Assembly: GCF_001642725.1 (NCBI RefSeq)
Contig: NZ_LSUQ01000012.1
Coordinates: 1-58,168, forward strand
From: Ferroacidibacillus organovorans
Lineage (GTDB): Bacteria; Bacillota; Bacilli; Alicyclobacillales; SLC66
Reading direction: 5' to 3'
DNA: 58,168 nucleotides
This document shows, in pieces, positions 1-58,168 of this stretch. Within the stretch, counting starts at the first letter, position 1, and each line of letters starts with the position of its first letter. The position numbers were made by a program, and so were the translations under genes. The notes beneath the pieces were generated by a model. The model was not told where the DNA came from, made no database searches, and saw nothing but the letters and a program-made list of their open reading frames with translations.

Positions 1-1086
1 GTATAGCACCGTGCAATCCGAAAAACGTCCACCTTCCCCGACGTGCGCCTGAATCTTTGAGAGTGCGTAAATCGCCTCATCTTCTGCATCTTGCGCCGCG
101 TACACCGCGATTTTTTCACCCGTGCCCTTCGTTGACCACAGTGATTTTTCCACGCGGTTCTGATTGTTCTGAATGACCGCATTGGCCGCTTTCAAAATCG
201 TATCTGTCGAGCGGTAATTCTGCTCCAGTTTGATCATTTTGCGCGTTGGAAAATCGCGCTCAAAATAATCAAGATTCGCGCGATCCGCGCCGCGCCAGCG
301 ATAGATCGCCTGATCGGCGTCCCCGACGACACACACATTGTGATGCTCTTTTGAGAGCATGCGAATCAGCTGGTACTGCGCGCGATTCGTGTCTTGATAC
401 TCATCGACGTGAATGTAGAGAAATTTTTCTTGGTATGTTTTTAAAACATCCGGAAACGTCTCGAACAGTGAAACCGTTTTACCGATTAGATCGTCAAAAT
501 CAAGTGCGTTAGCGCGGCGTAACTGATGGTCATAGGCCGCAAATACGCCGCGCACGATTGTGTCGACAGGACGAGTTCCGGTCGCTACAAACGTCGCCGG
601 CGTCAGCAACTCATTTTTTGCGGCAGAAATGATCCACTGCACAGAGGCGGGGTCATACTTCTTGATGTCGTGGTTTAGATCGAGCATACACTGCTTGATC
701 ATGGACGCTTGATCGTCCGCGTCAAGAATGGTAAAGGTGGGTGTAAAATCGAGGTGGCGCGCCTCGCGTCGCAAAATTTTTACGCACATCGCGTGAAACG
801 TGCACATCCACATGTCATCCGCCGCGTCACCGATCCACTGCCGCACGCGTTCATTCATTTCACGCGCAGCCTTGTTTGTAAATGTGATGGCTAGAATATT
901 CCAGGGGTCTAGTTTTTTTACGTTTGTCAGATACGCGATGCGCCGTGTCATTACGCTCGTTTTGCCTGAACCCGCGCCTGCCAGCAAGAGTAGCGGCCCA
1001 TCGGTCGTCACGACCGCTTCGCGTTGCGGATCGTTTAGAGAAGCGAGAAGTTGATCTGCGTCGAGTTGCTTTGTCATCGTCGGCAT
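1..1086 (-). CDS. UvrD/PcrA-family ATP-dependent DNA helicase (N-terminal part, runs off the window start; not in ORF track)
   Basis: Manual translation: SLNDPQREAV..GPLLLLAGAGSGKTS (Walker A), ITFTNKAA, HVDEYQDTN, VGDADQAIYRWRGA, LEQNYRST. GGAGG RBS before ATG 1086 (alternative ATG 1077). Confidence 0.93.
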   Translation of the reverse strand, partial: MPTMTKQLDADQLLASLNDPQREAVVTTDGPLLLLAGAGSGKTSVMTRRIAYLTNVKKLDPWNILAITFTNKAAREMNERVRQWIGDAADDMWMCTFHAMCVKILRREARHLDFTPTFTILDADDQASMIKQCMLDLNHDIKKYDPASVQWIISAAKNELLTPATFVATGTRPVDTIVRGVFAAYDHQLRRANALDFDDLIGKTVSLFETFPDVLKTYQEKFLYIHVDEYQDTNRAQYQLIRMLSKEHHNVCVVGDADQAIYRWRGADRANLDYFERDFPTRKMIKLEQNYRSTDTILKAANAVIQNNQNRVEKSLWSTKGTGEKIAVYAAQDAEDEAIYALSKIQAHVGEGGRFSDCTVLY

Positions 1087-1211
1087 GCCTGTTCCTCCGT
1101 ACATCAAGCGCTAGAAAACGTACATGAGCTTATCACGGATGGCAATGAATCGAAAAGCAGGAATGTGCGCGATGATCGCGTACAAAAGCGCGCAACCCAT
1201 GATCCACTTTT

Positions 1212-2333
1212 TTAAAACGGCACCACGCTCACGTCCGACTGAACACGCAGAACACGTGACGCGACTACGCGCGAATACACGCCGCAAAGGTCTTCTACAG
1301 CCATGTGTCCGGTGTGCGCGAATGCGACTGGAGGGTCGATCAAATCTTCACGAAAATAGCGCGCGCTTGGCGCCATATCTCCCGGATAACTGAATCCGGG
1401 CAGGCTTGAAAGCGCGAGATTATGCAGCCTCCCAATCCCCGTTTCAAGCATCCCGCCACACCACAGCGTGACACCGGACGCCACACAGCGGTCATGGATG
1501 CGCAGCGCTTCGGCAAACCCGCCTACACGCCCTGGTTTCAAGTTGATCACTCGGCACGCGCCAATCGCGATTGCCTTGCGCGCATCGTCGTCACTGCGGA
1601 TGCTCTCATCAAGACAGATTGGCGTGCGAATTTCTTTTGCGAGCGCCGCGTGATCAATCAAATCATCCCAACCGAGCGGCTGCTCAATCATCGCCAGTTC
1701 CAACGCGTCAAACTGTCGCAAAATCTCAACATCGTTAAGCGTATATGCACTGTTGGCGTCTGCCACCAAAGAGAGTGTCGGGAACGCGTTGCGCAGTGCG
1801 CGCAAGACCGCAATATCGTGACCATGGGCAATTTTGACCTTGACACGTTGAAAGCCCTGTTCGAGAGAATCGCTCACGCGCGCGATCCACTGCTCCCGGC
1901 TCGACTGCATGCCGATGCTGATCCCGACTGGAACATGACGCTTTGTGCCGCCGAGAAGTTTTCGAAGGGGGATTCCTTGTTCAGCAGAAAATGCATCCCA
2001 AAGCGCCATTTCGATCGCCGCCTTTGCCATCGCGTGCCCGCGTACCGACCGAAAGCGGTCGCTCACGCATGAGAGATCTGCGCGCGTGGCGACAGTCACA
2101 CCGCGCAGCATCGGCAAAAGAACATCACGCAGGACAAACCACGCGCCGTCTGTCGTCTCTTCTGTATAGAGTGGCAGATGTCCTGCGACACATTCTGCAA
2201 TCCCTATCGCTCCATCTGTCGTCTCTATCTCAACAAGAATGAGATCGCGTGCGTCTTCTCGTCCATACGATGTGACAAACGGTTCACGCAACGGCATCTG
2301 CAAGCGCCGCAGCGTCCCATGCTTAATACGCAC
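1212..2333 (-). CDS. menC: o-succinylbenzoate synthase / N-succinylamino acid racemase (enolase superfamily, NSAR/OSBS type)
   Basis: PFVTSYG, YTEET, KVK, DAN, EQP, DES, KPGRVGG, WCGGMLETGIGR motifs. Confidence 0.85.
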   Translation of the reverse strand: MRIKHGTLRRLQMPLREPFVTSYGREDARDLILVEIETTDGAIGIAECVAGHLPLYTEETTDGAWFVLRDVLLPMLRGVTVATRADLSCVSDRFRSVRGHAMAKAAIEMALWDAFSAEQGIPLRKLLGGTKRHVPVGISIGMQSSREQWIARVSDSLEQGFQRVKVKIAHGHDIAVLRALRNAFPTLSLVADANSAYTLNDVEILRQFDALELAMIEQPLGWDDLIDHAALAKEIRTPICLDESIRSDDDARKAIAIGACRVINLKPGRVGGFAEALRIHDRCVASGVTLWCGGMLETGIGRLHNLALSSLPGFSYPGDMAPSARYFREDLIDPPVAFAHTGHMAVEDLCGVYSRVVASRVLRVQSDVSVVPF

Positions 2334-2456
2334 AAAAATTCCTCTCCACTCTCATCTGGCGTTCATCGAATTTGACGTTGTTACAGCAAACCGCCCAAGC
2401 AGACTGCTTTTTGAACACCCAGCTGTTCTGCGCCAACTGTAGCCCCGACTTACCAT

Positions 2457-3802
2457 TCACACGGCCTCTGTCGTGTATCGTCGCAGGAGGAGTGGAAAGA
2501 GCACAATATAGGCGAGTTGCAGGGCAAACGCTGCGACAAACGGTTCCGCAAGCGATCCTATACCGATGAGCATACCGCCAAGCGCTGGTCCAAACGCGGC
2601 TGGCACCGTCCAGGAAATCGCGTTTAAACTGCTTGCAAACCCCCTTCGCGAATCACGCACGAGACCTACCCCAAACGCTTGACGCGCACCGACCGAGCTT
2701 CGATTGACGATCGAGCGTAGAACGTATAAGACCGCGGCGACAGAAAAATTCATCGAAAATGGAATCGCAATCAAAAGCGCAAGACCTGCGATGCGCGGAA
2801 TGACGACTGCGCGCATCAACCCGTAGGTTCGCGAGAGCCTGCCAACAAGGAGCGATGATGCGGCAGTGAGGAAAAAGGTCACTGCATAGACGGGACCGAT
2901 CGCTTCCGGACCTACGCCAAATTTTACATTGAACCAATACGGAAAAAGTGGCGCGATCACACCTACTCCGAGCGAGTTGATCATATTGACAATACTGAGG
3001 CGCAAGAGTGCCCCATTCTCGCGACGGCGCGCGCTGCGCTCCTGTTCTGCTGCGTCAGGAAGTGTTTCAAATTTATTAAAAATCTGATCTTCAAGCGTAG
3101 AGCCGCGCGCGGCGAGTATTTTCTCATCCTGGTGAGACCGATTGACAGCACCGGTTGACGATTGGGTGTCTGCGCGTACCTCTTTCATCCGATAAATTTG
3201 CACCGCGTTGATCACCGCGACGAGCAACGTCAAGAAAAAGAGGGGAAGATAAGACATCACACCATTTTTAACCGGCAAAACATGGGGCAGTCCGGCCGCC
3301 AAGAGTGACCCTACGCCCATCCCGGCAAACTGTAGTCCTGCGTTTGCACTGAACACACTCCCCCGCCGCTTCGTGTCGATCACTTGAGCCAGCCACGCCT
3401 GTTCTGCGGGGGCAAACGGTCCTGAAGCGCCATTGGCGCCGCGCCCAAAGCCAAAGACCCCACCCACCAGCACGAGCAACGTGGCGCTCGGAACGAGGAT
3501 GACCAGAAGCGTTCCAAGGGCGAGTCCAGCTTCATAAACGAGAAGAAAACGACGGCGGCCGACGCGATCGCTTGAAATACCGATCCAAAGGCTGAGCAGA
3601 GATCCGATGAGACCACCCGCCATGAGCAAAAGACCAATCTCAGGCGCACTCCAGTGACGCGCGCGCAAATAGAGGGTAAAGTCCACCCCCATCGCGCCTT
3701 GTGCGATGCTGCGCATGAAGCGAGTCAGGATCAGGGTCTTCGCCACTGGATTCAGGCGACCGATCCCCCGCCATGTTTCGATGACGACACGCACGCGTGA
3801 CA
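2457..3802 (-). CDS. MFS transporter
   Basis: About 12 hydrophobic segments, MFS motif A (SDRVGRRR), long central loop. Start probably GTG ~3802 after AAGGGG (ORF track extends to 3854). Confidence 0.85.
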
Positions 3803-3916
3803 CCGCCCCTTTGCATTTAACCAAACTGTGATTGGAACTTGTCAAAACGTTCATTTCAAAGGATAATTCTACTAGAAAGTCAACCCGAGGGAAATGTTCT
3901 TGTGGAGGTGTTGCCG

Positions 3917-4327
3917 GTGACTAAAAAATTTCGCACGGCCTTGGCCGCGCTCCCTGTCCTCTCTCTCCTTCTCGTCTCCGGCTCCGCGTTTGCAGAAGTG
4001 ATGCACCCCCTTTATGACAACCTTTTACTCCCGCAAGCGCGGGGCAACGTTCACGCGGAATTGCGCGCAATCCATCACAAACTTCGAATGAATGACGAAA
4101 AAGGCAGAATTGCCGTGCTCGACGTGTTTGTCACCCCGAACGGCAAGCATTACTTCATTGGAAAAATCGAACTTTCCCACGAGAAGACAACCTTGTATTT
4201 TATCAATCGAACCCTCTTTGCATCCCTCGCAGACATGCGCACGGCAATTGCCGACAAACCTGACTTTGAACTGATTGGGCATACGCTTGATGTCTATGCC
4301 GGAATCATACGCGTCTCGCTGCACTAG
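3917..4327 (+). CDS. hypothetical secreted protein
   Basis: GGAGG RBS then TTG 3911 or GTG 3917. Signal peptide TKKFR-hydrophobic-SAFA. Confidence 0.7.
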   Translation: MTKKFRTALAALPVLSLLLVSGSAFAEVMHPLYDNLLLPQARGNVHAELRAIHHKLRMNDEKGRIAVLDVFVTPNGKHYFIGKIELSHEKTTLYFINRTLFASLADMRTAIADKPDFELIGHTLDVYAGIIRVSLH

Positions 4328-4355
4328 GTAATCATCGCTCTGTGGATGAGAAAGG

Positions 4356-5870
4356 ATGGTGAGTATGCGCCCGACCAATCGTCGAAGTGTCACGATTGCC
4401 GTTATGGTAGCAACCTTTTTGACAGCAATGGACAACACGGTAGTCAGCACAGCCATGCCGACGATTGTGAGTGATTTAGGCGGGATTCAATTGATCAGTT
4501 GGGTGTTTGCCGTTTATGTGCTGACAACCGCTGCAACGACGCCCATTTTCGGGAAATTGTCTGATCTCTACGGTAGAAAACTTATTTTTACGATTGGAAC
4601 GATCCTGTTTTTGCTTGGTTCCGCCCTCTCTGGCGCTTCCCAAACGATGGTAGAGTTGATCCTGTTTCGCGCGTTTCAGGGAATTGGAGCGGGTGCCGTT
4701 TTTCCGATTACCCTCACCATTATTGGCGACCTCTATCAAGGGGAAGCGCGGGCGCGCATCCAAGGACTGTTTAGCGCCGTGTGGGGGATTTCCGGTGTCG
4801 TTGGACCTCTTGTCGGCGGTTTTTTCGTCGATGTCATCTCATGGCGCTGGATCTTTTATATCAATATTCCGATTGGCATCGTCTCCATTGCTCTATTGTG
4901 GTTTTTTCTGCACGAGAAATTCGAGCGAAAGAGTCACCGTATCGACATACTCGGCGCGCTCCTCTTTCTTTGCGGCATCTCATCTTTGCTGTACGCCATT
5001 TTGAGTGGAGGGCAAACCCTCGCCTGGAACTCGCCTTTGCTGATTGTGTTGCTGACGAGTTCCGCAGTTCTCCTCGCGCTTTTTCTCTTTGTCGAGTCGC
5101 GCGCGAAAGAACCGATGCTTCCGCTTTCTCTCTTTCACTTGCCAGGCATTGCGATCGCCAACCTCGCGAGTCTTTTTGGTGCGGCGATGCTCATTGCCAT
5201 GTCTGTTTACATACCGCTCTTCGTACAAGGGATCATGGGACAATCCGCAACCAGCGCAGGTCTCACCCTCACGCCAATGTCCATTGGGTGGCCCCTTGGC
5301 GCCGCTGTAGGCGGACGGATCATGTTTCGCATCGGGCCGCGCATCACGAGCGTCCTCGGCGCATTCCTTCTCGTTCTCGGCTGTGCGTGGCTCTCCTTGT
5401 TGCCCATGGGGACAAGCCAGTGGCCGTTTATTCTAATCATGGTCATCGTCGGTTTCGGTTTTGGTTTTGCCTTTACCGCGTTTACGATCTTAGTGCAGTC
5501 AGCGGTTGATTGGCAAATGAGGGGCACCTCAACTGGAACAAATCAGTTTATGCGAAACATCGGACAGACACTCGGGATTGCACTTTTTGGCCTGTGGCTG
5601 AATGACACAGTGGCAAAAAAATTGATGAATCCCGCACTCTTTCGCGTGACGCACGGCAACGCCGGAACGCTCGGGCGATTGCTCAACCCTGCGGTCGCAT
5701 CCCATTTTAATGCATCCTTCGTGCAGTCGATGCGCGCTGTGTTGTATGATGGATTACACGCGGTATTCATCATGGTCATCGCAGTGTCCATCATCGTATT
5801 TGTGCTCACATTCTTTTTGCCTACAAAGTTCCCAGAGCAGATGCATTCGCCATCTAAAACGTCTGCCTGA
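4356..5870 (+). CDS. MDR/DHA2 (EmrB/QacA-like) 14-TM MFS efflux transporter
   Basis: MDNTVVSTAMPTI, GKLSDLYGRK, FRAFQGIG, GPLVGG, WRWIFYINIPIG. Confidence 0.92.
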   Translation: MVSMRPTNRRSVTIAVMVATFLTAMDNTVVSTAMPTIVSDLGGIQLISWVFAVYVLTTAATTPIFGKLSDLYGRKLIFTIGTILFLLGSALSGASQTMVELILFRAFQGIGAGAVFPITLTIIGDLYQGEARARIQGLFSAVWGISGVVGPLVGGFFVDVISWRWIFYINIPIGIVSIALLWFFLHEKFERKSHRIDILGALLFLCGISSLLYAILSGGQTLAWNSPLLIVLLTSSAVLLALFLFVESRAKEPMLPLSLFHLPGIAIANLASLFGAAMLIAMSVYIPLFVQGIMGQSATSAGLTLTPMSIGWPLGAAVGGRIMFRIGPRITSVLGAFLLVLGCAWLSLLPMGTSQWPFILIMVIVGFGFGFAFTAFTILVQSAVDWQMRGTSTGTNQFMRNIGQTLGIALFGLWLNDTVAKKLMNPALFRVTHGNAGTLGRLLNPAVASHFNASFVQSMRAVLYDGLHAVFIMVIAVSIIVFVLTFFLPTKFPEQMHSPSKTSA

Positions 5871-5936
5871 TCCGTTCCCCTGCGCTTTCGCGCAGAGTGA
5901 CACCCTCATTCTAGATGACCAGAAATCGAAAGGAAG

Positions 5937-6911
5937 ATGTTTGTGAAACTCGGCGTATTTGCAGTTTTGTTTGGAGATCGAAAATTTGAAGAGGCGCTCG
6001 ACCTGATTGTTGGCGCTGGACTGCAAACTGTAGAAATCGGTTGTGGACCATACCCTGGCAAAGCGCATTGCGATCCCGATCAACTCCTTGTGGACGAGCG
6101 CGCGCGCGATGCGTTCATGCACGCGATTACGTCCCGTGGACTCTCGATCAGCGCACTTAGTGTACACGGCAATCCGCTGCACCCAAACACTGAAGTTGCC
6201 AAGGAACACCATCGCCAGTTTGAACAAGCGGTGCTGCTCGCTGAAATGCTCGGTGTCGATACGGTTGTCACATTCTCTGGGTGTCCCGGTGAGTCAGACC
6301 ACTCTCTGAACCCTGCTTGGGTGACCTGCCCATGGCCTGAGGAATACGCGAAGGTTCTTGAGTGGCAGTGGGAAGAGAAGGTCATCCCCTACTGGAAAAA
6401 ACAACACGATTTTCTAGAGGCTCACAAGATGCGCGTCGCAATCGAAGCGCATCCAGGGTTTGTCGTCTATCACACCGAATCCATGCTGCGCTTGCGCAAC
6501 GCGTGTGGGCCGCGCATCGGGGTCAATTTTGATCCGAGCCATCTCTTCTGGCAGGGAATGGACCCCGTCGCCGCGATCAAAACACTGGGCAAAGCGAATG
6601 CAATCTTCCACGTCCACGCGAAGGATACGAGCTTTGACCGCGAAAATATGAGTCAAAACGGTGTGCTTGACACCAAGAGTTACCGAAACGAATTGGAGCG
6701 CTCTTGGATTTTTCGTACGGTGGGCTATGGGCACGGCGAAGAGACGTGGCGCAACATCATCAGTGCCTTGCAACTGGTCGGCTACACGGGTGCCGTTAGC
6801 ATTGAACACGAAGACAGTCTGATGGCGCTTGAAGAAGGATTTTTAAAGGCAGCGTCTTTCTTAAACGGATTATTGATACGCGAACGTCTGGAAACCATCT
6901 GGTGGACGTAG
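5937..6911 (+). CDS. sugar phosphate isomerase/epimerase (xylose-isomerase-like TIM barrel)
   Basis: Metal-ligand pattern E-AHPG, FDPSH, HVHAKD, SIEHED. Confidence 0.85.
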   Translation: MFVKLGVFAVLFGDRKFEEALDLIVGAGLQTVEIGCGPYPGKAHCDPDQLLVDERARDAFMHAITSRGLSISALSVHGNPLHPNTEVAKEHHRQFEQAVLLAEMLGVDTVVTFSGCPGESDHSLNPAWVTCPWPEEYAKVLEWQWEEKVIPYWKKQHDFLEAHKMRVAIEAHPGFVVYHTESMLRLRNACGPRIGVNFDPSHLFWQGMDPVAAIKTLGKANAIFHVHAKDTSFDRENMSQNGVLDTKSYRNELERSWIFRTVGYGHGEETWRNIISALQLVGYTGAVSIEHEDSLMALEEGFLKAASFLNGLLIRERLETIWWT

Positions 6912-6929
6912 GCTGAATCACACAACAGG

Positions 6930-6980
6930 AATACGTCTCAGGCGAGATTTTCCATCCCGCGCGAGACGTATTTTCATTTT
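6930..6980 (+). terminator. rho-independent terminator
   Basis: AATACGTCTC...GAGACGTATT stem followed by TTCATTTT. Confidence 0.7.
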
Positions 6981-7080
6981 ACGACAAAAAAGGTCAACAA
7001 TGAGCGAAACCTAAAAATAGCCAGTGTTCTCGCAACGCTTCGCCATGCTACGATCACTTTATCAAAGGAGGATGTTTCAA

Positions 7081-7494
7081 ATGATGATTGCAACAGGGCG
7101 CATTCCTATTCTAATCGCGCTTGGCGTCACCGGAATGCTCTATGGAACACACTACATCTTGAAAGCGCCAGGGTACATCGCACCGCCTCGTCACACATCT
7201 TCAGTCACAGAATCCAGTGATCCATTGCAACTGCGTGAAGATATCGTCGCCACCTCAAAATCACTCACCGTCATCAATGCCGCCTCGCTGACGCTCAAAC
7301 GACTGCTCGATGAAAATCATACACTGCGAAACGAAGTAACAACACTTATTGCGAGCAACCATCATAATGTGTCTACCCTTGAGCAACTCTATGGCACAAG
7401 ACTCAGTCAGTACCAAGCGGCGCTATCTCGCGCCGACGCGCAGCTCGCCGCACGGCCTGCGACATCCTACGGCGGAGATGACAACGGCAATTGA
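7081..7494 (+). CDS. hypothetical membrane-anchored coiled-coil protein
   Basis: AAGGAGG RBS. N-terminal hydrophobic helix, heptad-like helical body, acidic tail YGGDDNGN. Confidence 0.65.
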   Translation: MMIATGRIPILIALGVTGMLYGTHYILKAPGYIAPPRHTSSVTESSDPLQLREDIVATSKSLTVINAASLTLKRLLDENHTLRNEVTTLIASNHHNVSTLEQLYGTRLSQYQAALSRADAQLAARPATSYGGDDNGN

Positions 7495-7527
7495 CCGCCA
7501 CACAAGCGTTACCGCGCACGCGATAGG

Positions 7528-8298
7528 CTAACTTTCATCGTCTGGCGCATACATCATCTTGATCGTCATGCCGCCATCGACGACGAGATTGGTTCCCGTG
7601 ATAAACGAATTTTCAGGGGCCGTCAAAAAAAGACACACGCGCGCGATATCGTGTGGTGTGCCTACGCGCCCTGCCGGGTGTTGCATGCGATCGATCTCCC
7701 GATGAACAGGGGTGGAGCGCCTGCTTTCTTTTTGCCATTCAGACACCTCGATCCACCCCGGACTGACGGCGTTTACTAAAACGCGCGGACCGAGTGACAC
7801 GGCAAGGGAGTGCGTAAGCGATACGATTGCACCCTTTGAAGCGGAATACGGTTCTGTGTTCGGTTCAGACATGAGCGCGCGCGTGGATGCCATGAGTATA
7901 ATGCGACCAGGATTGGCTAGCCCCAAGTAAGGCGCACAAAGCGAGCTCATCAGATAAGCCCCGCGAACATTGACTGCCATGACACGATCAAACGCCTCAA
8001 TCGGGCGCTCGAACAGCGATGCGTTGTGCCCAATGCCAGCATTGTGGATCAATATGTCCAAGCGCCCGAAACGATGAATGACTTCATCAATAAAACGCTG
8101 ATCCACCTGCTCCAAGGAGACGTCTCCACACTCAACATACAGATTTTCTTTTTTGGAAACCTGAGCAATCAGTTCAGCGCACGCCTCTTCATCTTGATCT
8201 AGAATCGCGACATCGTACCCCTCATCAAGGTAGGTCTCACACAAGCAGCGGCCGATGCCGTTTGCTCCCCCTGTAATCACGACCACAGGACGTTTCAT
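7528..8298 (-). CDS. SDR family oxidoreductase
   Basis: TGGANGIG, HNAG, YSASK, VNAVSPG, VDGG. AGGAGG RBS before ATG 8298. Confidence 0.92.
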   Translation of the reverse strand: MKRPVVVITGGANGIGRCLCETYLDEGYDVAILDQDEEACAELIAQVSKKENLYVECGDVSLEQVDQRFIDEVIHRFGRLDILIHNAGIGHNASLFERPIEAFDRVMAVNVRGAYLMSSLCAPYLGLANPGRIILMASTRALMSEPNTEPYSASKGAIVSLTHSLAVSLGPRVLVNAVSPGWIEVSEWQKESRRSTPVHREIDRMQHPAGRVGTPHDIARVCLFLTAPENSFITGTNLVVDGGMTIKMMYAPDDES

Positions 8299-8306
8299 AA
8301 AACCTC

Positions 8307-9050
8307 CTAAAATGCGTGTAATGTGTCTTTTAAATAGGCAAAACTTTGCGCAATGCTGACAAACGGATCGCCGGGACACTGGTCCTGCTCCACAAAGTGC
8401 GCATCAATGTGCGGGGCTACAGAAAAGATTTCTGCAAAATCAAGTACACCAGCGCCCACTTCGCAGTATTCCCGATCTTCTGACGCGCTCATATCCTTTA
8501 CATGAAGCGCCACGCAGCGGTCACCGTATGTCTTAAGGAGTGAGATGGCTGAATACCCTGCGTACTCTGCCCAGTAAACATCCATTTCAAGTTTTAGTCG
8601 ATCTGCCGGGACGCGCGATAGCATCACGTCGAGCGCAGTCTGACCCGCATCATTCTTCATGGTCAGCTCGAAATCATGGTGATGGTAAAGCAGCGTCAGG
8701 CCGTACAACTTCACCTTTTCGCCAACCTCATTCAGACGATCTGCCACGCGTTCAAAGCTTTGTATCGATGTGCGCATCTCAGGGGATAACCAAGGACAGA
8801 CAAGATAGGATACCCCGAGTGTCTTCGCGTATGCCATCTCATCCTCGTTCAATTGGTCAAACGGGATATGCGTGGAGCGCGGCGTTAACCCCAATTCGTG
8901 GCAATGCTCGCGCAATTCGTTTGCCGAAAATCCGCCATAGCCTGCAAATTCAAGATCCCGATAACCAATCTCGGCGACGCGCGCGAGTGTTCCAAGGTAG
9001 TCCTTTTCCATTTGTTGGCGCAACGTATAGAGCTGGATGCCTGGTTTCAA
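8307..9050 (-). CDS. sugar phosphate isomerase/epimerase (IolE/MocC-like TIM barrel)
   Basis: GIQLYTLR, YHHHDFE, EMDVYW, LHVKD, VEQD. Confidence 0.85.
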   Translation of the reverse strand: MKPGIQLYTLRQQMEKDYLGTLARVAEIGYRDLEFAGYGGFSANELREHCHELGLTPRSTHIPFDQLNEDEMAYAKTLGVSYLVCPWLSPEMRTSIQSFERVADRLNEVGEKVKLYGLTLLYHHHDFELTMKNDAGQTALDVMLSRVPADRLKLEMDVYWAEYAGYSAISLLKTYGDRCVALHVKDMSASEDREYCEVGAGVLDFAEIFSVAPHIDAHFVEQDQCPGDPFVSIAQSFAYLKDTLHAF

Positions 9051-9139
9051 CGTAAATCCTCCCGTATACCATCATGGTTCATTCATTAGAATCTAGTATA
9101 CAATAGATTCATGGCAATGTATGACAAAGGAGCGATTTC

Positions 9140-10144
9140 ATGCGCGCAATCGGTATTAAAGAACCTGGCGAGCCATCCGTATTGACGATGGTAACGTGTG
9201 ACCCTCCCCTTCTTCGCCCACACCACGTGCGCGTGGCAGTGCGCGCAACAGCGCTCAATCGCGCAGACCTTCTTCAGCGGCGCGGGTTATACCCACCTCC
9301 TCCCGGAGAATCCGAGATTCTCGGATTAGAAGTGTCCGGAGTCGTATGCGAGCTAGGCGAAGGGGTGACAGCTGTCACTGTGGGAGATGAAGTGTGCGCC
9401 CTCCTGCCTGGTGGAGGCTACGCAGAAGAGGTGGTTGTGCACGAGGATATGCTCGCACACATCCCGAGTGGGCTTACCTTTGAAGAAGCGGCGGCGCTAC
9501 CGGAAGTTTTTTTGACCGCTTATTCAAATCTCGTCTGGTTGGGACAGTTTCAGCCAGGTCAATCCATTTTGATTCACGCAGGTGCAAGCGGTGTAGGAAC
9601 GGCGGCGATCCAACTCGTGAAACAGATGAATGGGAACTGCATGATCACTGCTGGCTCTTCGCAAAAACGATCGTTTTGCAAAGAACTCGGAGCGGATAGG
9701 GTTTTCAATTACCACGATGGCTCTTTTGTGGAGGCTGTTCTAACATTTACGAATGGTCGCGGCGTAGATATCATTTTTGATTTCATCGGGGAGCCTTACT
9801 TTTCACAAAACCTTGCTTCGCTTTCATTTGACGGCAAACTTATTTTGATCGGAACCATGGGAGGTAGCATCGCGCAAAATGTCGATCTCGGATACCTCTT
9901 GCGCAAGCGCCTACAGATTTTGGGGACAGCGCTGCGCTCGCGTTCACAGGAACAAAAGATCGCGTTGACGCGCTCCTTTTTCTCTTATGCCACACCGCTG
10001 TTTGAAAGGGGCGTCCTAAGACCAATTGTCGACCGTGTGTTTGATTGGCGTGACGCCGCCGCTGCGCATGCGTACATGGAGACGAATCAAAACATCGGAA
10101 AGATTGTGCTAACTATAGGGAGAGGAGATGAGAATCGACCGTGA
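9140..10144 (+). CDS. NAD(P)H-quinone oxidoreductase (zeta-crystallin/PIG3 family)
   Basis: ALNRADLLQRRGLYPPP, GGGYAE, IHAGASGVGTAAIQ, GKIVL. Confidence 0.92.
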   Translation: MRAIGIKEPGEPSVLTMVTCDPPLLRPHHVRVAVRATALNRADLLQRRGLYPPPPGESEILGLEVSGVVCELGEGVTAVTVGDEVCALLPGGGYAEEVVVHEDMLAHIPSGLTFEEAAALPEVFLTAYSNLVWLGQFQPGQSILIHAGASGVGTAAIQLVKQMNGNCMITAGSSQKRSFCKELGADRVFNYHDGSFVEAVLTFTNGRGVDIIFDFIGEPYFSQNLASLSFDGKLILIGTMGGSIAQNVDLGYLLRKRLQILGTALRSRSQEQKIALTRSFFSYATPLFERGVLRPIVDRVFDWRDAAAAHAYMETNQNIGKIVLTIGRGDENRP

Positions 10145-11037
10145 CAGATTTTATTTGTGTTGATGTGTTTGACATGGGGCTGTATACAGGCAACCCACTC
10201 GCCGTCTTTCTCAAGGGCGAGTCGTATGACGACAAAACGATGCAAATGCTTGCGCGTGAGATGAATTTATCAGAAGTCACTTTTATGATGTCCGATTCGA
10301 TCACCGCCATCGACGGTGTTCCGACTGTAGATGTGCGCATCTTTACACCCGCCGCAGAGATTCCATTCGCTGGTCACCCCACCCTTGGGACAGCCTATGT
10401 CTTTCAACAGGAGTTCCTTAAACAGGCATTTCCCTCGGTCAATCTGCGAATGAAAGTGGGGATCATCCCTGTTGATTTGAGGTATGATGGCGATCGTTTG
10501 CGCCAACTTGTGATGACACAGAACCAGCCGAGCTTTTTGCAAACGTATTCGCGCGCAGCGATCGCGCCCATTTTGTCACTGACAGAAGATGATATCGATG
10601 ATGCAATGCCGATTCAAATTGTGTCGACCGGATTGCCCTTTTTAATTGTCCCCTTAAAGCATCTTGCGGGGGCACAACGCGCGCGAATTTACGAAGCCGC
10701 TCTTGAAGATGCTTTTCGTGGAGAAGAACTCCCGAATTTTCTCATCTATACAGCAGAGACAGTCGATCATCACGACTATCACGTTCGCGTGTTCGTACCA
10801 GAATTGGGCGTTTCTGAGGACCCTGCCACAGGAAGCGCAAACGGCTGCCTGTGTGCCTATCTAAGCAAGTATGACGCAAAGAGGCAGGGGCACTTTCGGG
10901 CCACTGTCGAACAGGGATACGCCTTAAAACGTCCAAGTCTGCTCTACCTTGAAGGAGAGCGTAAAGCAGAAAACTACCTGATCCAGGTCGGTGGACAAGT
11001 CACACCTGTCTATCGCGGTACCCTCACACGACCCTAA
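10141..11037 (+). CDS. PhzF family isomerase
   Basis: VDVF..GNPLAV, EMNLSE, EIPFAGHPTLG, EDPATGSA, EQG. Confidence 0.92.
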   Translation: MTDFICVDVFDMGLYTGNPLAVFLKGESYDDKTMQMLAREMNLSEVTFMMSDSITAIDGVPTVDVRIFTPAAEIPFAGHPTLGTAYVFQQEFLKQAFPSVNLRMKVGIIPVDLRYDGDRLRQLVMTQNQPSFLQTYSRAAIAPILSLTEDDIDDAMPIQIVSTGLPFLIVPLKHLAGAQRARIYEAALEDAFRGEELPNFLIYTAETVDHHDYHVRVFVPELGVSEDPATGSANGCLCAYLSKYDAKRQGHFRATVEQGYALKRPSLLYLEGERKAENYLIQVGGQVTPVYRGTLTRP

Positions 11038-11067
11038 GCATTTTTCTAACCATCCAAGGCATATCTC

Positions 11068-11099
11068 AAAAACGCCGCCCCCCTTATGGAGAGCGGCGC
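11068..11099 (-). terminator. rho-independent terminator of the small gene
   Basis: CGCCGCTCTCC..GGGGGGCGGCG then TTTTT on the minus strand. Confidence 0.75.
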
Positions 11100-11109
11100 A
11101 TTGCGTTCA

Positions 11110-11304
11110 CTAGCGATGATCCGGGTTTACAACAGCTGAGACGCGTTCGACTGCACTTTTTCCAAGCTCGACGGCAGCATTCGCCGTTCCGCTAATCGCT
11201 TCACCTGCCGCATTCAACATCTGCCCGTTTTGAGCTTTGTCTTGTGCGTTGTGCGCGCCTTTGGAAAACTCTCGTCCAGCTTTGCGCATATGGTACTCGT
11301 TCAA
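11110..11304 (-). CDS. small Ala/Asn/Gln-rich hypothetical protein (~64 aa), possibly a spore protein
   Basis: GAGAGGGG RBS, TTG 11304 (alternative ATG 11313), own terminator, SigG-like promoter. Confidence 0.65.
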   Translation of the reverse strand: MNEYHMRKAGREFSKGAHNAQDKAQNGQMLNAAGEAISGTANAAVELGKSAVERVSAVVNPDHR

Positions 11305-11342
11305 CGGAACCATCCCCTCTCTCATCCGTGGTACGCAAGACA

Positions 11343-11372
11343 TAGCATGCGCGAATGGAGCACTCCCTATGC
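11343..11372 (-). promoter_or_regulatory. SigG-like forespore promoter
   Basis: GCATA-N18-CATGCTA versus B. subtilis SigG consensus GHATA-N17/18-CATACTA. Confidence 0.6.
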
Positions 11373-11445
11373 ATCGCGCGAGAGGGAATCATTGTAGCGC
11401 GACGACACGCGCAACCTGTGCACTGCGAGGTAGGATACTTATGCG

Positions 11446-12255
11446 CTAAACTGCGGTGTACATCTCCATGCGCAATTTGTCGGCAACCATCGCGATAAAC
11501 TCCGAGTTTGTCGGTTTGGCCTTGCTTGTGCTGATCGTATGCCCAAACACTCGCGAGATGGACTCCGTATTCCCACGGCTCCACGCCACCTCAATCGCGT
11601 GGCGAATCGCTCGCTCCACACGCGAAGACGTCGTACTGTATTTGCCAGCAATCTTAGGATAAAGAATTTTTGTGACCGATCCGAGAATATCGACATCGTC
11701 GTATACAATCGTTATGGCCTCACGTAGGTATTGATAACCTTTGATATGTGCGGGTACGCCGATCTCGTGAATGATCGTCGTAATCAGTTGATCAAGCGTA
11801 CGAGGTCTTGTCGTTCCGTATGTAGGGCGACTCTCAAATTCTGACGCTGAAGTTTTGGACATTCTCCCCGATGGCGAATACGATGTGGCCACATCGCGAA
11901 TGCGGCTCACAAGGACATCAAGATCAAACGGTTTGATGACATAGTACAGTGCGCCAAGGTCGAGCGCTTTGCGCGTAACACGATCCTGCCCAAACGCGGT
12001 CAACATAATGATTTTTGGAAGTGGCACACTACGATTTGCGTTTAAACGCTCCAACACCCCGATTCCATCGAGGTTTGGCATGATGATGTCAAGAACGACG
12101 ACATCCGGACGAATGGTTTCAATGGCGGATAATACCTCGAGTCCATTGTTTGCGACGCCAACGACATCCATGTCGGTTTGTTCACCGATATAATCCACTA
12201 ACAGATCGGCAAACTCCCGATTGTCGTCTGCAATGAGTACACGTATGCTTTCCAC
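11446..12255 (-). CDS. spo0A: sporulation master regulator Spo0A
   Basis: Receiver domain (ADDN, LDIIMP) plus [38 protein letters not shown]. Confidence 0.99.
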
Positions 12256-12291
12256 GATGACTGAGCCCCCTAAATGCCTGACTCTTCTCTA

Positions 12292-12364
12292 ATTCGACAT
12301 TCAATTCTTCCTTCCTTGCCATTTCGCGAAAAAATTTATCGGGGGATTCAGACAATATTCGACA
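12292..12364 (-). promoter_or_regulatory. spo0A SigH promoter with two 0A boxes
   Basis: AGGA(12316-12313)-N17-GAAT(12295-12292). TGTCGAA at 12299-12293 (overlapping the -10) and at 12364-12358. Confidence 0.75.
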
Positions 12365-12406
12365 AACGTGTAGAAAATGATGGTTTAAAAAAAGAGAGGT
12401 GCCCGA

Positions 12407-13522
12407 TCAGGCTGCCTCTCGCGGGTGTTGAAGATGTATGTGAACAGCTTTTTGCACCATCCACAAAGCATAGATGCCATACCCTTGGGTTGGGTCATTC
12501 ACGAAAACATGTGTCACAGCTCCAATCAATCGCCCATCTTGCAGCAAAGGACTTCCGGACATGCCTTGCACAATTCCACCCGTTTTGGCGAGAAGCACAG
12601 GATCGACCACTTTTATGACTAATCCTTTACTCTCCGGGTGGTCTTGACGAAGCGTGCGCACAACCATAACGCGAAATGATTCGACGCGCTGACCAGAGAT
12701 GACTGTTAGAAGTTGAGCAGGACCTGCATGGACTTGTTCGAGTCGTGCGACTTCGATCGGTTTATTTAAAACGGTGTCACCCGGAGGACTCATCAGTCTG
12801 CCAAAAACCCCGAATTCGTGATTGTCCTCGATGGTTCCAAGCACCCGATGATCATTGACAAACGATCCTCTCTTTTCACCCGGTTGCCCACTCTCCCCAC
12901 GTTCGATTGAAGTCACTGATGCGTGCACGATCTGTCCCCGACCAAGGATCGGTTCCCCTGTGTCAACGTCTGTGATCACATGCCCAAGCGCCCCAAACTG
13001 ATTCGTCTTTGGAAGATAAAACGAGAGCGTTCCAACGCCTGATGCCGTATCTCGGATGAACAGTCCGATGCGATATCCGCCTGAGTCATCGTCAAACTCT
13101 GGTTTTACATGGATGGCTAGCGGCGCTTTTTGGCGGATGACGTGAAACGTTGCGGTGCGATGCAACGCGGCCGCATTGTTTACACACTGCGTAACTTGTT
13201 CAATTGCATTGACAGGTTGTCCATCAATGGACGTGATCATGTCGCCGATGCGCACGTGCGCACGCTGTGCTGGACTTAACGAAACCTTACCCTGATGGAT
13301 GAAATGATACCCGACGACGAGTACACCCTGCGCGTGAAGTTTAATACCAATCGATTGACCTCCAGGCACGGCATAATAGGAAGAAGGCGCTGCACTCGCA
13401 TGCGACCAGAAGTGAGGTGCCCACGTCCATCCACTCGCGGCGTGTGTCGCCTGAGGCGCAGATCCCATCATGAAGAGGGTGGCGCAAAGAAGAATTGAGA
13501 GCATACGGATCATCTGCTTCAT
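12407..13522 (-). CDS. spoIVB: SpoIVB signalling peptidase (S55, PDZ)
   Basis: PGGQSIGIKL, ALGHVITD, TGGIVQGMSGSP, GAVTHVFVNDP. Position recN-spoIVB-spo0A. Confidence 0.97.
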   Translation of the reverse strand: MKQMIRMLSILLCATLFMMGSAPQATHAASGWTWAPHFWSHASAAPSSYYAVPGGQSIGIKLHAQGVLVVGYHFIHQGKVSLSPAQRAHVRIGDMITSIDGQPVNAIEQVTQCVNNAAALHRTATFHVIRQKAPLAIHVKPEFDDDSGGYRIGLFIRDTASGVGTLSFYLPKTNQFGALGHVITDVDTGEPILGRGQIVHASVTSIERGESGQPGEKRGSFVNDHRVLGTIEDNHEFGVFGRLMSPPGDTVLNKPIEVARLEQVHAGPAQLLTVISGQRVESFRVMVVRTLRQDHPESKGLVIKVVDPVLLAKTGGIVQGMSGSPLLQDGRLIGAVTHVFVNDPTQGYGIYALWMVQKAVHIHLQHPREAA

Positions 13523-13678
13523 TTGGATCCCCCTTCAGCGTGTTGTTCATCGTGCGCTTAGTCTGCCCGACGCTGCGAGGGGAATGATGCACAAAACATG
13601 GTTCAATGAGGAGAAACCATCAGAACTTGACGGAACCTTGAAGTGTACGTATTCTTTCCCTGAAGCAATCTTTCCATT

Positions 13679-15364
13679 TCAATGAGAAGAGTGACCGAGC
13701 ATTTCCATGGCCTGTGCGCGCGTCGTATCAGAAGCGTTCAATCCTCCCATCATGCGCGCCAATTCTTCAACGCGGTCCTCTTCTTTGAGTTCGCGCACCG
13801 ATGTCTTGGTGCGTCCTTCATGCGTCGTCTTTTCAATATGAAAATGGTGATTCGCAATTGCTGCAGTCTGCGCGAGATGCGTGACACAAAACACCTGATG
13901 GCGCGTAGCGATTTGCTTCATAAACCTTGCCACTGCTTGCGCAGCTTGGCCAGAAATCCCTGTGTCAATCTCGTCAAATACCAGCGTCATCACGGGATTC
14001 TTCCCTGTCATGACCGCTGAAAGCGCGAGCATGAGACGCGCCAGTTCACCGCCAGACGCGATTTTTGTGAGTGGTTTGACCATCTCTCCACGGTTCGCAC
14101 TAAAAAGCAGTTCCAGATCATCCAGACCATCTGCGCGCGGTTCTACACGTCGAATAGAGAATGTCAACGCGACATTAGGCATCACGAGCGCGTGGAGAAC
14201 ATCGGTAATTTCACGCTCAAGTTCACGCGCCACCTTGATACGCTCCTCGTGAAGCGCTTCTCCGATCACTGCAACGCTCGCCTGTGCTTGCAGTAAATCA
14301 TCGCGAAGTGTCTTGATACGCTCCTCGTGATGAATAAGTTCGTCCAATTCTTCTTGCGCCTGTTTTGCAAACCTCGTGATCTCTTCCGTCGTGTCACCGT
14401 ATTTTTTCTGCATACGTTCGATCAGTGCAAGACGATCTTCAAGCCGAGACAACTTTTCCGGTTGAAAATCGATGGATGAGCGATATGCGCGAATAAACGA
14501 AGCTGCCTCCGATACATTCACCTGAGCGACTTCTAACAGCGATAACAGCTCGCGAAGGGATGGATCCAACTCGAGCACGCTACGGATCTCTTCAAGCAGC
14601 GTGAAAAGTGCAGCTTCGATTCCTTGTGCCGCATGGGTCCCTTCATAGATCGACTCGTACACGTCGTCTATCGTTGAGCGTAGTTTACCCACGTGACGCA
14701 TTTTTGTCCGAAGCTCCCGCAGCCGCACATCCTCACTTGGCTTGAGTCGCGCATCTTCAATCTCGCGGATCTGACTCTGCAAAAGATCGATCTTACGCAC
14801 GCGCTCCTTCTCACTTTGAATCGCTCTCTTCAAATCGCGTTCAAGACTGTGAAGATGTGAAAACGCTTCACGGTAAGATTCCAACAGATGTTCGAGCGAC
14901 TCCCGCCCGTATGTATCAAGCAAGACAAGATGCTCTTCCTTGCGCATGAGTGACGTGTGGTCGTGTTGTCCGAGTTGCTCTACAAGCATCTGACCCAATT
15001 GGCGTAGAACTTGCACACTCACGAGGCGGCCATTGACGCGAGCCACTGTTTTTCCGTTTACATTCACATCGCGTGAGATCAACAATTCCTTGTCATCCAG
15101 TTCTATACCTTGCTCAGTGAGTAGCGGTTCCATACGTTGTAAAACATCATCGCGAAGATCAAAAATGCCTTCGACATGCGCGCGCACTTCTCCCGTTCTC
15201 ACGAGTTCACTACTCGCTCGCGCGCCAAGAAGCAGGCCGACCGCGTCAAGGAGAATGGACTTCCCCGCCCCCGTTTCACCGGTTAAACAGGTAAACCCTT
15301 CTTCAAACGCCAATTCGAGTGATTCGATCAACGCCAGATTGGTAACACGAATATGACGCAGCAA
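13679..15364 (-). CDS. recN: DNA repair protein RecN
   Basis: LTGETGAGKS, ASGGELAR, FDEIDTGISG, VTHL. Confidence 0.97.
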   Translation of the reverse strand: MLRHIRVTNLALIESLELAFEEGFTCLTGETGAGKSILLDAVGLLLGARASSELVRTGEVRAHVEGIFDLRDDVLQRMEPLLTEQGIELDDKELLISRDVNVNGKTVARVNGRLVSVQVLRQLGQMLVEQLGQHDHTSLMRKEEHLVLLDTYGRESLEHLLESYREAFSHLHSLERDLKRAIQSEKERVRKIDLLQSQIREIEDARLKPSEDVRLRELRTKMRHVGKLRSTIDDVYESIYEGTHAAQGIEAALFTLLEEIRSVLELDPSLRELLSLLEVAQVNVSEAASFIRAYRSSIDFQPEKLSRLEDRLALIERMQKKYGDTTEEITRFAKQAQEELDELIHHEERIKTLRDDLLQAQASVAVIGEALHEERIKVARELEREITDVLHALVMPNVALTFSIRRVEPRADGLDDLELLFSANRGEMVKPLTKIASGGELARLMLALSAVMTGKNPVMTLVFDEIDTGISGQAAQAVARFMKQIATRHQVFCVTHLAQTAAIANHHFHIEKTTHEGRTKTSVRELKEEDRVEELARMMGGLNASDTTRAQAMEMLGHSSH

Positions 15365-15379
15365 ACCCGATCCCCCTTT

Positions 15380-15829
15380 TTAAAGCAACCCCTTCACACG
15401 CTCAATGACCATTTCTGCCGCTTCATTCGAGCGACAGACGAAAAGGATGGTGTCATCCCCCGCCACTGTGCCTAATACCTCCGGCCAGTCCAACGTGTCA
15501 AATAAAAAGGCAACTGCGTGCGCATTACCGGGAATCGTGCGCATGATCACCTGATTCATCGCACTGTCAATCGCCACAAACGCGTCATTGAGCAGGCGGT
15601 GAAGTTTTACATCGGGTTGAATCGTGGACGGAGCCGTAGGAAGTGAATATTTATACCCTCCGTCCGCAGTTGGCGTCTTGATCAGATGCATCTCCTTGAT
15701 GTCCCTTGAAATGGTTGCTTGCGTTACTTGAAAACCCGCATCGCGCAAAGCATCCACCAGCTCATCTTGTGTTTCAATGACGCGCTCGGTTATAATTTCT
15801 CGAATTTTCAAAAGTCGTTGACCCTTCAC
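15380..15829 (-). CDS. argR: arginine repressor ArgR/AhrC
   Basis: TQDELV, TQATISRDIKE, GTVAGDDT. Confidence 0.97.
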   Translation of the reverse strand: MKGQRLLKIREIITERVIETQDELVDALRDAGFQVTQATISRDIKEMHLIKTPTADGGYKYSLPTAPSTIQPDVKLHRLLNDAFVAIDSAMNQVIMRTIPGNAHAVAFLFDTLDWPEVLGTVAGDDTILFVCRSNEAAEMVIERVKGLL

Positions 15830-15867
15830 GTTATCGACCTACCCTCTATCTTTCCATTGTGGTTATT

Positions 15868-16722
15868 TCAATCTCCGCGCAGTTTGGATTGGAGAATGGA
15901 GAAAAAAGATTGATCATGCAAGCGTACCAATACTGTATCGCACGATGCGCGCGTAATATCAATTCGATCGCCTGACATAAGCGCGAATCCAACCTGCCCA
16001 TCTACCGTGAGTCCAAAATCATTGTGATTAGCAAACACGGTGACTGAAACGCGCTGATTCGCGTCAATCACACAGGGACGCGCCACGAGCTTGTGTGGAC
16101 AAATCGGTGTAATCAAGATCACCTGAAGGTGCGGCAAAACGATCGGACCACCGCATGAGAGAGAATACGCGGTCGATCCGGTTGGCGTCGAGACGATCAG
16201 ACCGTCCCCTGTGAATTCTTCATACACTTCTTGATCTACCGCGACGCGAACCCCAATCATTCTGCCGAGCGCACCCTTGCCAATCCCCGCATCGTTTAGT
16301 CCAACGCCTTTGTGGACATACTGCCCGTCACGCCACACTTTTGTCTCAATCATCATGCGTCGCTCAAGCGTATAGTCTCCCTTGAGGACGCGCGAGACCG
16401 CCTTCTCTAAATCGCCCGGATCTGCCTCTGATAAAAATCCCAGATGCCCAATGTTGATGCCAATCATCGGTATCTCATAGCACGAAAATTGGCGAGCTGC
16501 TCCGAGCAGCGTTCCATCTCCCCCTAAAACAAAGAGGACGTCCACGTGATCTGCGAATTGTTCAGGGTTCATGGCGAGTTCTTCACGACCAAGGGAAGTC
16601 GCACATCGTGGATCCGTATAGACGAGACCGCCGCACTGTTGAACTGCATGAACAATTCGAGAAGCGACTTCTATCGCGTTTTGCTTCGTATGATTGCACA
16701 GCACACCAATCTTTTGAGTCAC
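15868..16722 (-). CDS. nadK: NAD(+) kinase
   Basis: LGGDGT, GHLGFL, LND, DGLIVSTPTGSTAYSLS. Start probably GTG 16722. Confidence 0.95.
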   Translation of the reverse strand: MTQKIGVLCNHTKQNAIEVASRIVHAVQQCGGLVYTDPRCATSLGREELAMNPEQFADHVDVLFVLGGDGTLLGAARQFSCYEIPMIGINIGHLGFLSEADPGDLEKAVSRVLKGDYTLERRMMIETKVWRDGQYVHKGVGLNDAGIGKGALGRMIGVRVAVDQEVYEEFTGDGLIVSTPTGSTAYSLSCGGPIVLPHLQVILITPICPHKLVARPCVIDANQRVSVTVFANHNDFGLTVDGQVGFALMSGDRIDITRASCDTVLVRLHDQSFFSILQSKLRGD

Positions 16723-16835
16723 ACGTAAACCCCTTCCCACGCTCCGTCTCAAACTTGCCGCGAAACAACAAATCCACACGCCTTTGAATGGTCACAATAG
16801 ACGGATAAAAGTCAGGTCCGAAAGTAATCTCCCCA

Positions 16836-17345
16836 TCAATGAGACTGCGCAAGCGCAAAGCCGAGCACAGCACCGATACACAGCCAGAGTAAGCGCATTC
16901 TCCACTTTCGATAACGTAAACGACTCGAAACTTCAAGCGAAAAATCGACCCATGTCAATTCATGCGTTTCTGGTTGCAAGAGGCCAACAGGCGCGTCATA
17001 AATCACATAAAGCGGCATCACATGCGATCGCAGCCAAGCACCGCTTACGCGCTCCGGATCGCGCAGTCGTTTGACTCGCACAGGACAAGGCTGTCCATCT
17101 TTTTCCACAATAAAATCAGCGAGAAGATAACTCGAAAACTTACGGTGGCCAAAGTACGTGATCGCCTCGTGAGCGATGCGTTCGTCAAGTATTTTAAACC
17201 CTATCGTTTGCAAAACTTCAGATGCGTACACAAAGCGTTCGCGCTGTGACTCGGGCTGATCGCTTTCCCAAGACGCATTGCGAAAACGAGAACGTAAAAA
17301 AAGGTAGAGAACGGTTACGCTTGTCAAAATCGCGATCACAGCCAT
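16836..17345 (-). CDS. hypothetical membrane-anchored protein, possible PD-(D/E)xK-like fold
   Basis: Hydrophobic N- and C-terminal helices; central ADFIVEKDG..PVRVK; RBS GGGGGA. Confidence 0.7.
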   Translation of the reverse strand: MAVIAILTSVTVLYLFLRSRFRNASWESDQPESQRERFVYASEVLQTIGFKILDERIAHEAITYFGHRKFSSYLLADFIVEKDGQPCPVRVKRLRDPERVSGAWLRSHVMPLYVIYDAPVGLLQPETHELTWVDFSLEVSSRLRYRKWRMRLLWLCIGAVLGFALAQSH

Positions 17346-17411
17346 GATTCATCCCCCAGACCATTCCTGTTCGCGATTCATCTGGAAAAATCCTGCATGG
17401 GATCGCCACAC

Positions 17412-18224
17412 TCACGATCGAACAAATTGGTTATGCGCCATTTGGACAACGCTATCGATTTGCACAGGGTCTGCGCGGATTTCCTGTGGATCTGCACAGA
17501 CAAAATGTCCTAGAAATTCTAGATTACCGTCTCCCCCCGTGATTGGAGAATAATCGAGGGCGAGCAAGCGCATGCCCACGCGCGCTGCACCTTCAATGAT
17601 TTCGTGGAGCACAGCCGCATGCACACTCGCCTCTCGGACAATGCCACCCTTACCGACGCGAGACGGACCCGCCTCGAACTGCGGTTTAATAAGTGAAACC
17701 AGGGACTCCCCTTTTCGCAAAATCTCGCACAATTTTGGCATGAGCGTCACAATTGAAATAAAAGATACATCCATCACCGCAAAGGTGGGATGCGGTTCAA
17801 ACCGCGTCACATCTGCATAGCGAAAATTGGTTCGCTCCATGACAACCACACGTGGGTCCTGGCGAATTTTCCACGCTAATTGACCGTAGCCCACATCGAC
17901 GGCGTACACACAGTTTGCGCCGTGTTGCAAAGCACAATCAGTAAATCCGCCGGTTGATGCACCTACATCGAGAACCGTTTGATCTTTTACATCCACGTCA
18001 AAGACGTTGAGCGCCTTTTCAAGTTTTAGTCCACCTCGGCTAACGTAGCGAGGGACTTCACCTTTTATGGAGAGATCTTGATTAAGTGGTAGTTTAGTTC
18101 CGGGTTTGTCCACGCGCTCCGTCTTTTGATAGACGAGACCTGCCATGATCAATCTGCGCGCTTTTTCACGCGTCTCGGCCAATCCAGCGCGAACAAGTAA
18201 CACATCGGCACGTTCTTTTTCCAT
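17412..18224 (-). CDS. tlyA: TlyA family rRNA 2'-O-methyltransferase
   Basis: S4 domain, YVSRGGLKL, DVGASTGGFTD, LIKPQFE. Confidence 0.96.
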   Translation of the reverse strand: MEKERADVLLVRAGLAETREKARRLIMAGLVYQKTERVDKPGTKLPLNQDLSIKGEVPRYVSRGGLKLEKALNVFDVDVKDQTVLDVGASTGGFTDCALQHGANCVYAVDVGYGQLAWKIRQDPRVVVMERTNFRYADVTRFEPHPTFAVMDVSFISIVTLMPKLCEILRKGESLVSLIKPQFEAGPSRVGKGGIVREASVHAAVLHEIIEGAARVGMRLLALDYSPITGGDGNLEFLGHFVCADPQEIRADPVQIDSVVQMAHNQFVRS

Positions 18225-20134
18225 TATTTTTTCACGAGACGCGGCGAAATGTTGCGCTTTTCGACACGCGTCTGCGCCTCACTCAGCGGTCGATGAAGCA
18301 AAGTCTCTGCCTCGCGGGCAACATGATCTGCCGTCAAGCCAACGTGGTGAAGGAGTTCTTCACGCGAGCCGTGTTCCACAAAATGATCCGCGATACCAAT
18401 CGGATGTACCCGCACCGACAGGTCGTGCGTCGCGTAGAATTCGAGAATGGCACCGCCCACACCGCCTGCCGCACTCGCCTCTTCGAGCGTCACGATCGGC
18501 ATGTCAGAGTGTGCCAGGCGCAAAAGCATCGCTTCATCGAGCGGCTTTACAAAACGCAAATTGATCACGAGCGCAGAGATTCCACGCTGATTGAGCATAA
18601 GCGCTGCGTTCTCGGCTACCGCAACCATCGGTCCGAGCGCCAGCAGGGCTACATCAGACCCTTCGCGTACAATTTCTGACACGCCGATTGGCAGTCGCAT
18701 AAACGGTTGGTCAAGCGCGACACCGCGACCGTCTTCGCGCGGGTAGCGAACCGCCACTGGCCCCTGAAGTGTCAGCGACGTAAACAGCATGTGTCGAAGC
18801 TCACCCTCATCTTTTGGCATCATAATCGTCATGTTAGGCACTGTGCGAAGAAACGCCACGTCAAAGACGCCCTGGTGCGTTTCACCGTCAGGACCTACCA
18901 ACCCTGCCCGATCAATCGCAAAGACGACAGGCAAATTTTGAATGCAGATGTCGTGAATGACCTGATCGTAGGCACGCTGTAAAAATGTGCTGTAGACGGC
19001 GAAAACAGGTCTCATACCCGCCGTGGAAAGCCCAGCGCAAAACGTTGCCGCGTGTTGCTCTGCGATGCCGACATCAAAGCAGCGCTCTGGAAATTCTGCC
19101 GCAAAGCGATTCAGCCCCGTTCCGCTCGGCATGGCAGCTGTGATCGCGACGATCCGTTCGTCCGTGCGTGCAAGTTCAGTCAGCGCATCCGCGAAGACTT
19201 GCGTGTAACTCGGCGTTGCTTTTTTCGGTTTTGTCACCGCACCGCCTACACTGTGAAGTTTGTCGGGCGCTGTTTCTGCAGAAGGATACCCTTTTCCCTT
19301 TTGCGTGACCACGTGAATCAGCACAGGACTTGTGAGTTCCTTCGCCTGTTCAAGAATAGAGAGCACGGATGACAGATCGTGACCGTTGATAGGGCCAAAG
19401 TATTTAAAGCCGAACTCTTCGAACAGCGCGCCTTGCACCATGAAATACTTAAGACTGTCTTTTGCGCGTTCTGCGGCGCCTGCCAGTTTATGGCCAATCG
19501 CGGGAATTTTTTTAAGTAGTGTCTCAATCTCACTCTTCATGCGACCATAGTGTGGGTCCGTGCGCAGTTTCGTCAAATACTGCGACACCGCACCGACATT
19601 TGGCGCGATCGACATCTCATTGTCGTTAAGAATGACAATGAGCCTCTTTTTGAGATCTCCTGCATGGTTCAACGCTTCAAACGCCATACCACCTGTCATC
19701 GCGCCATCGCCGATGACCGCTACGACGTGGTGATTCTCACCACGCAAATCGCGAGCCACCGCCATCCCAAGCGCGGCCGAGATCGACGTGCTCGCGTGAC
19801 CGACGCCAAAAAAATCGTGCGGACTCTCATTGCGCTTTGGAAACCCCGCCATGCCGCCGTATTGTCTCAGTGTGGGAAACTGCGCCTGTCTTCCAGTGAG
19901 TACTTTATGCGCATACGCTTGGTGCCCTACATCCCACAAGATGCGGTCACGCGGTGAATCAAATACATAGTGCAGCGCTACAGTAAGCTCCACGACACCG
20001 AGATTCGATCCAAAATGACCGCCGACTGCCATGATTTGTTCAATGAGAAATTGTCGGGTTTCAGCGACGAGTTGCTGGAGTTCGTCACGTGATAATGTTT
20101 TTACGTCCGAAGGATCCTTTATGATTTCAAGCAT
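18224..20134 (-). CDS. dxs: 1-deoxy-D-xylulose-5-phosphate synthase
   Basis: GGHFGSNLG, WDVGHQAY, GDGAMTGG, DVGIAEQHA, DGETHQG. ATG 20134 after AAAGGA. Confidence 0.98.
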   Translation of the reverse strand: MLEIIKDPSDVKTLSRDELQQLVAETRQFLIEQIMAVGGHFGSNLGVVELTVALHYVFDSPRDRILWDVGHQAYAHKVLTGRQAQFPTLRQYGGMAGFPKRNESPHDFFGVGHASTSISAALGMAVARDLRGENHHVVAVIGDGAMTGGMAFEALNHAGDLKKRLIVILNDNEMSIAPNVGAVSQYLTKLRTDPHYGRMKSEIETLLKKIPAIGHKLAGAAERAKDSLKYFMVQGALFEEFGFKYFGPINGHDLSSVLSILEQAKELTSPVLIHVVTQKGKGYPSAETAPDKLHSVGGAVTKPKKATPSYTQVFADALTELARTDERIVAITAAMPSGTGLNRFAAEFPERCFDVGIAEQHAATFCAGLSTAGMRPVFAVYSTFLQRAYDQVIHDICIQNLPVVFAIDRAGLVGPDGETHQGVFDVAFLRTVPNMTIMMPKDEGELRHMLFTSLTLQGPVAVRYPREDGRGVALDQPFMRLPIGVSEIVREGSDVALLALGPMVAVAENAALMLNQRGISALVINLRFVKPLDEAMLLRLAHSDMPIVTLEEASAAGGVGGAILEFYATHDLSVRVHPIGIADHFVEHGSREELLHHVGLTADHVAREAETLLHRPLSEAQTRVEKRNISPRLVKK

Positions 20135-20241
20135 CCGGCAGCGCCGTCCTTTCAGTTGTACAACAAAGTGCATATCATCGCAGTTAAAAGCATTCATCTT
20201 CGAGAAATTGTACGCGCTAAAAACATAAACTTACGAATAAA

Positions 20242-20276
20242 AGTATAGCACAGGCAAGGGTCGACGCAACCCTTGC
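20242..20276 (-). promoter_or_regulatory. SigA-like promoter for dxs overlapping an inverted repeat
   Basis: TTGCGT ... TGcTATACT extended -10; hairpin GCAAGGGT..ACCCTTGC. Confidence 0.5.
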
Positions 20277-20295
20277 GCGCGTGATGAAACTCCAC

Positions 20296-21186
20296 TTAAA
20301 AAACGCGCTCTGTTAAAAGGTATGCGAGATCAATCAGCGTGCTCGCCTCCAAGTCAAGGTTTGGTTCCTGAATCGCATTGACCGCTCGCTGTGTGAGTTC
20401 CTTTACACGGTCTCGCGCACCAGCAAGGCCATAGCGCGCTGGGTATGTAGCCTTTTGCAGCGCGAGATCGGCACCAGTCTGTTTTCCTAGAAGCAAGACG
20501 TCCCCCGTGACATCCAAAATGTCATCCTGAATTTGAAACGCCAGCCCGATCGACTCCGCATAAATCGTAAGGGCGCATAACGTCTCCTGATTGACTTCGG
20601 CTGCGAGCGCGCCCATGCGCACAGACGCGCGCAAAAGGGCGCCTGTTTTTTTCGCGTGAATCTCCACAAGCTGTTCATCCGTAATACGCTTTCCCTCTGC
20701 CAAGAGGTCAAGCATTTGGCCCGCCACCATACCGCGCGCCCCGCTCGCCTGGGAAAGCTCACGTACGAGAAACAAACGCGTCTGCGCGTCAACCTCGGTG
20801 AGCAAGATGGTTTCAAATGCGAGCGTAAGTAGCGCGTCCCCCGCAAGAATGGCGGTCGCCTCATCAAATTGTTTATGGTTTGTCAGTTTACCGCGACGAT
20901 AGTCATCATTATCCATTGCCGGCAAATCATCGTGTATGAGTGAATAGGTGTGGATCATCTCAACTGCGCAGGCAGTTGGCAGTACACGATCGATAGGCAG
21001 CCCGCACGCGCGCGCCGTCATGAGAAGCAGTGTGGGTCGGAGTCGTTTTCCGCCGCCAAGCAAACTATACGTCATGGCATCAAGCAAACGCGCGGCGCTC
21101 AAACTCCGCTCAGGGAGAAACGAGAGAAGCGATTTCTCAATGACATCACGCATCTGGCTCCATTGCTGCTCCACCGTCTGAATCAA
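20296..21186 (-). CDS. ispA: geranyltranstransferase (farnesyl diphosphate synthase)
   Basis: GGKRLRP, HTYSLIHDDLPAMD, FQIQDDILD. Confidence 0.96.
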   Translation of the reverse strand: MIQTVEQQWSQMRDVIEKSLLSFLPERSLSAARLLDAMTYSLLGGGKRLRPTLLLMTARACGLPIDRVLPTACAVEMIHTYSLIHDDLPAMDNDDYRRGKLTNHKQFDEATAILAGDALLTLAFETILLTEVDAQTRLFLVRELSQASGARGMVAGQMLDLLAEGKRITDEQLVEIHAKKTGALLRASVRMGALAAEVNQETLCALTIYAESIGLAFQIQDDILDVTGDVLLLGKQTGADLALQKATYPARYGLAGARDRVKELTQRAVNAIQEPNLDLEASTLIDLAYLLTERVF

Positions 21187-21467
21187 CCCTTGATCTCCTC
21201 CACCAAAAACGCAGTGCGTAAAAGTTCCCCTTTTGAAGATGTGACCTGCTCAACGCGCTGTTCTGCATTCTGCAGACGCGCTCGGCAAATTCCGACCAAT
21301 TGCATTCCCTCCTGATAGGTTGAAAGAGCCGCATCCAGTGACAATTCGCCACTCTCAAGCATTCTCACAACCTCTTCAAGTCGCGCCAGCGCCGACTCAA
21401 AGGGCACCTGTTGTTCATCAAGAGACGAAGATGTCGCTTGATCAGCGTCGTTCTCCTGTTGCTTCAT
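21183..21467 (-). CDS. xseB: exodeoxyribonuclease VII small subunit
   Basis: FESALARLEEVVRMLESGELSL..YQEG. Confidence 0.93.
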   Translation of the reverse strand: MKQQENDADQATSSSLDEQQVPFESALARLEEVVRMLESGELSLDAALSTYQEGMQLVGICRARLQNAEQRVEQVTSSKGELLRTAFLVEEIKG

Positions 21468-22806
21468 CGTCAAAAACCCCCCATACCTGGCAGTCCAGCG
21501 TGCCATCCATCATACGCAGTGTCACAGCATCCCCTGGTTGCACTTGCGCGATGGACGTAATCACCTGTTCATCCTTTTTTCTACTCTGAACAACCGCGTA
21601 CCCGCGATCGAGTACCGCCAACGGATTGAGCAATTCGAGATACGCATTTGCCCGCGTGATCCTTTGGTGCGCAGCCTCAAGAAACCTTTGCAGCGCTCGC
21701 TCATGGCGCTCTGTCAAGTGGTCAAGCGTTCGTCTCATTTGTGCGACGCGGTCAAACGGGGCACTTTTCGAAAGGCGAAGCTCCAGACCATCCAAGCGGC
21801 GGACAGCTCCCGAAATTCGACCTTTCACACCGCCGTCGAGTTGTCGCTCCAGATGATCAACACGCTGATGAAACCCGTCAAACGCGCGCAGCGGTTCTGC
21901 GAGGACTTGGCGTGAAGCCACCCGCTCAAATCGGGCGTACGCCTGTTTGATATGCAGGGTCACGGTAGATGTCATGCGCGTCTGCGCCTGTTCAAGGTGA
22001 TGAAGTAGCGCACCGCCATCCGGCGTCGCGAGTTCCGCCGCGCCAGTCGGCGTAGGCGCGCGCCGGTCGGCGACAAAATCGGCAAGCGTCACATCAGTCT
22101 CGTGACCGACCGCAGAAATGACCGGGATGCGCGATGACGCGATAGCGCGCACAACCAATTCTGAACTAAACGCAAACAGTTCCTCAAAGGAACCGCCGCC
22201 TCGCCCTACGATCATCACATCCGCAAGGTTGTGATCGGATATGAGCCGAATACCCTCCGCGATCTGTACAGATGCCTCCGCGCCTTGAACCGCCACCGGC
22301 ACGATCACGACTTCCGTGAGCGGAAAGCGTCTGCCAAGCGTTGTCAGCATATCGCGAACCGCCGCACCAGTCGGCGACGTGACGAGTGCGATGCGGGTAG
22401 GAAACGTCGGCAATGCGTGCTTGCGCGACGCTTCGAACAGACCTTCTGCCTGCAATTTTTCTTTTAACTGCTCATACGCGATATAAAGTGCGCCAACGCC
22501 GTCTGGCACAATTTCATCCGCATACATTTGATATTCGCCTGAACGTTCAAACACGTCGATAGAGCCCTTCACGACCACACTCATGCCATCGCGCAATTCG
22601 ACGCGCAAGGCGCGCGTACGACTGACAAACATGACCACTTTAACGCGCGATAGTGCATCTTTTAATGTAAAATAGAGATGCCCACTCTGCGGCTTACTAA
22701 AATTCGAAATCTCACCGCGCACAGATACGTTTTGCAAATCAGGCGTGCGCGTGAGGACGGTCTTCACGGTTTGCGTCAATTCAAAAACACTGAGGACACG
22801 TTCCAT
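21442..22806 (-). CDS. xseA: exodeoxyribonuclease VII large subunit
   Basis: GEISN, SGHLYFTLKD, GRGGGS, SAVGHETD, APTPT. Confidence 0.97.
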   Translation of the reverse strand: MERVLSVFELTQTVKTVLTRTPDLQNVSVRGEISNFSKPQSGHLYFTLKDALSRVKVVMFVSRTRALRVELRDGMSVVVKGSIDVFERSGEYQMYADEIVPDGVGALYIAYEQLKEKLQAEGLFEASRKHALPTFPTRIALVTSPTGAAVRDMLTTLGRRFPLTEVVIVPVAVQGAEASVQIAEGIRLISDHNLADVMIVGRGGGSFEELFAFSSELVVRAIASSRIPVISAVGHETDVTLADFVADRRAPTPTGAAELATPDGGALLHHLEQAQTRMTSTVTLHIKQAYARFERVASRQVLAEPLRAFDGFHQRVDHLERQLDGGVKGRISGAVRRLDGLELRLSKSAPFDRVAQMRRTLDHLTERHERALQRFLEAAHQRITRANAYLELLNPLAVLDRGYAVVQSRKKDEQVITSIAQVQPGDAVTLRMMDGTLDCQVWGVFDDEATGERR

Positions 22807-22819
22807 GGAAAAAAACCCC

Positions 22820-23668
22820 TTACCCCTGCTGTTGCATCTGTGCCGCGCGCACCGTGTTTGACAACAGCATCGCGATGGTCATTGGACCCACGCCTTTTGG
22901 AACGGGCGTGATTTTTGAAGCGACAGATTCAACCGATGAAAAATCGACATCTCCACAAATTTTACCATCGACGCGATTGATACCTACATCGATGACGACA
23001 GCGCCTTTTTTTACATCATCGGCTGTTACAAACCGCGGGATTCCAACCGCCGCGACGAGCAGATCCGCCTGTCTCGTCCAATCGCGCATGTTTTTTGTTC
23101 GAGAGTGACAAATGGTCACGGTGGCGTTTGCCTGTAAAAGAAGATTGGCCATCGGTTTACCTACGATGTTTGAGCGCCCGATGACTACCGCATGCATTCC
23201 TGCAAGATCAATCTGCTCATAGCGTAGAAGCTCCATAACGCCAAGCGGTGTACAAGGCACCATGCGGTTCGTTCCAATCGAAAGTGCGCCAACATTCCGC
23301 TCATGAAAACCGTCCACATCTTTTTCAAACGCGACGCGCGCTACTACGCGTTGTTCGTTCATGTGCGCCGGGAGCGGCAATTGCACCAGAATGCCGTGTA
23401 CGAGCGGATCTTGATTCAACCGATCAAGCGTGTCAAGAATGACTTGCTCCTCTGTTTCCGCCGGAAAACGCATGATGTCAGACGCGATGCCAACACTCTG
23501 TGCGGCCTTCTCTTTCCCGCGGACATAGCTCGCGGATGCGGGATGATCCCCGATCAGTAGAACAACGAGGTGCGGCGTGACTCCCTCTTTTTTTAAGGCA
23601 TGTACCTTTTGCGCTGTCTCTTGACGGCTGATATCCGCCCAGTGAGCACCATCAATGATCGTTCCGAT
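22820..23668 (-). CDS. folD: bifunctional methylenetetrahydrofolate dehydrogenase/cyclohydrolase (282 aa, apparent ATC start)
   Basis: The frame extends 65 codons upstream of the ORF-track Met (GTIIDG..ASASYVRGK) to an ATC, preceded by an in-frame TGA and a GGAGG RBS. GILVQLPLP, KDVDG, PCTP, GRSNIVGKP, GVGPMT. Confidence 0.95.
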   Translation of the reverse strand: MGTIIDGAHWADISRQETAQKVHALKKEGVTPHLVVLLIGDHPASASYVRGKEKAAQSVGIASDIMRFPAETEEQVILDTLDRLNQDPLVHGILVQLPLPAHMNEQRVVARVAFEKDVDGFHERNVGALSIGTNRMVPCTPLGVMELLRYEQIDLAGMHAVVIGRSNIVGKPMANLLLQANATVTICHSRTKNMRDWTRQADLLVAAVGIPRFVTADDVKKGAVVIDVGINRVDGKICGDVDFSSVESVASKITPVPKGVGPMTIAMLLSNTVRAAQMQQQG

Positions 23669-23691
23669 TCAAATCCCCTCCATACGGCTCA

Positions 23692-23717
23692 GGGGCGATC
23701 ACAACTGCGATCGCCCC
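23692..23717. terminator. hairpin between FNR and folD (no U-tract)
   Basis: GGGGCGATC-N8-GATCGCCCC. Confidence 0.5.
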
Positions 23718-23722
23718 ATCAC

Positions 23723-24739
23723 TCAACCTTTGCGACTGCTGCTGTGCCCCGGATGCAGCTTTGAAGCTGGGTCAAGATAGATTTTTGCGTGATTGACAGC
23801 CGTTGGCGCTTCGCCAAATCCTGTCGCTATCAACTTGATCTTACCTGGATACGTCACGATATCCCCCGCTGCAAAAACGCCAGGAATGTTTGTCCCCATT
23901 CGAGTGTCCACAACGATCGCATTATCCTCAATCGTAAGGCCCCAATTGAGAATCGGGCCAAGCGATGCGGAGAAGCCCAAACTGCTCACAATCGCGTCAG
24001 CTTCAACCCGAATCGTTTCCTTGCTGCGATTCTCGACGAGCGTCACGTGCGACAGCCAATTCTCACCCTCAAGCGCTTGAACTTCATAGAACGTTTTTAC
24101 GTCGACGCCCGAAGCGTGAAGCGTCTTTACATTTTCTTCGTGCGCCCTAAACTGATCGCGGCGATGCACAAGAATAACCTGCTTTGCTACATGCTCGAGC
24201 ATCAATGCGAAATCAACCGCGCTATCTCCGCCACCGACGACCACGACGCGCTTACCTGTAAACTTTTTCATGTCATCAACATAATAATAAATACCTTTGC
24301 CTTCAAACGCTTTGGCATTAGAAACCGGAAGCGGCTTCGGGGTGAATGCGCCAATCCCACCTGTAATGATCACTGTTTTTGAATAGTGAACACCGCGATC
24401 CGTGGTTAACTCAAACACTTGGTCGTCACGTTTGACAAGTCCGGTCACTTTCTCACTCAAACAAAGGGTCGGGTGGTACTGTTTCGTTTGTTCAACAAGT
24501 TGATCAACCAAATCCATTGCCTTGACTTTGGGAAATCCGGCCACATCGTAAATGTACTTTTCCGGGTACAATTCTGAGAGTTGCCCTCCGAGTTGCGGGA
24601 GGCTATCGATAATCTTTGTACTCGCATCGCGAATGCCTGCGTAAAACGCAGTAAAAAGTCCAGTTGGGCCGCCGCCAATCACTGTGATATCATAGACTTT
24701 CGTATCAGTGCGATCCTTAACTTCCATCGGTGTTGACAT
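23723..24739 (-). CDS. ferredoxin/flavodoxin-NADP+ reductase (YumC/TrxB-like)
   Basis: IGGGPTG, GGQLSELYPEKYIYDVAG, GGGDSA, VHRR, AAGD, HSSS tail; no CxxC. Confidence 0.92.
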   Translation of the reverse strand: MSTPMEVKDRTDTKVYDITVIGGGPTGLFTAFYAGIRDASTKIIDSLPQLGGQLSELYPEKYIYDVAGFPKVKAMDLVDQLVEQTKQYHPTLCLSEKVTGLVKRDDQVFELTTDRGVHYSKTVIITGGIGAFTPKPLPVSNAKAFEGKGIYYYVDDMKKFTGKRVVVVGGGDSAVDFALMLEHVAKQVILVHRRDQFRAHEENVKTLHASGVDVKTFYEVQALEGENWLSHVTLVENRSKETIRVEADAIVSSLGFSASLGPILNWGLTIEDNAIVVDTRMGTNIPGVFAAGDIVTYPGKIKLIATGFGEAPTAVNHAKIYLDPASKLHPGHSSSRKG

Positions 24740-24857
24740 CTTCCGTCCCCTCCAGATCACGTAAAAATACGATCATGCACGCGAGTAGTATACTACAGGA
24801 TTCTACTGTGACGATATCTCGCGTCTTTGAACAAAAATCGCGAGTGTCACGCAGGTG

Positions 24858-25844
24858 TCACAAAGGATTCTGCCACGCCGCGAGTAACGCCACCCCGTAC
24901 GCATTGTCAGAAGCATAGAATGGATCGCACAGTTGAAGGTCAATCGCGCCGTGTCCGCTGTTCTGAACAAAAAACCGTTTTTGCAAGCGGTTTTTGATGC
25001 GTTGATTTGAAGCGACCCCACCCACGAGCAAGACGCGGCGTGTTCCTGTTTTTTCAACGGCGAAACGAATCATCTTTTCAAAGGTATTGGCAATCACGCG
25101 GAAAACAGATGCCGCAAGTTGTGCATCCGTTACGTTAGCGTTGCGCGCACGCTCAAGCGCCGCGAGTGGACCTGAAAAGCTTGGAGAACCTTGCTTTACC
25201 ACACTCGGCAATTCGAGCAGTGGAAGATCGTCCGGGTGCGCCTGCGCCAATACCTCAAGCTTTGCGCCCGCCGGAAATGGCAATCCGAGACTGACACCTA
25301 TGCGATCAACAAATTGCCCGACATGCAGATCAAGGCTAGAACCGAGTGTTTCGACACAAAAATCGCTTCCGTCAAACGAGACGTGAAGCAAATCGGTCGT
25401 ACCACCCGATGCGTGGATCGCGAGAAAGGGCTGAACCCCCCCATCACGCATCCACCCCACCGTCTTTACGCCGGCTGCCAAATGACCGGATTGATGGGAT
25501 GTTTTTAAGCATTCCACGCCAGCCCCTAGCGCCAGCGCCTCCGCCCCCAAACGTCCCGCGAGAAACACAGGCATATAAGAACCCGCGATTCTGCGCGGCG
25601 CGTCGCTACACGCGATGCCTGCGATCCATTTCCCCTCTAGGTGTTCCGAACAAGCTAAAAAAAAGGACGGCAGTCTCTGAACATGCTGAAACAGCGCCTC
25701 AGACTGGCGAAGACCGCGCGCGCCGTTTGGCACATCAAGGAGAAGGCGTTTCTCAAAAACGATGTCCCCGCTTGCCGATACAGCACAAAAAGAGGTCGTG
25801 TAATTGCTAGTGTCAAGACCGATAAAAATCGCGGCGTCCCTCAT
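24858..25844 (-). CDS. TsaD/Kae1 (glycoprotease family) paralog
   Basis: GLDTSNYTTS, HQSGH, SGGTTD, GQFVDRIG, GGVASN, SDNA. Confidence 0.85.
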   Translation of the reverse strand: MRDAAIFIGLDTSNYTTSFCAVSASGDIVFEKRLLLDVPNGARGLRQSEALFQHVQRLPSFFLACSEHLEGKWIAGIACSDAPRRIAGSYMPVFLAGRLGAEALALGAGVECLKTSHQSGHLAAGVKTVGWMRDGGVQPFLAIHASGGTTDLLHVSFDGSDFCVETLGSSLDLHVGQFVDRIGVSLGLPFPAGAKLEVLAQAHPDDLPLLELPSVVKQGSPSFSGPLAALERARNANVTDAQLAASVFRVIANTFEKMIRFAVEKTGTRRVLLVGGVASNQRIKNRLQKRFFVQNSGHGAIDLQLCDPFYASDNAYGVALLAAWQNPL

Positions 25845-26281
25845 GGTGTTTGACCGTTTACCTGAGTCTCGCCGTGAAGATCTGACAGATCGCGCAGCAC
25901 TCCTGCGAGTACGCCGTTGACAAAGCGCGCAGAACGCTCCGTGCCGTAGGTCTTAGACAATTCAACAGCCTCGTTCATCGCGACAGCAGGTGGGATATCT
26001 TGTCCATAGAGCAATTCAAACGCACCGATGCGAAGAATGTTGCGATCAACGCCGGGCATCCGATCCACGTCCCAATCCTGACTATAGCGATCGAGAATTT
26101 TATCAATCATTTCTTGATGATCTGTAATGCCGTTCATCAACTGCGCCAGATACGTTTCATCGTAATCAATGCTCTCAATCATTGCGCGTGTCATTGCGAC
26201 AGCTTGCTCCCACTCGACACGGTTCAAATCTAAATGATAGAGCGCTTGCAACGCCAATTCCCTCGAGCCGTGACGACTCAT
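25841..26281 (-). CDS. nusB: transcription antitermination factor NusB
   Basis: SRELALQALY, DRNILR, NEAVELSKTY, FVNGVL. Confidence 0.97.
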   Translation of the reverse strand: MSRHGSRELALQALYHLDLNRVEWEQAVAMTRAMIESIDYDETYLAQLMNGITDHQEMIDKILDRYSQDWDVDRMPGVDRNILRIGAFELLYGQDIPPAVAMNEAVELSKTYGTERSARFVNGVLAGVLRDLSDLHGETQVNGQTP

Positions 26282-26318
26282 CTTCCTACCTCCACTTCAC
26301 CTGCAAAACCACAGCAAA

Positions 26319-26549
26319 TTATTCATACGGATCAGATTGAAGCAATCGCTTCACCCATTCTTCCCATTCGTGCGGCCGATCAAAGATGCGTCCAACAGCA
26401 AATCCTATGACCATCAGCGCAGCCAATAAAAGGGTTGAAAAAAAACCGAAGAATTCAATAAAAACCCACACCAAAACGCCAAGCGCCATACCCTTGTAGC
26501 GACCGGGCAGAACGCGCAGCCGTTTGATCCGTTCCCACAAACGCTCCAC
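26319..26549 (-). CDS. small membrane protein (DUF2273-like)
   Basis: Two hydrophobic helices, FFGFFSTLLL..IGFAVG; position asp23-amaP-X-nusB. Confidence 0.75.
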   Translation of the reverse strand: MERLWERIKRLRVLPGRYKGMALGVLVWVFIEFFGFFSTLLLAALMVIGFAVGRIFDRPHEWEEWVKRLLQSDPYE

Positions 26550-26566
26550 GGCATTGCACCTCCATT

Positions 26567-27076
26567 TTAAGCCTTAGTGGGCTCTGGAGAGAGTTCTGAC
26601 ACTTGTACGTGAACGGCGTAGACCGAAAGCGAAGTCGCATTCTTAACCGCATCCATCACGCGCGCCTGAATCGTTTCCGACATATCTGTGAGATTGACAC
26701 CCGCCGTTGCTCGAATACGCATCGAGATGACGAGTCCGCCTTCCGTGTCGGAGATCGTCGTCTTCAATCGATCAACCCCGGAGATTTGCCGCGCGGTGCG
26801 GCTTGCCACATCACGCACCGCGGCAAAGCCAATGCGCACTTCACCCGTCGGTGTCGCCTTGACAAAACTGTGAACCTTCGTCGAACGCGCCGGTGCAAAA
26901 AAGAGCAAAATCGTCATAATAAGCAAGACACCAAGCACAATCCACATGGGTCCCACCGCGACGAGCATATCGTGCGTTAAGCCAACTACCAAGGGGACCT
27001 TTACCAGTTCAAGCACATACCAGGCTAGGATCAGCAAAATGCATATGCCGTAGAGTCTCGTATACCACGCACCCAA
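26567..27076 (-). CDS. amaP: alkaline shock response membrane anchor protein AmaP-like
   Basis: Two N-terminal TM helices plus an Asp23-like C-terminal domain (GEVRIG, IQARV). Start TTG 27076 or ATG 27109. Confidence 0.75.
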   Translation of the reverse strand: MGAWYTRLYGICILLILAWYVLELVKVPLVVGLTHDMLVAVGPMWIVLGVLLIMTILLFFAPARSTKVHSFVKATPTGEVRIGFAAVRDVASRTARQISGVDRLKTTISDTEGGLVISMRIRATAGVNLTDMSETIQARVMDAVKNATSLSVYAVHVQVSELSPEPTKA

Positions 27077-27149
27077 ATCTGCATCCCTCTTCTCGCGTTC
27101 ACGTCTCATTTCGTATGAATGAGTTTTTTAAGCGCATTCCCCCACCGCG

Positions 27150-27569
27150 CTAGACGCGAACCTTCTCTTCATCTGTTCGTTCCTCGACACGAAAAGAAAT
27201 GCCGAGTACACTCACATTGACCCCCAATACCTCAAGCCCTGTCATTGATTCGATCGCGCGCTTTACACCTTCTTGAATCTCACGGGCGACATCCGGGATG
27301 CGATATCCATACTCCGCAATGATCGCAAGGTCAATCGTGCACTGTTGTTCGTCAGGAGTGACGTCAACTCGCACACCTTTGCTGAGATTTTTGCGTCCGA
27401 GACGCTCTGCGATACCACCGACAATGCCGCCGCTCATGTCGGATACGCCGCGCACTTCTGTCGCCGCGAGTCCCGCAATGACGGCGATCACCTCATTCGC
27501 GATCTGCGTCGTCCCCGTTCCTTGCAACCCTGTATCTTCCGCATGCACAATACCCGATTCAATCGCCAT
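27150..27569 (-). CDS. Asp23/Gls24 family protein (YqhY-like)
   Basis: IANEVIAVIAGLAATEVRGV, KNLSKGVRV, YGYRIPDVA..MTGL. Confidence 0.92.
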   Translation of the reverse strand: MAIESGIVHAEDTGLQGTGTTQIANEVIAVIAGLAATEVRGVSDMSGGIVGGIAERLGRKNLSKGVRVDVTPDEQQCTIDLAIIAEYGYRIPDVAREIQEGVKRAIESMTGLEVLGVNVSVLGISFRVEERTDEEKVRV

Positions 27570-27585
27570 TTTTGTATCCCCTCCG

Positions 27586-28926
27586 TCACACCGTGTGGTT
27601 TTCCAAAAAGCGCGTGTTGACATCTCCTGCAACAAATGCGGGATGTTCGAGTAGACGCAGATGAAAGCCAATCGTCGTGCGCACGCCTTCAATTTGAAAC
27701 TCTTGCAAAGCGCGTTTCATTCGATCGAGCGCCTCCTGTCTCGTTGGAGCCCATACGATCAGCTTTGCAATCATCGAGTCGTAAAATGGCGTCACGGTAT
27801 ACCCGGTATACGCCGCACTATCCACCCGAACACCAAAGCCGCCTGGAGGAACATAGCCTATAATTTTCCCCGGAGAAGGCATGAAATTTTTATCAGGGTC
27901 TTCTGCGTTTATGCGACATTCCACCGCGTGCCCGCGCTGTACTACATCTTCTTGACGATAGCGCAGTGGGTGGCCATAGGCAATTCGAATCTGTTCCTGA
28001 ACGAGATCGATGCCTGTCACCCACTCTGTCACAGGGTGTTCAACCTGTATCCGCGTGTTCATTTCCATAAAATAAAACGATCCGTCTTCATCAAGCAAAA
28101 ACTCGATCGTTCCTGCACCTTCATACTGTACCGCCTTTGCGGCAGCGACCGCCGCCGCCCCCATTCGCTCGCGAATCTCTTGCGTAAGCGCAGGGGAAGG
28201 TGACTCCTCCACCAATTTTTGCAGCCTGCGTTGAACAGAGCAGTCCCGTTCACCCAGGTGTATCGCGTGCCCGTGTTGATCGCCGAGCACCTGAATCTCT
28301 ACGTGGCGCGGACGAACGAGGAACTTCTCGAGATAGACGCCAGCGTTTCCAAACGCCGATCCAGCCTCGGACTGGGCAAGCGACAAGGCAGAGCGCAACT
28401 CATCTCGCGAGTGTACCACGCGAATCCCTTTTCCGCCACCGCCTGCCGTCGCTTTGATGATCACCGGATACCCAATCTCATCGGCGACCGCCAAGGCATC
28501 TTCCACACTCTCGACGAGTCCTTCCGTTCCAGGAACGGTGGGCACGTTTGCGCGTTTCATCGTGGCTTTCGCAGTCGCTTTATCGCCCATCTGCTCAATG
28601 GCCTGTGGACTCGGTCCAATAAATTTAACCCCCACCGCGGCACACACTTCTGCAAAATCACTGTTCTCAGATAAAAATCCGTACCCGGGGTGAATCGCGT
28701 CCGCGCCGACGGACGTCGCAACGGCCATGATGTTCGCGATATTCAAGTAACTCTGTCGGCTCGAAGTTGGCCCTACACAATAGGCTTCATCCGCCATCGC
28801 CACATGCAACGCATCGCGATCCGCTTCTGAATAAATTGCAACAGTTGCAATGCCAAGTTCACGGCACGCGCGAAGAATGCGCACCGCGATCTCGCCGCGA
28901 TTTGCGATCAACACTTTTTTAAACAT
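27586..28926 (-). CDS. accC: acetyl-CoA carboxylase biotin carboxylase
   Basis: [47 protein letters not shown]. Confidence 0.98.
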
Positions 28927-28964
28927 GGGAACCTCCCGTTCAAAGATAAGAAGCTTCGCCAAGT

Positions 28965-29462
28965 CTACGCGAGTTTAACGCGAAAAAGCGGCTGGCCAAA
29001 TTCGACAAGTTGTCCATTCTCGGCGAGTACTTCTACAATTTCACCGCGCACATCAGCCTCAATTTCATTCATCAACTTCATCGCTTCAACAATACACACC
29101 ACCGACTTTTCCGTGACCTTGCTCCCCTGATCAACATAGGGAGCGGTACTTGGCGAAGACGAGCGGTAGAAGGTGCCAACCATCGGCGATTTGACCAAAA
29201 CTGTCCCGATTTCCGGATCAACCGCCGCAGGCTCACGCTCTTTCGGCACTTCAAGCACAGGCTGTGGCGAAGCGGCTGGAAGCGAAACTTCTTGGATCGG
29301 CTGGGCAGCGTGCGTAACGTGAGACGTCGAAAGCACTACGGGTGCCGCCATGTCTGCCTTTTTGAGGATTAACTTCACTTCGCCTGCTTCAAGTTGCAAT
29401 TCATGCAAGCTCGTCTCATCGAGCAGTCGAATCAATTCACGAATATCGCCGACCTTAATCAA
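28965..29462 (-). CDS. accB: biotin carboxyl carrier protein
   Basis: [17 protein letters not shown] biotinyl motif. TTG 29462 after GGAGTG. Confidence 0.97.
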
Positions 29463-29569
29463 ACGGTTCACTCCAAATCGAATATGCACGAGATGTCGAC
29501 CATCACCACCAAATCCTGGTGACTGGTCCAGTTGATTTCAGTATACCATATTTACGCATTTTCGGTGGC

Positions 29570-29605
29570 AAGAAAAGAGGACGCCCATGTGACGTCCTCT
29601 TCTCT
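29570..29605 (-). terminator. terminator of the spoIIIA operon
   Basis: AAGAGGACG..CGTCCTCTT plus a T-run on the minus strand. Confidence 0.8.
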
Positions 29606-29614
29606 GCGCACTTC

Positions 29615-30211
29615 TCACGCGTGCGCAGAAACGGTAATCAAGTTCGACTGAACACCGGTCGTTTGGGAAACGGTGTTGATGATCGACACCGCCTGCAGCG
29701 CGGTCAGTTTAGACGCCTGCACATAGACATGGATGCGGCCGTGCGGGTTATAGATCACAACGGAATCCGGATACCCGGCACCAACGAGTTGCTCATGTAC
29801 CTTCCCTTCAGCCGCTTGCTGCGACTGAAGCGCGTTTAGTTCACTGTACGCCTGCGATACGACCGTGTTGCTGGCGCGCGGATCGCCAATGGTCGATTGC
29901 AGTGTCTGAATCAGTTTGGACTGTGAGTTCTCAAGGTTCATCTGCATCGAGACGAACCAGTCAGACGCGCTGTTCGACGAAACAGGAACCGTTTGCGATT
30001 TTACAGGTGTCGATGCCGCAGGCGACGTCGTCACTTTTGTTCCACTCGAACCTGCACTGACGGACGTTTGCGGCGTGCCACTGCTGCCGCCGTTTATCGA
30101 AACTGAATTTCCACCAGGCGTCGCAGGCGCCGTGCCAAGCGTATAATACCCGATGAGCATCAGTGAAAAAACCATCATTGCAGACAGCCATACCGTTTGA
30201 CGTTTAACCAA
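29615..30211 (-). CDS. spoIIIAH: stage III sporulation protein AH
   Basis: VKRQTVWLSAMMVFSLMLIGYY, GYPDSVV; last gene of the operon. Confidence 0.9.
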   Translation of the reverse strand: MVKRQTVWLSAMMVFSLMLIGYYTLGTAPATPGGNSVSINGGSSGTPQTSVSAGSSGTKVTTSPAASTPVKSQTVPVSSNSASDWFVSMQMNLENSQSKLIQTLQSTIGDPRASNTVVSQAYSELNALQSQQAAEGKVHEQLVGAGYPDSVVIYNPHGRIHVYVQASKLTALQAVSIINTVSQTTGVQSNLITVSAHA

Positions 30212-30245
30212 TGTAGATCTCTCCTTTAGTGTCATGGATTCGCGC

Positions 30246-30854
30246 CTAGCGGCGCGGCAATACGGTAATCTCGTAACTCGGAATGCCAAGCGCGTCCTGC
30301 ACCGCATTCGTGATTTCTGCTTGCATTTGAATCGTATCTGCCGCTTTTGCGATCACAAACACACCTGAAATGTGCGGCATCTGTTCATCAATGATCACTG
30401 GCGTATTTCCGCCCGACGCGGTGGATGACATGACCAGTTGATTGGAATTTGTGATCGTGGTCGTCGAAGTCTGCGCGCCTGTTCCCTGCTGGGACGAGGT
30501 TTGCCGGCTTGTCGTGCTGTTCTGCCCATACTGCGCAATTGGCGTAGAGTCAACGGTCACCATCACAAGCGCGTTACTGATCCCTGAAATCTGGTCAATC
30601 ATGTGTGTGAGCTTCCCGTTTAAATAATTCTCGTACGAAACGATCGACCGCATGCCCGCATTGCCACCAAATGAGGTTCCGCTTGTCGCCGTCGTTTGCC
30701 CCACTGTCACCGCAGACACAGGTGTTGCACCGTTTCCCGGCGAGCCCCCGCTGCCTGTACCACCCGACGCGCCGAACGCCAGAAGGAGGAGTCCGATGGC
30801 CAAAAGTGCAACAAGCCATTTGTTGGCGAGCACGCGTCGCACGAGATCCTGCAC
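30246..30854 (-). CDS. spoIIIAG: stage III sporulation protein AG
   Basis: N-terminal TM, YENYL..ISGISNALVMVTVDS, PHISGVFVIAKAA, ITVLPRR. Confidence 0.88.
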   Translation of the reverse strand: MQDLVRRVLANKWLVALLAIGLLLLAFGASGGTGSGGSPGNGATPVSAVTVGQTTATSGTSFGGNAGMRSIVSYENYLNGKLTHMIDQISGISNALVMVTVDSTPIAQYGQNSTTSRQTSSQQGTGAQTSTTTITNSNQLVMSSTASGGNTPVIIDEQMPHISGVFVIAKAADTIQMQAEITNAVQDALGIPSYEITVLPRR

Positions 30855-30874
30855 AACCTCACCCCCACCTATCG

Positions 30875-31366
30875 TTATCCCTGAATGACTTGAACCGCGC
30901 TCGGGTTCAACCCTAATTGTGTTGCGATCTGTTGCGTCACCATGGCAGCCGTCTGTTTAGGCGAGGAGGATGGCCCCAAAAGTACGCGCACGCCTGTGAT
31001 TTGTGACGAATTGTCAACCTGATTGCCCGTCACCACGACGACGTCCTGTACATTCACAGAAAGACCAAGGGACAAGTCTTCTTTCAGCGTATGCGCGAGT
31101 TCGTTTGCGTAGGACGACGAAGTGGAATTTCCCATGGCCTGTGCGGTGAGTGTCGGACCAAACCACGTCGCGAGAAATTGGTTGTAGTTGCCGTGCGCGA
31201 GCATAAACGCGCGCAGTGGACTGAGAAGCATCAACGTGACGACGAGACCGAGCACCATTCTGGTAACGCGTTGCATCGCCCCGCTTGGGAGTACCCACTC
31301 AAGCACCGTGGCTAAAAGAATGGTCACAATCAGGTGCCTTATCCAATCAGATGCGGCAGGTAGCAT
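30875..31366 (-). CDS. spoIIIAF: stage III sporulation protein AF
   Basis: WIRHLIVTILLATVLEWVLPSGAMQRVTRMVLGL..LLSP. Confidence 0.88.
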   Translation of the reverse strand: MLPAASDWIRHLIVTILLATVLEWVLPSGAMQRVTRMVLGLVVTLMLLSPLRAFMLAHGNYNQFLATWFGPTLTAQAMGNSTSSSYANELAHTLKEDLSLGLSVNVQDVVVVTGNQVDNSSQITGVRVLLGPSSSPKQTAAMVTQQIATQLGLNPSAVQVIQG

Positions 31367-31372
31367 GCGCCA

Positions 31373-32635
31373 TCACCTCACAAACGCAGCGGTGTTCGTC
31401 GTCGAGATTGCGATGACAAGTGAGAAGAAAAACATCAGGCCAACGGCTGCCAACGCTGCGAATACGAGGGTCAAGCTTTTCCCCATTGTCGAGAGCAGCG
31501 AGATGATCGGCGTGTCGCCAAGCGGCTGCAAAAGGGCCGCAGACACGTTGTAAACGACCGATAACGCAAGAATCTTTAGGGCTGGAAACGCGCAAATGAG
31601 AAGCAGTACAACAGCACTTGCAATGCCCGTAGCATTCTTGACGAGGATGGACGCACCGGCAATCGATTCGCTCGCGTCAGAGAGCGCCTTCCCGACGATC
31701 GGGATCAGATTGCTCGCGACATACTTTGCGCCGCGCAGCGAAATGCCATCGGCGACGCCTGCCAGTTGTCCCTGTACAGCCATAATGCCAAGAAATGCGC
31801 TGAGCCCCACACCAAGGATGGTGAGTGCGGTCGTCCGCAAAAAGCCGGCGAGTTCGGACACCCTGTATTGCTTTGACAAGACACTGATGATCGAGAGCAC
31901 CGTCGTGAACAAAATGAGCGGCATCACAAGGTGTTGAACGATGACACTCATCGTATTGACAATGAAGAGGATGAGCGGATGAAACGCGGCGGCCGATGTG
32001 AGTCCTCCCGATGCCACGATCAGCGAAAGGAGGACGGGGAGAGACCCGTACATCACTGATGTCATCGTTCCAATCGCCTGATTGGCGTCAGCGGTCGCGA
32101 TGTGAAACGAAGAGAGCGCGATCACAAAGAGCACGAGATAAACTGCGTAAAATGCGATTTTGCTCACCGATTCATTCGCGAATGCAGACTGCATCGTCTC
32201 AAGGATCGTTGCGAGAACTGTCAATATGACGATCGAGCCGATCAGGCGTGCATCCGAGAATAGCGCGTTAAAAAAGTAACGAAAGAGCCCTTGAAGCTGG
32301 CTGATCACTGGAAAGGATGTCGATCCGGGTGAAAACGATGAGACCAACTGTCCCTGTGAAATGCCTGGAATATACCCGTTGTAATCGACGCCAAGCTTAT
32401 TCCACGCGGACGTGAGCGCAGTGGTCTGCGTATTTGTCTCAAGCAGCTTCGCGTCAAGACTTGCAGATGGAATCGCCTGTGAGGATGAACTCACAAGCGC
32501 GGCGGGCGGCGGCGGACCGGAGACGCCATACGCCTGCCCTGCCGCGTGCGCTGGCAATGCGACAAGAAACCAGCCGAAAAAAATGACGGTCAACAAACTC
32601 CTGACAACCATACGCCGCAAGCGTTTGGCTCTCAT
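31373..32635 (-). CDS. spoIIIAE: stage III sporulation protein AE
   Basis: Polytopic; SAAAFHP, IPIVGKALSDA, CAFPALKI, LQPLG. Confidence 0.95.
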   Translation of the reverse strand: MRAKRLRRMVVRSLLTVIFFGWFLVALPAHAAGQAYGVSGPPPPAALVSSSSQAIPSASLDAKLLETNTQTTALTSAWNKLGVDYNGYIPGISQGQLVSSFSPGSTSFPVISQLQGLFRYFFNALFSDARLIGSIVILTVLATILETMQSAFANESVSKIAFYAVYLVLFVIALSSFHIATADANQAIGTMTSVMYGSLPVLLSLIVASGGLTSAAAFHPLILFIVNTMSVIVQHLVMPLILFTTVLSIISVLSKQYRVSELAGFLRTTALTILGVGLSAFLGIMAVQGQLAGVADGISLRGAKYVASNLIPIVGKALSDASESIAGASILVKNATGIASAVVLLLICAFPALKILALSVVYNVSAALLQPLGDTPIISLLSTMGKSLTLVFAALAAVGLMFFFSLVIAISTTNTAAFVR

Positions 32636-32677
32636 CGCTTCACCTCCTTGCGTGGCGTATTGATTTCCATCTGACCA

Positions 32678-33064
32678 TTACGGCAACAAATGGGTGACAG
32701 CGTCGATCACAGCGTTCACAATCGGAAGCGCCAGCAGGATGATCAACAGCTTTCCAACCAGTTCAACCTTTGACGCGATGCTGCCGACGCCCGCGTCACG
32801 TGCGATCTGCGCGCCAAACTCGACAACATAGGCGATGCCGATGATCTTTAAAACTGTCGAAAAAAATACGAGATTGACATTGGCGCTTGCGGCTAATTTC
32901 TCAAGCGGTGCAAGTACACCCGTCACCTGGTGAAGCGCCACAATGAAAAGCAAAACGGCGATCACAAGTGACAAGAGGAAGGCGACCTGCGGCGCGATTT
33001 CTCGCAACACCATGATGAGAAACGCACCCACTACGGCGAAGAGAACAATAGGTAAAATGGTCAT
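32678..33064 (-). CDS. spoIIIAD: stage III sporulation protein AD
   Basis: LKIIGIAYVVEFGAQIARDAG..IASKVELVGK. Confidence 0.95.
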   Translation of the reverse strand: MTILPIVLFAVVGAFLIMVLREIAPQVAFLLSLVIAVLLFIVALHQVTGVLAPLEKLAASANVNLVFFSTVLKIIGIAYVVEFGAQIARDAGVGSIASKVELVGKLLIILLALPIVNAVIDAVTHLLP

Positions 33065-33070
33065 CGCAAC

Positions 33071-33274
33071 TTATTGGGTAAAAAACACAGCGCGAATTTG
33101 TGAGAACAGCGAGCTGATATGTGTAACGACGACGGCTGTCACAAGAAGGAGCGATGTGATGGTGACCATCGTCGCAATCTCATCACGCCCGGACTGTTTG
33201 AGGAGCGTTCCAAGAATCGCCGCTGCGATCCCGATGACCGCGATCTGAAACAGCAATTGTAGATCAAGACCCAT
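33071..33274 (-). CDS. spoIIIAC: stage III sporulation protein AC
   Basis: MGLDLQLLFQIAVIGI..LKQSGRDE..F. Confidence 0.92.
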   Translation of the reverse strand: MGLDLQLLFQIAVIGIAAAILGTLLKQSGRDEIATMVTITSLLLVTAVVVTHISSLFSQIRAVFFTQ

Positions 33275-33303
33275 GTGTGTGGTCCTCCTTATGTGCAAAA
33301 CGC

Positions 33304-33834
33304 TCAGATCAGCAAGATGACCACGACGACGCCCGCCAAAATACCGAGTGTTCGATAGACGCGCGCAAACCGATCGCGCACCGCAAGTGCTTCCCGCTCA
33401 CGCGCCTCAAGCATGGCGATCGAAGCCTGTAAAGATGCCACTTGGTCACTCGCACCAGTCGCGCCCAGTGACTGCGCGAGATCGAGGATCACCTGCGCAT
33501 CTTCCATTTCCATAGAACACGCGTGGCGATGCTTGTGAACTGCGGCGACCAGACTATCGACAGCCGTGCTCCCTGGCTTTGTGAGCGTTTCGGCCGCATC
33601 CTGAAACAGTTGCCCGACAGGTGTGCCGCGCGCAGCCGTTGCCGCCCGTGTGAGTGCGTCGCGAAGTGGAGCGCGCCGAAACCCGATCTCTGTTTGGAGT
33701 ACGCGCAAACTTGAGCAAAGCCTGCGCAGATTGGTAGGACGATCGCGGATGCGATTGGCGAGCGCCTGTCCGATCAGGGTTGTCGCAGCAAGTACTGCTG
33801 CGCTTCCCACCCACTGCTCGATGGAGATGCCCAT
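33304..33834 (-). CDS. spoIIIAB: stage III sporulation protein AB
   Basis: RP..LR.L...L..LQTEI, YRTLGILAG; operon position. Confidence 0.9.
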   Translation of the reverse strand: MGISIEQWVGSAAVLAATTLIGQALANRIRDRPTNLRRLCSSLRVLQTEIGFRRAPLRDALTRAATAARGTPVGQLFQDAAETLTKPGSTAVDSLVAAVHKHRHACSMEMEDAQVILDLAQSLGATGASDQVASLQASIAMLEAREREALAVRDRFARVYRTLGILAGVVVVILLI

Positions 33835-34781
33835 CCTGTCACCTCGCGAAGGGTTTCATCATAGACGTTTTGTATCGCAAATTCGCTGCCCGATCTACCG
33901 ATCAAGATGAATCGTTCCACGGCGCCAGACGCCCTCAGATCCGCGAGCAGATGGCGGATGCGCACGTCTGCTAGTGATCCTCCGTGAATCGAGCCGATAA
34001 ACGACACGCCTGCGCGCGTTACGTCGGCAACCGCTCCCGCGTCACCCGCATCGCCAATCTCATCCGTGATGATCACATCAGGTGACATCGCGCGCAGCAT
34101 CATCGACATGCCAGCGATCTTTGGAGCGGCGTCAAGCACATCTGTGGATATCCCCACATCAAACTGTGGTACGCCCTCGTGACACGCGGCGATTTCAGAC
34201 CGTTCATCAACGATTGCCACGCGTAAGCGCGGTAGTCGGCGGTCAAACGAACCGCTGCCAATCGTTCTTGCCAAATCCCGCAAAAGCGTTGTCTTACCAG
34301 TGCGTGGAGGTCCCACAATCAGCGCTGAGCGAATTCCACTGCCTTGTGGTTTTACAAGAATAGGCGCGAGTCGGCGCGAAAAATTCAGCACAGCGCGCGC
34401 AAGGCGGATGTTGCACGATCCGATTTGTGTCATCGTTTCAATTTGCGCCTGTGCACTCTGAGAGACGTGTCCCGCGAGTCCTACGCGGTGCCCCCCCGGA
34501 AGGGTGATATACCCTCGTCGCAACTCCGCCTCAACGGCATAGAGTGAAGAACCTGTGATCGCCTGAACCACATGTGAAATCTGTGCGCGTGTCACCTTTT
34601 TGAGAAGCATTTGCTCGATGCCACTCACTTCAAGGGGGCGTTCCGCGCGCAGGCGAATCTCTTCCATTCCTTCACGAATCGCCGATGGAAGGCGCATAAG
34701 TTCGTCAGCAATGTCCTGCGGAAGCCACGGTAAGACGCTGCGCAGCGCGTGATCACGGCATTCTATCGATGGGTGAGGCAA
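33774..34781 (-). CDS. spoIIIAA: stage III sporulation protein AA (ATPase)
   Basis: EEIRLR, GYITLPGGHRVG, GPPRTGKTTLLRD, VDERSEIA, RAMSPDVIITDEIG. Start TTG 34781 after GGGGGG. Confidence 0.95.
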   Translation of the reverse strand: MPHPSIECRDHALRSVLPWLPQDIADELMRLPSAIREGMEEIRLRAERPLEVSGIEQMLLKKVTRAQISHVVQAITGSSLYAVEAELRRGYITLPGGHRVGLAGHVSQSAQAQIETMTQIGSCNIRLARAVLNFSRRLAPILVKPQGSGIRSALIVGPPRTGKTTLLRDLARTIGSGSFDRRLPRLRVAIVDERSEIAACHEGVPQFDVGISTDVLDAAPKIAGMSMMLRAMSPDVIITDEIGDAGDAGAVADVTRAGVSFIGSIHGGSLADVRIRHLLADLRASGAVERFILIGRSGSEFAIQNVYDETLREVTGWASPSSSGWEAQQYLLRQP

Positions 34782-34813
34782 GGTTTTTCCCCCCATCTCT
34801 CGAAGGTTAGTCC

Positions 34814-34843
34814 ATGTATATGGGACAGGTTGAAGGTTTATAC
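34814..34843 (-). promoter_or_regulatory. SigE-like promoter of spoIIIA
   Basis: GTATAAA-N14-CATATACAT. Confidence 0.65.
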
Positions 34844-34953
34844 CAATCGAATCTTTCACTGCTAGACTCGCCAAGCGCTGGTCTTTTGCCTGAGACGCTT
34901 GTAGCGCACATGCATATCATGAGGGGAACGCGTGGTGTGAAGGAGAGTTATCA

Positions 34954-35082
34954 ATGGGCTCTGGGGTGGCAACAATTACGAAATGGATTGTCGTATTTCT
35001 GGTTATTTTTCTACTCTGCATGATTCTCGTACTCAGTTTTTTTAAACCTGCGGCAAAATCACAAGGTGTGATCACGGCGTAA
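34954..35082 (+). CDS. 42-aa single-TM microprotein (below the ORF-track cutoff)
   Basis: AAGGAGAG RBS. MGSGVATITKWIVVFLVIFLLCMILVLSFFKPAAKSQGVITA. Stop abuts a terminator. Confidence 0.7.
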   Translation: MGSGVATITKWIVVFLVIFLLCMILVLSFFKPAAKSQGVITA

Positions 35083-35110
35083 AAAAGGCGCCCCACAGGA
35101 CGCCTTTTCA
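35081..35110. terminator. bidirectional terminator (efp / microprotein)
   Basis: AAAAAAGGCG..CGCCTTTT with A/T tracts on both sides. Confidence 0.8.
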
Positions 35111-35143
35111 CGTTTCAACCACACTAGACTGCACGCAATACGT

Positions 35144-35701
35144 TTACGCGCGAGAGATATACTGACCCGATCGCGTGTCGATCAAGAGACGATCCCCTTG
35201 ATTGATAAAGAAAGGCACGTTAACCGTATATCCTGTTTCAAGTTTTGCCGGCTTGCTTCCACCTGTCGCCGTATCGCCGCGAATTCCCGGTTCAGTTTCG
35301 ACGACTTCTAATTCTACCGTGTTTGGCAAATCGCATCCGATCGCTTGTCCATCGTATAGAACGACAACGCAAACCATGTTTTCTTTAAGGAAGTTAATCT
35401 CGTATTCAAGCATCTCCCGCGAAAGGTTCAACTGTTCAAACGTCTCATTATCCATGAACGTATAGTTGTCCCCATCAGAGTAGAGGTATTGCATCTGGCG
35501 ATTCTCAATCCGCGCGCGCGCAACTTTTTCACCCGCGCGAAACGTGGTTTCTTTTACGCCGCCTGTGCGGATGTTTTTTAGTTTCGTGCGGACAAATGCC
35601 GCGCCTTTACCTGGCTTTACGTGCATAAATTCAATGACGCGCCAAATCTGGCCGTCGTATTCAATGGTTGTTCCGGTGCGAAAGTCATTGCTTGAAATCA
35701 T
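35144..35701 (-). CDS. efp: elongation factor P
   Basis: [24 protein letters not shown]. Confidence 0.98.
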
Positions 35702-35749
35702 CGCAAAACCCATTCCTTCCTGTATAAATCAAGTGGAGACACTTCACGT

Positions 35750-36187
35750 TCAAACGCCGAGACGAGTTGCCAGTGCGCGCAAAGCGAGTTCATAGCCGAT
35801 CATTCCGAGTCCCGCGATTTGCCCCACGCAGACCGGTGCAATCAAGGACGTACTGCGAAACGCTTCACGCGCATGAATGTTTGACAGATGCACCTCAATC
35901 GTCGGTAGGTTGATCGCGGCGATTGCATCGCGAATCGCATAACTGGAGTGTGTATACGCGCCTGGATTGATGATCACGCCAGAGCATGTCAATCGCGCAT
36001 TGTGGAGCGCGTCGATCAGTGCCCCTTCGCTGTTTGACTGGAAGGATGACACACGCACAGCGAGAGATTCTGCCAGCGCATACAACTTGACGTCAAGATC
36101 AGCGAGCGTTTCACGACCATAAACTTCAGGCTCTCGCATTCCGAGCAAATTCAGGTTAGGCCCGTGCAAGACAAGAATGTGTTGCAT
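35750..36187 (-). CDS. aroQ: type II 3-dehydroquinate dehydratase
   Basis: [32 protein letters not shown]. Confidence 0.97.
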
Positions 36188-36220
36188 GCTAGACCTCCCC
36201 GTAAGTCTCGAATGATTGTA

Positions 36221-37696
36221 TCACAGAACCGTCGGTTTCCGATACCGAAGCACAGGCGCACGCGCTGCCTGGGTCTCGTCCAATCGATTGATCACGGTTT
36301 GGTGCGGTGCGTTCTTTACAATTTCCGGTGTCTCTTCTGCCTCTTTTGCAATTTGCAGCATCACTTCAACGAATGCATCAAGCGTCTCTTTGCTTTCCGT
36401 TTCAGTCGGTTCGATCATCATCGCTTCCTCAACGTTAAGCGGAAAATAGATCGTCGGCGGATGGTATCCGAAATCGAGAATCCGTTTGGCGACATCAAGC
36501 GTTTTGACACCGTTTTTCTTTAAGGTGCGTCCGGAGAGCACAAATTCGTGTTTGCAGATGCGTTCAAACGCCACATCATACGCTTCGGAAAGTCGTTTCA
36601 TCAGATAGTTCGCATTTAACACCGCATCTTCAGAAACGCGTTTGAGTCCAACGGGTCCCATCGTGAGAATGTACGCATAGGCGCGTACGAGAATGCCAAA
36701 ATTTCCATAGAAGCCTTTGACCTTGCCAATTGACGCTTTGGCGTCAAACGAAAGATCGTAAAGGTTATCTTCACGAAGTACAATGCGCGGCACAGGAAGA
36801 TAAGGAATCAAGTCGCGCTTGACACCGACAGGCCCCGCGCCTGGTCCACCGCCGCCGTGTGGCGTCGTAAACGTTTTGTGAAGATTGAGATGAACGACAT
36901 CAAACCCCATATCGCCAGGTCTGGTCTGCCCGAGAATCGCATTCGCGTTCGCACCGTCGTAATAAAGCAGGCCACCTGCGCGATGAACGAGATCTGCGAT
37001 CTCCACAATGTCTTCCTCAAATAATCCAAGCGTGCTCGGATTTGTCAACATCAGCGCCGCCGTATCGTTCCCAAGGGCATCGCGCAGCGCCTCGAGGTCG
37101 ACGCCTCCGCGCTCATTGGACGGGATCGTAATGGTCGTAAATCCGGCCACTGCCGCGCTTGCCGGATTTGTCCCGTGCGCCGAATCGGGCACAATGACAC
37201 GCGTGCGTTTTTCACCCCGCGCCTCGTGATACGCGCGGATCATCATGAGACCGGTCCACTCACCCGCCGCACCGGCTGCCGGTTGAAGGCTGACTGCGTC
37301 CATCCCTGTTATTTCAGAGAGGTGATTTTGAAGTCGGTAAAGAAGGGTAAGCGCCCCTTGCACCGTCTCTGTCGGTTGGAGCGGATGGATCTGCGAAAAT
37401 CCTGTCAGTCGCGCCGCCAGTTCGTTTCGCTTCGGATTGTATTTCATCGTGCAGGACCCGAGCGGGTAGAATCCAGAGTCTACGCCGTGATTGCGTGTCG
37501 AGAGCCCTGTATAGTGTCGAACCAGATCAACCTCACTGATCTCAGGGAGTGCCGCCATTTCCTTTCGTTGGTAGCCGTCCGGAACCACGGTAGACAATTC
37601 AACATCTGGCACATCAAGCACGGGTAGGCTGTACGCTTTGCGGCCTGGTTTGCTTCGCTCAAAAATAAGCGGAAAGTTTTCTGCCTGTCGACTCAC
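36221..37696 (-). CDS. gcvPB: glycine dehydrogenase subunit 2
   Basis: [37 protein letters not shown]. Confidence 0.98.
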
Positions 37697-39051
37697 AACA
37701 ATCCCTCCAATCGGTTCGCCACTTCGTCAATCGCGCTTTTGGCGTGAACTTCTGTCACAGCCAGAAGTACTGCATTTTCATAGCGCGACCCTAAACTGCG
37801 AAGAGGAACGCCGAAAAAGATGTTGTCTTTTTTGAGCGTGTCGAGTATTTGCTCTGAGCGAGGTCCAAGATCAAGCACAAATTCGTGGAAAAAAGCTGCC
37901 TGATGAACCGCTTTCGCACCAGCTTTTATAAAGCAGTCTCGCGCATAGTGTGCCTTCGCCAGACACTGCTTCGCGACATCATACAGTCCATCTGGTCCCA
38001 TATAGCTTAAATACACCGATGCGGCCAATGCATTGAGCGCTTGATTGGAGCAGATGTTTGAGGAGGCCTTCTCGCGCCGGATATGCTGTTCGCGCGCCTG
38101 AAGTGTGAGTACAAAGCCGCGCCGGCCTTCACGATCGACCGTCTGTCCGGCAATTCTCCCCGGCAGTTTGCGCAAGAGTGCTTCTTTGACGGTGATGATG
38201 CCGAGATAGGGACCGCCAAAAGACAGCGAATTCCCGAGTGGCTGCCCTTCTGCAACGACAATATCCGCGCCAAGCGCCCCAGGTGACTCCAGAAGTCCAA
38301 GCGCGATTGGGTTTGTCGATACGATCACGAGCACCTTTTTTTCGTGAGCCAATTCACAAACAGCGCGCACGTCTTCGATCGTGCCAAAAAAGTTAGGATA
38401 TTGAAGGACGACCGCCGCGACATCGTCTTGCAGTTTTGCCACAAGCTCAGTGTGATCTGTAACGCCATCAATCTCTGCGATGGTATCCGTTTCCACATGC
38501 TGCCCGCGCGCATACGTATCAAGCACTGCGCGATAATCCGGGTTGACCGTAGCACTCACGAGTACGCGATTGCGTCTTGTGTGTGAGCAAGCCATCATCG
38601 CCGCTTCGCCGATCGCAGTCGCACCGTCATAGAGTGAGGCGTTTGACACGTCAAGACCGGTCAATTCTGCCATAAGCGTCTGATATTCAAAGATGGCCTG
38701 TAGAATTCCCTGACTGATTTCCGGTTGATAGGGCGTATAGGCTGTATAAAATTCTGAGCGGCTGATCATTGCATCGACGACGCTTGGAATCACATGCTGG
38801 TAAGCGCCTGCACCGAGAAACGATATTGCATCCTCCAGTGAAACATTTTGGCGGGCAAGCCGTTTGAGTTCGTTCATCATTTCATACTCGCTCATGGCGT
38901 CTGGAAGATTGAGTAACCCCTTAAAGCGAACCGCATCTGGAATATCTGAAAAGAGCGCGTCAAGCGAATCGACGCCGATCGTCGCTAGCATCTCGCGGCG
39001 ATCCTGTTCCGTGTTTGGAATATAGCTAAATGATTGCATATCCATCTCCAT
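37693..39051 (-). CDS. gcvPA: glycine dehydrogenase subunit 1
   Basis: [39 protein letters not shown]. Confidence 0.98.
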
Positions 39052-39072
39052 CCTGCTTTACAATTTTCTGCA

Positions 39073-40173
39073 CTACGAAATGGTTTTTGGTCGGCGATAA
39101 AAAGGTGTCTTCACAAAAACGGCCTGCAAACGCTTCCCGCGAACATCGATTTCACATGTTCGTCCCACTTCGGCAAAGCGCGCATCGATGAGCGCGAGAC
39201 CGATGCTTTTTTGAAGCGTAGGCGAGAATGTGCCTGAGGTGACGAAACCAATTCGCTCCCCTTCAAAAAATACGTCACAATCGGCGCGGGCAATCCCCCG
39301 CTCCGTCAGTTCAAAGCCGACCAGTTTACGCGCGACACCCTTTTCGCGCTCAGCGAGAAGTGCATCACGTCCCACAAACGTTTCCTTATCCAGTTTGACA
39401 AATGGGGACAGCCCAGCCTCCAGCGGCGAAATGTCGTCTCCCAGTTCATGTCCATAGAGTGGCAAACGTGCTTCTAAGCGAAGTGTATCGCGCGCGCCGA
39501 GTCCGACAGGGATAACGGGATATTCCTTCTGTTCCAAAATGGCGCTCATCAACGCCTGCGCGTCACGATGATGAACGTAAAGTTCAAACCCGTCTTCCCC
39601 AGTGTACCCCGTCCGCGATACCAGGCACGAAATTCCGAAAACCGAGACGTTCTGTAAAAAGTGGTAATAGGGAATGGACCTGACCGATTGATCTGCAACT
39701 GTCTCAAGGAAGTCGACCGCCTGAGGTCCCTGAAGTGCGAGAAGAGCCAACTCTTTTGAGCGATCCTTGATTACAGCATTTGGTTCGCACGCTCGAAAAT
39801 GGTTAAAATCCTTTTCAATGTTTGCCGCATTGACGACAACCATGAAGTGATCCTCGGCGAGTCGATAGACGAGGACATCGTCCACCGTTCCGCCGTTTTC
39901 ATGGCACACAGGTGAATAGAGCGCCTGCCCAATTTGAAGGCGCGTCACGTCATTCGTAATGAGCCGATTGATCGCTGACTCCGCATTTTCACCTGAAAAC
40001 TCAAACTCACCCATATGGGAAACATCAAACAGTCCGACCCGCGTGCGCACAGCGATGTGTTCTTGAAGGATGCCATCGCGATACTGAACAGGCATATCCC
40101 ACCCGCCGAATGGCACTGTTTTTCCGCCATAGCGATCATACAAAGGAAAGAGTGGTGTGCGTTTTAATGTCAA
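39073..40173 (-). CDS. gcvT: glycine cleavage aminomethyltransferase T
   Basis: LKRTPL, FDVSHMGE, SRTGYTGEDGFE, GLGARDTLRLEA. Confidence 0.98.
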   Translation of the reverse strand: MTLKRTPLFPLYDRYGGKTVPFGGWDMPVQYRDGILQEHIAVRTRVGLFDVSHMGEFEFSGENAESAINRLITNDVTRLQIGQALYSPVCHENGGTVDDVLVYRLAEDHFMVVVNAANIEKDFNHFRACEPNAVIKDRSKELALLALQGPQAVDFLETVADQSVRSIPYYHFLQNVSVFGISCLVSRTGYTGEDGFELYVHHRDAQALMSAILEQKEYPVIPVGLGARDTLRLEARLPLYGHELGDDISPLEAGLSPFVKLDKETFVGRDALLAEREKGVARKLVGFELTERGIARADCDVFFEGERIGFVTSGTFSPTLQKSIGLALIDARFAEVGRTCEIDVRGKRLQAVFVKTPFYRRPKTIS

Positions 40174-40235
40174 GAAGCATTCCCCTCTCAAGGATCATCG
40201 TACTGTAGAGCGTGCTGCGTATGGCACTAAAATGC

Positions 40236-40268
40236 AAAAAGAAGACACCGAATAAGCTCGGGTCTTCT
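40236..40268 (-). terminator. riboswitch expression-platform terminator
   Basis: GAAGACCCGAGCTTATTCGGTGTCTTC-TTTTT directly after the second aptamer. Confidence 0.8.
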
Positions 40269-40462
40269 CTGTCCTCTAACCTGAGAGTTCGGCTGCTTTC
40301 GCAGTGTTCCCCGTGGGTGGTCGACAAAGCGTCGACACTCTCCAGAGTGGCGTCCCACCGCGGTACTTTATACCTGAGAGATTCCGGTTAGGGACCGCTC
40401 CCCTTCCCTTGCTCCTTCGGCGGCGCAGTGTTTGCGCACTCTCCCACGATGTTCATTCGCTC
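40266..40462 (-). ncRNA. tandem glycine riboswitch
   Basis: Aptamer 1: GGGAGAG..CGCCGAAGGAGCAA..AATCTCTCAGG. Aptamer 2: CTCTGGAGAG..CACCCACGGGG..AACTCTCAGG..GGACAGAG. Upstream of gcvT. Confidence 0.93.
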
Positions 40463-40631
40463 ATGACACTATGACAATGTACTTGTAGTATACGCGGATG
40501 CGTAAATGATTTCTAGTCTTGCTGGGTAATCTATGCGGTGTTGCAGCAAAACAGCCATGACGCATCTCTCTTTCCATCACAGCTAAAATGCAGATGCAGG
40601 CACAATCATCATCAAATTGTGGAGGTGCCGT

Positions 40632-42296
40632 GTGACACACTACATTGAACATGACGACCTCTTGAGCGCGCTAAAAGAGCGGGGTGGTCTACCTGTTGGC
40701 AGTTTTGAGCTTTTTCAGCTTGCCTATGAAGCTGAATTGCGGTCGACCCAACACTCCCTGGATGATCTGAGCTGTTTATCCGTTTTGCCGAATCTCATTC
40801 CATTTCCTCATCAGATCGAAACAGCGAAGCGAGTCATTCATGAACTGCACGGCCGCGCACTTTTGGCCGATGAGGTGGGGCTTGGAAAAACCATTGAAGC
40901 GGGACTCATTCTAAAAGAATACATTGTGCGCGGACTTGTGCAAAAAGCGCTTATCCTCGTCCCAGCCTCTCTTGTCCTTCAATGGACGCGGGAGTTAAAC
41001 GAAAAATTTGGGGTGCGCGCGTTTGCCCAACGAAACGAGTGGTCGTGGACGACCTATGACGTGCTTGTCGCGTCTCTTGACACGACCAAGCGAGATCCGC
41101 ACCGAGCTGCGGTGCTCTCCCAACCGTACGATTTGCTGATCGTCGATGAAGCGCACAAACTAAAAAACAGTCGCACGCGAAATTGGCAATTGATTAATGA
41201 GATCCAAAAAAAGTATCTGTTATTGGTGACTGCGACACCTGTACAAAACGATATGAAAGAACTCTATAATCTCATCAATCTCTTGCGACCGGGGCAATTA
41301 GGCAATCCCAAACATTTCACGAAAGAGCATGTAAGTACAAAGCGATCTCCCAAAAATCCGGTAGCCCTCCGTCACGCGCTATCTGATGTGATGGTGAGAA
41401 ATCGACGGGTCGAAAGTGCTGTCGATTTCACAGAGCGCCATGTAAAGATCGTTCCCCTAGAACTCTCCACAGAAGAGCGCGAACTCTACGATGCTGTCAC
41501 ATCGTTTGTGCGCGAGGAGTTTATGCGAAGAAAAGAAAGCAAGCGGAGTGTTCTCGCGTTGATAACACTCCAACGCGAAATTTGCAGTAGTTCCTACGCT
41601 GCGTTGGGTACACTTGAAGGCATGCTGAAACGAGGCCGTCTCACACCGAGTGAAGCGATGCGCGTTCAGGAGCTTTACCATCTCGCTGAAGCGGTGCCTG
41701 GATACACGAAAATTTCCAAAGTCATTGAATTGATTAAGTCCATCAATGACAAAGTCATCGTGTTTACAGAGTACCGTGCGACACAGGACTTTTTACTCTA
41801 TATGCTGCAACAATCCAATATCAAGGCCGTACTTTTTCGCGGTGGTTACAAGCGCGGAAAAAAGGATTGGATGAAAGATTTATTTGAGCGGCGAGCTCAG
41901 GTTCTCATCGCGACAGAGGCTGGCGGCGAGGGAATTAACTTGCAATTTTGCAATCAGGTGATCAATTACGATCTCCCTTGGAATCCTATGCGTGTCGAGC
42001 AGCGAATTGGCAGGGTTCACCGTGTTGGACAAACGCGTCCTGTATATATTCAAAATTTCAGCACAAAAGGAACCATTGAAGAGCACATCGTGCGCATGCT
42101 TCAAGACAAAATACAGATGTTTGAGCAAGTCATTGGCGAACTGGATGTCATCCTCGGACCGCGCGCTTTTGAGGAAGATGTTCTTGAGGCGCTCCTTGAG
42201 AGTCGAGATGAATCAGAGATCAAAGCGCGTTTGAACGTCCTGTCAAAACGGGTGAAACGTTCAGATACATCCAATCATCAGGGAACTGCAACGTAA
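40632..42296 (+). CDS. yqhH: SNF2-family helicase YqhH
   Basis: LADEVGLGKT, DEAH, TATP, GGEGINLQ, YDLPWNP, EQRIGRVHR; divergent from gcvT as in B. subtilis. Confidence 0.9.
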   Translation: MTHYIEHDDLLSALKERGGLPVGSFELFQLAYEAELRSTQHSLDDLSCLSVLPNLIPFPHQIETAKRVIHELHGRALLADEVGLGKTIEAGLILKEYIVRGLVQKALILVPASLVLQWTRELNEKFGVRAFAQRNEWSWTTYDVLVASLDTTKRDPHRAAVLSQPYDLLIVDEAHKLKNSRTRNWQLINEIQKKYLLLVTATPVQNDMKELYNLINLLRPGQLGNPKHFTKEHVSTKRSPKNPVALRHALSDVMVRNRRVESAVDFTERHVKIVPLELSTEERELYDAVTSFVREEFMRRKESKRSVLALITLQREICSSSYAALGTLEGMLKRGRLTPSEAMRVQELYHLAEAVPGYTKISKVIELIKSINDKVIVFTEYRATQDFLLYMLQQSNIKAVLFRGGYKRGKKDWMKDLFERRAQVLIATEAGGEGINLQFCNQVINYDLPWNPMRVEQRIGRVHRVGQTRPVYIQNFSTKGTIEEHIVRMLQDKIQMFEQVIGELDVILGPRAFEEDVLEALLESRDESEIKARLNVLSKRVKRSDTSNHQGTAT

Positions 42297-42310
42297 AGGA
42301 GGGGTTTCGA

Positions 42311-43141
42311 TTGCCATCCGAATCACAAGCGCTCATGGACTGGGCGATACGTTTTTTCGACAGTGTGAATGCGGTGCGTCACCCGTCTTCCCCCAATTCA
42401 CTACGTGTACAATTGCCAAGGGAGATCGATAAAGAACTCACCGATCGGCCCTTCTTTTGGATGTGGGCAGAAGCCATGAATGAAAATCCACCTGAAACGA
42501 TCCTTCATTTGCAGTTTGACGATGCTCCGCTTCCAGAAGATCTGCCGCAAGACGTTCAGAAAGAACGCATCGCGCTCGGCTGTTATCGCATGCTGCGTAT
42601 GGAGGCAAGCGCAAAAAAGCGCGGGGCGTTTGCGGTCGCTTATGAACAAGGGGCCGTTTTGCATCCGTACGTCGTGTTTGTAGTCAAAATTTCTTTCGTG
42701 TCTGATCGGCGAATCGATTTTTTAGAAAGCTATGCAATCAGTCTTCGAGATCAACGCGTGTATCCAGACGCGATGACTCGCTTGGCGAGAAAAAAGCTTA
42801 TGAGTTCACGTTCGCCACAGAGCCAGATCATGTCCTTGCCGCTTGACGTCGATGCTCTCTTTCAAATTATGTTCCAATGTACAAAAATGGATATCTCAAG
42901 AAAAGACGGGATGTGGGCTGTCGAAGCACGCAAACGGCTCACGGACGAACTCTCCCGGCTAGAAAATTACTACAAGAGTATGGAAAACGAAACGTTGGAG
43001 ACCAATGAGGTACAACAAAAAAGTATGGCAGGAGAGTATGAACTCCGCAAAGCAGAAACCATTTGGCGGTTTGAGCCAAAAATTGAAGTGCGTCCACTTC
43101 AATTTGCGCTCGTTTATCTCGCCACCGCCCCAGGTCCTTAA
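42311..43141 (+). CDS. yqhG: YqhG family protein
   Basis: VQLPREIDKELTDRPFFW motif; follows yqhH. Confidence 0.8.
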   Translation: MPSESQALMDWAIRFFDSVNAVRHPSSPNSLRVQLPREIDKELTDRPFFWMWAEAMNENPPETILHLQFDDAPLPEDLPQDVQKERIALGCYRMLRMEASAKKRGAFAVAYEQGAVLHPYVVFVVKISFVSDRRIDFLESYAISLRDQRVYPDAMTRLARKKLMSSRSPQSQIMSLPLDVDALFQIMFQCTKMDISRKDGMWAVEARKRLTDELSRLENYYKSMENETLETNEVQQKSMAGEYELRKAETIWRFEPKIEVRPLQFALVYLATAPGP

Positions 43142-43244
43142 ACGCAGTGCGGCATACAAAGATCATCAACCGATTTGCGAACCCTTTTACCAGATGTTCT
43201 AACTCGGGAAGCAGCCAATCTCCTGAATCAGAGTTATGACGACA

Positions 43245-44171
43245 TCACATGTCCAAAACGTCCATTGTCGCAATGCGGTGATCTTCACCATCGAGATACG
43301 CTAGTTTCGTCATACCGATAATTCGACTGCGCAGTGGATCAACCAACGGCAGAAGATCACTCGATAAGCGATGGTACAACGCCGGAGGTTCAAAATTGCT
43401 AGTAAAAAACGTTGGAAGGTTTCGAACAAAACGTTGGTTTATGATCCGAAACATTTTCTCGAGTGTGAATTCATTGGCGCGTTCATGTCCCAGTTCGTCT
43501 ATCGCAAGCACAGGAACGGAAGAAAACGCCTCGAGGATCGGTTCCAACTCTTCATCCCGACCAATCGCTGAGCGCAGTCGATCAAAAAGAGACTCTGCCT
43601 GAACAAAAATGCTTGGAATGCGACGTTCTTCAAGTTGATTGAGAATGGCGTGTAACAAATGCGTCTTGCCAACGCCCGCAGGGCCAAAAATGTAAATTCC
43701 TTTTTCCTCATCACCTGCGCGATAGGAAAGCGCAAACGTTTTAGCCGCCTCAAATAGTTGTGGCTTTCTCTTTTGCTGTTCTAGTGGGAAATTTGAAAAA
43801 CTAAGCTTTCGCTCACGCTCTCCGCGAATCGAGTACGTGCTATACCGAGCGGCACGCCGAATGGCTTGATGCTCAAGATATGGCGCGCAATAGCCCGTTT
43901 TAAGTTGTACGTTCCCATCGTGATAATCCAGTTGGTCGCGCATCCCTTTGGCATCCCCCAGCTTTCCACATAAAGGATACCCGCGGCACGCGCCACAAAT
44001 GCGTTCCTGCTCGAGCAAACTCATCAATTGAGGTTCCGCCGCGCGGATCGCCTCATCTGAAACACCCAGTTGATCAAGCTGTCCCCAATGCTTTCTCCAC
44101 TCGTTGACAGATCTCTTCTGCGGTTTCGGAATACGATTGGAAAGCAATGAATTCATGCTTGAAAATGACAT
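43245..44171 (-). CDS. DnaI/DnaC-like AAA+ ATPase (primosomal helicase loader)
   Basis: CGAC..C..C putative Zn site, GPAGVGKT, IDELG, TFFTSNF, SRI. Confidence 0.8.
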   Translation of the reverse strand: MSFSSMNSLLSNRIPKPQKRSVNEWRKHWGQLDQLGVSDEAIRAAEPQLMSLLEQERICGACRGYPLCGKLGDAKGMRDQLDYHDGNVQLKTGYCAPYLEHQAIRRAARYSTYSIRGERERKLSFSNFPLEQQKRKPQLFEAAKTFALSYRAGDEEKGIYIFGPAGVGKTHLLHAILNQLEERRIPSIFVQAESLFDRLRSAIGRDEELEPILEAFSSVPVLAIDELGHERANEFTLEKMFRIINQRFVRNLPTFFTSNFEPPALYHRLSSDLLPLVDPLRSRIIGMTKLAYLDGEDHRIATMDVLDM

Positions 44172-44185
44172 GACCTCACTCCTGT

Positions 44186-46099
44186 CTATACAGTCACTTT
44201 CATACTTTCACTTGTTCGACGCATATGAACGGAGACCGGAATTTCCGAAACAAACGGTCGCCGTCTCGTAATGTAAACATCGTGCCAGAGTAAAAAAATT
44301 ACGATTGACCAAATCTTTCTGGCGTGATCTTTTCTTCCCGCCCTGTGATCTTCAAGCATCCGCAAGACTTCATCCTTGTCAAAAAGCTCGGGTACATCAC
44401 TCTGTAAAATAACATCGCGCGCAAACGCATAGTGCTCATTTCTAAGCCACGTGCGCGTCGGAACAGGAAATCCGAGTTTTTTTCGCGTGTAGACAGGTTC
44501 TGGAAGCAATGACTTTACTGCTTGTCGCAGCACATACTTCGTTGTCCCATTCATCATCCGATACGCCGCAGGAATCTGACGAGCCACGCGAAACACCTCA
44601 CTGTCCAAAAAAGGAACACGCAATTCAAGACTGTTCGCCATCGTCATCTTGTCAGCCTTCATCAGGATATCTCCGGGCAGCCACGTGTGCAGATCGACAT
44701 ACTGCATCTTTGTCACATCATCCAGCCCAGACGCGCGTTCATAGTGAGGCGCTGTAATTTCAGTAGAACGTATCTTTGGTCTTGGTTCAAAGGCAAACGC
44801 CCGCTTCTCATCTTCTGTGAAAAGATTAGCATTTCCAAAGAAGCGTTCAGATACTTTTTTGGAACCCCGAATCAGATAACTGCGCCCTTTTGTGCCTTCA
44901 GGAATAAGCTGCGCAAATTGTCCAAGGTTCCTGCGCATGCTCATCGGAAGGTAATCAAACATCCTGAGCGAAAGAGGTTCGCGATAGATGGTATAACCGC
45001 CAAACAGCTCGTCCGCCCCTTCTCCAGAAAGCACTACGGTAACATACTGACTCGCAAGTTGTGAAACAAAATAAAGGGCGATCGCAGAAGGATCTGCAAC
45101 TGGTTCATCCTGTTGATAAATCAGCCGCGGCAACATTTCGAGGTACTCAGACGCAGATATGATGGTATCTCGATGCGTCGTACCCAATAGCGAAGCCGTT
45201 TCACGCGCGTATTCGATCTCTGATTGCCCGCCTGCTCCCTCAAACCCTACCGTAAAGGTCTGAACGTCCTCCAATTCTTTGAGTAATGCAACAATCGCAC
45301 TTGAATCAACACCCGAAGATAAAAAGGCGCCTCTTGGAACATCGCTGTTCATGTGAACCTTGACAGAGTCTCTCAATACATCGAGCGTCTCTTCAATATA
45401 GGATTCGATCGGTCGCAAAACGGGCTCAAACGTCACATGCTGGTACCTTTTTTCAGTAATATCCCTTCCGCGGATAATCAACATGTGCGCAGGTCGCAGT
45501 TTTTTGATGGACGAAATCATCGTATTAGGGTCGGGGACGTATTGGAAAGTTAAGTAATGCCAAAACGATTCGCGATCCACATCGCGAGAGATTCCCGGTA
45601 TCTCTAGAAGACTTTTAATCTCTGAGCCAAACCCAACCACATCATCAAGCACTGTATAATAAAGCGGTTTAATGCCAAACGGGTCGCGTACCAAGAGCAA
45701 TTGATCACGCCTCTGGTCGTAAAGTCCAATCGCAAACATTCCGCGCAAATGGTTGACAAAATCAAAACCATACTCCTCATAGAGGTGAACGATCACTTCC
45801 GTGTCGCTGTCTGTCGCAAACGAATGCCCACGCTCTACGAGATCTTCACGAAGTGTTTTAAAATTATAGATCTCACCATTAAAGACGACCCACACCGTCT
45901 GATCTTCATTAGAGAGCGGTTGATGTCCACCCTCCAAATCAATGATGGATAATCTCCGAAAAGCAAGCCCAACAGGACCATCAAAATAAAACCCGTCATC
46001 ATCTGGACCCCGATGGATGATCGCGGCGTTCATGCGAGCGAGTGTTTCGCGCTCGATCGGCGCTCCGACACGATGATACAATCCAGCTATTCCACACAC
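44186..46099 (-). CDS. asnB: asparagine synthase (glutamine-hydrolysing)
   Basis: N-terminal CGI, HRGPDD, RRLSIID, FNGEIYN, LSGEGADELFGGY, LRVPFLD. Confidence 0.96.
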   Translation of the reverse strand: MCGIAGLYHRVGAPIERETLARMNAAIIHRGPDDDGFYFDGPVGLAFRRLSIIDLEGGHQPLSNEDQTVWVVFNGEIYNFKTLREDLVERGHSFATDSDTEVIVHLYEEYGFDFVNHLRGMFAIGLYDQRRDQLLLVRDPFGIKPLYYTVLDDVVGFGSEIKSLLEIPGISRDVDRESFWHYLTFQYVPDPNTMISSIKKLRPAHMLIIRGRDITEKRYQHVTFEPVLRPIESYIEETLDVLRDSVKVHMNSDVPRGAFLSSGVDSSAIVALLKELEDVQTFTVGFEGAGGQSEIEYARETASLLGTTHRDTIISASEYLEMLPRLIYQQDEPVADPSAIALYFVSQLASQYVTVVLSGEGADELFGGYTIYREPLSLRMFDYLPMSMRRNLGQFAQLIPEGTKGRSYLIRGSKKVSERFFGNANLFTEDEKRAFAFEPRPKIRSTEITAPHYERASGLDDVTKMQYVDLHTWLPGDILMKADKMTMANSLELRVPFLDSEVFRVARQIPAAYRMMNGTTKYVLRQAVKSLLPEPVYTRKKLGFPVPTRTWLRNEHYAFARDVILQSDVPELFDKDEVLRMLEDHRAGRKDHARKIWSIVIFLLWHDVYITRRRPFVSEIPVSVHMRRTSESMKVTV

Positions 46100-46127
46100 A
46101 ATAAATGCCCCTTTTAGAATGGCTCAA

Positions 46128-46643
46128 TCAGCGAATTTGTACGACGTGATCTAAAAAACTGCCGTAGATTTTGTGAATATCATGTTCAATGTCGATTCGA
46201 TTCAGCAAAAAATGTGAGAATTGATATTGTTTTTCTCGTTCATAAAAAAGTGAATTCAATCGTTCATCAAAATTGTCACCTTGCAAAAGTGGCCTCTGGC
46301 GGTCATTTCGCAACCGCTCCCTGACAATCGCGAGTGGGACGTGTAAAGAAACAACAAATGATTTTTCGCGCATTTGTAGACGACTCGCTTCCATTAAAAT
46401 TGCTCCACCGCCTGTCACGAGTACACCAGGTGGATAGTGATTCAGCAAATCAGTCAATGTTTCGTGTTCCAATTTGCGAAAATGCGTTTCACCGTATCTC
46501 GCAAAGAGTGTTGAGATACGCTCCCCCTCTTTTCGCTCAATCCATGCATCAAGATCATAGCAAAGGAGTCCATAGGTGTACGCTAGTGCGCGACCTACCG
46601 TTGACTTGCCCGACCCGGTAAAGCCGATCAAAGAAATCCACAT
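46128..46643 (-). CDS. aroK: shikimate kinase
   Basis: GFTGSGKSTVG, GETHFRKLE, TGGG, RPLL. Confidence 0.92.
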   Translation of the reverse strand: MWISLIGFTGSGKSTVGRALAYTYGLLCYDLDAWIERKEGERISTLFARYGETHFRKLEHETLTDLLNHYPPGVLVTGGGAILMEASRLQMREKSFVVSLHVPLAIVRERLRNDRQRPLLQGDNFDERLNSLFYEREKQYQFSHFLLNRIDIEHDIHKIYGSFLDHVVQIR

Positions 46644-46677
46644 CACGTCTACACCCCTCAATTTATCGTAACACACC

Positions 46678-46710
46678 CTTCCTCATCTTGCATCTCGCAA
46701 GATGAGGAAG
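46678..46710. terminator. perfect 14-bp hairpin after the comG operon
   Basis: CTTCCTCATCTTGC-ATCTC-GCAAGATGAGGAAG; no long U-tract. Confidence 0.6.
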
Positions 46711-46731
46711 TCCTGAATGACCTGTTTTCAA

Positions 46732-47118
46732 TTACGGCGTTTCTTGAACAAAAACGATTCGCTGAGCGGTTTGGTTATACGTTGTAAAAACTGTCGCGCT
46801 TGCGCCATACACTGTTTGTGCAACAGACAATAGATTATAGATCGTAGAAACTGCATTGGAAGTCTCTACAACATCTGCATACCCGCTCTGAAATCGAATT
46901 CTTTGTTGGCGAATGATCTTCCCTCCCCTCAACTGAGATAGCGCAACTGCGATTCCTGAGCGAGCCGTATCTTTTGCCTGTATCATTTGCCATTCAAGTG
47001 CTGTTTGCTTGGCGTCAGCAGTCGCCAGATAGACGCTTGTCGCTGTGACAACGGCAACGATGAAGAGGATACCTAAGCTTACAGGTAGAGCAAATCCGTA
47101 TTCATTTTGTCGTTCCAA
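46732..47118 (-). CDS. ComGG-like minor pseudopilin
   Basis: EYG|FALPVSL (lacks E5, as ComGG does); last gene of the pilin cluster. Confidence 0.7.
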   Translation of the reverse strand: MERQNEYGFALPVSLGILFIVAVVTATSVYLATADAKQTALEWQMIQAKDTARSGIAVALSQLRGGKIIRQQRIRFQSGYADVVETSNAVSTIYNLLSVAQTVYGASATVFTTYNQTAQRIVFVQETP

Positions 47119-47563
47119 TCCCGAAGGACCCCTCCCAGATTGCAGAGTGATAGGGCGGACGCGATCCATAAAAGAGTGTCGCGCGAACGCCTCCCCCCTG
47201 CATTAATGAATAAGAGATGCCTTTTAGTGTCGAAGCCACGACGAGTGTCCCCGCGCCATTTTTAGCTTCGATCAAAAGAGAAGAATATGGAGAGATGCGG
47301 TATTCATCCACGACAAGGTTTGGCATGGTGAAGTAAATTTGTCCATTGTTGTAATAGGTCAACTGATCTGCAGCGCGAAGATCATGCTCAAAAGCGATGC
47401 TCACATTCCACAAATCGTGTTGAACAGCGGATAGGGATTGAATCTTTTCTAATTCTTGACTTGAAAAAAACAAGAGCGGAAGCAGTGCACTGATCAAAAC
47501 GACGGTGAGTGACAGGCTCATTATCGCCTCAACCAATGTGAGTCCACATGGATCACGGAGCAT
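47102..47563 (-). CDS. ComGF-like minor pseudopilin
   Basis: CG|LTLVEAIMSL prepilin motif. Confidence 0.72.
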   Translation of the reverse strand: MLRDPCGLTLVEAIMSLSLTVVLISALLPLLFFSSQELEKIQSLSAVQHDLWNVSIAFEHDLRAADQLTYYNNGQIYFTMPNLVVDEYRISPYSSLLIEAKNGAGTLVVASTLKGISYSLMQGGGVRATLFYGSRPPYHSAIWEGSFGIGTTK

Positions 47564-47579
47564 CCTTGCAACGGAAGTC

Positions 47580-47924
47580 CTATGGGCCTTCCTGCCACAC
47601 GAAAAGGCTGTGTGGAGGGCTTGTGTCACTCTGAGGAGATTGCACTGTGCAGACAATTTCGTATAAATGGGCGCCAGCGTGAATGGCGTTCCGATAAATT
47701 GTAAATGATGTTCCATCCAGCGTGAGAAATGAAACCTGCGCAATCGGCAATCCCTCCTGACAGGCTCGTGCGGCTTGCTCAAGCTCACCTTGCGTCATAA
47801 ACATGATTTGTTGATCAGCCATGGTTCTCCTTAGCGCCTGCATACTCTGCTCTCCTCCCGCCACAGTGAGCATACTGACAAGTGACATCACAACCATTGC
47901 GAGAAGAATCTCCATGAATGTCAT
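47580..47924 (-). CDS. ComGE-like minor pseudopilin (no leader peptide)
   Basis: MTFMEILLAM hydrophobic helix with E5; GGGAGG RBS. Confidence 0.7.
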   Translation of the reverse strand: MTFMEILLAMVVMSLVSMLTVAGGEQSMQALRRTMADQQIMFMTQGELEQAARACQEGLPIAQVSFLTLDGTSFTIYRNAIHAGAHLYEIVCTVQSPQSDTSPPHSLFVWQEGP

Positions 47925-47969
47925 GCATTAACCCTCCCTTCTAACCCGGGTAACGCAATGCCCATTCTT

Positions 47970-48437
47970 TCAACGATTGCGTATTTCGCCTCGCCCGAGA
48001 TAAATGGTGAACCCACTGAGGTCACCAAATGCATCTTGAAAATAGACCGTACCCGACTCACTCACATCTCCTGACGCATAATACCGTATGGTGGAGTTTT
48101 GCAAGTGAAGATACCCTTGTTCAAACACGACAAACGGCGCAAACTTGGCTGCTCCGAATGCACCAATTAGTGCATCGTATCGATAATACTGTGTTCCTTG
48201 TGGATCGAATCTCAAATCTTGAAATCGCCCAGACCATTCAGCACGCACCTGTGTATCGCGCAGATCACTCGCAACGATCGCAGATGTACTCTTCACATTT
48301 GCCCGTTGAAGTGAGTGAAGCATATCAGGCAACGCAATCCCGAGCGCAAAGGTGATTACCGCAATTGCGACCATCAACTCCAAGAGCGAGTACCCTTTCG
48401 CACTCGATCCTAACGTCATTTTCTTCATGACCACCAT
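47970..48437 (-). CDS. ComGD-like (GspH/FimT type) pseudopilin
   Basis: KG|YSLLELMVAI; C-terminal GTVYF..IYLGRGEIR. Confidence 0.75.
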   Translation of the reverse strand: MVVMKKMTLGSSAKGYSLLELMVAIAVITFALGIALPDMLHSLQRANVKSTSAIVASDLRDTQVRAEWSGRFQDLRFDPQGTQYYRYDALIGAFGAAKFAPFVVFEQGYLHLQNSTIRYYASGDVSESGTVYFQDAFGDLSGFTIYLGRGEIRNR

Positions 48438-48438
48438 G

Positions 48439-48822
48439 TCATTGATTGCCAAGTTGCCCATGAACAGAACAGCTAACCGTCGCAGTTGTACCATTAGGAG
48501 CAATCGTGATAATATAGTTCCCCCCACTCGGACAATCGGGGGTGGAATCCAAAAACCCTGCATTTTTTAAATCTGTAATAACGAGTGCAGACGTTGCTTC
48601 TACGGGAAATGTATGAAAGGTCAAATCGTATTCGGTGAGGGCTGCTCGTATCACGCGTTGATTTCCTTCGCACGCTGTTTCAGCCGCCTTCTGACCTGCC
48701 ACCTGCAAATTGGGTAAGGTTATGGCCATGATAACGGCTGCGATAAACAGCGCTACGACCATTTCAATTAATGTGAATCCGCGCTCTCGTTCACGATGGC
48801 GCCACCGAAAATTTGTACGCAC
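48439..48822 (-). CDS. comGC: ComGC-like major pseudopilin
   Basis: RG|FTLIEMVVALFI..LPNL, ACEGN, CPSGGNY, CSVHG. Confidence 0.8.
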   Translation of the reverse strand: MRTNFRWRHRERERGFTLIEMVVALFIAAVIMAITLPNLQVAGQKAAETACEGNQRVIRAALTEYDLTFHTFPVEATSALVITDLKNAGFLDSTPDCPSGGNYIITIAPNGTTATVSCSVHGQLGNQ

Positions 48823-48842
48823 GATTCCGCTCCCCTTTTCAT

Positions 48843-49886
48843 TTAGGACATCTGTCTCACAAGCGAAAGCATGGGGAGTAAAAGCATCATAGTACTCGCC
48901 ATGACCATTCCCCCCAAGAAAAAAATCAATATCGGCTCTGCCCATTTCGCCATGCGCTCCACATGGCGTTCAAGCATGCGCGTGACGCTCTCAGAAGCGC
49001 GTTGAAAACTTTCCGCAAACAAGCCTGTTGACTCTGCGTGTGCCATAATCATCGCTACATGCGTTGGCATGCGATCAATTTTTTTAAGACTCTCCGAGAA
49101 AGGAATTCCTTGTTCAATATCGCGGGAAACCAGCTTGCACCACTCCCCCGTATTCAATGCATCAAGCTCGCTAACAATATTCAAAGCGCGCAGCACATCC
49201 GTACCCCCGCGTAATAAAAATGTCAACATATCGAGCCCAGGACTCGAGAGCATCAACTGCGTAAATGTACGTGTCACTTTTTTTTGCAGTAAAAAGTGAA
49301 TCATCCGTGGGAAAAACCATTTCCGCTTCCAGACGATAAAAACACTAAGAATACCAATTCCGCCCACACTAATCGGCAGATAAATCGCGAAGAGTCCAAA
49401 AAAGTCGTACCAAAAATTTGACGAAACAGTCTCTAGGTTGAGCGCATTCGACATTCTTTTAAGGTTTGGAATCACCGTTAACGACATCGTTTCCATCACG
49501 GTTAATGTGAGCAAAAACAAGAAGGTCGGATAGAGAGTTAACTTTTGGAATCGCTCCCTCATGATTCTTCGGCGGATCATATAACCACTGCACAAATCCA
49601 ACGCTTCAACGAGATCACCAATCGCTTCACCAGACTGAATGATCGCGATATAAATCAACGGAAACTGTAACGCGTCGCATTGTGAAGAGATTGTTAATCC
49701 TTCAAGCAACCCATCATGAATGACTTCGATCCACGTTTTTAATTGCAGATCGACCACCGATTCGCGCATGATCTGCAGCGATAGTTGGATGTCAATCCCC
49801 GCATCTAGCAAATCATGGAGATCCGTAAAAAGTATCTCCATACTCATTGCCCGTGTTCGATTCTGCGATTTTCTCTGCAACCACAT
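48843..49886 (-). CDS. comGB: ComGB / type II secretion F-family platform protein
   Basis: LLDAGI, GEAIGDL, LYP, AESTG, AEP..GG..LLLP. Start uncertain (49886-49943). Confidence 0.85.
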   Translation of the reverse strand: MWLQRKSQNRTRAMSMEILFTDLHDLLDAGIDIQLSLQIMRESVVDLQLKTWIEVIHDGLLEGLTISSQCDALQFPLIYIAIIQSGEAIGDLVEALDLCSGYMIRRRIMRERFQKLTLYPTFLFLLTLTVMETMSLTVIPNLKRMSNALNLETVSSNFWYDFFGLFAIYLPISVGGIGILSVFIVWKRKWFFPRMIHFLLQKKVTRTFTQLMLSSPGLDMLTFLLRGGTDVLRALNIVSELDALNTGEWCKLVSRDIEQGIPFSESLKKIDRMPTHVAMIMAHAESTGLFAESFQRASESVTRMLERHVERMAKWAEPILIFFLGGMVMASTMMLLLPMLSLVRQMS

Positions 49887-50895
49887 CCTCATACTCCTCC
49901 CGCTTGTGAAACGCTTGAGCATCTTTAGCTCCTTGTGACCCACCCTGATTCAATAGTGACAAAAGGTCATTGCCGAACAGGAGACGGAACAGAGCTTTGC
50001 GACCAATCACGCCTGTCTGTGAGCAGGTCTGACACCCATTTCCGCGACAGCTGCTACATGAGATTGGAACAAGTTCCTGATGAACGATCAGGCGAATCAC
50101 TTCGCGTATGGAGAGCAGCGGCAGACGAAGGTCAAGCAAGCGCGTCACCACACTTCTCGGATGTTCAACGTGCAGTGAAGTTCCAATCAAATGGCCGGTC
50201 AAGCCCGCCCGCAACGCAATCTCAGCGGTCAGTTCATCCCTAATTTCCCCGATCATAACCACTTCCGGATCTTGCCGCAGAGTTGCTCGCAGCGCTTCTG
50301 AAAAAGAGACTCCGTTTCGTTCATCCACTTCGATCTGACTGTATCCATCAATCAGGCGCTCAACCGGGTCCTCAATGCTGATCACCGTGCGGCCTTTCAC
50401 ACGTTGGTCTTGAAGAATGGCGTGCAGTGTCGTGCTCTTTCCACTCCCTGCGCGTCCACAAACAACGATCAATCCCCCTTTGCACGATGCCATTCGGCGA
50501 ATGACAGCCAAATCAATTCGCATCAAGCCAAGATCATCAAGCGTCAGAAACGGGTTGTCCACTGGAATCAAGCGGATCGCCATTCGCTCTCCGCGTATGG
50601 TCGGTATCGTTGAAATTCTGAGATCACATTGACCGTGACGCGTAGAGGATCGCCAATGTCCGTCTTGCGCTTTGCGCTGTTCACCAAGCGAAAGTTTTGC
50701 TAACACTTTTAGACGCTGTGGTACGACACGTGATACATCGTCCTCCAAGTCACTGACCTCTGATGCGCGAAACACGCGCCCGTGAACGCGATACGACAGC
50801 CTCCACTGGTCATCCATCGGGTCGAGATGAATGTCTGAGGCATTTAAAAATAAACCTGTCGCAATGATTTCATCCGTCAAATCGGAAACAAGCAT
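49813..50895 (-). CDS. comGA: ComGA / GspE-PilB assembly ATPase
   Basis: ASDIHLDP, QDG, GRAGSGKSTT, IEDPVE, LRQDPEVVMIGEIRD, LTGH. Confidence 0.9.
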   Translation of the reverse strand: MLVSDLTDEIIATGLFLNASDIHLDPMDDQWRLSYRVHGRVFRASEVSDLEDDVSRVVPQRLKVLAKLSLGEQRKAQDGHWRSSTRHGQCDLRISTIPTIRGERMAIRLIPVDNPFLTLDDLGLMRIDLAVIRRMASCKGGLIVVCGRAGSGKSTTLHAILQDQRVKGRTVISIEDPVERLIDGYSQIEVDERNGVSFSEALRATLRQDPEVVMIGEIRDELTAEIALRAGLTGHLIGTSLHVEHPRSVVTRLLDLRLPLLSIREVIRLIVHQELVPISCSSCRGNGCQTCSQTGVIGRKALFRLLFGNDLLSLLNQGGSQGAKDAQAFHKREEYEDVVAEKIAESNTGNEYGDTFYGSP

Positions 50896-50931
50896 CCCAC
50901 CACTTCACCCCCAGCTGTTCATGCTGAGTCT

Positions 50932-50958
50932 GTTCGCGGTGGCGATGCTTAAACCTTT
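50932..50958 (-). promoter_or_regulatory. SigH-like promoter upstream of comGA
   Basis: AAAGGT-N17-GAAC geometry (SigH consensus AGGA-N17-GAAT). Confidence 0.4.
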
Positions 50959-50998
50959 TTACTGTTGGATAGGAAAGTATTTGTTTTGTATGAGTGGA

Positions 50999-51493
50999 CT
51001 ACAGGGGAGTGTCAAACATGAAATCGTCAAAAGAGGGGTGTCCTTCAAGATAAGAAAATCCGTTCTCACTTGTTTGATAGGAAAAAAAACGAAGTTGTGC
51101 CTTCCCCTGCGCAAAATGAATGATGATGTGAAGAAGATCTGTGTATCCAAACGCCTCACGGATATCCCGTTCAGAAGGTAAGCCATCCCCTTGCGGATGG
51201 CTGTGAACCGTCGCGATCATGCATTCTCCGCGCTGCTCCGTCGCAAAAACGGCGCGCACTGCGAGGGACGCTCGCGCAGTATACCGCGTTTCTGAAAGAA
51301 ACGCACTCTCTAACGCAATAAAGCGTGATGCGCACTGCGTTCCATCCCCTGCGCGATGACCGGCAATCAGCCCACCCGCTTCGTACGGAAGCCGCTCTAC
51401 AGCGTATTGAAGCATCTCCTCGGCCATGTCACGCTCGAGAAGAAGTGACGGCTTCCCAGCGAACGCGATGCGAAGTAAAAAACGATCGCTCAC
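50999..51493 (-). CDS. JAB/MPN (Mov34, M67) metallopeptidase
   Basis: PYEAGG catalytic Glu; HSHPQGDGLPSERD matches H-x-H-x7-S-x2-D. Confidence 0.88.
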   Translation of the reverse strand: MSDRFLLRIAFAGKPSLLLERDMAEEMLQYAVERLPYEAGGLIAGHRAGDGTQCASRFIALESAFLSETRYTARASLAVRAVFATEQRGECMIATVHSHPQGDGLPSERDIREAFGYTDLLHIIIHFAQGKAQLRFFSYQTSENGFSYLEGHPSFDDFMFDTPL

Positions 51494-51963
51494 GCCTGTT
51501 CCCCCCCGCGCAACATTCGCTCCGCATCGATCGCCTTTTTACACCATGCCCGCACCTCATCAGAAACACCCATGGTCGCCATTTCTTCGAGTGTAAACCA
51601 ACCAAGCGCAGTCGACTCATCATTTGACACAAGCGTCGTCCCATCGATCGGATAAGCAAGATAGATTAGGTCAATGTGTTGATGACCTGGCGAAATGTTT
51701 TCCAATTGAATGCCCGCTGGGCGAGGAAGCGCGTGGTCAAACCCTGCGGGTTCATAATCACAAATGAGCGCGATTCGCAAGCCCGTCTCCTCACGCGCTT
51801 CGCGAACGGCTGCCTGGTCCGGCAGTTCTGGATGATCAATATGCCCACCCGGAGGAAGCCAGCGCTTCAGTTTTTTGTGAAAAAGCAGTACAGCTCGTCC
51901 ACCATTTGCAATAATCGCAGTCGCCACAAAATCACGCGTGAGCTTCGGATGACCTTGCTCCAT
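51490..51963 (-). CDS. NUDIX hydrolase
   Basis: HKKLKRWLPPGGH..E....AAVREAREETGL Nudix box; HQHIDLIY. Confidence 0.92.
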   Translation of the reverse strand: MEQGHPKLTRDFVATAIIANGGRAVLLFHKKLKRWLPPGGHIDHPELPDQAAVREAREETGLRIALICDYEPAGFDHALPRPAGIQLENISPGHQHIDLIYLAYPIDGTTLVSNDESTALGWFTLEEMATMGVSDEVRAWCKKAIDAERMLRGGEQA

Positions 51964-51990
51964 CGATGCACACTCTCCTATCGCGCTCCA

Positions 51991-53268
51991 TCAATCGACA
52001 AAGTCAAACTCCATGTCGCTGATCCGAATCTGGTCGCCGTTTTGTGCGCCATACGCGCGCAACGCGTCATCCACTCCAGAGCGCCGCAAAATTCGCTGGA
52101 ATCGTTTCACAGCGTCATACTGTGTGAAATTTGTAGCGTGCACCAGTCGATCGAGTTCCTCACTCATCACGACATACGTTTCGTCATCGCGAACGATTTC
52201 AAAGTGAATCTCGCGATCTTCAATTTTCACCTGAACGACAGCATCGACATCATCGACAGGAACTTCCTTGATTGCTTTTTCAACCATGTCATACATTTGA
52301 TAGACCGTTTCATTTAGTCCTGTGCGCGTCAGTGCCGAAATCGGCAGTACACGCATGTCAGGATACGCTACGCAAAACCGTTCCAAGTGAAGATTCGCCT
52401 CTGGATCATCCATTTTATTTGCGAGAATGATCGAAGGTTTACGGAGCAATTCCTCATCGTACGCGCGCAGCTCTTCTAAAATAATCTCATAGTCACGTAA
52501 TGGATCGCGGCCTTCAACGGCAGCCATATCGATGACGTGAGCAATCACTTTCGTTCGCGATGCATGCCGCAAAAAGGCGAGTCCAAGCCCGAGCCCTTCA
52601 TGCGCCCCCTCAATCAACCCTGGTAAATCGGCGAGTACAAACGTCTTGCCAGGGTCATCATCGACCATCACGACGCCTAGATTGGGCGTCAGGGTCGTAA
52701 AGGGATATGCGGCAACTTTTGGTTTCGCCTCACTCAGGACAGACAACAGTGTGGATTTCCCAACGCTCGGAAAGCCTACCAGTCCGACGTCTGCAATCAA
52801 TTTGAGCTCCAGTTGAACGGTTTTATATTCGCCTGGCTCGCCGCGTTCTGCCATGTCAGGCGCCTTATTTTTGGCTGTTGCAAAACGCACATTGCCGCGT
52901 CCCCCGCGTCCCCCGCGCGCAATGACTGCCGATTGTCCTGAACGTGTCAAATCTGCAATCGGTTTCCCCGTGGCTGCATCGCGCACGAGCGTACCTGGTG
53001 GTACTTTTACCATCAAATCAGACGCATTCGCTCCGTGTTGATTTTTGGGGCGCCCCTTTTCACCGTGCTTTGCTCGCAAGTGGCGTTGATAGCGAAAATC
53101 CATGAGTGTGCGCAATCCTTCATCGACAAAAAAGATAACGCTGCCGCCTTTGCCACCATCTCCACCGGCAGGACCACCGAGCGGAACGTACTTTTCTCGT
53201 CGATACGCAACCATCCCATCTCCGCCATTCCCTGCTTGAACTTCGACTGTTGCAATGTCAATAAACAT
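51991..53268 (-). CDS. obgE: GTPase ObgE
   Basis: MFID, GGPAGGDGG, GFPSVGKST, YPFTT, DLPGLIEGA, NKMD. Confidence 0.99.
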   Translation of the reverse strand: MFIDIATVEVQAGNGGDGMVAYRREKYVPLGGPAGGDGGKGGSVIFFVDEGLRTLMDFRYQRHLRAKHGEKGRPKNQHGANASDLMVKVPPGTLVRDAATGKPIADLTRSGQSAVIARGGRGGRGNVRFATAKNKAPDMAERGEPGEYKTVQLELKLIADVGLVGFPSVGKSTLLSVLSEAKPKVAAYPFTTLTPNLGVVMVDDDPGKTFVLADLPGLIEGAHEGLGLGLAFLRHASRTKVIAHVIDMAAVEGRDPLRDYEIILEELRAYDEELLRKPSIILANKMDDPEANLHLERFCVAYPDMRVLPISALTRTGLNETVYQMYDMVEKAIKEVPVDDVDAVVQVKIEDREIHFEIVRDDETYVVMSEELDRLVHATNFTQYDAVKRFQRILRRSGVDDALRAYGAQNGDQIRISDMEFDFVD

Positions 53269-53301
53269 TTTGATCGCCTCCTTTTATCGCTTCATAATGA
53301 A

Positions 53302-53331
53302 GTGACCCAGCCGCAGCTGCGACTGGGTCAC
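53302..53331. terminator. hairpin between rpmA and obgE
   Basis: GTGACCCAG..CTGGGTCAC stem. Confidence 0.6.
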
Positions 53332-53347
53332 GCGTAATTCGACTCAC

Positions 53348-53650
53348 TTATTGTTGCGCAGCAGTTTCTACAACCACAGGATAAACACTTACGCGCTTAC
53401 GGTCGCGTCCCCAGCGCTCAAACTTGACGCGTCCTTCGACTTTTGCAAAAAGCGTATCGTCACTGCCAAGCCCCACATTCAGACCAGGATAGATCCGCGT
53501 GCCGCGCTGGCGAACCAATATACTGCCTCCGCTGACAACCTGACCGTCTGCGCGTTTCACGCCAAGGCGCTTGGAATGACTGTCTCGACCGTTTCGTGTC
53601 GAGGAAACCCCTTTTTTATGAGCAAACCGTTGAAGATCTAACCGCAACAT
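53348..53650 (-). CDS. rpmA: 50S ribosomal protein L27 with Prp-cleaved N-terminal extension
   Basis: [24 protein letters not shown]. Confidence 0.98.
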
Positions 53651-53670
53651 GAATATCACTCCCTAAATCG

Positions 53671-53991
53671 TTATTTATTCTTTCCCATTGTGCGGAGTGT
53701 AATGTGCGCTCCGTACTCCCGCTCCATGTCTTGCACACCAATCAGCATACCTTCTGCCAAGAGTTGCGCGTCACGGCTTTGGGGCACATCAAACCGAACA
53801 TAGCCGTCTCGTTCAACTTCATTCAAGTGCAGACCTGTGAGTCGCTCAATGCTGTTTACACACGTTACGACGAGTGTTGAGACACCTGCGCATACGAGAT
53901 CAAAACCGAGCGGCCCTGCGCCAGCATGTCCAGAAACCACCACGCGCTCAATGGTTTGGTTTTCGTTGCGTGTCACAGTAACGCGAATCAT
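53671..53991 (-). CDS. prp: ribosomal-processing cysteine protease Prp (YsxB)
   Basis: SGHAG..DLVCAGVS; between rplU and rpmA. Confidence 0.93.
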   Translation of the reverse strand: MIRVTVTRNENQTIERVVVSGHAGAGPLGFDLVCAGVSTLVVTCVNSIERLTGLHLNEVERDGYVRFDVPQSRDAQLLAEGMLIGVQDMEREYGAHITLRTMGKNK

Positions 53992-53996
53992 TGCTC

Positions 53997-54308
53997 TTAA
54001 AGCGTAATAGCGTCAACGCGAACTTTTGTAAACGGTTGACGGTGTCCTTGTTTACGGCGATAGTTCTTCTTCGATTTATATTTAAAAACAATGATTTTTT
54101 TGGCTTTACCGTGATCAAGCACAGTGACTTGCACTTTTGCTCCGGGTACGTGAGGAGTTCCCACCGTAATCGATTGATCCTTTTCAACCAGAAACACGCG
54201 ATCCAAGACCACTTGATCGCCAATTGCCGCCTCAAGTTTTTCTACGTAAAGGGTAGAACCTTCCGTTACTTTAAACTGCTTGCCACCTGTTTCAACAATT
54301 GCGTACAT
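53997..54308 (-). CDS. rplU: 50S ribosomal protein L21
   Basis: [20 protein letters not shown]. Confidence 0.98.
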
Positions 54309-54324
54309 CCTATACGCACCTCCT

Positions 54325-54400
54325 GGAGTAGACTCGCTGTTTGTAAGGCACGGCGAAGCGCCGATTTGAAGCCTTATCCATGCGGTTGACACATTGAAAA
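54325..54400 (-). ncRNA. L21 ribosomal leader (putative)
   Basis: Structured 5' UTR ACCGCA..TAAGGC..GCCTTA..GCGAGTC between the promoter and the rplU RBS. Confidence 0.55.
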
Positions 54401-54414
54401 TGCGCCACTGAAGT

Positions 54415-54443
54415 AGAATACCACACGTTGCTTAGGAGAGCAA
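54415..54443 (-). promoter_or_regulatory. SigA promoter of the rplU operon
   Basis: TTGCTC-N17-TATTCT with TG extension. Confidence 0.6.
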
Positions 54444-55298
54444 CGCGCGAAGCGGCAAACTCCACCCTGATGACTCAAAAATGGCATCGAGAATTTCATC
54501 CTGTGTGATGGGACGTGACCCCTTATAAAAAGAAGACTGTACATAGATGATATGGTAAGCGCCGGGAGAGAATTGACTCGCAACATCACCGAGTTTCATA
54601 TCTTCTTGCACAAGCATGGAGCGAATGGGTCGTAAAGATGTCCCTTGGTGATGACGAAGTGCGTCAAGAAAGCGAAGTGTATCGTACCGAGATTGACGGC
54701 TCAAGGAAAACGCAGAGTACAGTAAAAATAGACCGAGCGCAAAGATGCCAAGATCCGCATAACCGAGGATGAGGGAGATGCCGCCAATTCCCATAAGAAC
54801 CACGGAGATCAAGAAGGACACGCGCGTCACTACCTTTGTCGCAGAGTGATACCCTCGGGATATCGCAAGCCCCGCGCGCGCGATTCTCCCGCCATCAAGC
54901 GGGAGCGCCGGGAGCAGATTGAACAGCGCAATCGACAGATTGATCGATACAAAGGAATTCGTCCACGCATCATTTAATACACCGCTCGCGCGCAGCGGAA
55001 GTGCCACGATGACAAATAACAAATTGACGAGTGGCCCTGCCGCCGCAATCAACGTTTCTTGACGAACGTCATATCCGAGTCGTCCGCGCATCACAGCAAC
55101 TCCGCCAAACGGCAAGAGTTCAATGGATTCGGTTTTGATGCCAAAGCGGTGCGCCGCAAGGACATGCCCGATTTCGTGTGAAATAACGACGGCAAAAAGA
55201 ACCGCCACTTGATCGAGGACATGCCCTAAATAGGCGGCAAGAATGACAATAAGAAACAGGGGACTCAAACGAACGCGCACGCCAAAAAATCGAATCAC
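54432..55298 (-). CDS. spoIVFB: SpoIVFB site-2 protease (M50)
   Basis: HEIGH, LLPFGGVA, AGP, FNLLPALPLDGGR. Confidence 0.92.
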   Translation of the reverse strand: MIRFFGVRVRLSPLFLIVILAAYLGHVLDQVAVLFAVVISHEIGHVLAAHRFGIKTESIELLPFGGVAVMRGRLGYDVRQETLIAAAGPLVNLLFVIVALPLRASGVLNDAWTNSFVSINLSIALFNLLPALPLDGGRIARAGLAISRGYHSATKVVTRVSFLISVVLMGIGGISLILGYADLGIFALGLFLLYSAFSLSRQSRYDTLRFLDALRHHQGTSLRPIRSMLVQEDMKLGDVASQFSPGAYHIIYVQSSFYKGSRPITQDEILDAIFESSGWSLPLRALLS

Positions 55299-56083
55299 GC
55301 GTGAAGACCGATCAGTGTCGCAGGATTTTCATACCGACCATTATGAATGTAGCCAAAGGTCAACTCTGGACTCTGCTCAGGTAGATAACCGATTGTTTCG
55401 CCAACCGTGACGTACTCGCGCGGTTTGACGACGACGCGCGCCATTTTCGCGTAGAATGTCTGCCCCATCGCGCCGTGATCGATCGTCACATACCATCCAT
55501 TGGCGGCCGATTCTCCTACTTGGGTAACCAATCCTTCTGCCGCGGCGATGATCGGAGATCCGCGATGTCCGCGAATGATGATGTCTGGGTTCAACATGGA
55601 AAAAGGTCGCACGAGCGTCCCGCGCAGTGGTGGAACCACGTCGACCGTTTGCGAGACCACGCCGACACTCGGCGATGCAGTCGGTGGCACGCCAAGCCAT
55701 TGTGCGATGCGCGATGGAAGATGCTGCGCAAGGTCTTGATACGTCAAAGACTGTCGCAGAAAGGCTGTAGAAGAAACTGCAAAGTTGCGATTGCTGTGAC
55801 TGAGAATCGCAATGGATACAATCAAGAAAACGGCGCCAATCGACTGCAGTACAAAGAGCGACATTCCATGCTGTTTTTGCGTAGAGCGACGATCGTTCAA
55901 TCCGCGGGAATAGGAACGCTCGCGAACATTTTCGCGCCGTCGATTCTCCTGTTCACGCGATTCGCGCCGGACCGGGAGTTGCGCCCCTGTCCACGAACGC
56001 GGTGAACCGTACACATCGTCATCAGGAGAAATACTGTATTCTGGTCGAACGTGAAGCATCTCTTCCGGTCGCTTGTCCTCCAT
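55295..56083 (-). CDS. spoIVFA: SpoIVFA-like M23/LytM-domain protein
   Basis: One TM then a degenerate LytM domain (AAAEGLV..VTIDH..TFY..VGETIG..NPA); between minD and spoIVFB. Confidence 0.8.
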   Translation of the reverse strand: MEDKRPEEMLHVRPEYSISPDDDVYGSPRSWTGAQLPVRRESREQENRRRENVRERSYSRGLNDRRSTQKQHGMSLFVLQSIGAVFLIVSIAILSHSNRNFAVSSTAFLRQSLTYQDLAQHLPSRIAQWLGVPPTASPSVGVVSQTVDVVPPLRGTLVRPFSMLNPDIIIRGHRGSPIIAAAEGLVTQVGESAANGWYVTIDHGAMGQTFYAKMARVVVKPREYVTVGETIGYLPEQSPELTFGYIHNGRYENPATLIGLHA

Positions 56084-56127
56084 AAAAAACCACCCCGTCC
56101 GCATCATCCGTGTTTACTTCTCGTCCC

Positions 56128-56158
56128 ACGTTTATGACACAACAGAGTGATTTATAAC
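56128..56158 (-). promoter_or_regulatory. SigE-like promoter of spoIVF
   Basis: GTTATAAA-N14-CATAAACGT, same geometry as the spoIIIA promoter in this window. Confidence 0.6.
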
Positions 56159-56196
56159 TTTGACCTTCAAGAGATCAAGCAAACGCAATCGTCACA

Positions 56197-56994
56197 TTAA
56201 CGCATTCCCATCATTTTTTTAAACTTTGAAAAGAATCCTTCTTGTTCCGTGAGCGACATGAGTGGAACCGATTCGCCAACGATGCGTCGGGCAATATTGC
56301 GATAGGCGATCGAAGCGCGTGAATTCGGCTGAACCACCGTCGGTTCACCGGAGTTTGCCGCCTTGATAACTTGCTCGTCATCCGGAACGACGCCCAGTAG
56401 ATCGAGTGACAAAATCTGAACGATATCATCGATATCTAGCATATCGCCGTTTTTAACCATGTGAGCACGAATTCGATTGATGATCAATTTCGGCTGCGGT
56501 ATGTCTTCCTTTTCGAGCAACCCAATCACGCGATCCGCATCGCGAACGGCCGCTTGCTCCGGTGTTGTCACGACAATTGCCTGATCTGCCGCCGTTGTGG
56601 CAACGCGAAACCCGTGTTCAATCCCTGCAGGGCAATCAATTATAATATAATCGAATAGTTCTTTTAACTTTTTTACAATCGCTCTCATGGAATCTTCACT
56701 CAATGCGAGCTTATCTTTCGTCTGTGCTGCAGGCAACAGACTGAGATTCTCAAACCGTTTGTCGCGAATCAACGCCTGTTCCAATCTGGCCGACCCATTT
56801 GCAACATCGAGAATATCATAGACGATACGATTCTCAAGACCCATGACAACGTCGAGGTTGCGCAGTCCAATATCGGTGTCTACCATACACACCTTATTCC
56901 CAAGAAGTGCGAGTGCCGTCCCGATATTGGCAGAAGACGTCGTTTTTCCGACGCCACCCTTACCTGACGTCACTACGATCGCTTCACCCATCAT
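56197..56994 (-). CDS. minD: septum site-determining ATPase MinD
   Basis: TSGKGGVGKTT, DIGLRNLD, IDCPAGIE. Confidence 0.98.
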   Translation of the reverse strand: MMGEAIVVTSGKGGVGKTTSSANIGTALALLGNKVCMVDTDIGLRNLDVVMGLENRIVYDILDVANGSARLEQALIRDKRFENLSLLPAAQTKDKLALSEDSMRAIVKKLKELFDYIIIDCPAGIEHGFRVATTAADQAIVVTTPEQAAVRDADRVIGLLEKEDIPQPKLIINRIRAHMVKNGDMLDIDDIVQILSLDLLGVVPDDEQVIKAANSGEPTVVQPNSRASIAYRNIARRIVGESVPLMSLTEQEGFFSKFKKMMGMR

Positions 56995-57692
56995 GACACC
57001 CCTTGTCCCGAAACTCGACGATTTCGCCGATGCGCCTTGGTTGCAATCAGCGCGTTCATCCGTTCAACTGCCATCTGTTCACCTTCACGCAAATAAGCAA
57101 ATTCCATCTCAGCCGCCTGAACATTTCCCTCAGGCGCTCGCCGAACGACATCGGCGATGCGAATCTGAAGTGGTTGAAAATAAGCGGCGGCAACCACCGC
57201 ATCGCGATCTCCTGCGGCTCCCGCATGCGCCGCACCGCGTAAAACGCCCATCACGTACACATCACCCGTACTAATCAAGCGCGCACCTGGATTGACATCA
57301 CCAATGATGACGATATCTCCATCGTGTTCAATCACTTGGCCTGAACGCACCGTTCCCTTAAACACGAATGGCTCCTTTTTCATCCAGTCACTCGGTTTAG
57401 GAGCCCCTTCAAGGCCGCCTACCATCATAGTTCCAACGGCTGCAATCACATGGCGCAATTCTCGTTCTTCTTCATCCGTTAGTATGCGATTACCTAATTG
57501 TACATAGGCCGTAAGAAGTGAGGTTTCCTCGCCTTGCGAAGCATCCTTTCGCAGCGTTTCCTCCAATGCACTGAGCACATCGCGAAATGGCACATCATCC
57601 CTTAGTGTGAAAAGCAATCCATTGCGGATGCCTTTTATCGAGACCGTTTCTTTGATGGTCGTTGCGGATGGACGCATAGCAAAACGTGACAT
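56991..57692 (-). CDS. minC: septum site-determining protein MinC
   Basis: VSIKG..GL, VRSGQ, GDVNPGA, G.LRGAAHAG, QIRIA. Confidence 0.94.
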   Translation of the reverse strand: MSRFAMRPSATTIKETVSIKGIRNGLLFTLRDDVPFRDVLSALEETLRKDASQGEETSLLTAYVQLGNRILTDEEERELRHVIAAVGTMMVGGLEGAPKPSDWMKKEPFVFKGTVRSGQVIEHDGDIVIIGDVNPGARLISTGDVYVMGVLRGAAHAGAAGDRDAVVAAAYFQPLQIRIADVVRRAPEGNVQAAEMEFAYLREGEQMAVERMNALIATKAHRRNRRVSGQGVS

Positions 57693-57726
57693 GCTAGCCC
57701 TCCTCCTATCGATATCTCATGGTAAT

Positions 57727-58167
57727 TCAACGTTTACCAGTGATATTCCTGCTAATCGCTGGAGCTTTATGCGGAAAGAATCGATCAAGCATCCCGCGAG
57801 CTATCGGTCCCGTCGAATCTGCGCCGTGACCACCGCCTGGAACAACGATGGCGATGGCGATGCGCGGATGATGATACGGTGCGTACCCGATAAAAACCGC
57901 GTTATCGAAACCTTTCACACCCGTTTCTGCAGTTCCTGTTTTACCTGCGGGCGCGTATGCTACATCGCGATGCGCTCCGTGAAAGGTCGAGTACGCTGTC
58001 CCCAAGGGATCATTGCACGCCATCCACATTCCACGCTGAACCTCGCGCAACGCCACTTGATCAATGCCCGCGATCGGATAACGCTTGAAACGGAGATTAA
58101 CTCCCCCCACCTGTTTGACGACGTGCGGTGTGACGCGATAACCGCCGTTTGCGAGCGCCGCCGTATA
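57727..58167 (-). CDS. penicillin-binding protein 2 (class B transpeptidase), C-terminal part; 5' end beyond the window
   Basis: ANGG..PH, GTA, AGKTGTAE, FIGYAPY..P.IAIAIVV..GG.G. Confidence 0.85.
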   Translation of the reverse strand, partial: YTAALANGGYRVTPHVVKQVGGVNLRFKRYPIAGIDQVALREVQRGMWMACNDPLGTAYSTFHGAHRDVAYAPAGKTGTAETGVKGFDNAVFIGYAPYHHPRIAIAIVVPGGGHGADSTGPIARGMLDRFFPHKAPAISRNITGKR

Positions 58168-58168
58168 C

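Follow-up and report, generated by a model that had tools for sequence, protein, structure and literature searches.

The folD gene of Ferroacidibacillus organovorans most likely begins at a real near-cognate start codon, ATC, that is conserved in the sister species of the genus. Within the window, i.e. the whole stretch of 58,168 nucleotides that was analysed (contig NZ_LSUQ01000012.1), the folD coding sequence occupies positions 22820..23668 of the minus strand, and its frame comprises 282 codons from ATC 23668 to a TAA stop (22822-22820). The proposed initiation codon (23666..23668) is preceded by a Shine-Dalgarno (SD) core, GGAGG (23681-23677, minus strand), and by a spacer of 8 nt, GGATTTGA, that ends with an in-frame TGA (23671-23669) abutting the ATC and barring any upstream start in this species. 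After the ATC, the minus strand reads GGA ACG ATC ATT GAT GGT, and the frame is translated as a stop followed by IGTIIDG (IGTIIDGAHW... from the ATC onwards).

We infer, with a probability of about 0.8 for the explanation as a whole, that ribosomes initiate on the near-cognate AUC at 23668. The usual initiator tRNA, with its CAU anticodon, would read this codon with a third-base mismatch, being positioned on it by the GGAGG located 8 nt upstream, and the product would be a full-length FolD of 282 residues, fMet-Gly-Thr-Ile-Ile-Asp-Gly.... The ATC would have replaced a canonical start in the ancestor shared by the two species and would have been kept since then. Like other AUH starts, it would lower the yield of FolD per mRNA and render its synthesis IF3-sensitive.

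The initial annotation had described this start site as GGAGG, an 8-nt gap, an in-frame TGA, ATC 23668 and (M)GTIIDG, a description that the minus-strand letters bear out and that re-reading of the sequence found accurate throughout. The same holds for its statement that no in-frame ATG, GTG or TTG occurs over 65 codons, a span that contains YVRGK (residues 48-52; 23513..23527, minus strand). Indeed, the first in-frame canonical start is the ATG of codon 66 (23471..23473, beginning at 23473 on the minus strand), downstream of YVRGK, and some automatic gene calls use it to give a protein of 217 aa. YVRGK corresponds to the YxxxK motif of the N-terminal, catalytic domain of FolD. Runs of 65 codons devoid of in-frame ATG, GTG and TTG are infrequent in this genome without being exceptional (60 of 8,251 coding windows, 0.7%), and the sister-species folD has a TTG at codon 25, a GTG at codon 35 and a TTG at codon 38. 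The canonical-free stretch is a mild and unconserved oddity; it is the codon at the start position that counts. An out-of-frame mini-ORF overlapping the site (TTG 23672 AAT CGG AAC GAT CAT TGA), also pointed out at that stage, does exist in the window but not in the sister species, where this place reads TTT CAC.

Further evidence comes from the comparison of folD 5' regions, which had been proposed in the initial annotation and was carried out on 127 loci drawn from 40 relatives and two public collections. Setting aside 26 loci whose match began after query residue 12 left 101 loci. A canonical start lies 3-8 codons before the conserved DG motif in 95 of them and only farther off in five, which include the sister species and two loci resembling longer, non-bacterial-type N-termini; the window folD is the only one of the 101 without any canonical start. 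The codon homologous to ATC 23668 is ATG in nine, GTG in four, TTG in three and ATC in one of the 17 other loci of the family, the single ATC being that of the sister species. Thus, all 16 family loci from outside the genus carry a canonical codon at exactly this position. The sister species (the same-genus genome G001) reads GGAGGG, ATTTCAC, ATC GGA ACG ATC ATC GAT GGC, and therefore has CAC in place of the TGA, while the gap of 8 nt from GGAGG is the same. The two FolD proteins share 89% identity and the genes are separated by a dS of about 1. As two species of the genus were compared, the conservation of the ATC corresponds to one comparison. No further member of the genus was found among 57 loci from public genome contigs (best identity 57%) and 40 loci from metagenome contigs (best identity 56%), and these two sets served only as a background of start codons.

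The reading frame upstream of codon 66 behaves as a part of the gene. Both Pfam domains are complete: THF_DHG_CYH (PF00763) covers residues 5-119 (profile 1-115 of 115, E 8.9e-38) and THF_DHG_CYH_C (PF02882), the NAD(P)-binding domain, covers residues 122-279 (profile 1-159 of 160, E 2.4e-70). The alignment of the window and sister-species genes is free of gaps, both keep an uninterrupted frame of 282 codons, and YVRGK is identical in the two proteins. Codons 1-65 show 8, 4 and 25 differences at positions 1, 2 and 3, respectively, with a dN/dS of 0.11 (dS 0.85), and codons 66-282 have a dN/dS of 0.05 (dS 1.09). Codons 1-65 thus evolve as coding sequence under purifying selection. The FolD encoded by this frame resembles canonical bacterial FolD in its two complete domains, its length of 282 aa, its x-x-x-I-I-D-G N-terminus, its YxxxK motif and the folD-xseA-xseB-ispA gene order; it differs in its initiation codon and in a genus-specific hairpin located between the upstream gene and the SD.

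The gene is also single. The window genome (96.8% complete) contains one folD, the only other match being a stretch of 46 residues (E 7e-4), and the sister-species genome likewise contains one. Neither genome has a match to formate-THF ligase (Fhs, PF01268), and both encode Fmt. Since folD is single and Fhs gives no match, FolD is the only evident source of 10-formyl-THF. The single copy and the selection acting on the gene (dN/dS 0.05-0.11) both support a functional folD. The initial annotation had envisaged a recent mutation, with ATG in all relatives and another intact folD in the genome; on the contrary, the sister species has ATC and folD is unique.

Taken together, the canonical starts at the homologous position, the GGAGG 8 nt upstream, the TGA that leaves no alternative, the ATC of the sister species and the selection on the N-terminal 65 codons make ATC 23668 the best candidate for the folD start codon on sequence grounds. 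Some data do not fit easily with it. The figure of about 1-2% of AUG given by E. coli reporters for AUC seems low for the sole FolD of a cell, and the conservation of the ATC relies on a single pair of species. Furthermore, no compensation is visible in the SD: the folD SD/anti-SD duplex has an energy of -9.8 kcal/mol (-11.3 in the sister species), i.e. it is not stronger than those of relatives (-7.5 to -14.9 kcal/mol). Finally, the sister species has an in-frame TTG 8 codons upstream of its ATC, which is used by a newer NCBI model of 290 aa and speaks against an ATC start shared by both species. However, this TTG lies at the foot of the hairpin and no GGAGG-type SD precedes it; in the window, the corresponding frame is closed, so that a 282-aa model shared by both species would be the more economical one.

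The ATC could, in principle, be an error of sequencing or assembly hiding an ATG. The Logan contigs of four runs from four studies (one isolate-labelled run and metagenomes from sediment, mine drainage and air) span 23660-23683 with no differing letter and no indel; the assembly may derive from the isolate-labelled and sediment runs, which would then not be independent of it, and the mine-drainage and air runs carry no such mark. No RNA data set is listed among those that contain the stretch. As these contigs agree and as the ATC is also found in the separate assembly of the sister species, an error is very unlikely, to the point of being negligible. Moreover, the NCBI protein of a second strain (P0121) has the same extent of 282 aa. 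Initiation could also occur within the same frame but slightly downstream, at ATC 23659 (codon 4) or ATT 23656 (codon 5), two in-frame AUH codons that are kept as ATC ATC in the sister species. These codons are 17 and 20 nt from GGAGG, versus 8 nt for codon 1, and relatives start at the codon homologous to 23668, which makes the use of either of them improbable.

Two further readings would deprive ATC 23668 of any role as a start codon. Automatic gene callers give a truncated protein of 217 residues starting at ATG 23473 (P0122, on 7 contigs, and P0123), and folD could be either this shorter gene or a decaying pseudogene; a start at this internal Met had also been envisaged in the initial annotation. 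The coding-type divergence of codons 1-65, with its excess of third-position changes and its dN/dS of 0.11, argues against both, and the 217-aa form would lose about half of the catalytic domain, including its beginning and YVRGK. With a 282-codon frame intact in both species, no second folD and no Fhs match, such a truncation or decay is very improbable. Recoding is even less probable, i.e. it is hardly credible, although the two small frames that it would need exist and the genome has a tRNA-Sec: translation would start at ATG 23683 and read through TGA 23671, or start at TTG 23672 and undergo a +1 shift at CAT-TGA. The ATG, the TGA and the TTG are all missing from the sister species. Furthermore, ATG 23683 (ATG GAG GGG ATT TGA) overlaps the SD, has no SD of its own and is CAG in the sister species, TTG 23672 is just 4 nt from GGAGG, and the predicted fold has no stable hairpin right after the TGA. 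Selenocysteine insertion or read-through at TGA 23671 and a +1 shift from TTG 23672 were rejected, as the codons involved are not conserved in the sister species.

An AUC start read by the standard machinery agrees with the tRNA content of the genome. Its 54 tRNAs include two standard initiator tRNA-CAU genes, and none among the 54 is an initiator-like tRNA with another anticodon. The IF3 of the genus, compared with those of 19 relatives, shows a single lineage-specific change at a conserved position, A142V. In E. coli reporters, AUA, AUC, AUU and CUG initiate at 1-2% of AUG (0.02-3% with other constructs), and an AUC-started sfGFP carried an N-terminal Met (preprint 10.1101/063800). The folD start would resemble these AUC reporters (Hecht et al., preprint 10.1101/063800) and the AUU start of E. 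coli pcnB in being an AUH start with an output in the percent range of AUG and an N-terminal Met; the efficiencies given by this source, by contrast, are those of E. coli and not those of a Bacillota ribosome on the folD leader. A sole and probably essential enzyme that depends on a codon working at about 1-2% of AUG (the E. coli figure) would thus provide a natural test of AUC efficiency in Bacillota.

The ATC start is already implicit in existing annotation and the call itself is not new, since the NCBI entries for both species include 282-residue M-GTIIDG proteins that begin at that codon, those of this species (P0001 and P0121) coming from two strains. Except at residue 1, the sister-species FolD is identical to a protein that NCBI assigns to Ferroacidibacillus organovorans. 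Alongside these, public collections contain 217-aa calls from the internal ATG (P0122, P0123) and the 290-aa call for the sister species. Gene callers restricted to canonical start codons cut FolD down to 217 aa and thereby lose the start of the catalytic domain. The 290-aa model is probably over-extended; the in-frame TGA of the window genome favours the 282-aa form. No paper on a non-canonical or ATC start of a bacterial folD was found in the open-access literature among the matches listed, and the papers on ATC/AUC start codons among these matches mostly deal with mitochondria or eukaryotes.

The folD gene does not seem to be an isolated case: at least seven genes of this genome, folD included, appear to start at ATC or ATT. 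They were sought by scanning the whole genome for stretches that look coding but precede the first canonical start, folD ranking first, and the candidates were followed up by Pfam searches and by comparison with relatives. For fabH (L137:310-318, contig C90 of G000), the apparent start is the ATT in TTAGGAGCTG ATC ATA ATT, the sister species (L186) having ATC ACA ATT; the homologous codon is ATG or GTG in all nine family orthologues, behind a shared TTAGGAGCTGAT, and the first canonical codon of the open frame is found only 28 codons into it. In a gene of the FtsW/RodA/SpoVE family, hereafter ftsW-like (L133:1516-1521, minus strand, contig C1), GGAGGTAGGG leads into ATC ATC, a canonical start is lacking over 30 codons, and residue 17 is the first of the Pfam domain. 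Both species have GGAGGT and then ATC ATC, and all 18 other loci have ATG or GTG. In the sister-species copy (L166), a T9 run shifts the frame about 15 codons in, which corresponds either to a homopolymer error or to a real frameshift. A gene encoding a secreted protein with a signal-peptide-like N-terminus (L206:1060-1065, minus strand, contig C6) likewise carries GGAGGTGCTCC and then ATC ATC in both species, with a GGAGG SD, and its four relatives all have ATG, GTG or TTG.

Other weak starts appear to extend beyond the genus. The gene of a ccpN-like HTH_11+CBS repressor (L132:934-936, minus strand, contig C26) shows AGGTGA, ACCCCT and then an ATC that is the same in the sister species; its HTH domain starts at residue 8 and its first canonical codon is codon 43. 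Among its relatives (L150-L164), two other genera (G004 and G007) are also devoid of a canonical start before their ATC, and seven genomes of a neighbouring family have a TTG 6 codons upstream, without an evident SD. A metallophosphoesterase gene (L205:994-996, minus strand, contig C7) seems to start at ATT in this genome and at ATC in that of the sister species. In five genera (relatives L208-L212), AAGGGGGCAAG-N3-ATT follows a conserved TGGTACAAT (-10-like) element, a pattern that points to a long maintenance of this weak start. A marR-like gene may also start at ATC in both species, this case being less certain. Finally, infC has its classical ATT start in this genome, 9 nt after GGAGG, and its start codon is ATT, ATC or ATA, and never canonical at that place, across 21 genomes of the order.

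SD motifs are enriched before such codons. Among codons that precede the first canonical start by 8 codons or more, a strict SD precedes 12 of 324 in-frame ATC versus 168 of 14,169 codons of all kinds (odds ratio 3.4, one-sided Fisher p 5e-4), a test that counts codons rather than genes, counts adjacent ATC ATC pairs twice and includes folD among the matches. The value for ATC, ATT and ATA together is 20 of 755 (odds ratio 2.4, p 6e-4), with self-chosen thresholds and after trials of three gap settings and six codon groups. No enrichment was found before CTG or ACG upstream of the first canonical start. About nine of the 16 ORFs that contain the 20 SD-preceded AUH codons were judged, by inspection only, to be false positives: rbgA-like, rpiB-like and cyclophilin-like candidates offer a better canonical start a short way downstream, and the extensions of others look non-coding.

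The low efficiency of AUH codons raises the question of a regulatory use of the folD start. FolD makes the 10-formyl-THF used by Fmt, and the initial annotation had suggested that a weak, IF3-sensitive start could link folD translation to initiation fidelity. Under such a scheme, the level of FolD, alone or with that of the products of other AUH genes, would be set by IF3 level or initiation fidelity and looped to the supply of formyl-THF for fMet-tRNA. In addition to the low AUH efficiency, the literature provides two elements that make a feedback loop through an AUC start conceivable: IF3 rejects weak third-base pairs (PMC10158994), and the E. coli folD mutation G122D relaxes initiation fidelity, FolD interacting genetically with IF3 and RRF (PMC7949028). 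The classical ATT start of infC in this genome, the persistence of the folD ATC across a dS of about 1, and the drift of the metallophosphoesterase start between ATT and ATC without a return to ATG are also in line with a regulatory device. Such a device nevertheless seems unlikely. The other AUH-start genes are functionally unrelated, and all 16 family relatives outside the genus have canonical folD starts. Published counts of start switches on short branches (one AUG-to-AUU and two AUG-to-CUG of 61,358; PMC5622118), scaled to the long branch of the genus, could yield a handful of such starts by drift, a rough estimate that was not computed. A design specific to folD is further disfavoured by an IF3 that differs at A142V only and by an SD that is no stronger than those of relatives. 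As ATC or ATT seems to serve as the start of at least five unrelated genes as well (six with the less certain marR-like gene), no folD-specific logic seems to be needed and the IF3/formyl-THF link proposed for folD is weakened.

A related and improbable idea is that the AUH starts of folD, fabH, the ftsW-like and ccpN-like genes and others constitute an IF3-tuned set, whose translation would move together with IF3 activity and fidelity. If this were true, low formyl-THF would relax fidelity, which would increase AUC initiation and hence FolD, forming a homeostatic loop. The known systems are only partly comparable. Like the infC start, that of folD is an in-frame AUH that follows a strong SD and a nearby in-frame stop and is conserved between species; however, the folD AUH is restricted to a single genus, the gene encodes a metabolic enzyme rather than an initiation factor, and any autoregulation would be hypothetical. 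The work on E. coli FolD and one-carbon control (PMC7949028) deals with the same enzyme, supplying 10-formyl-THF to Fmt, and indicates that lower activity relaxes initiator selection; as cited here, it concerns the effect of FolD activity on fidelity and not the start codon of folD itself, and the AUC loop is speculation. More generally, the AUH-start genes of this 3-Mb genome, at least seven in number and including three that would be genus-specific replacements of canonical starts, would offer a set of natural leaders bearing on the question of whether such starts are tolerated drift or a co-regulated class.

The leader of folD includes a G+C-rich hairpin (23692..23717, minus strand) that separates the SD from the stop codon of the preceding gene. 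The initial annotation had placed a GC hairpin just upstream of folD, and this structure is real, with an 11-pair stem and an AGUU loop in both the MFE and the centroid structures. The sister species retains it, the differences lying close to the loop. In several relatives, only about 15-25 nt separate the folD start from the stop of this preceding gene, which encodes an FNR-like flavoprotein (Pyr_redox_2; 23723..24760, minus strand, in the window), and this short gap indicates that the hairpin is a genus-specific insertion in an operon junction. It may act as a partial terminator, in 3'-end protection or as a processing site. It was rejected as a terminator, being devoid of a T-tract and not called terminator-like, and as a repeated element, since the genome contains a single copy. 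Sequestration of the SD and start codon was also rejected: the energy of the leader fold is not unusual (z -1.34) and the centroid structure leaves the SD and the ATC unpaired. An Rfam scan of 22500-25000 with E up to 1 gave no match, and hence no ZTP, THF or other known leader.

The FNR-like gene is the direct upstream neighbour of folD in several relatives too, and the two genes are probably co-transcribed. The sole promoter-like match on the minus strand (24814-24787) lies upstream of the FNR-like gene and is not above chance; between 22700 and 24900, promoter-like matches number 2 for 2.1 expected by chance and terminator-like ones 3 for 2.4. On the minus strand, positions 20296-26281 of the window carry nusB, a TsaD/Kae1-like gene, the FNR-like flavoprotein gene, folD, xseA, xseB and ispA, with two genes between nusB and folD. 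The stop codon of the FNR-like gene and two further TGA codons fall in the folD frame.

Two other features were observed in the genome. The palindrome GCGATCGC, found for example at 23695-23702 of the window, is present in 293 copies genome-wide versus about 54 expected from base composition, an excess that may reflect codon usage (Ala-Ile-Ala). In a DsbA-like gene (L131:298-300, contig C3), an in-frame TGA replaces the codon of the first Cys of CPFC, giving MKFKFRIYSDYI-U-PFCH; the Pfam DSBA match begins at profile position 11, right after the TGA, and a small hairpin then follows. As the genome has a tRNA-Sec, this gene probably encodes a selenoprotein.
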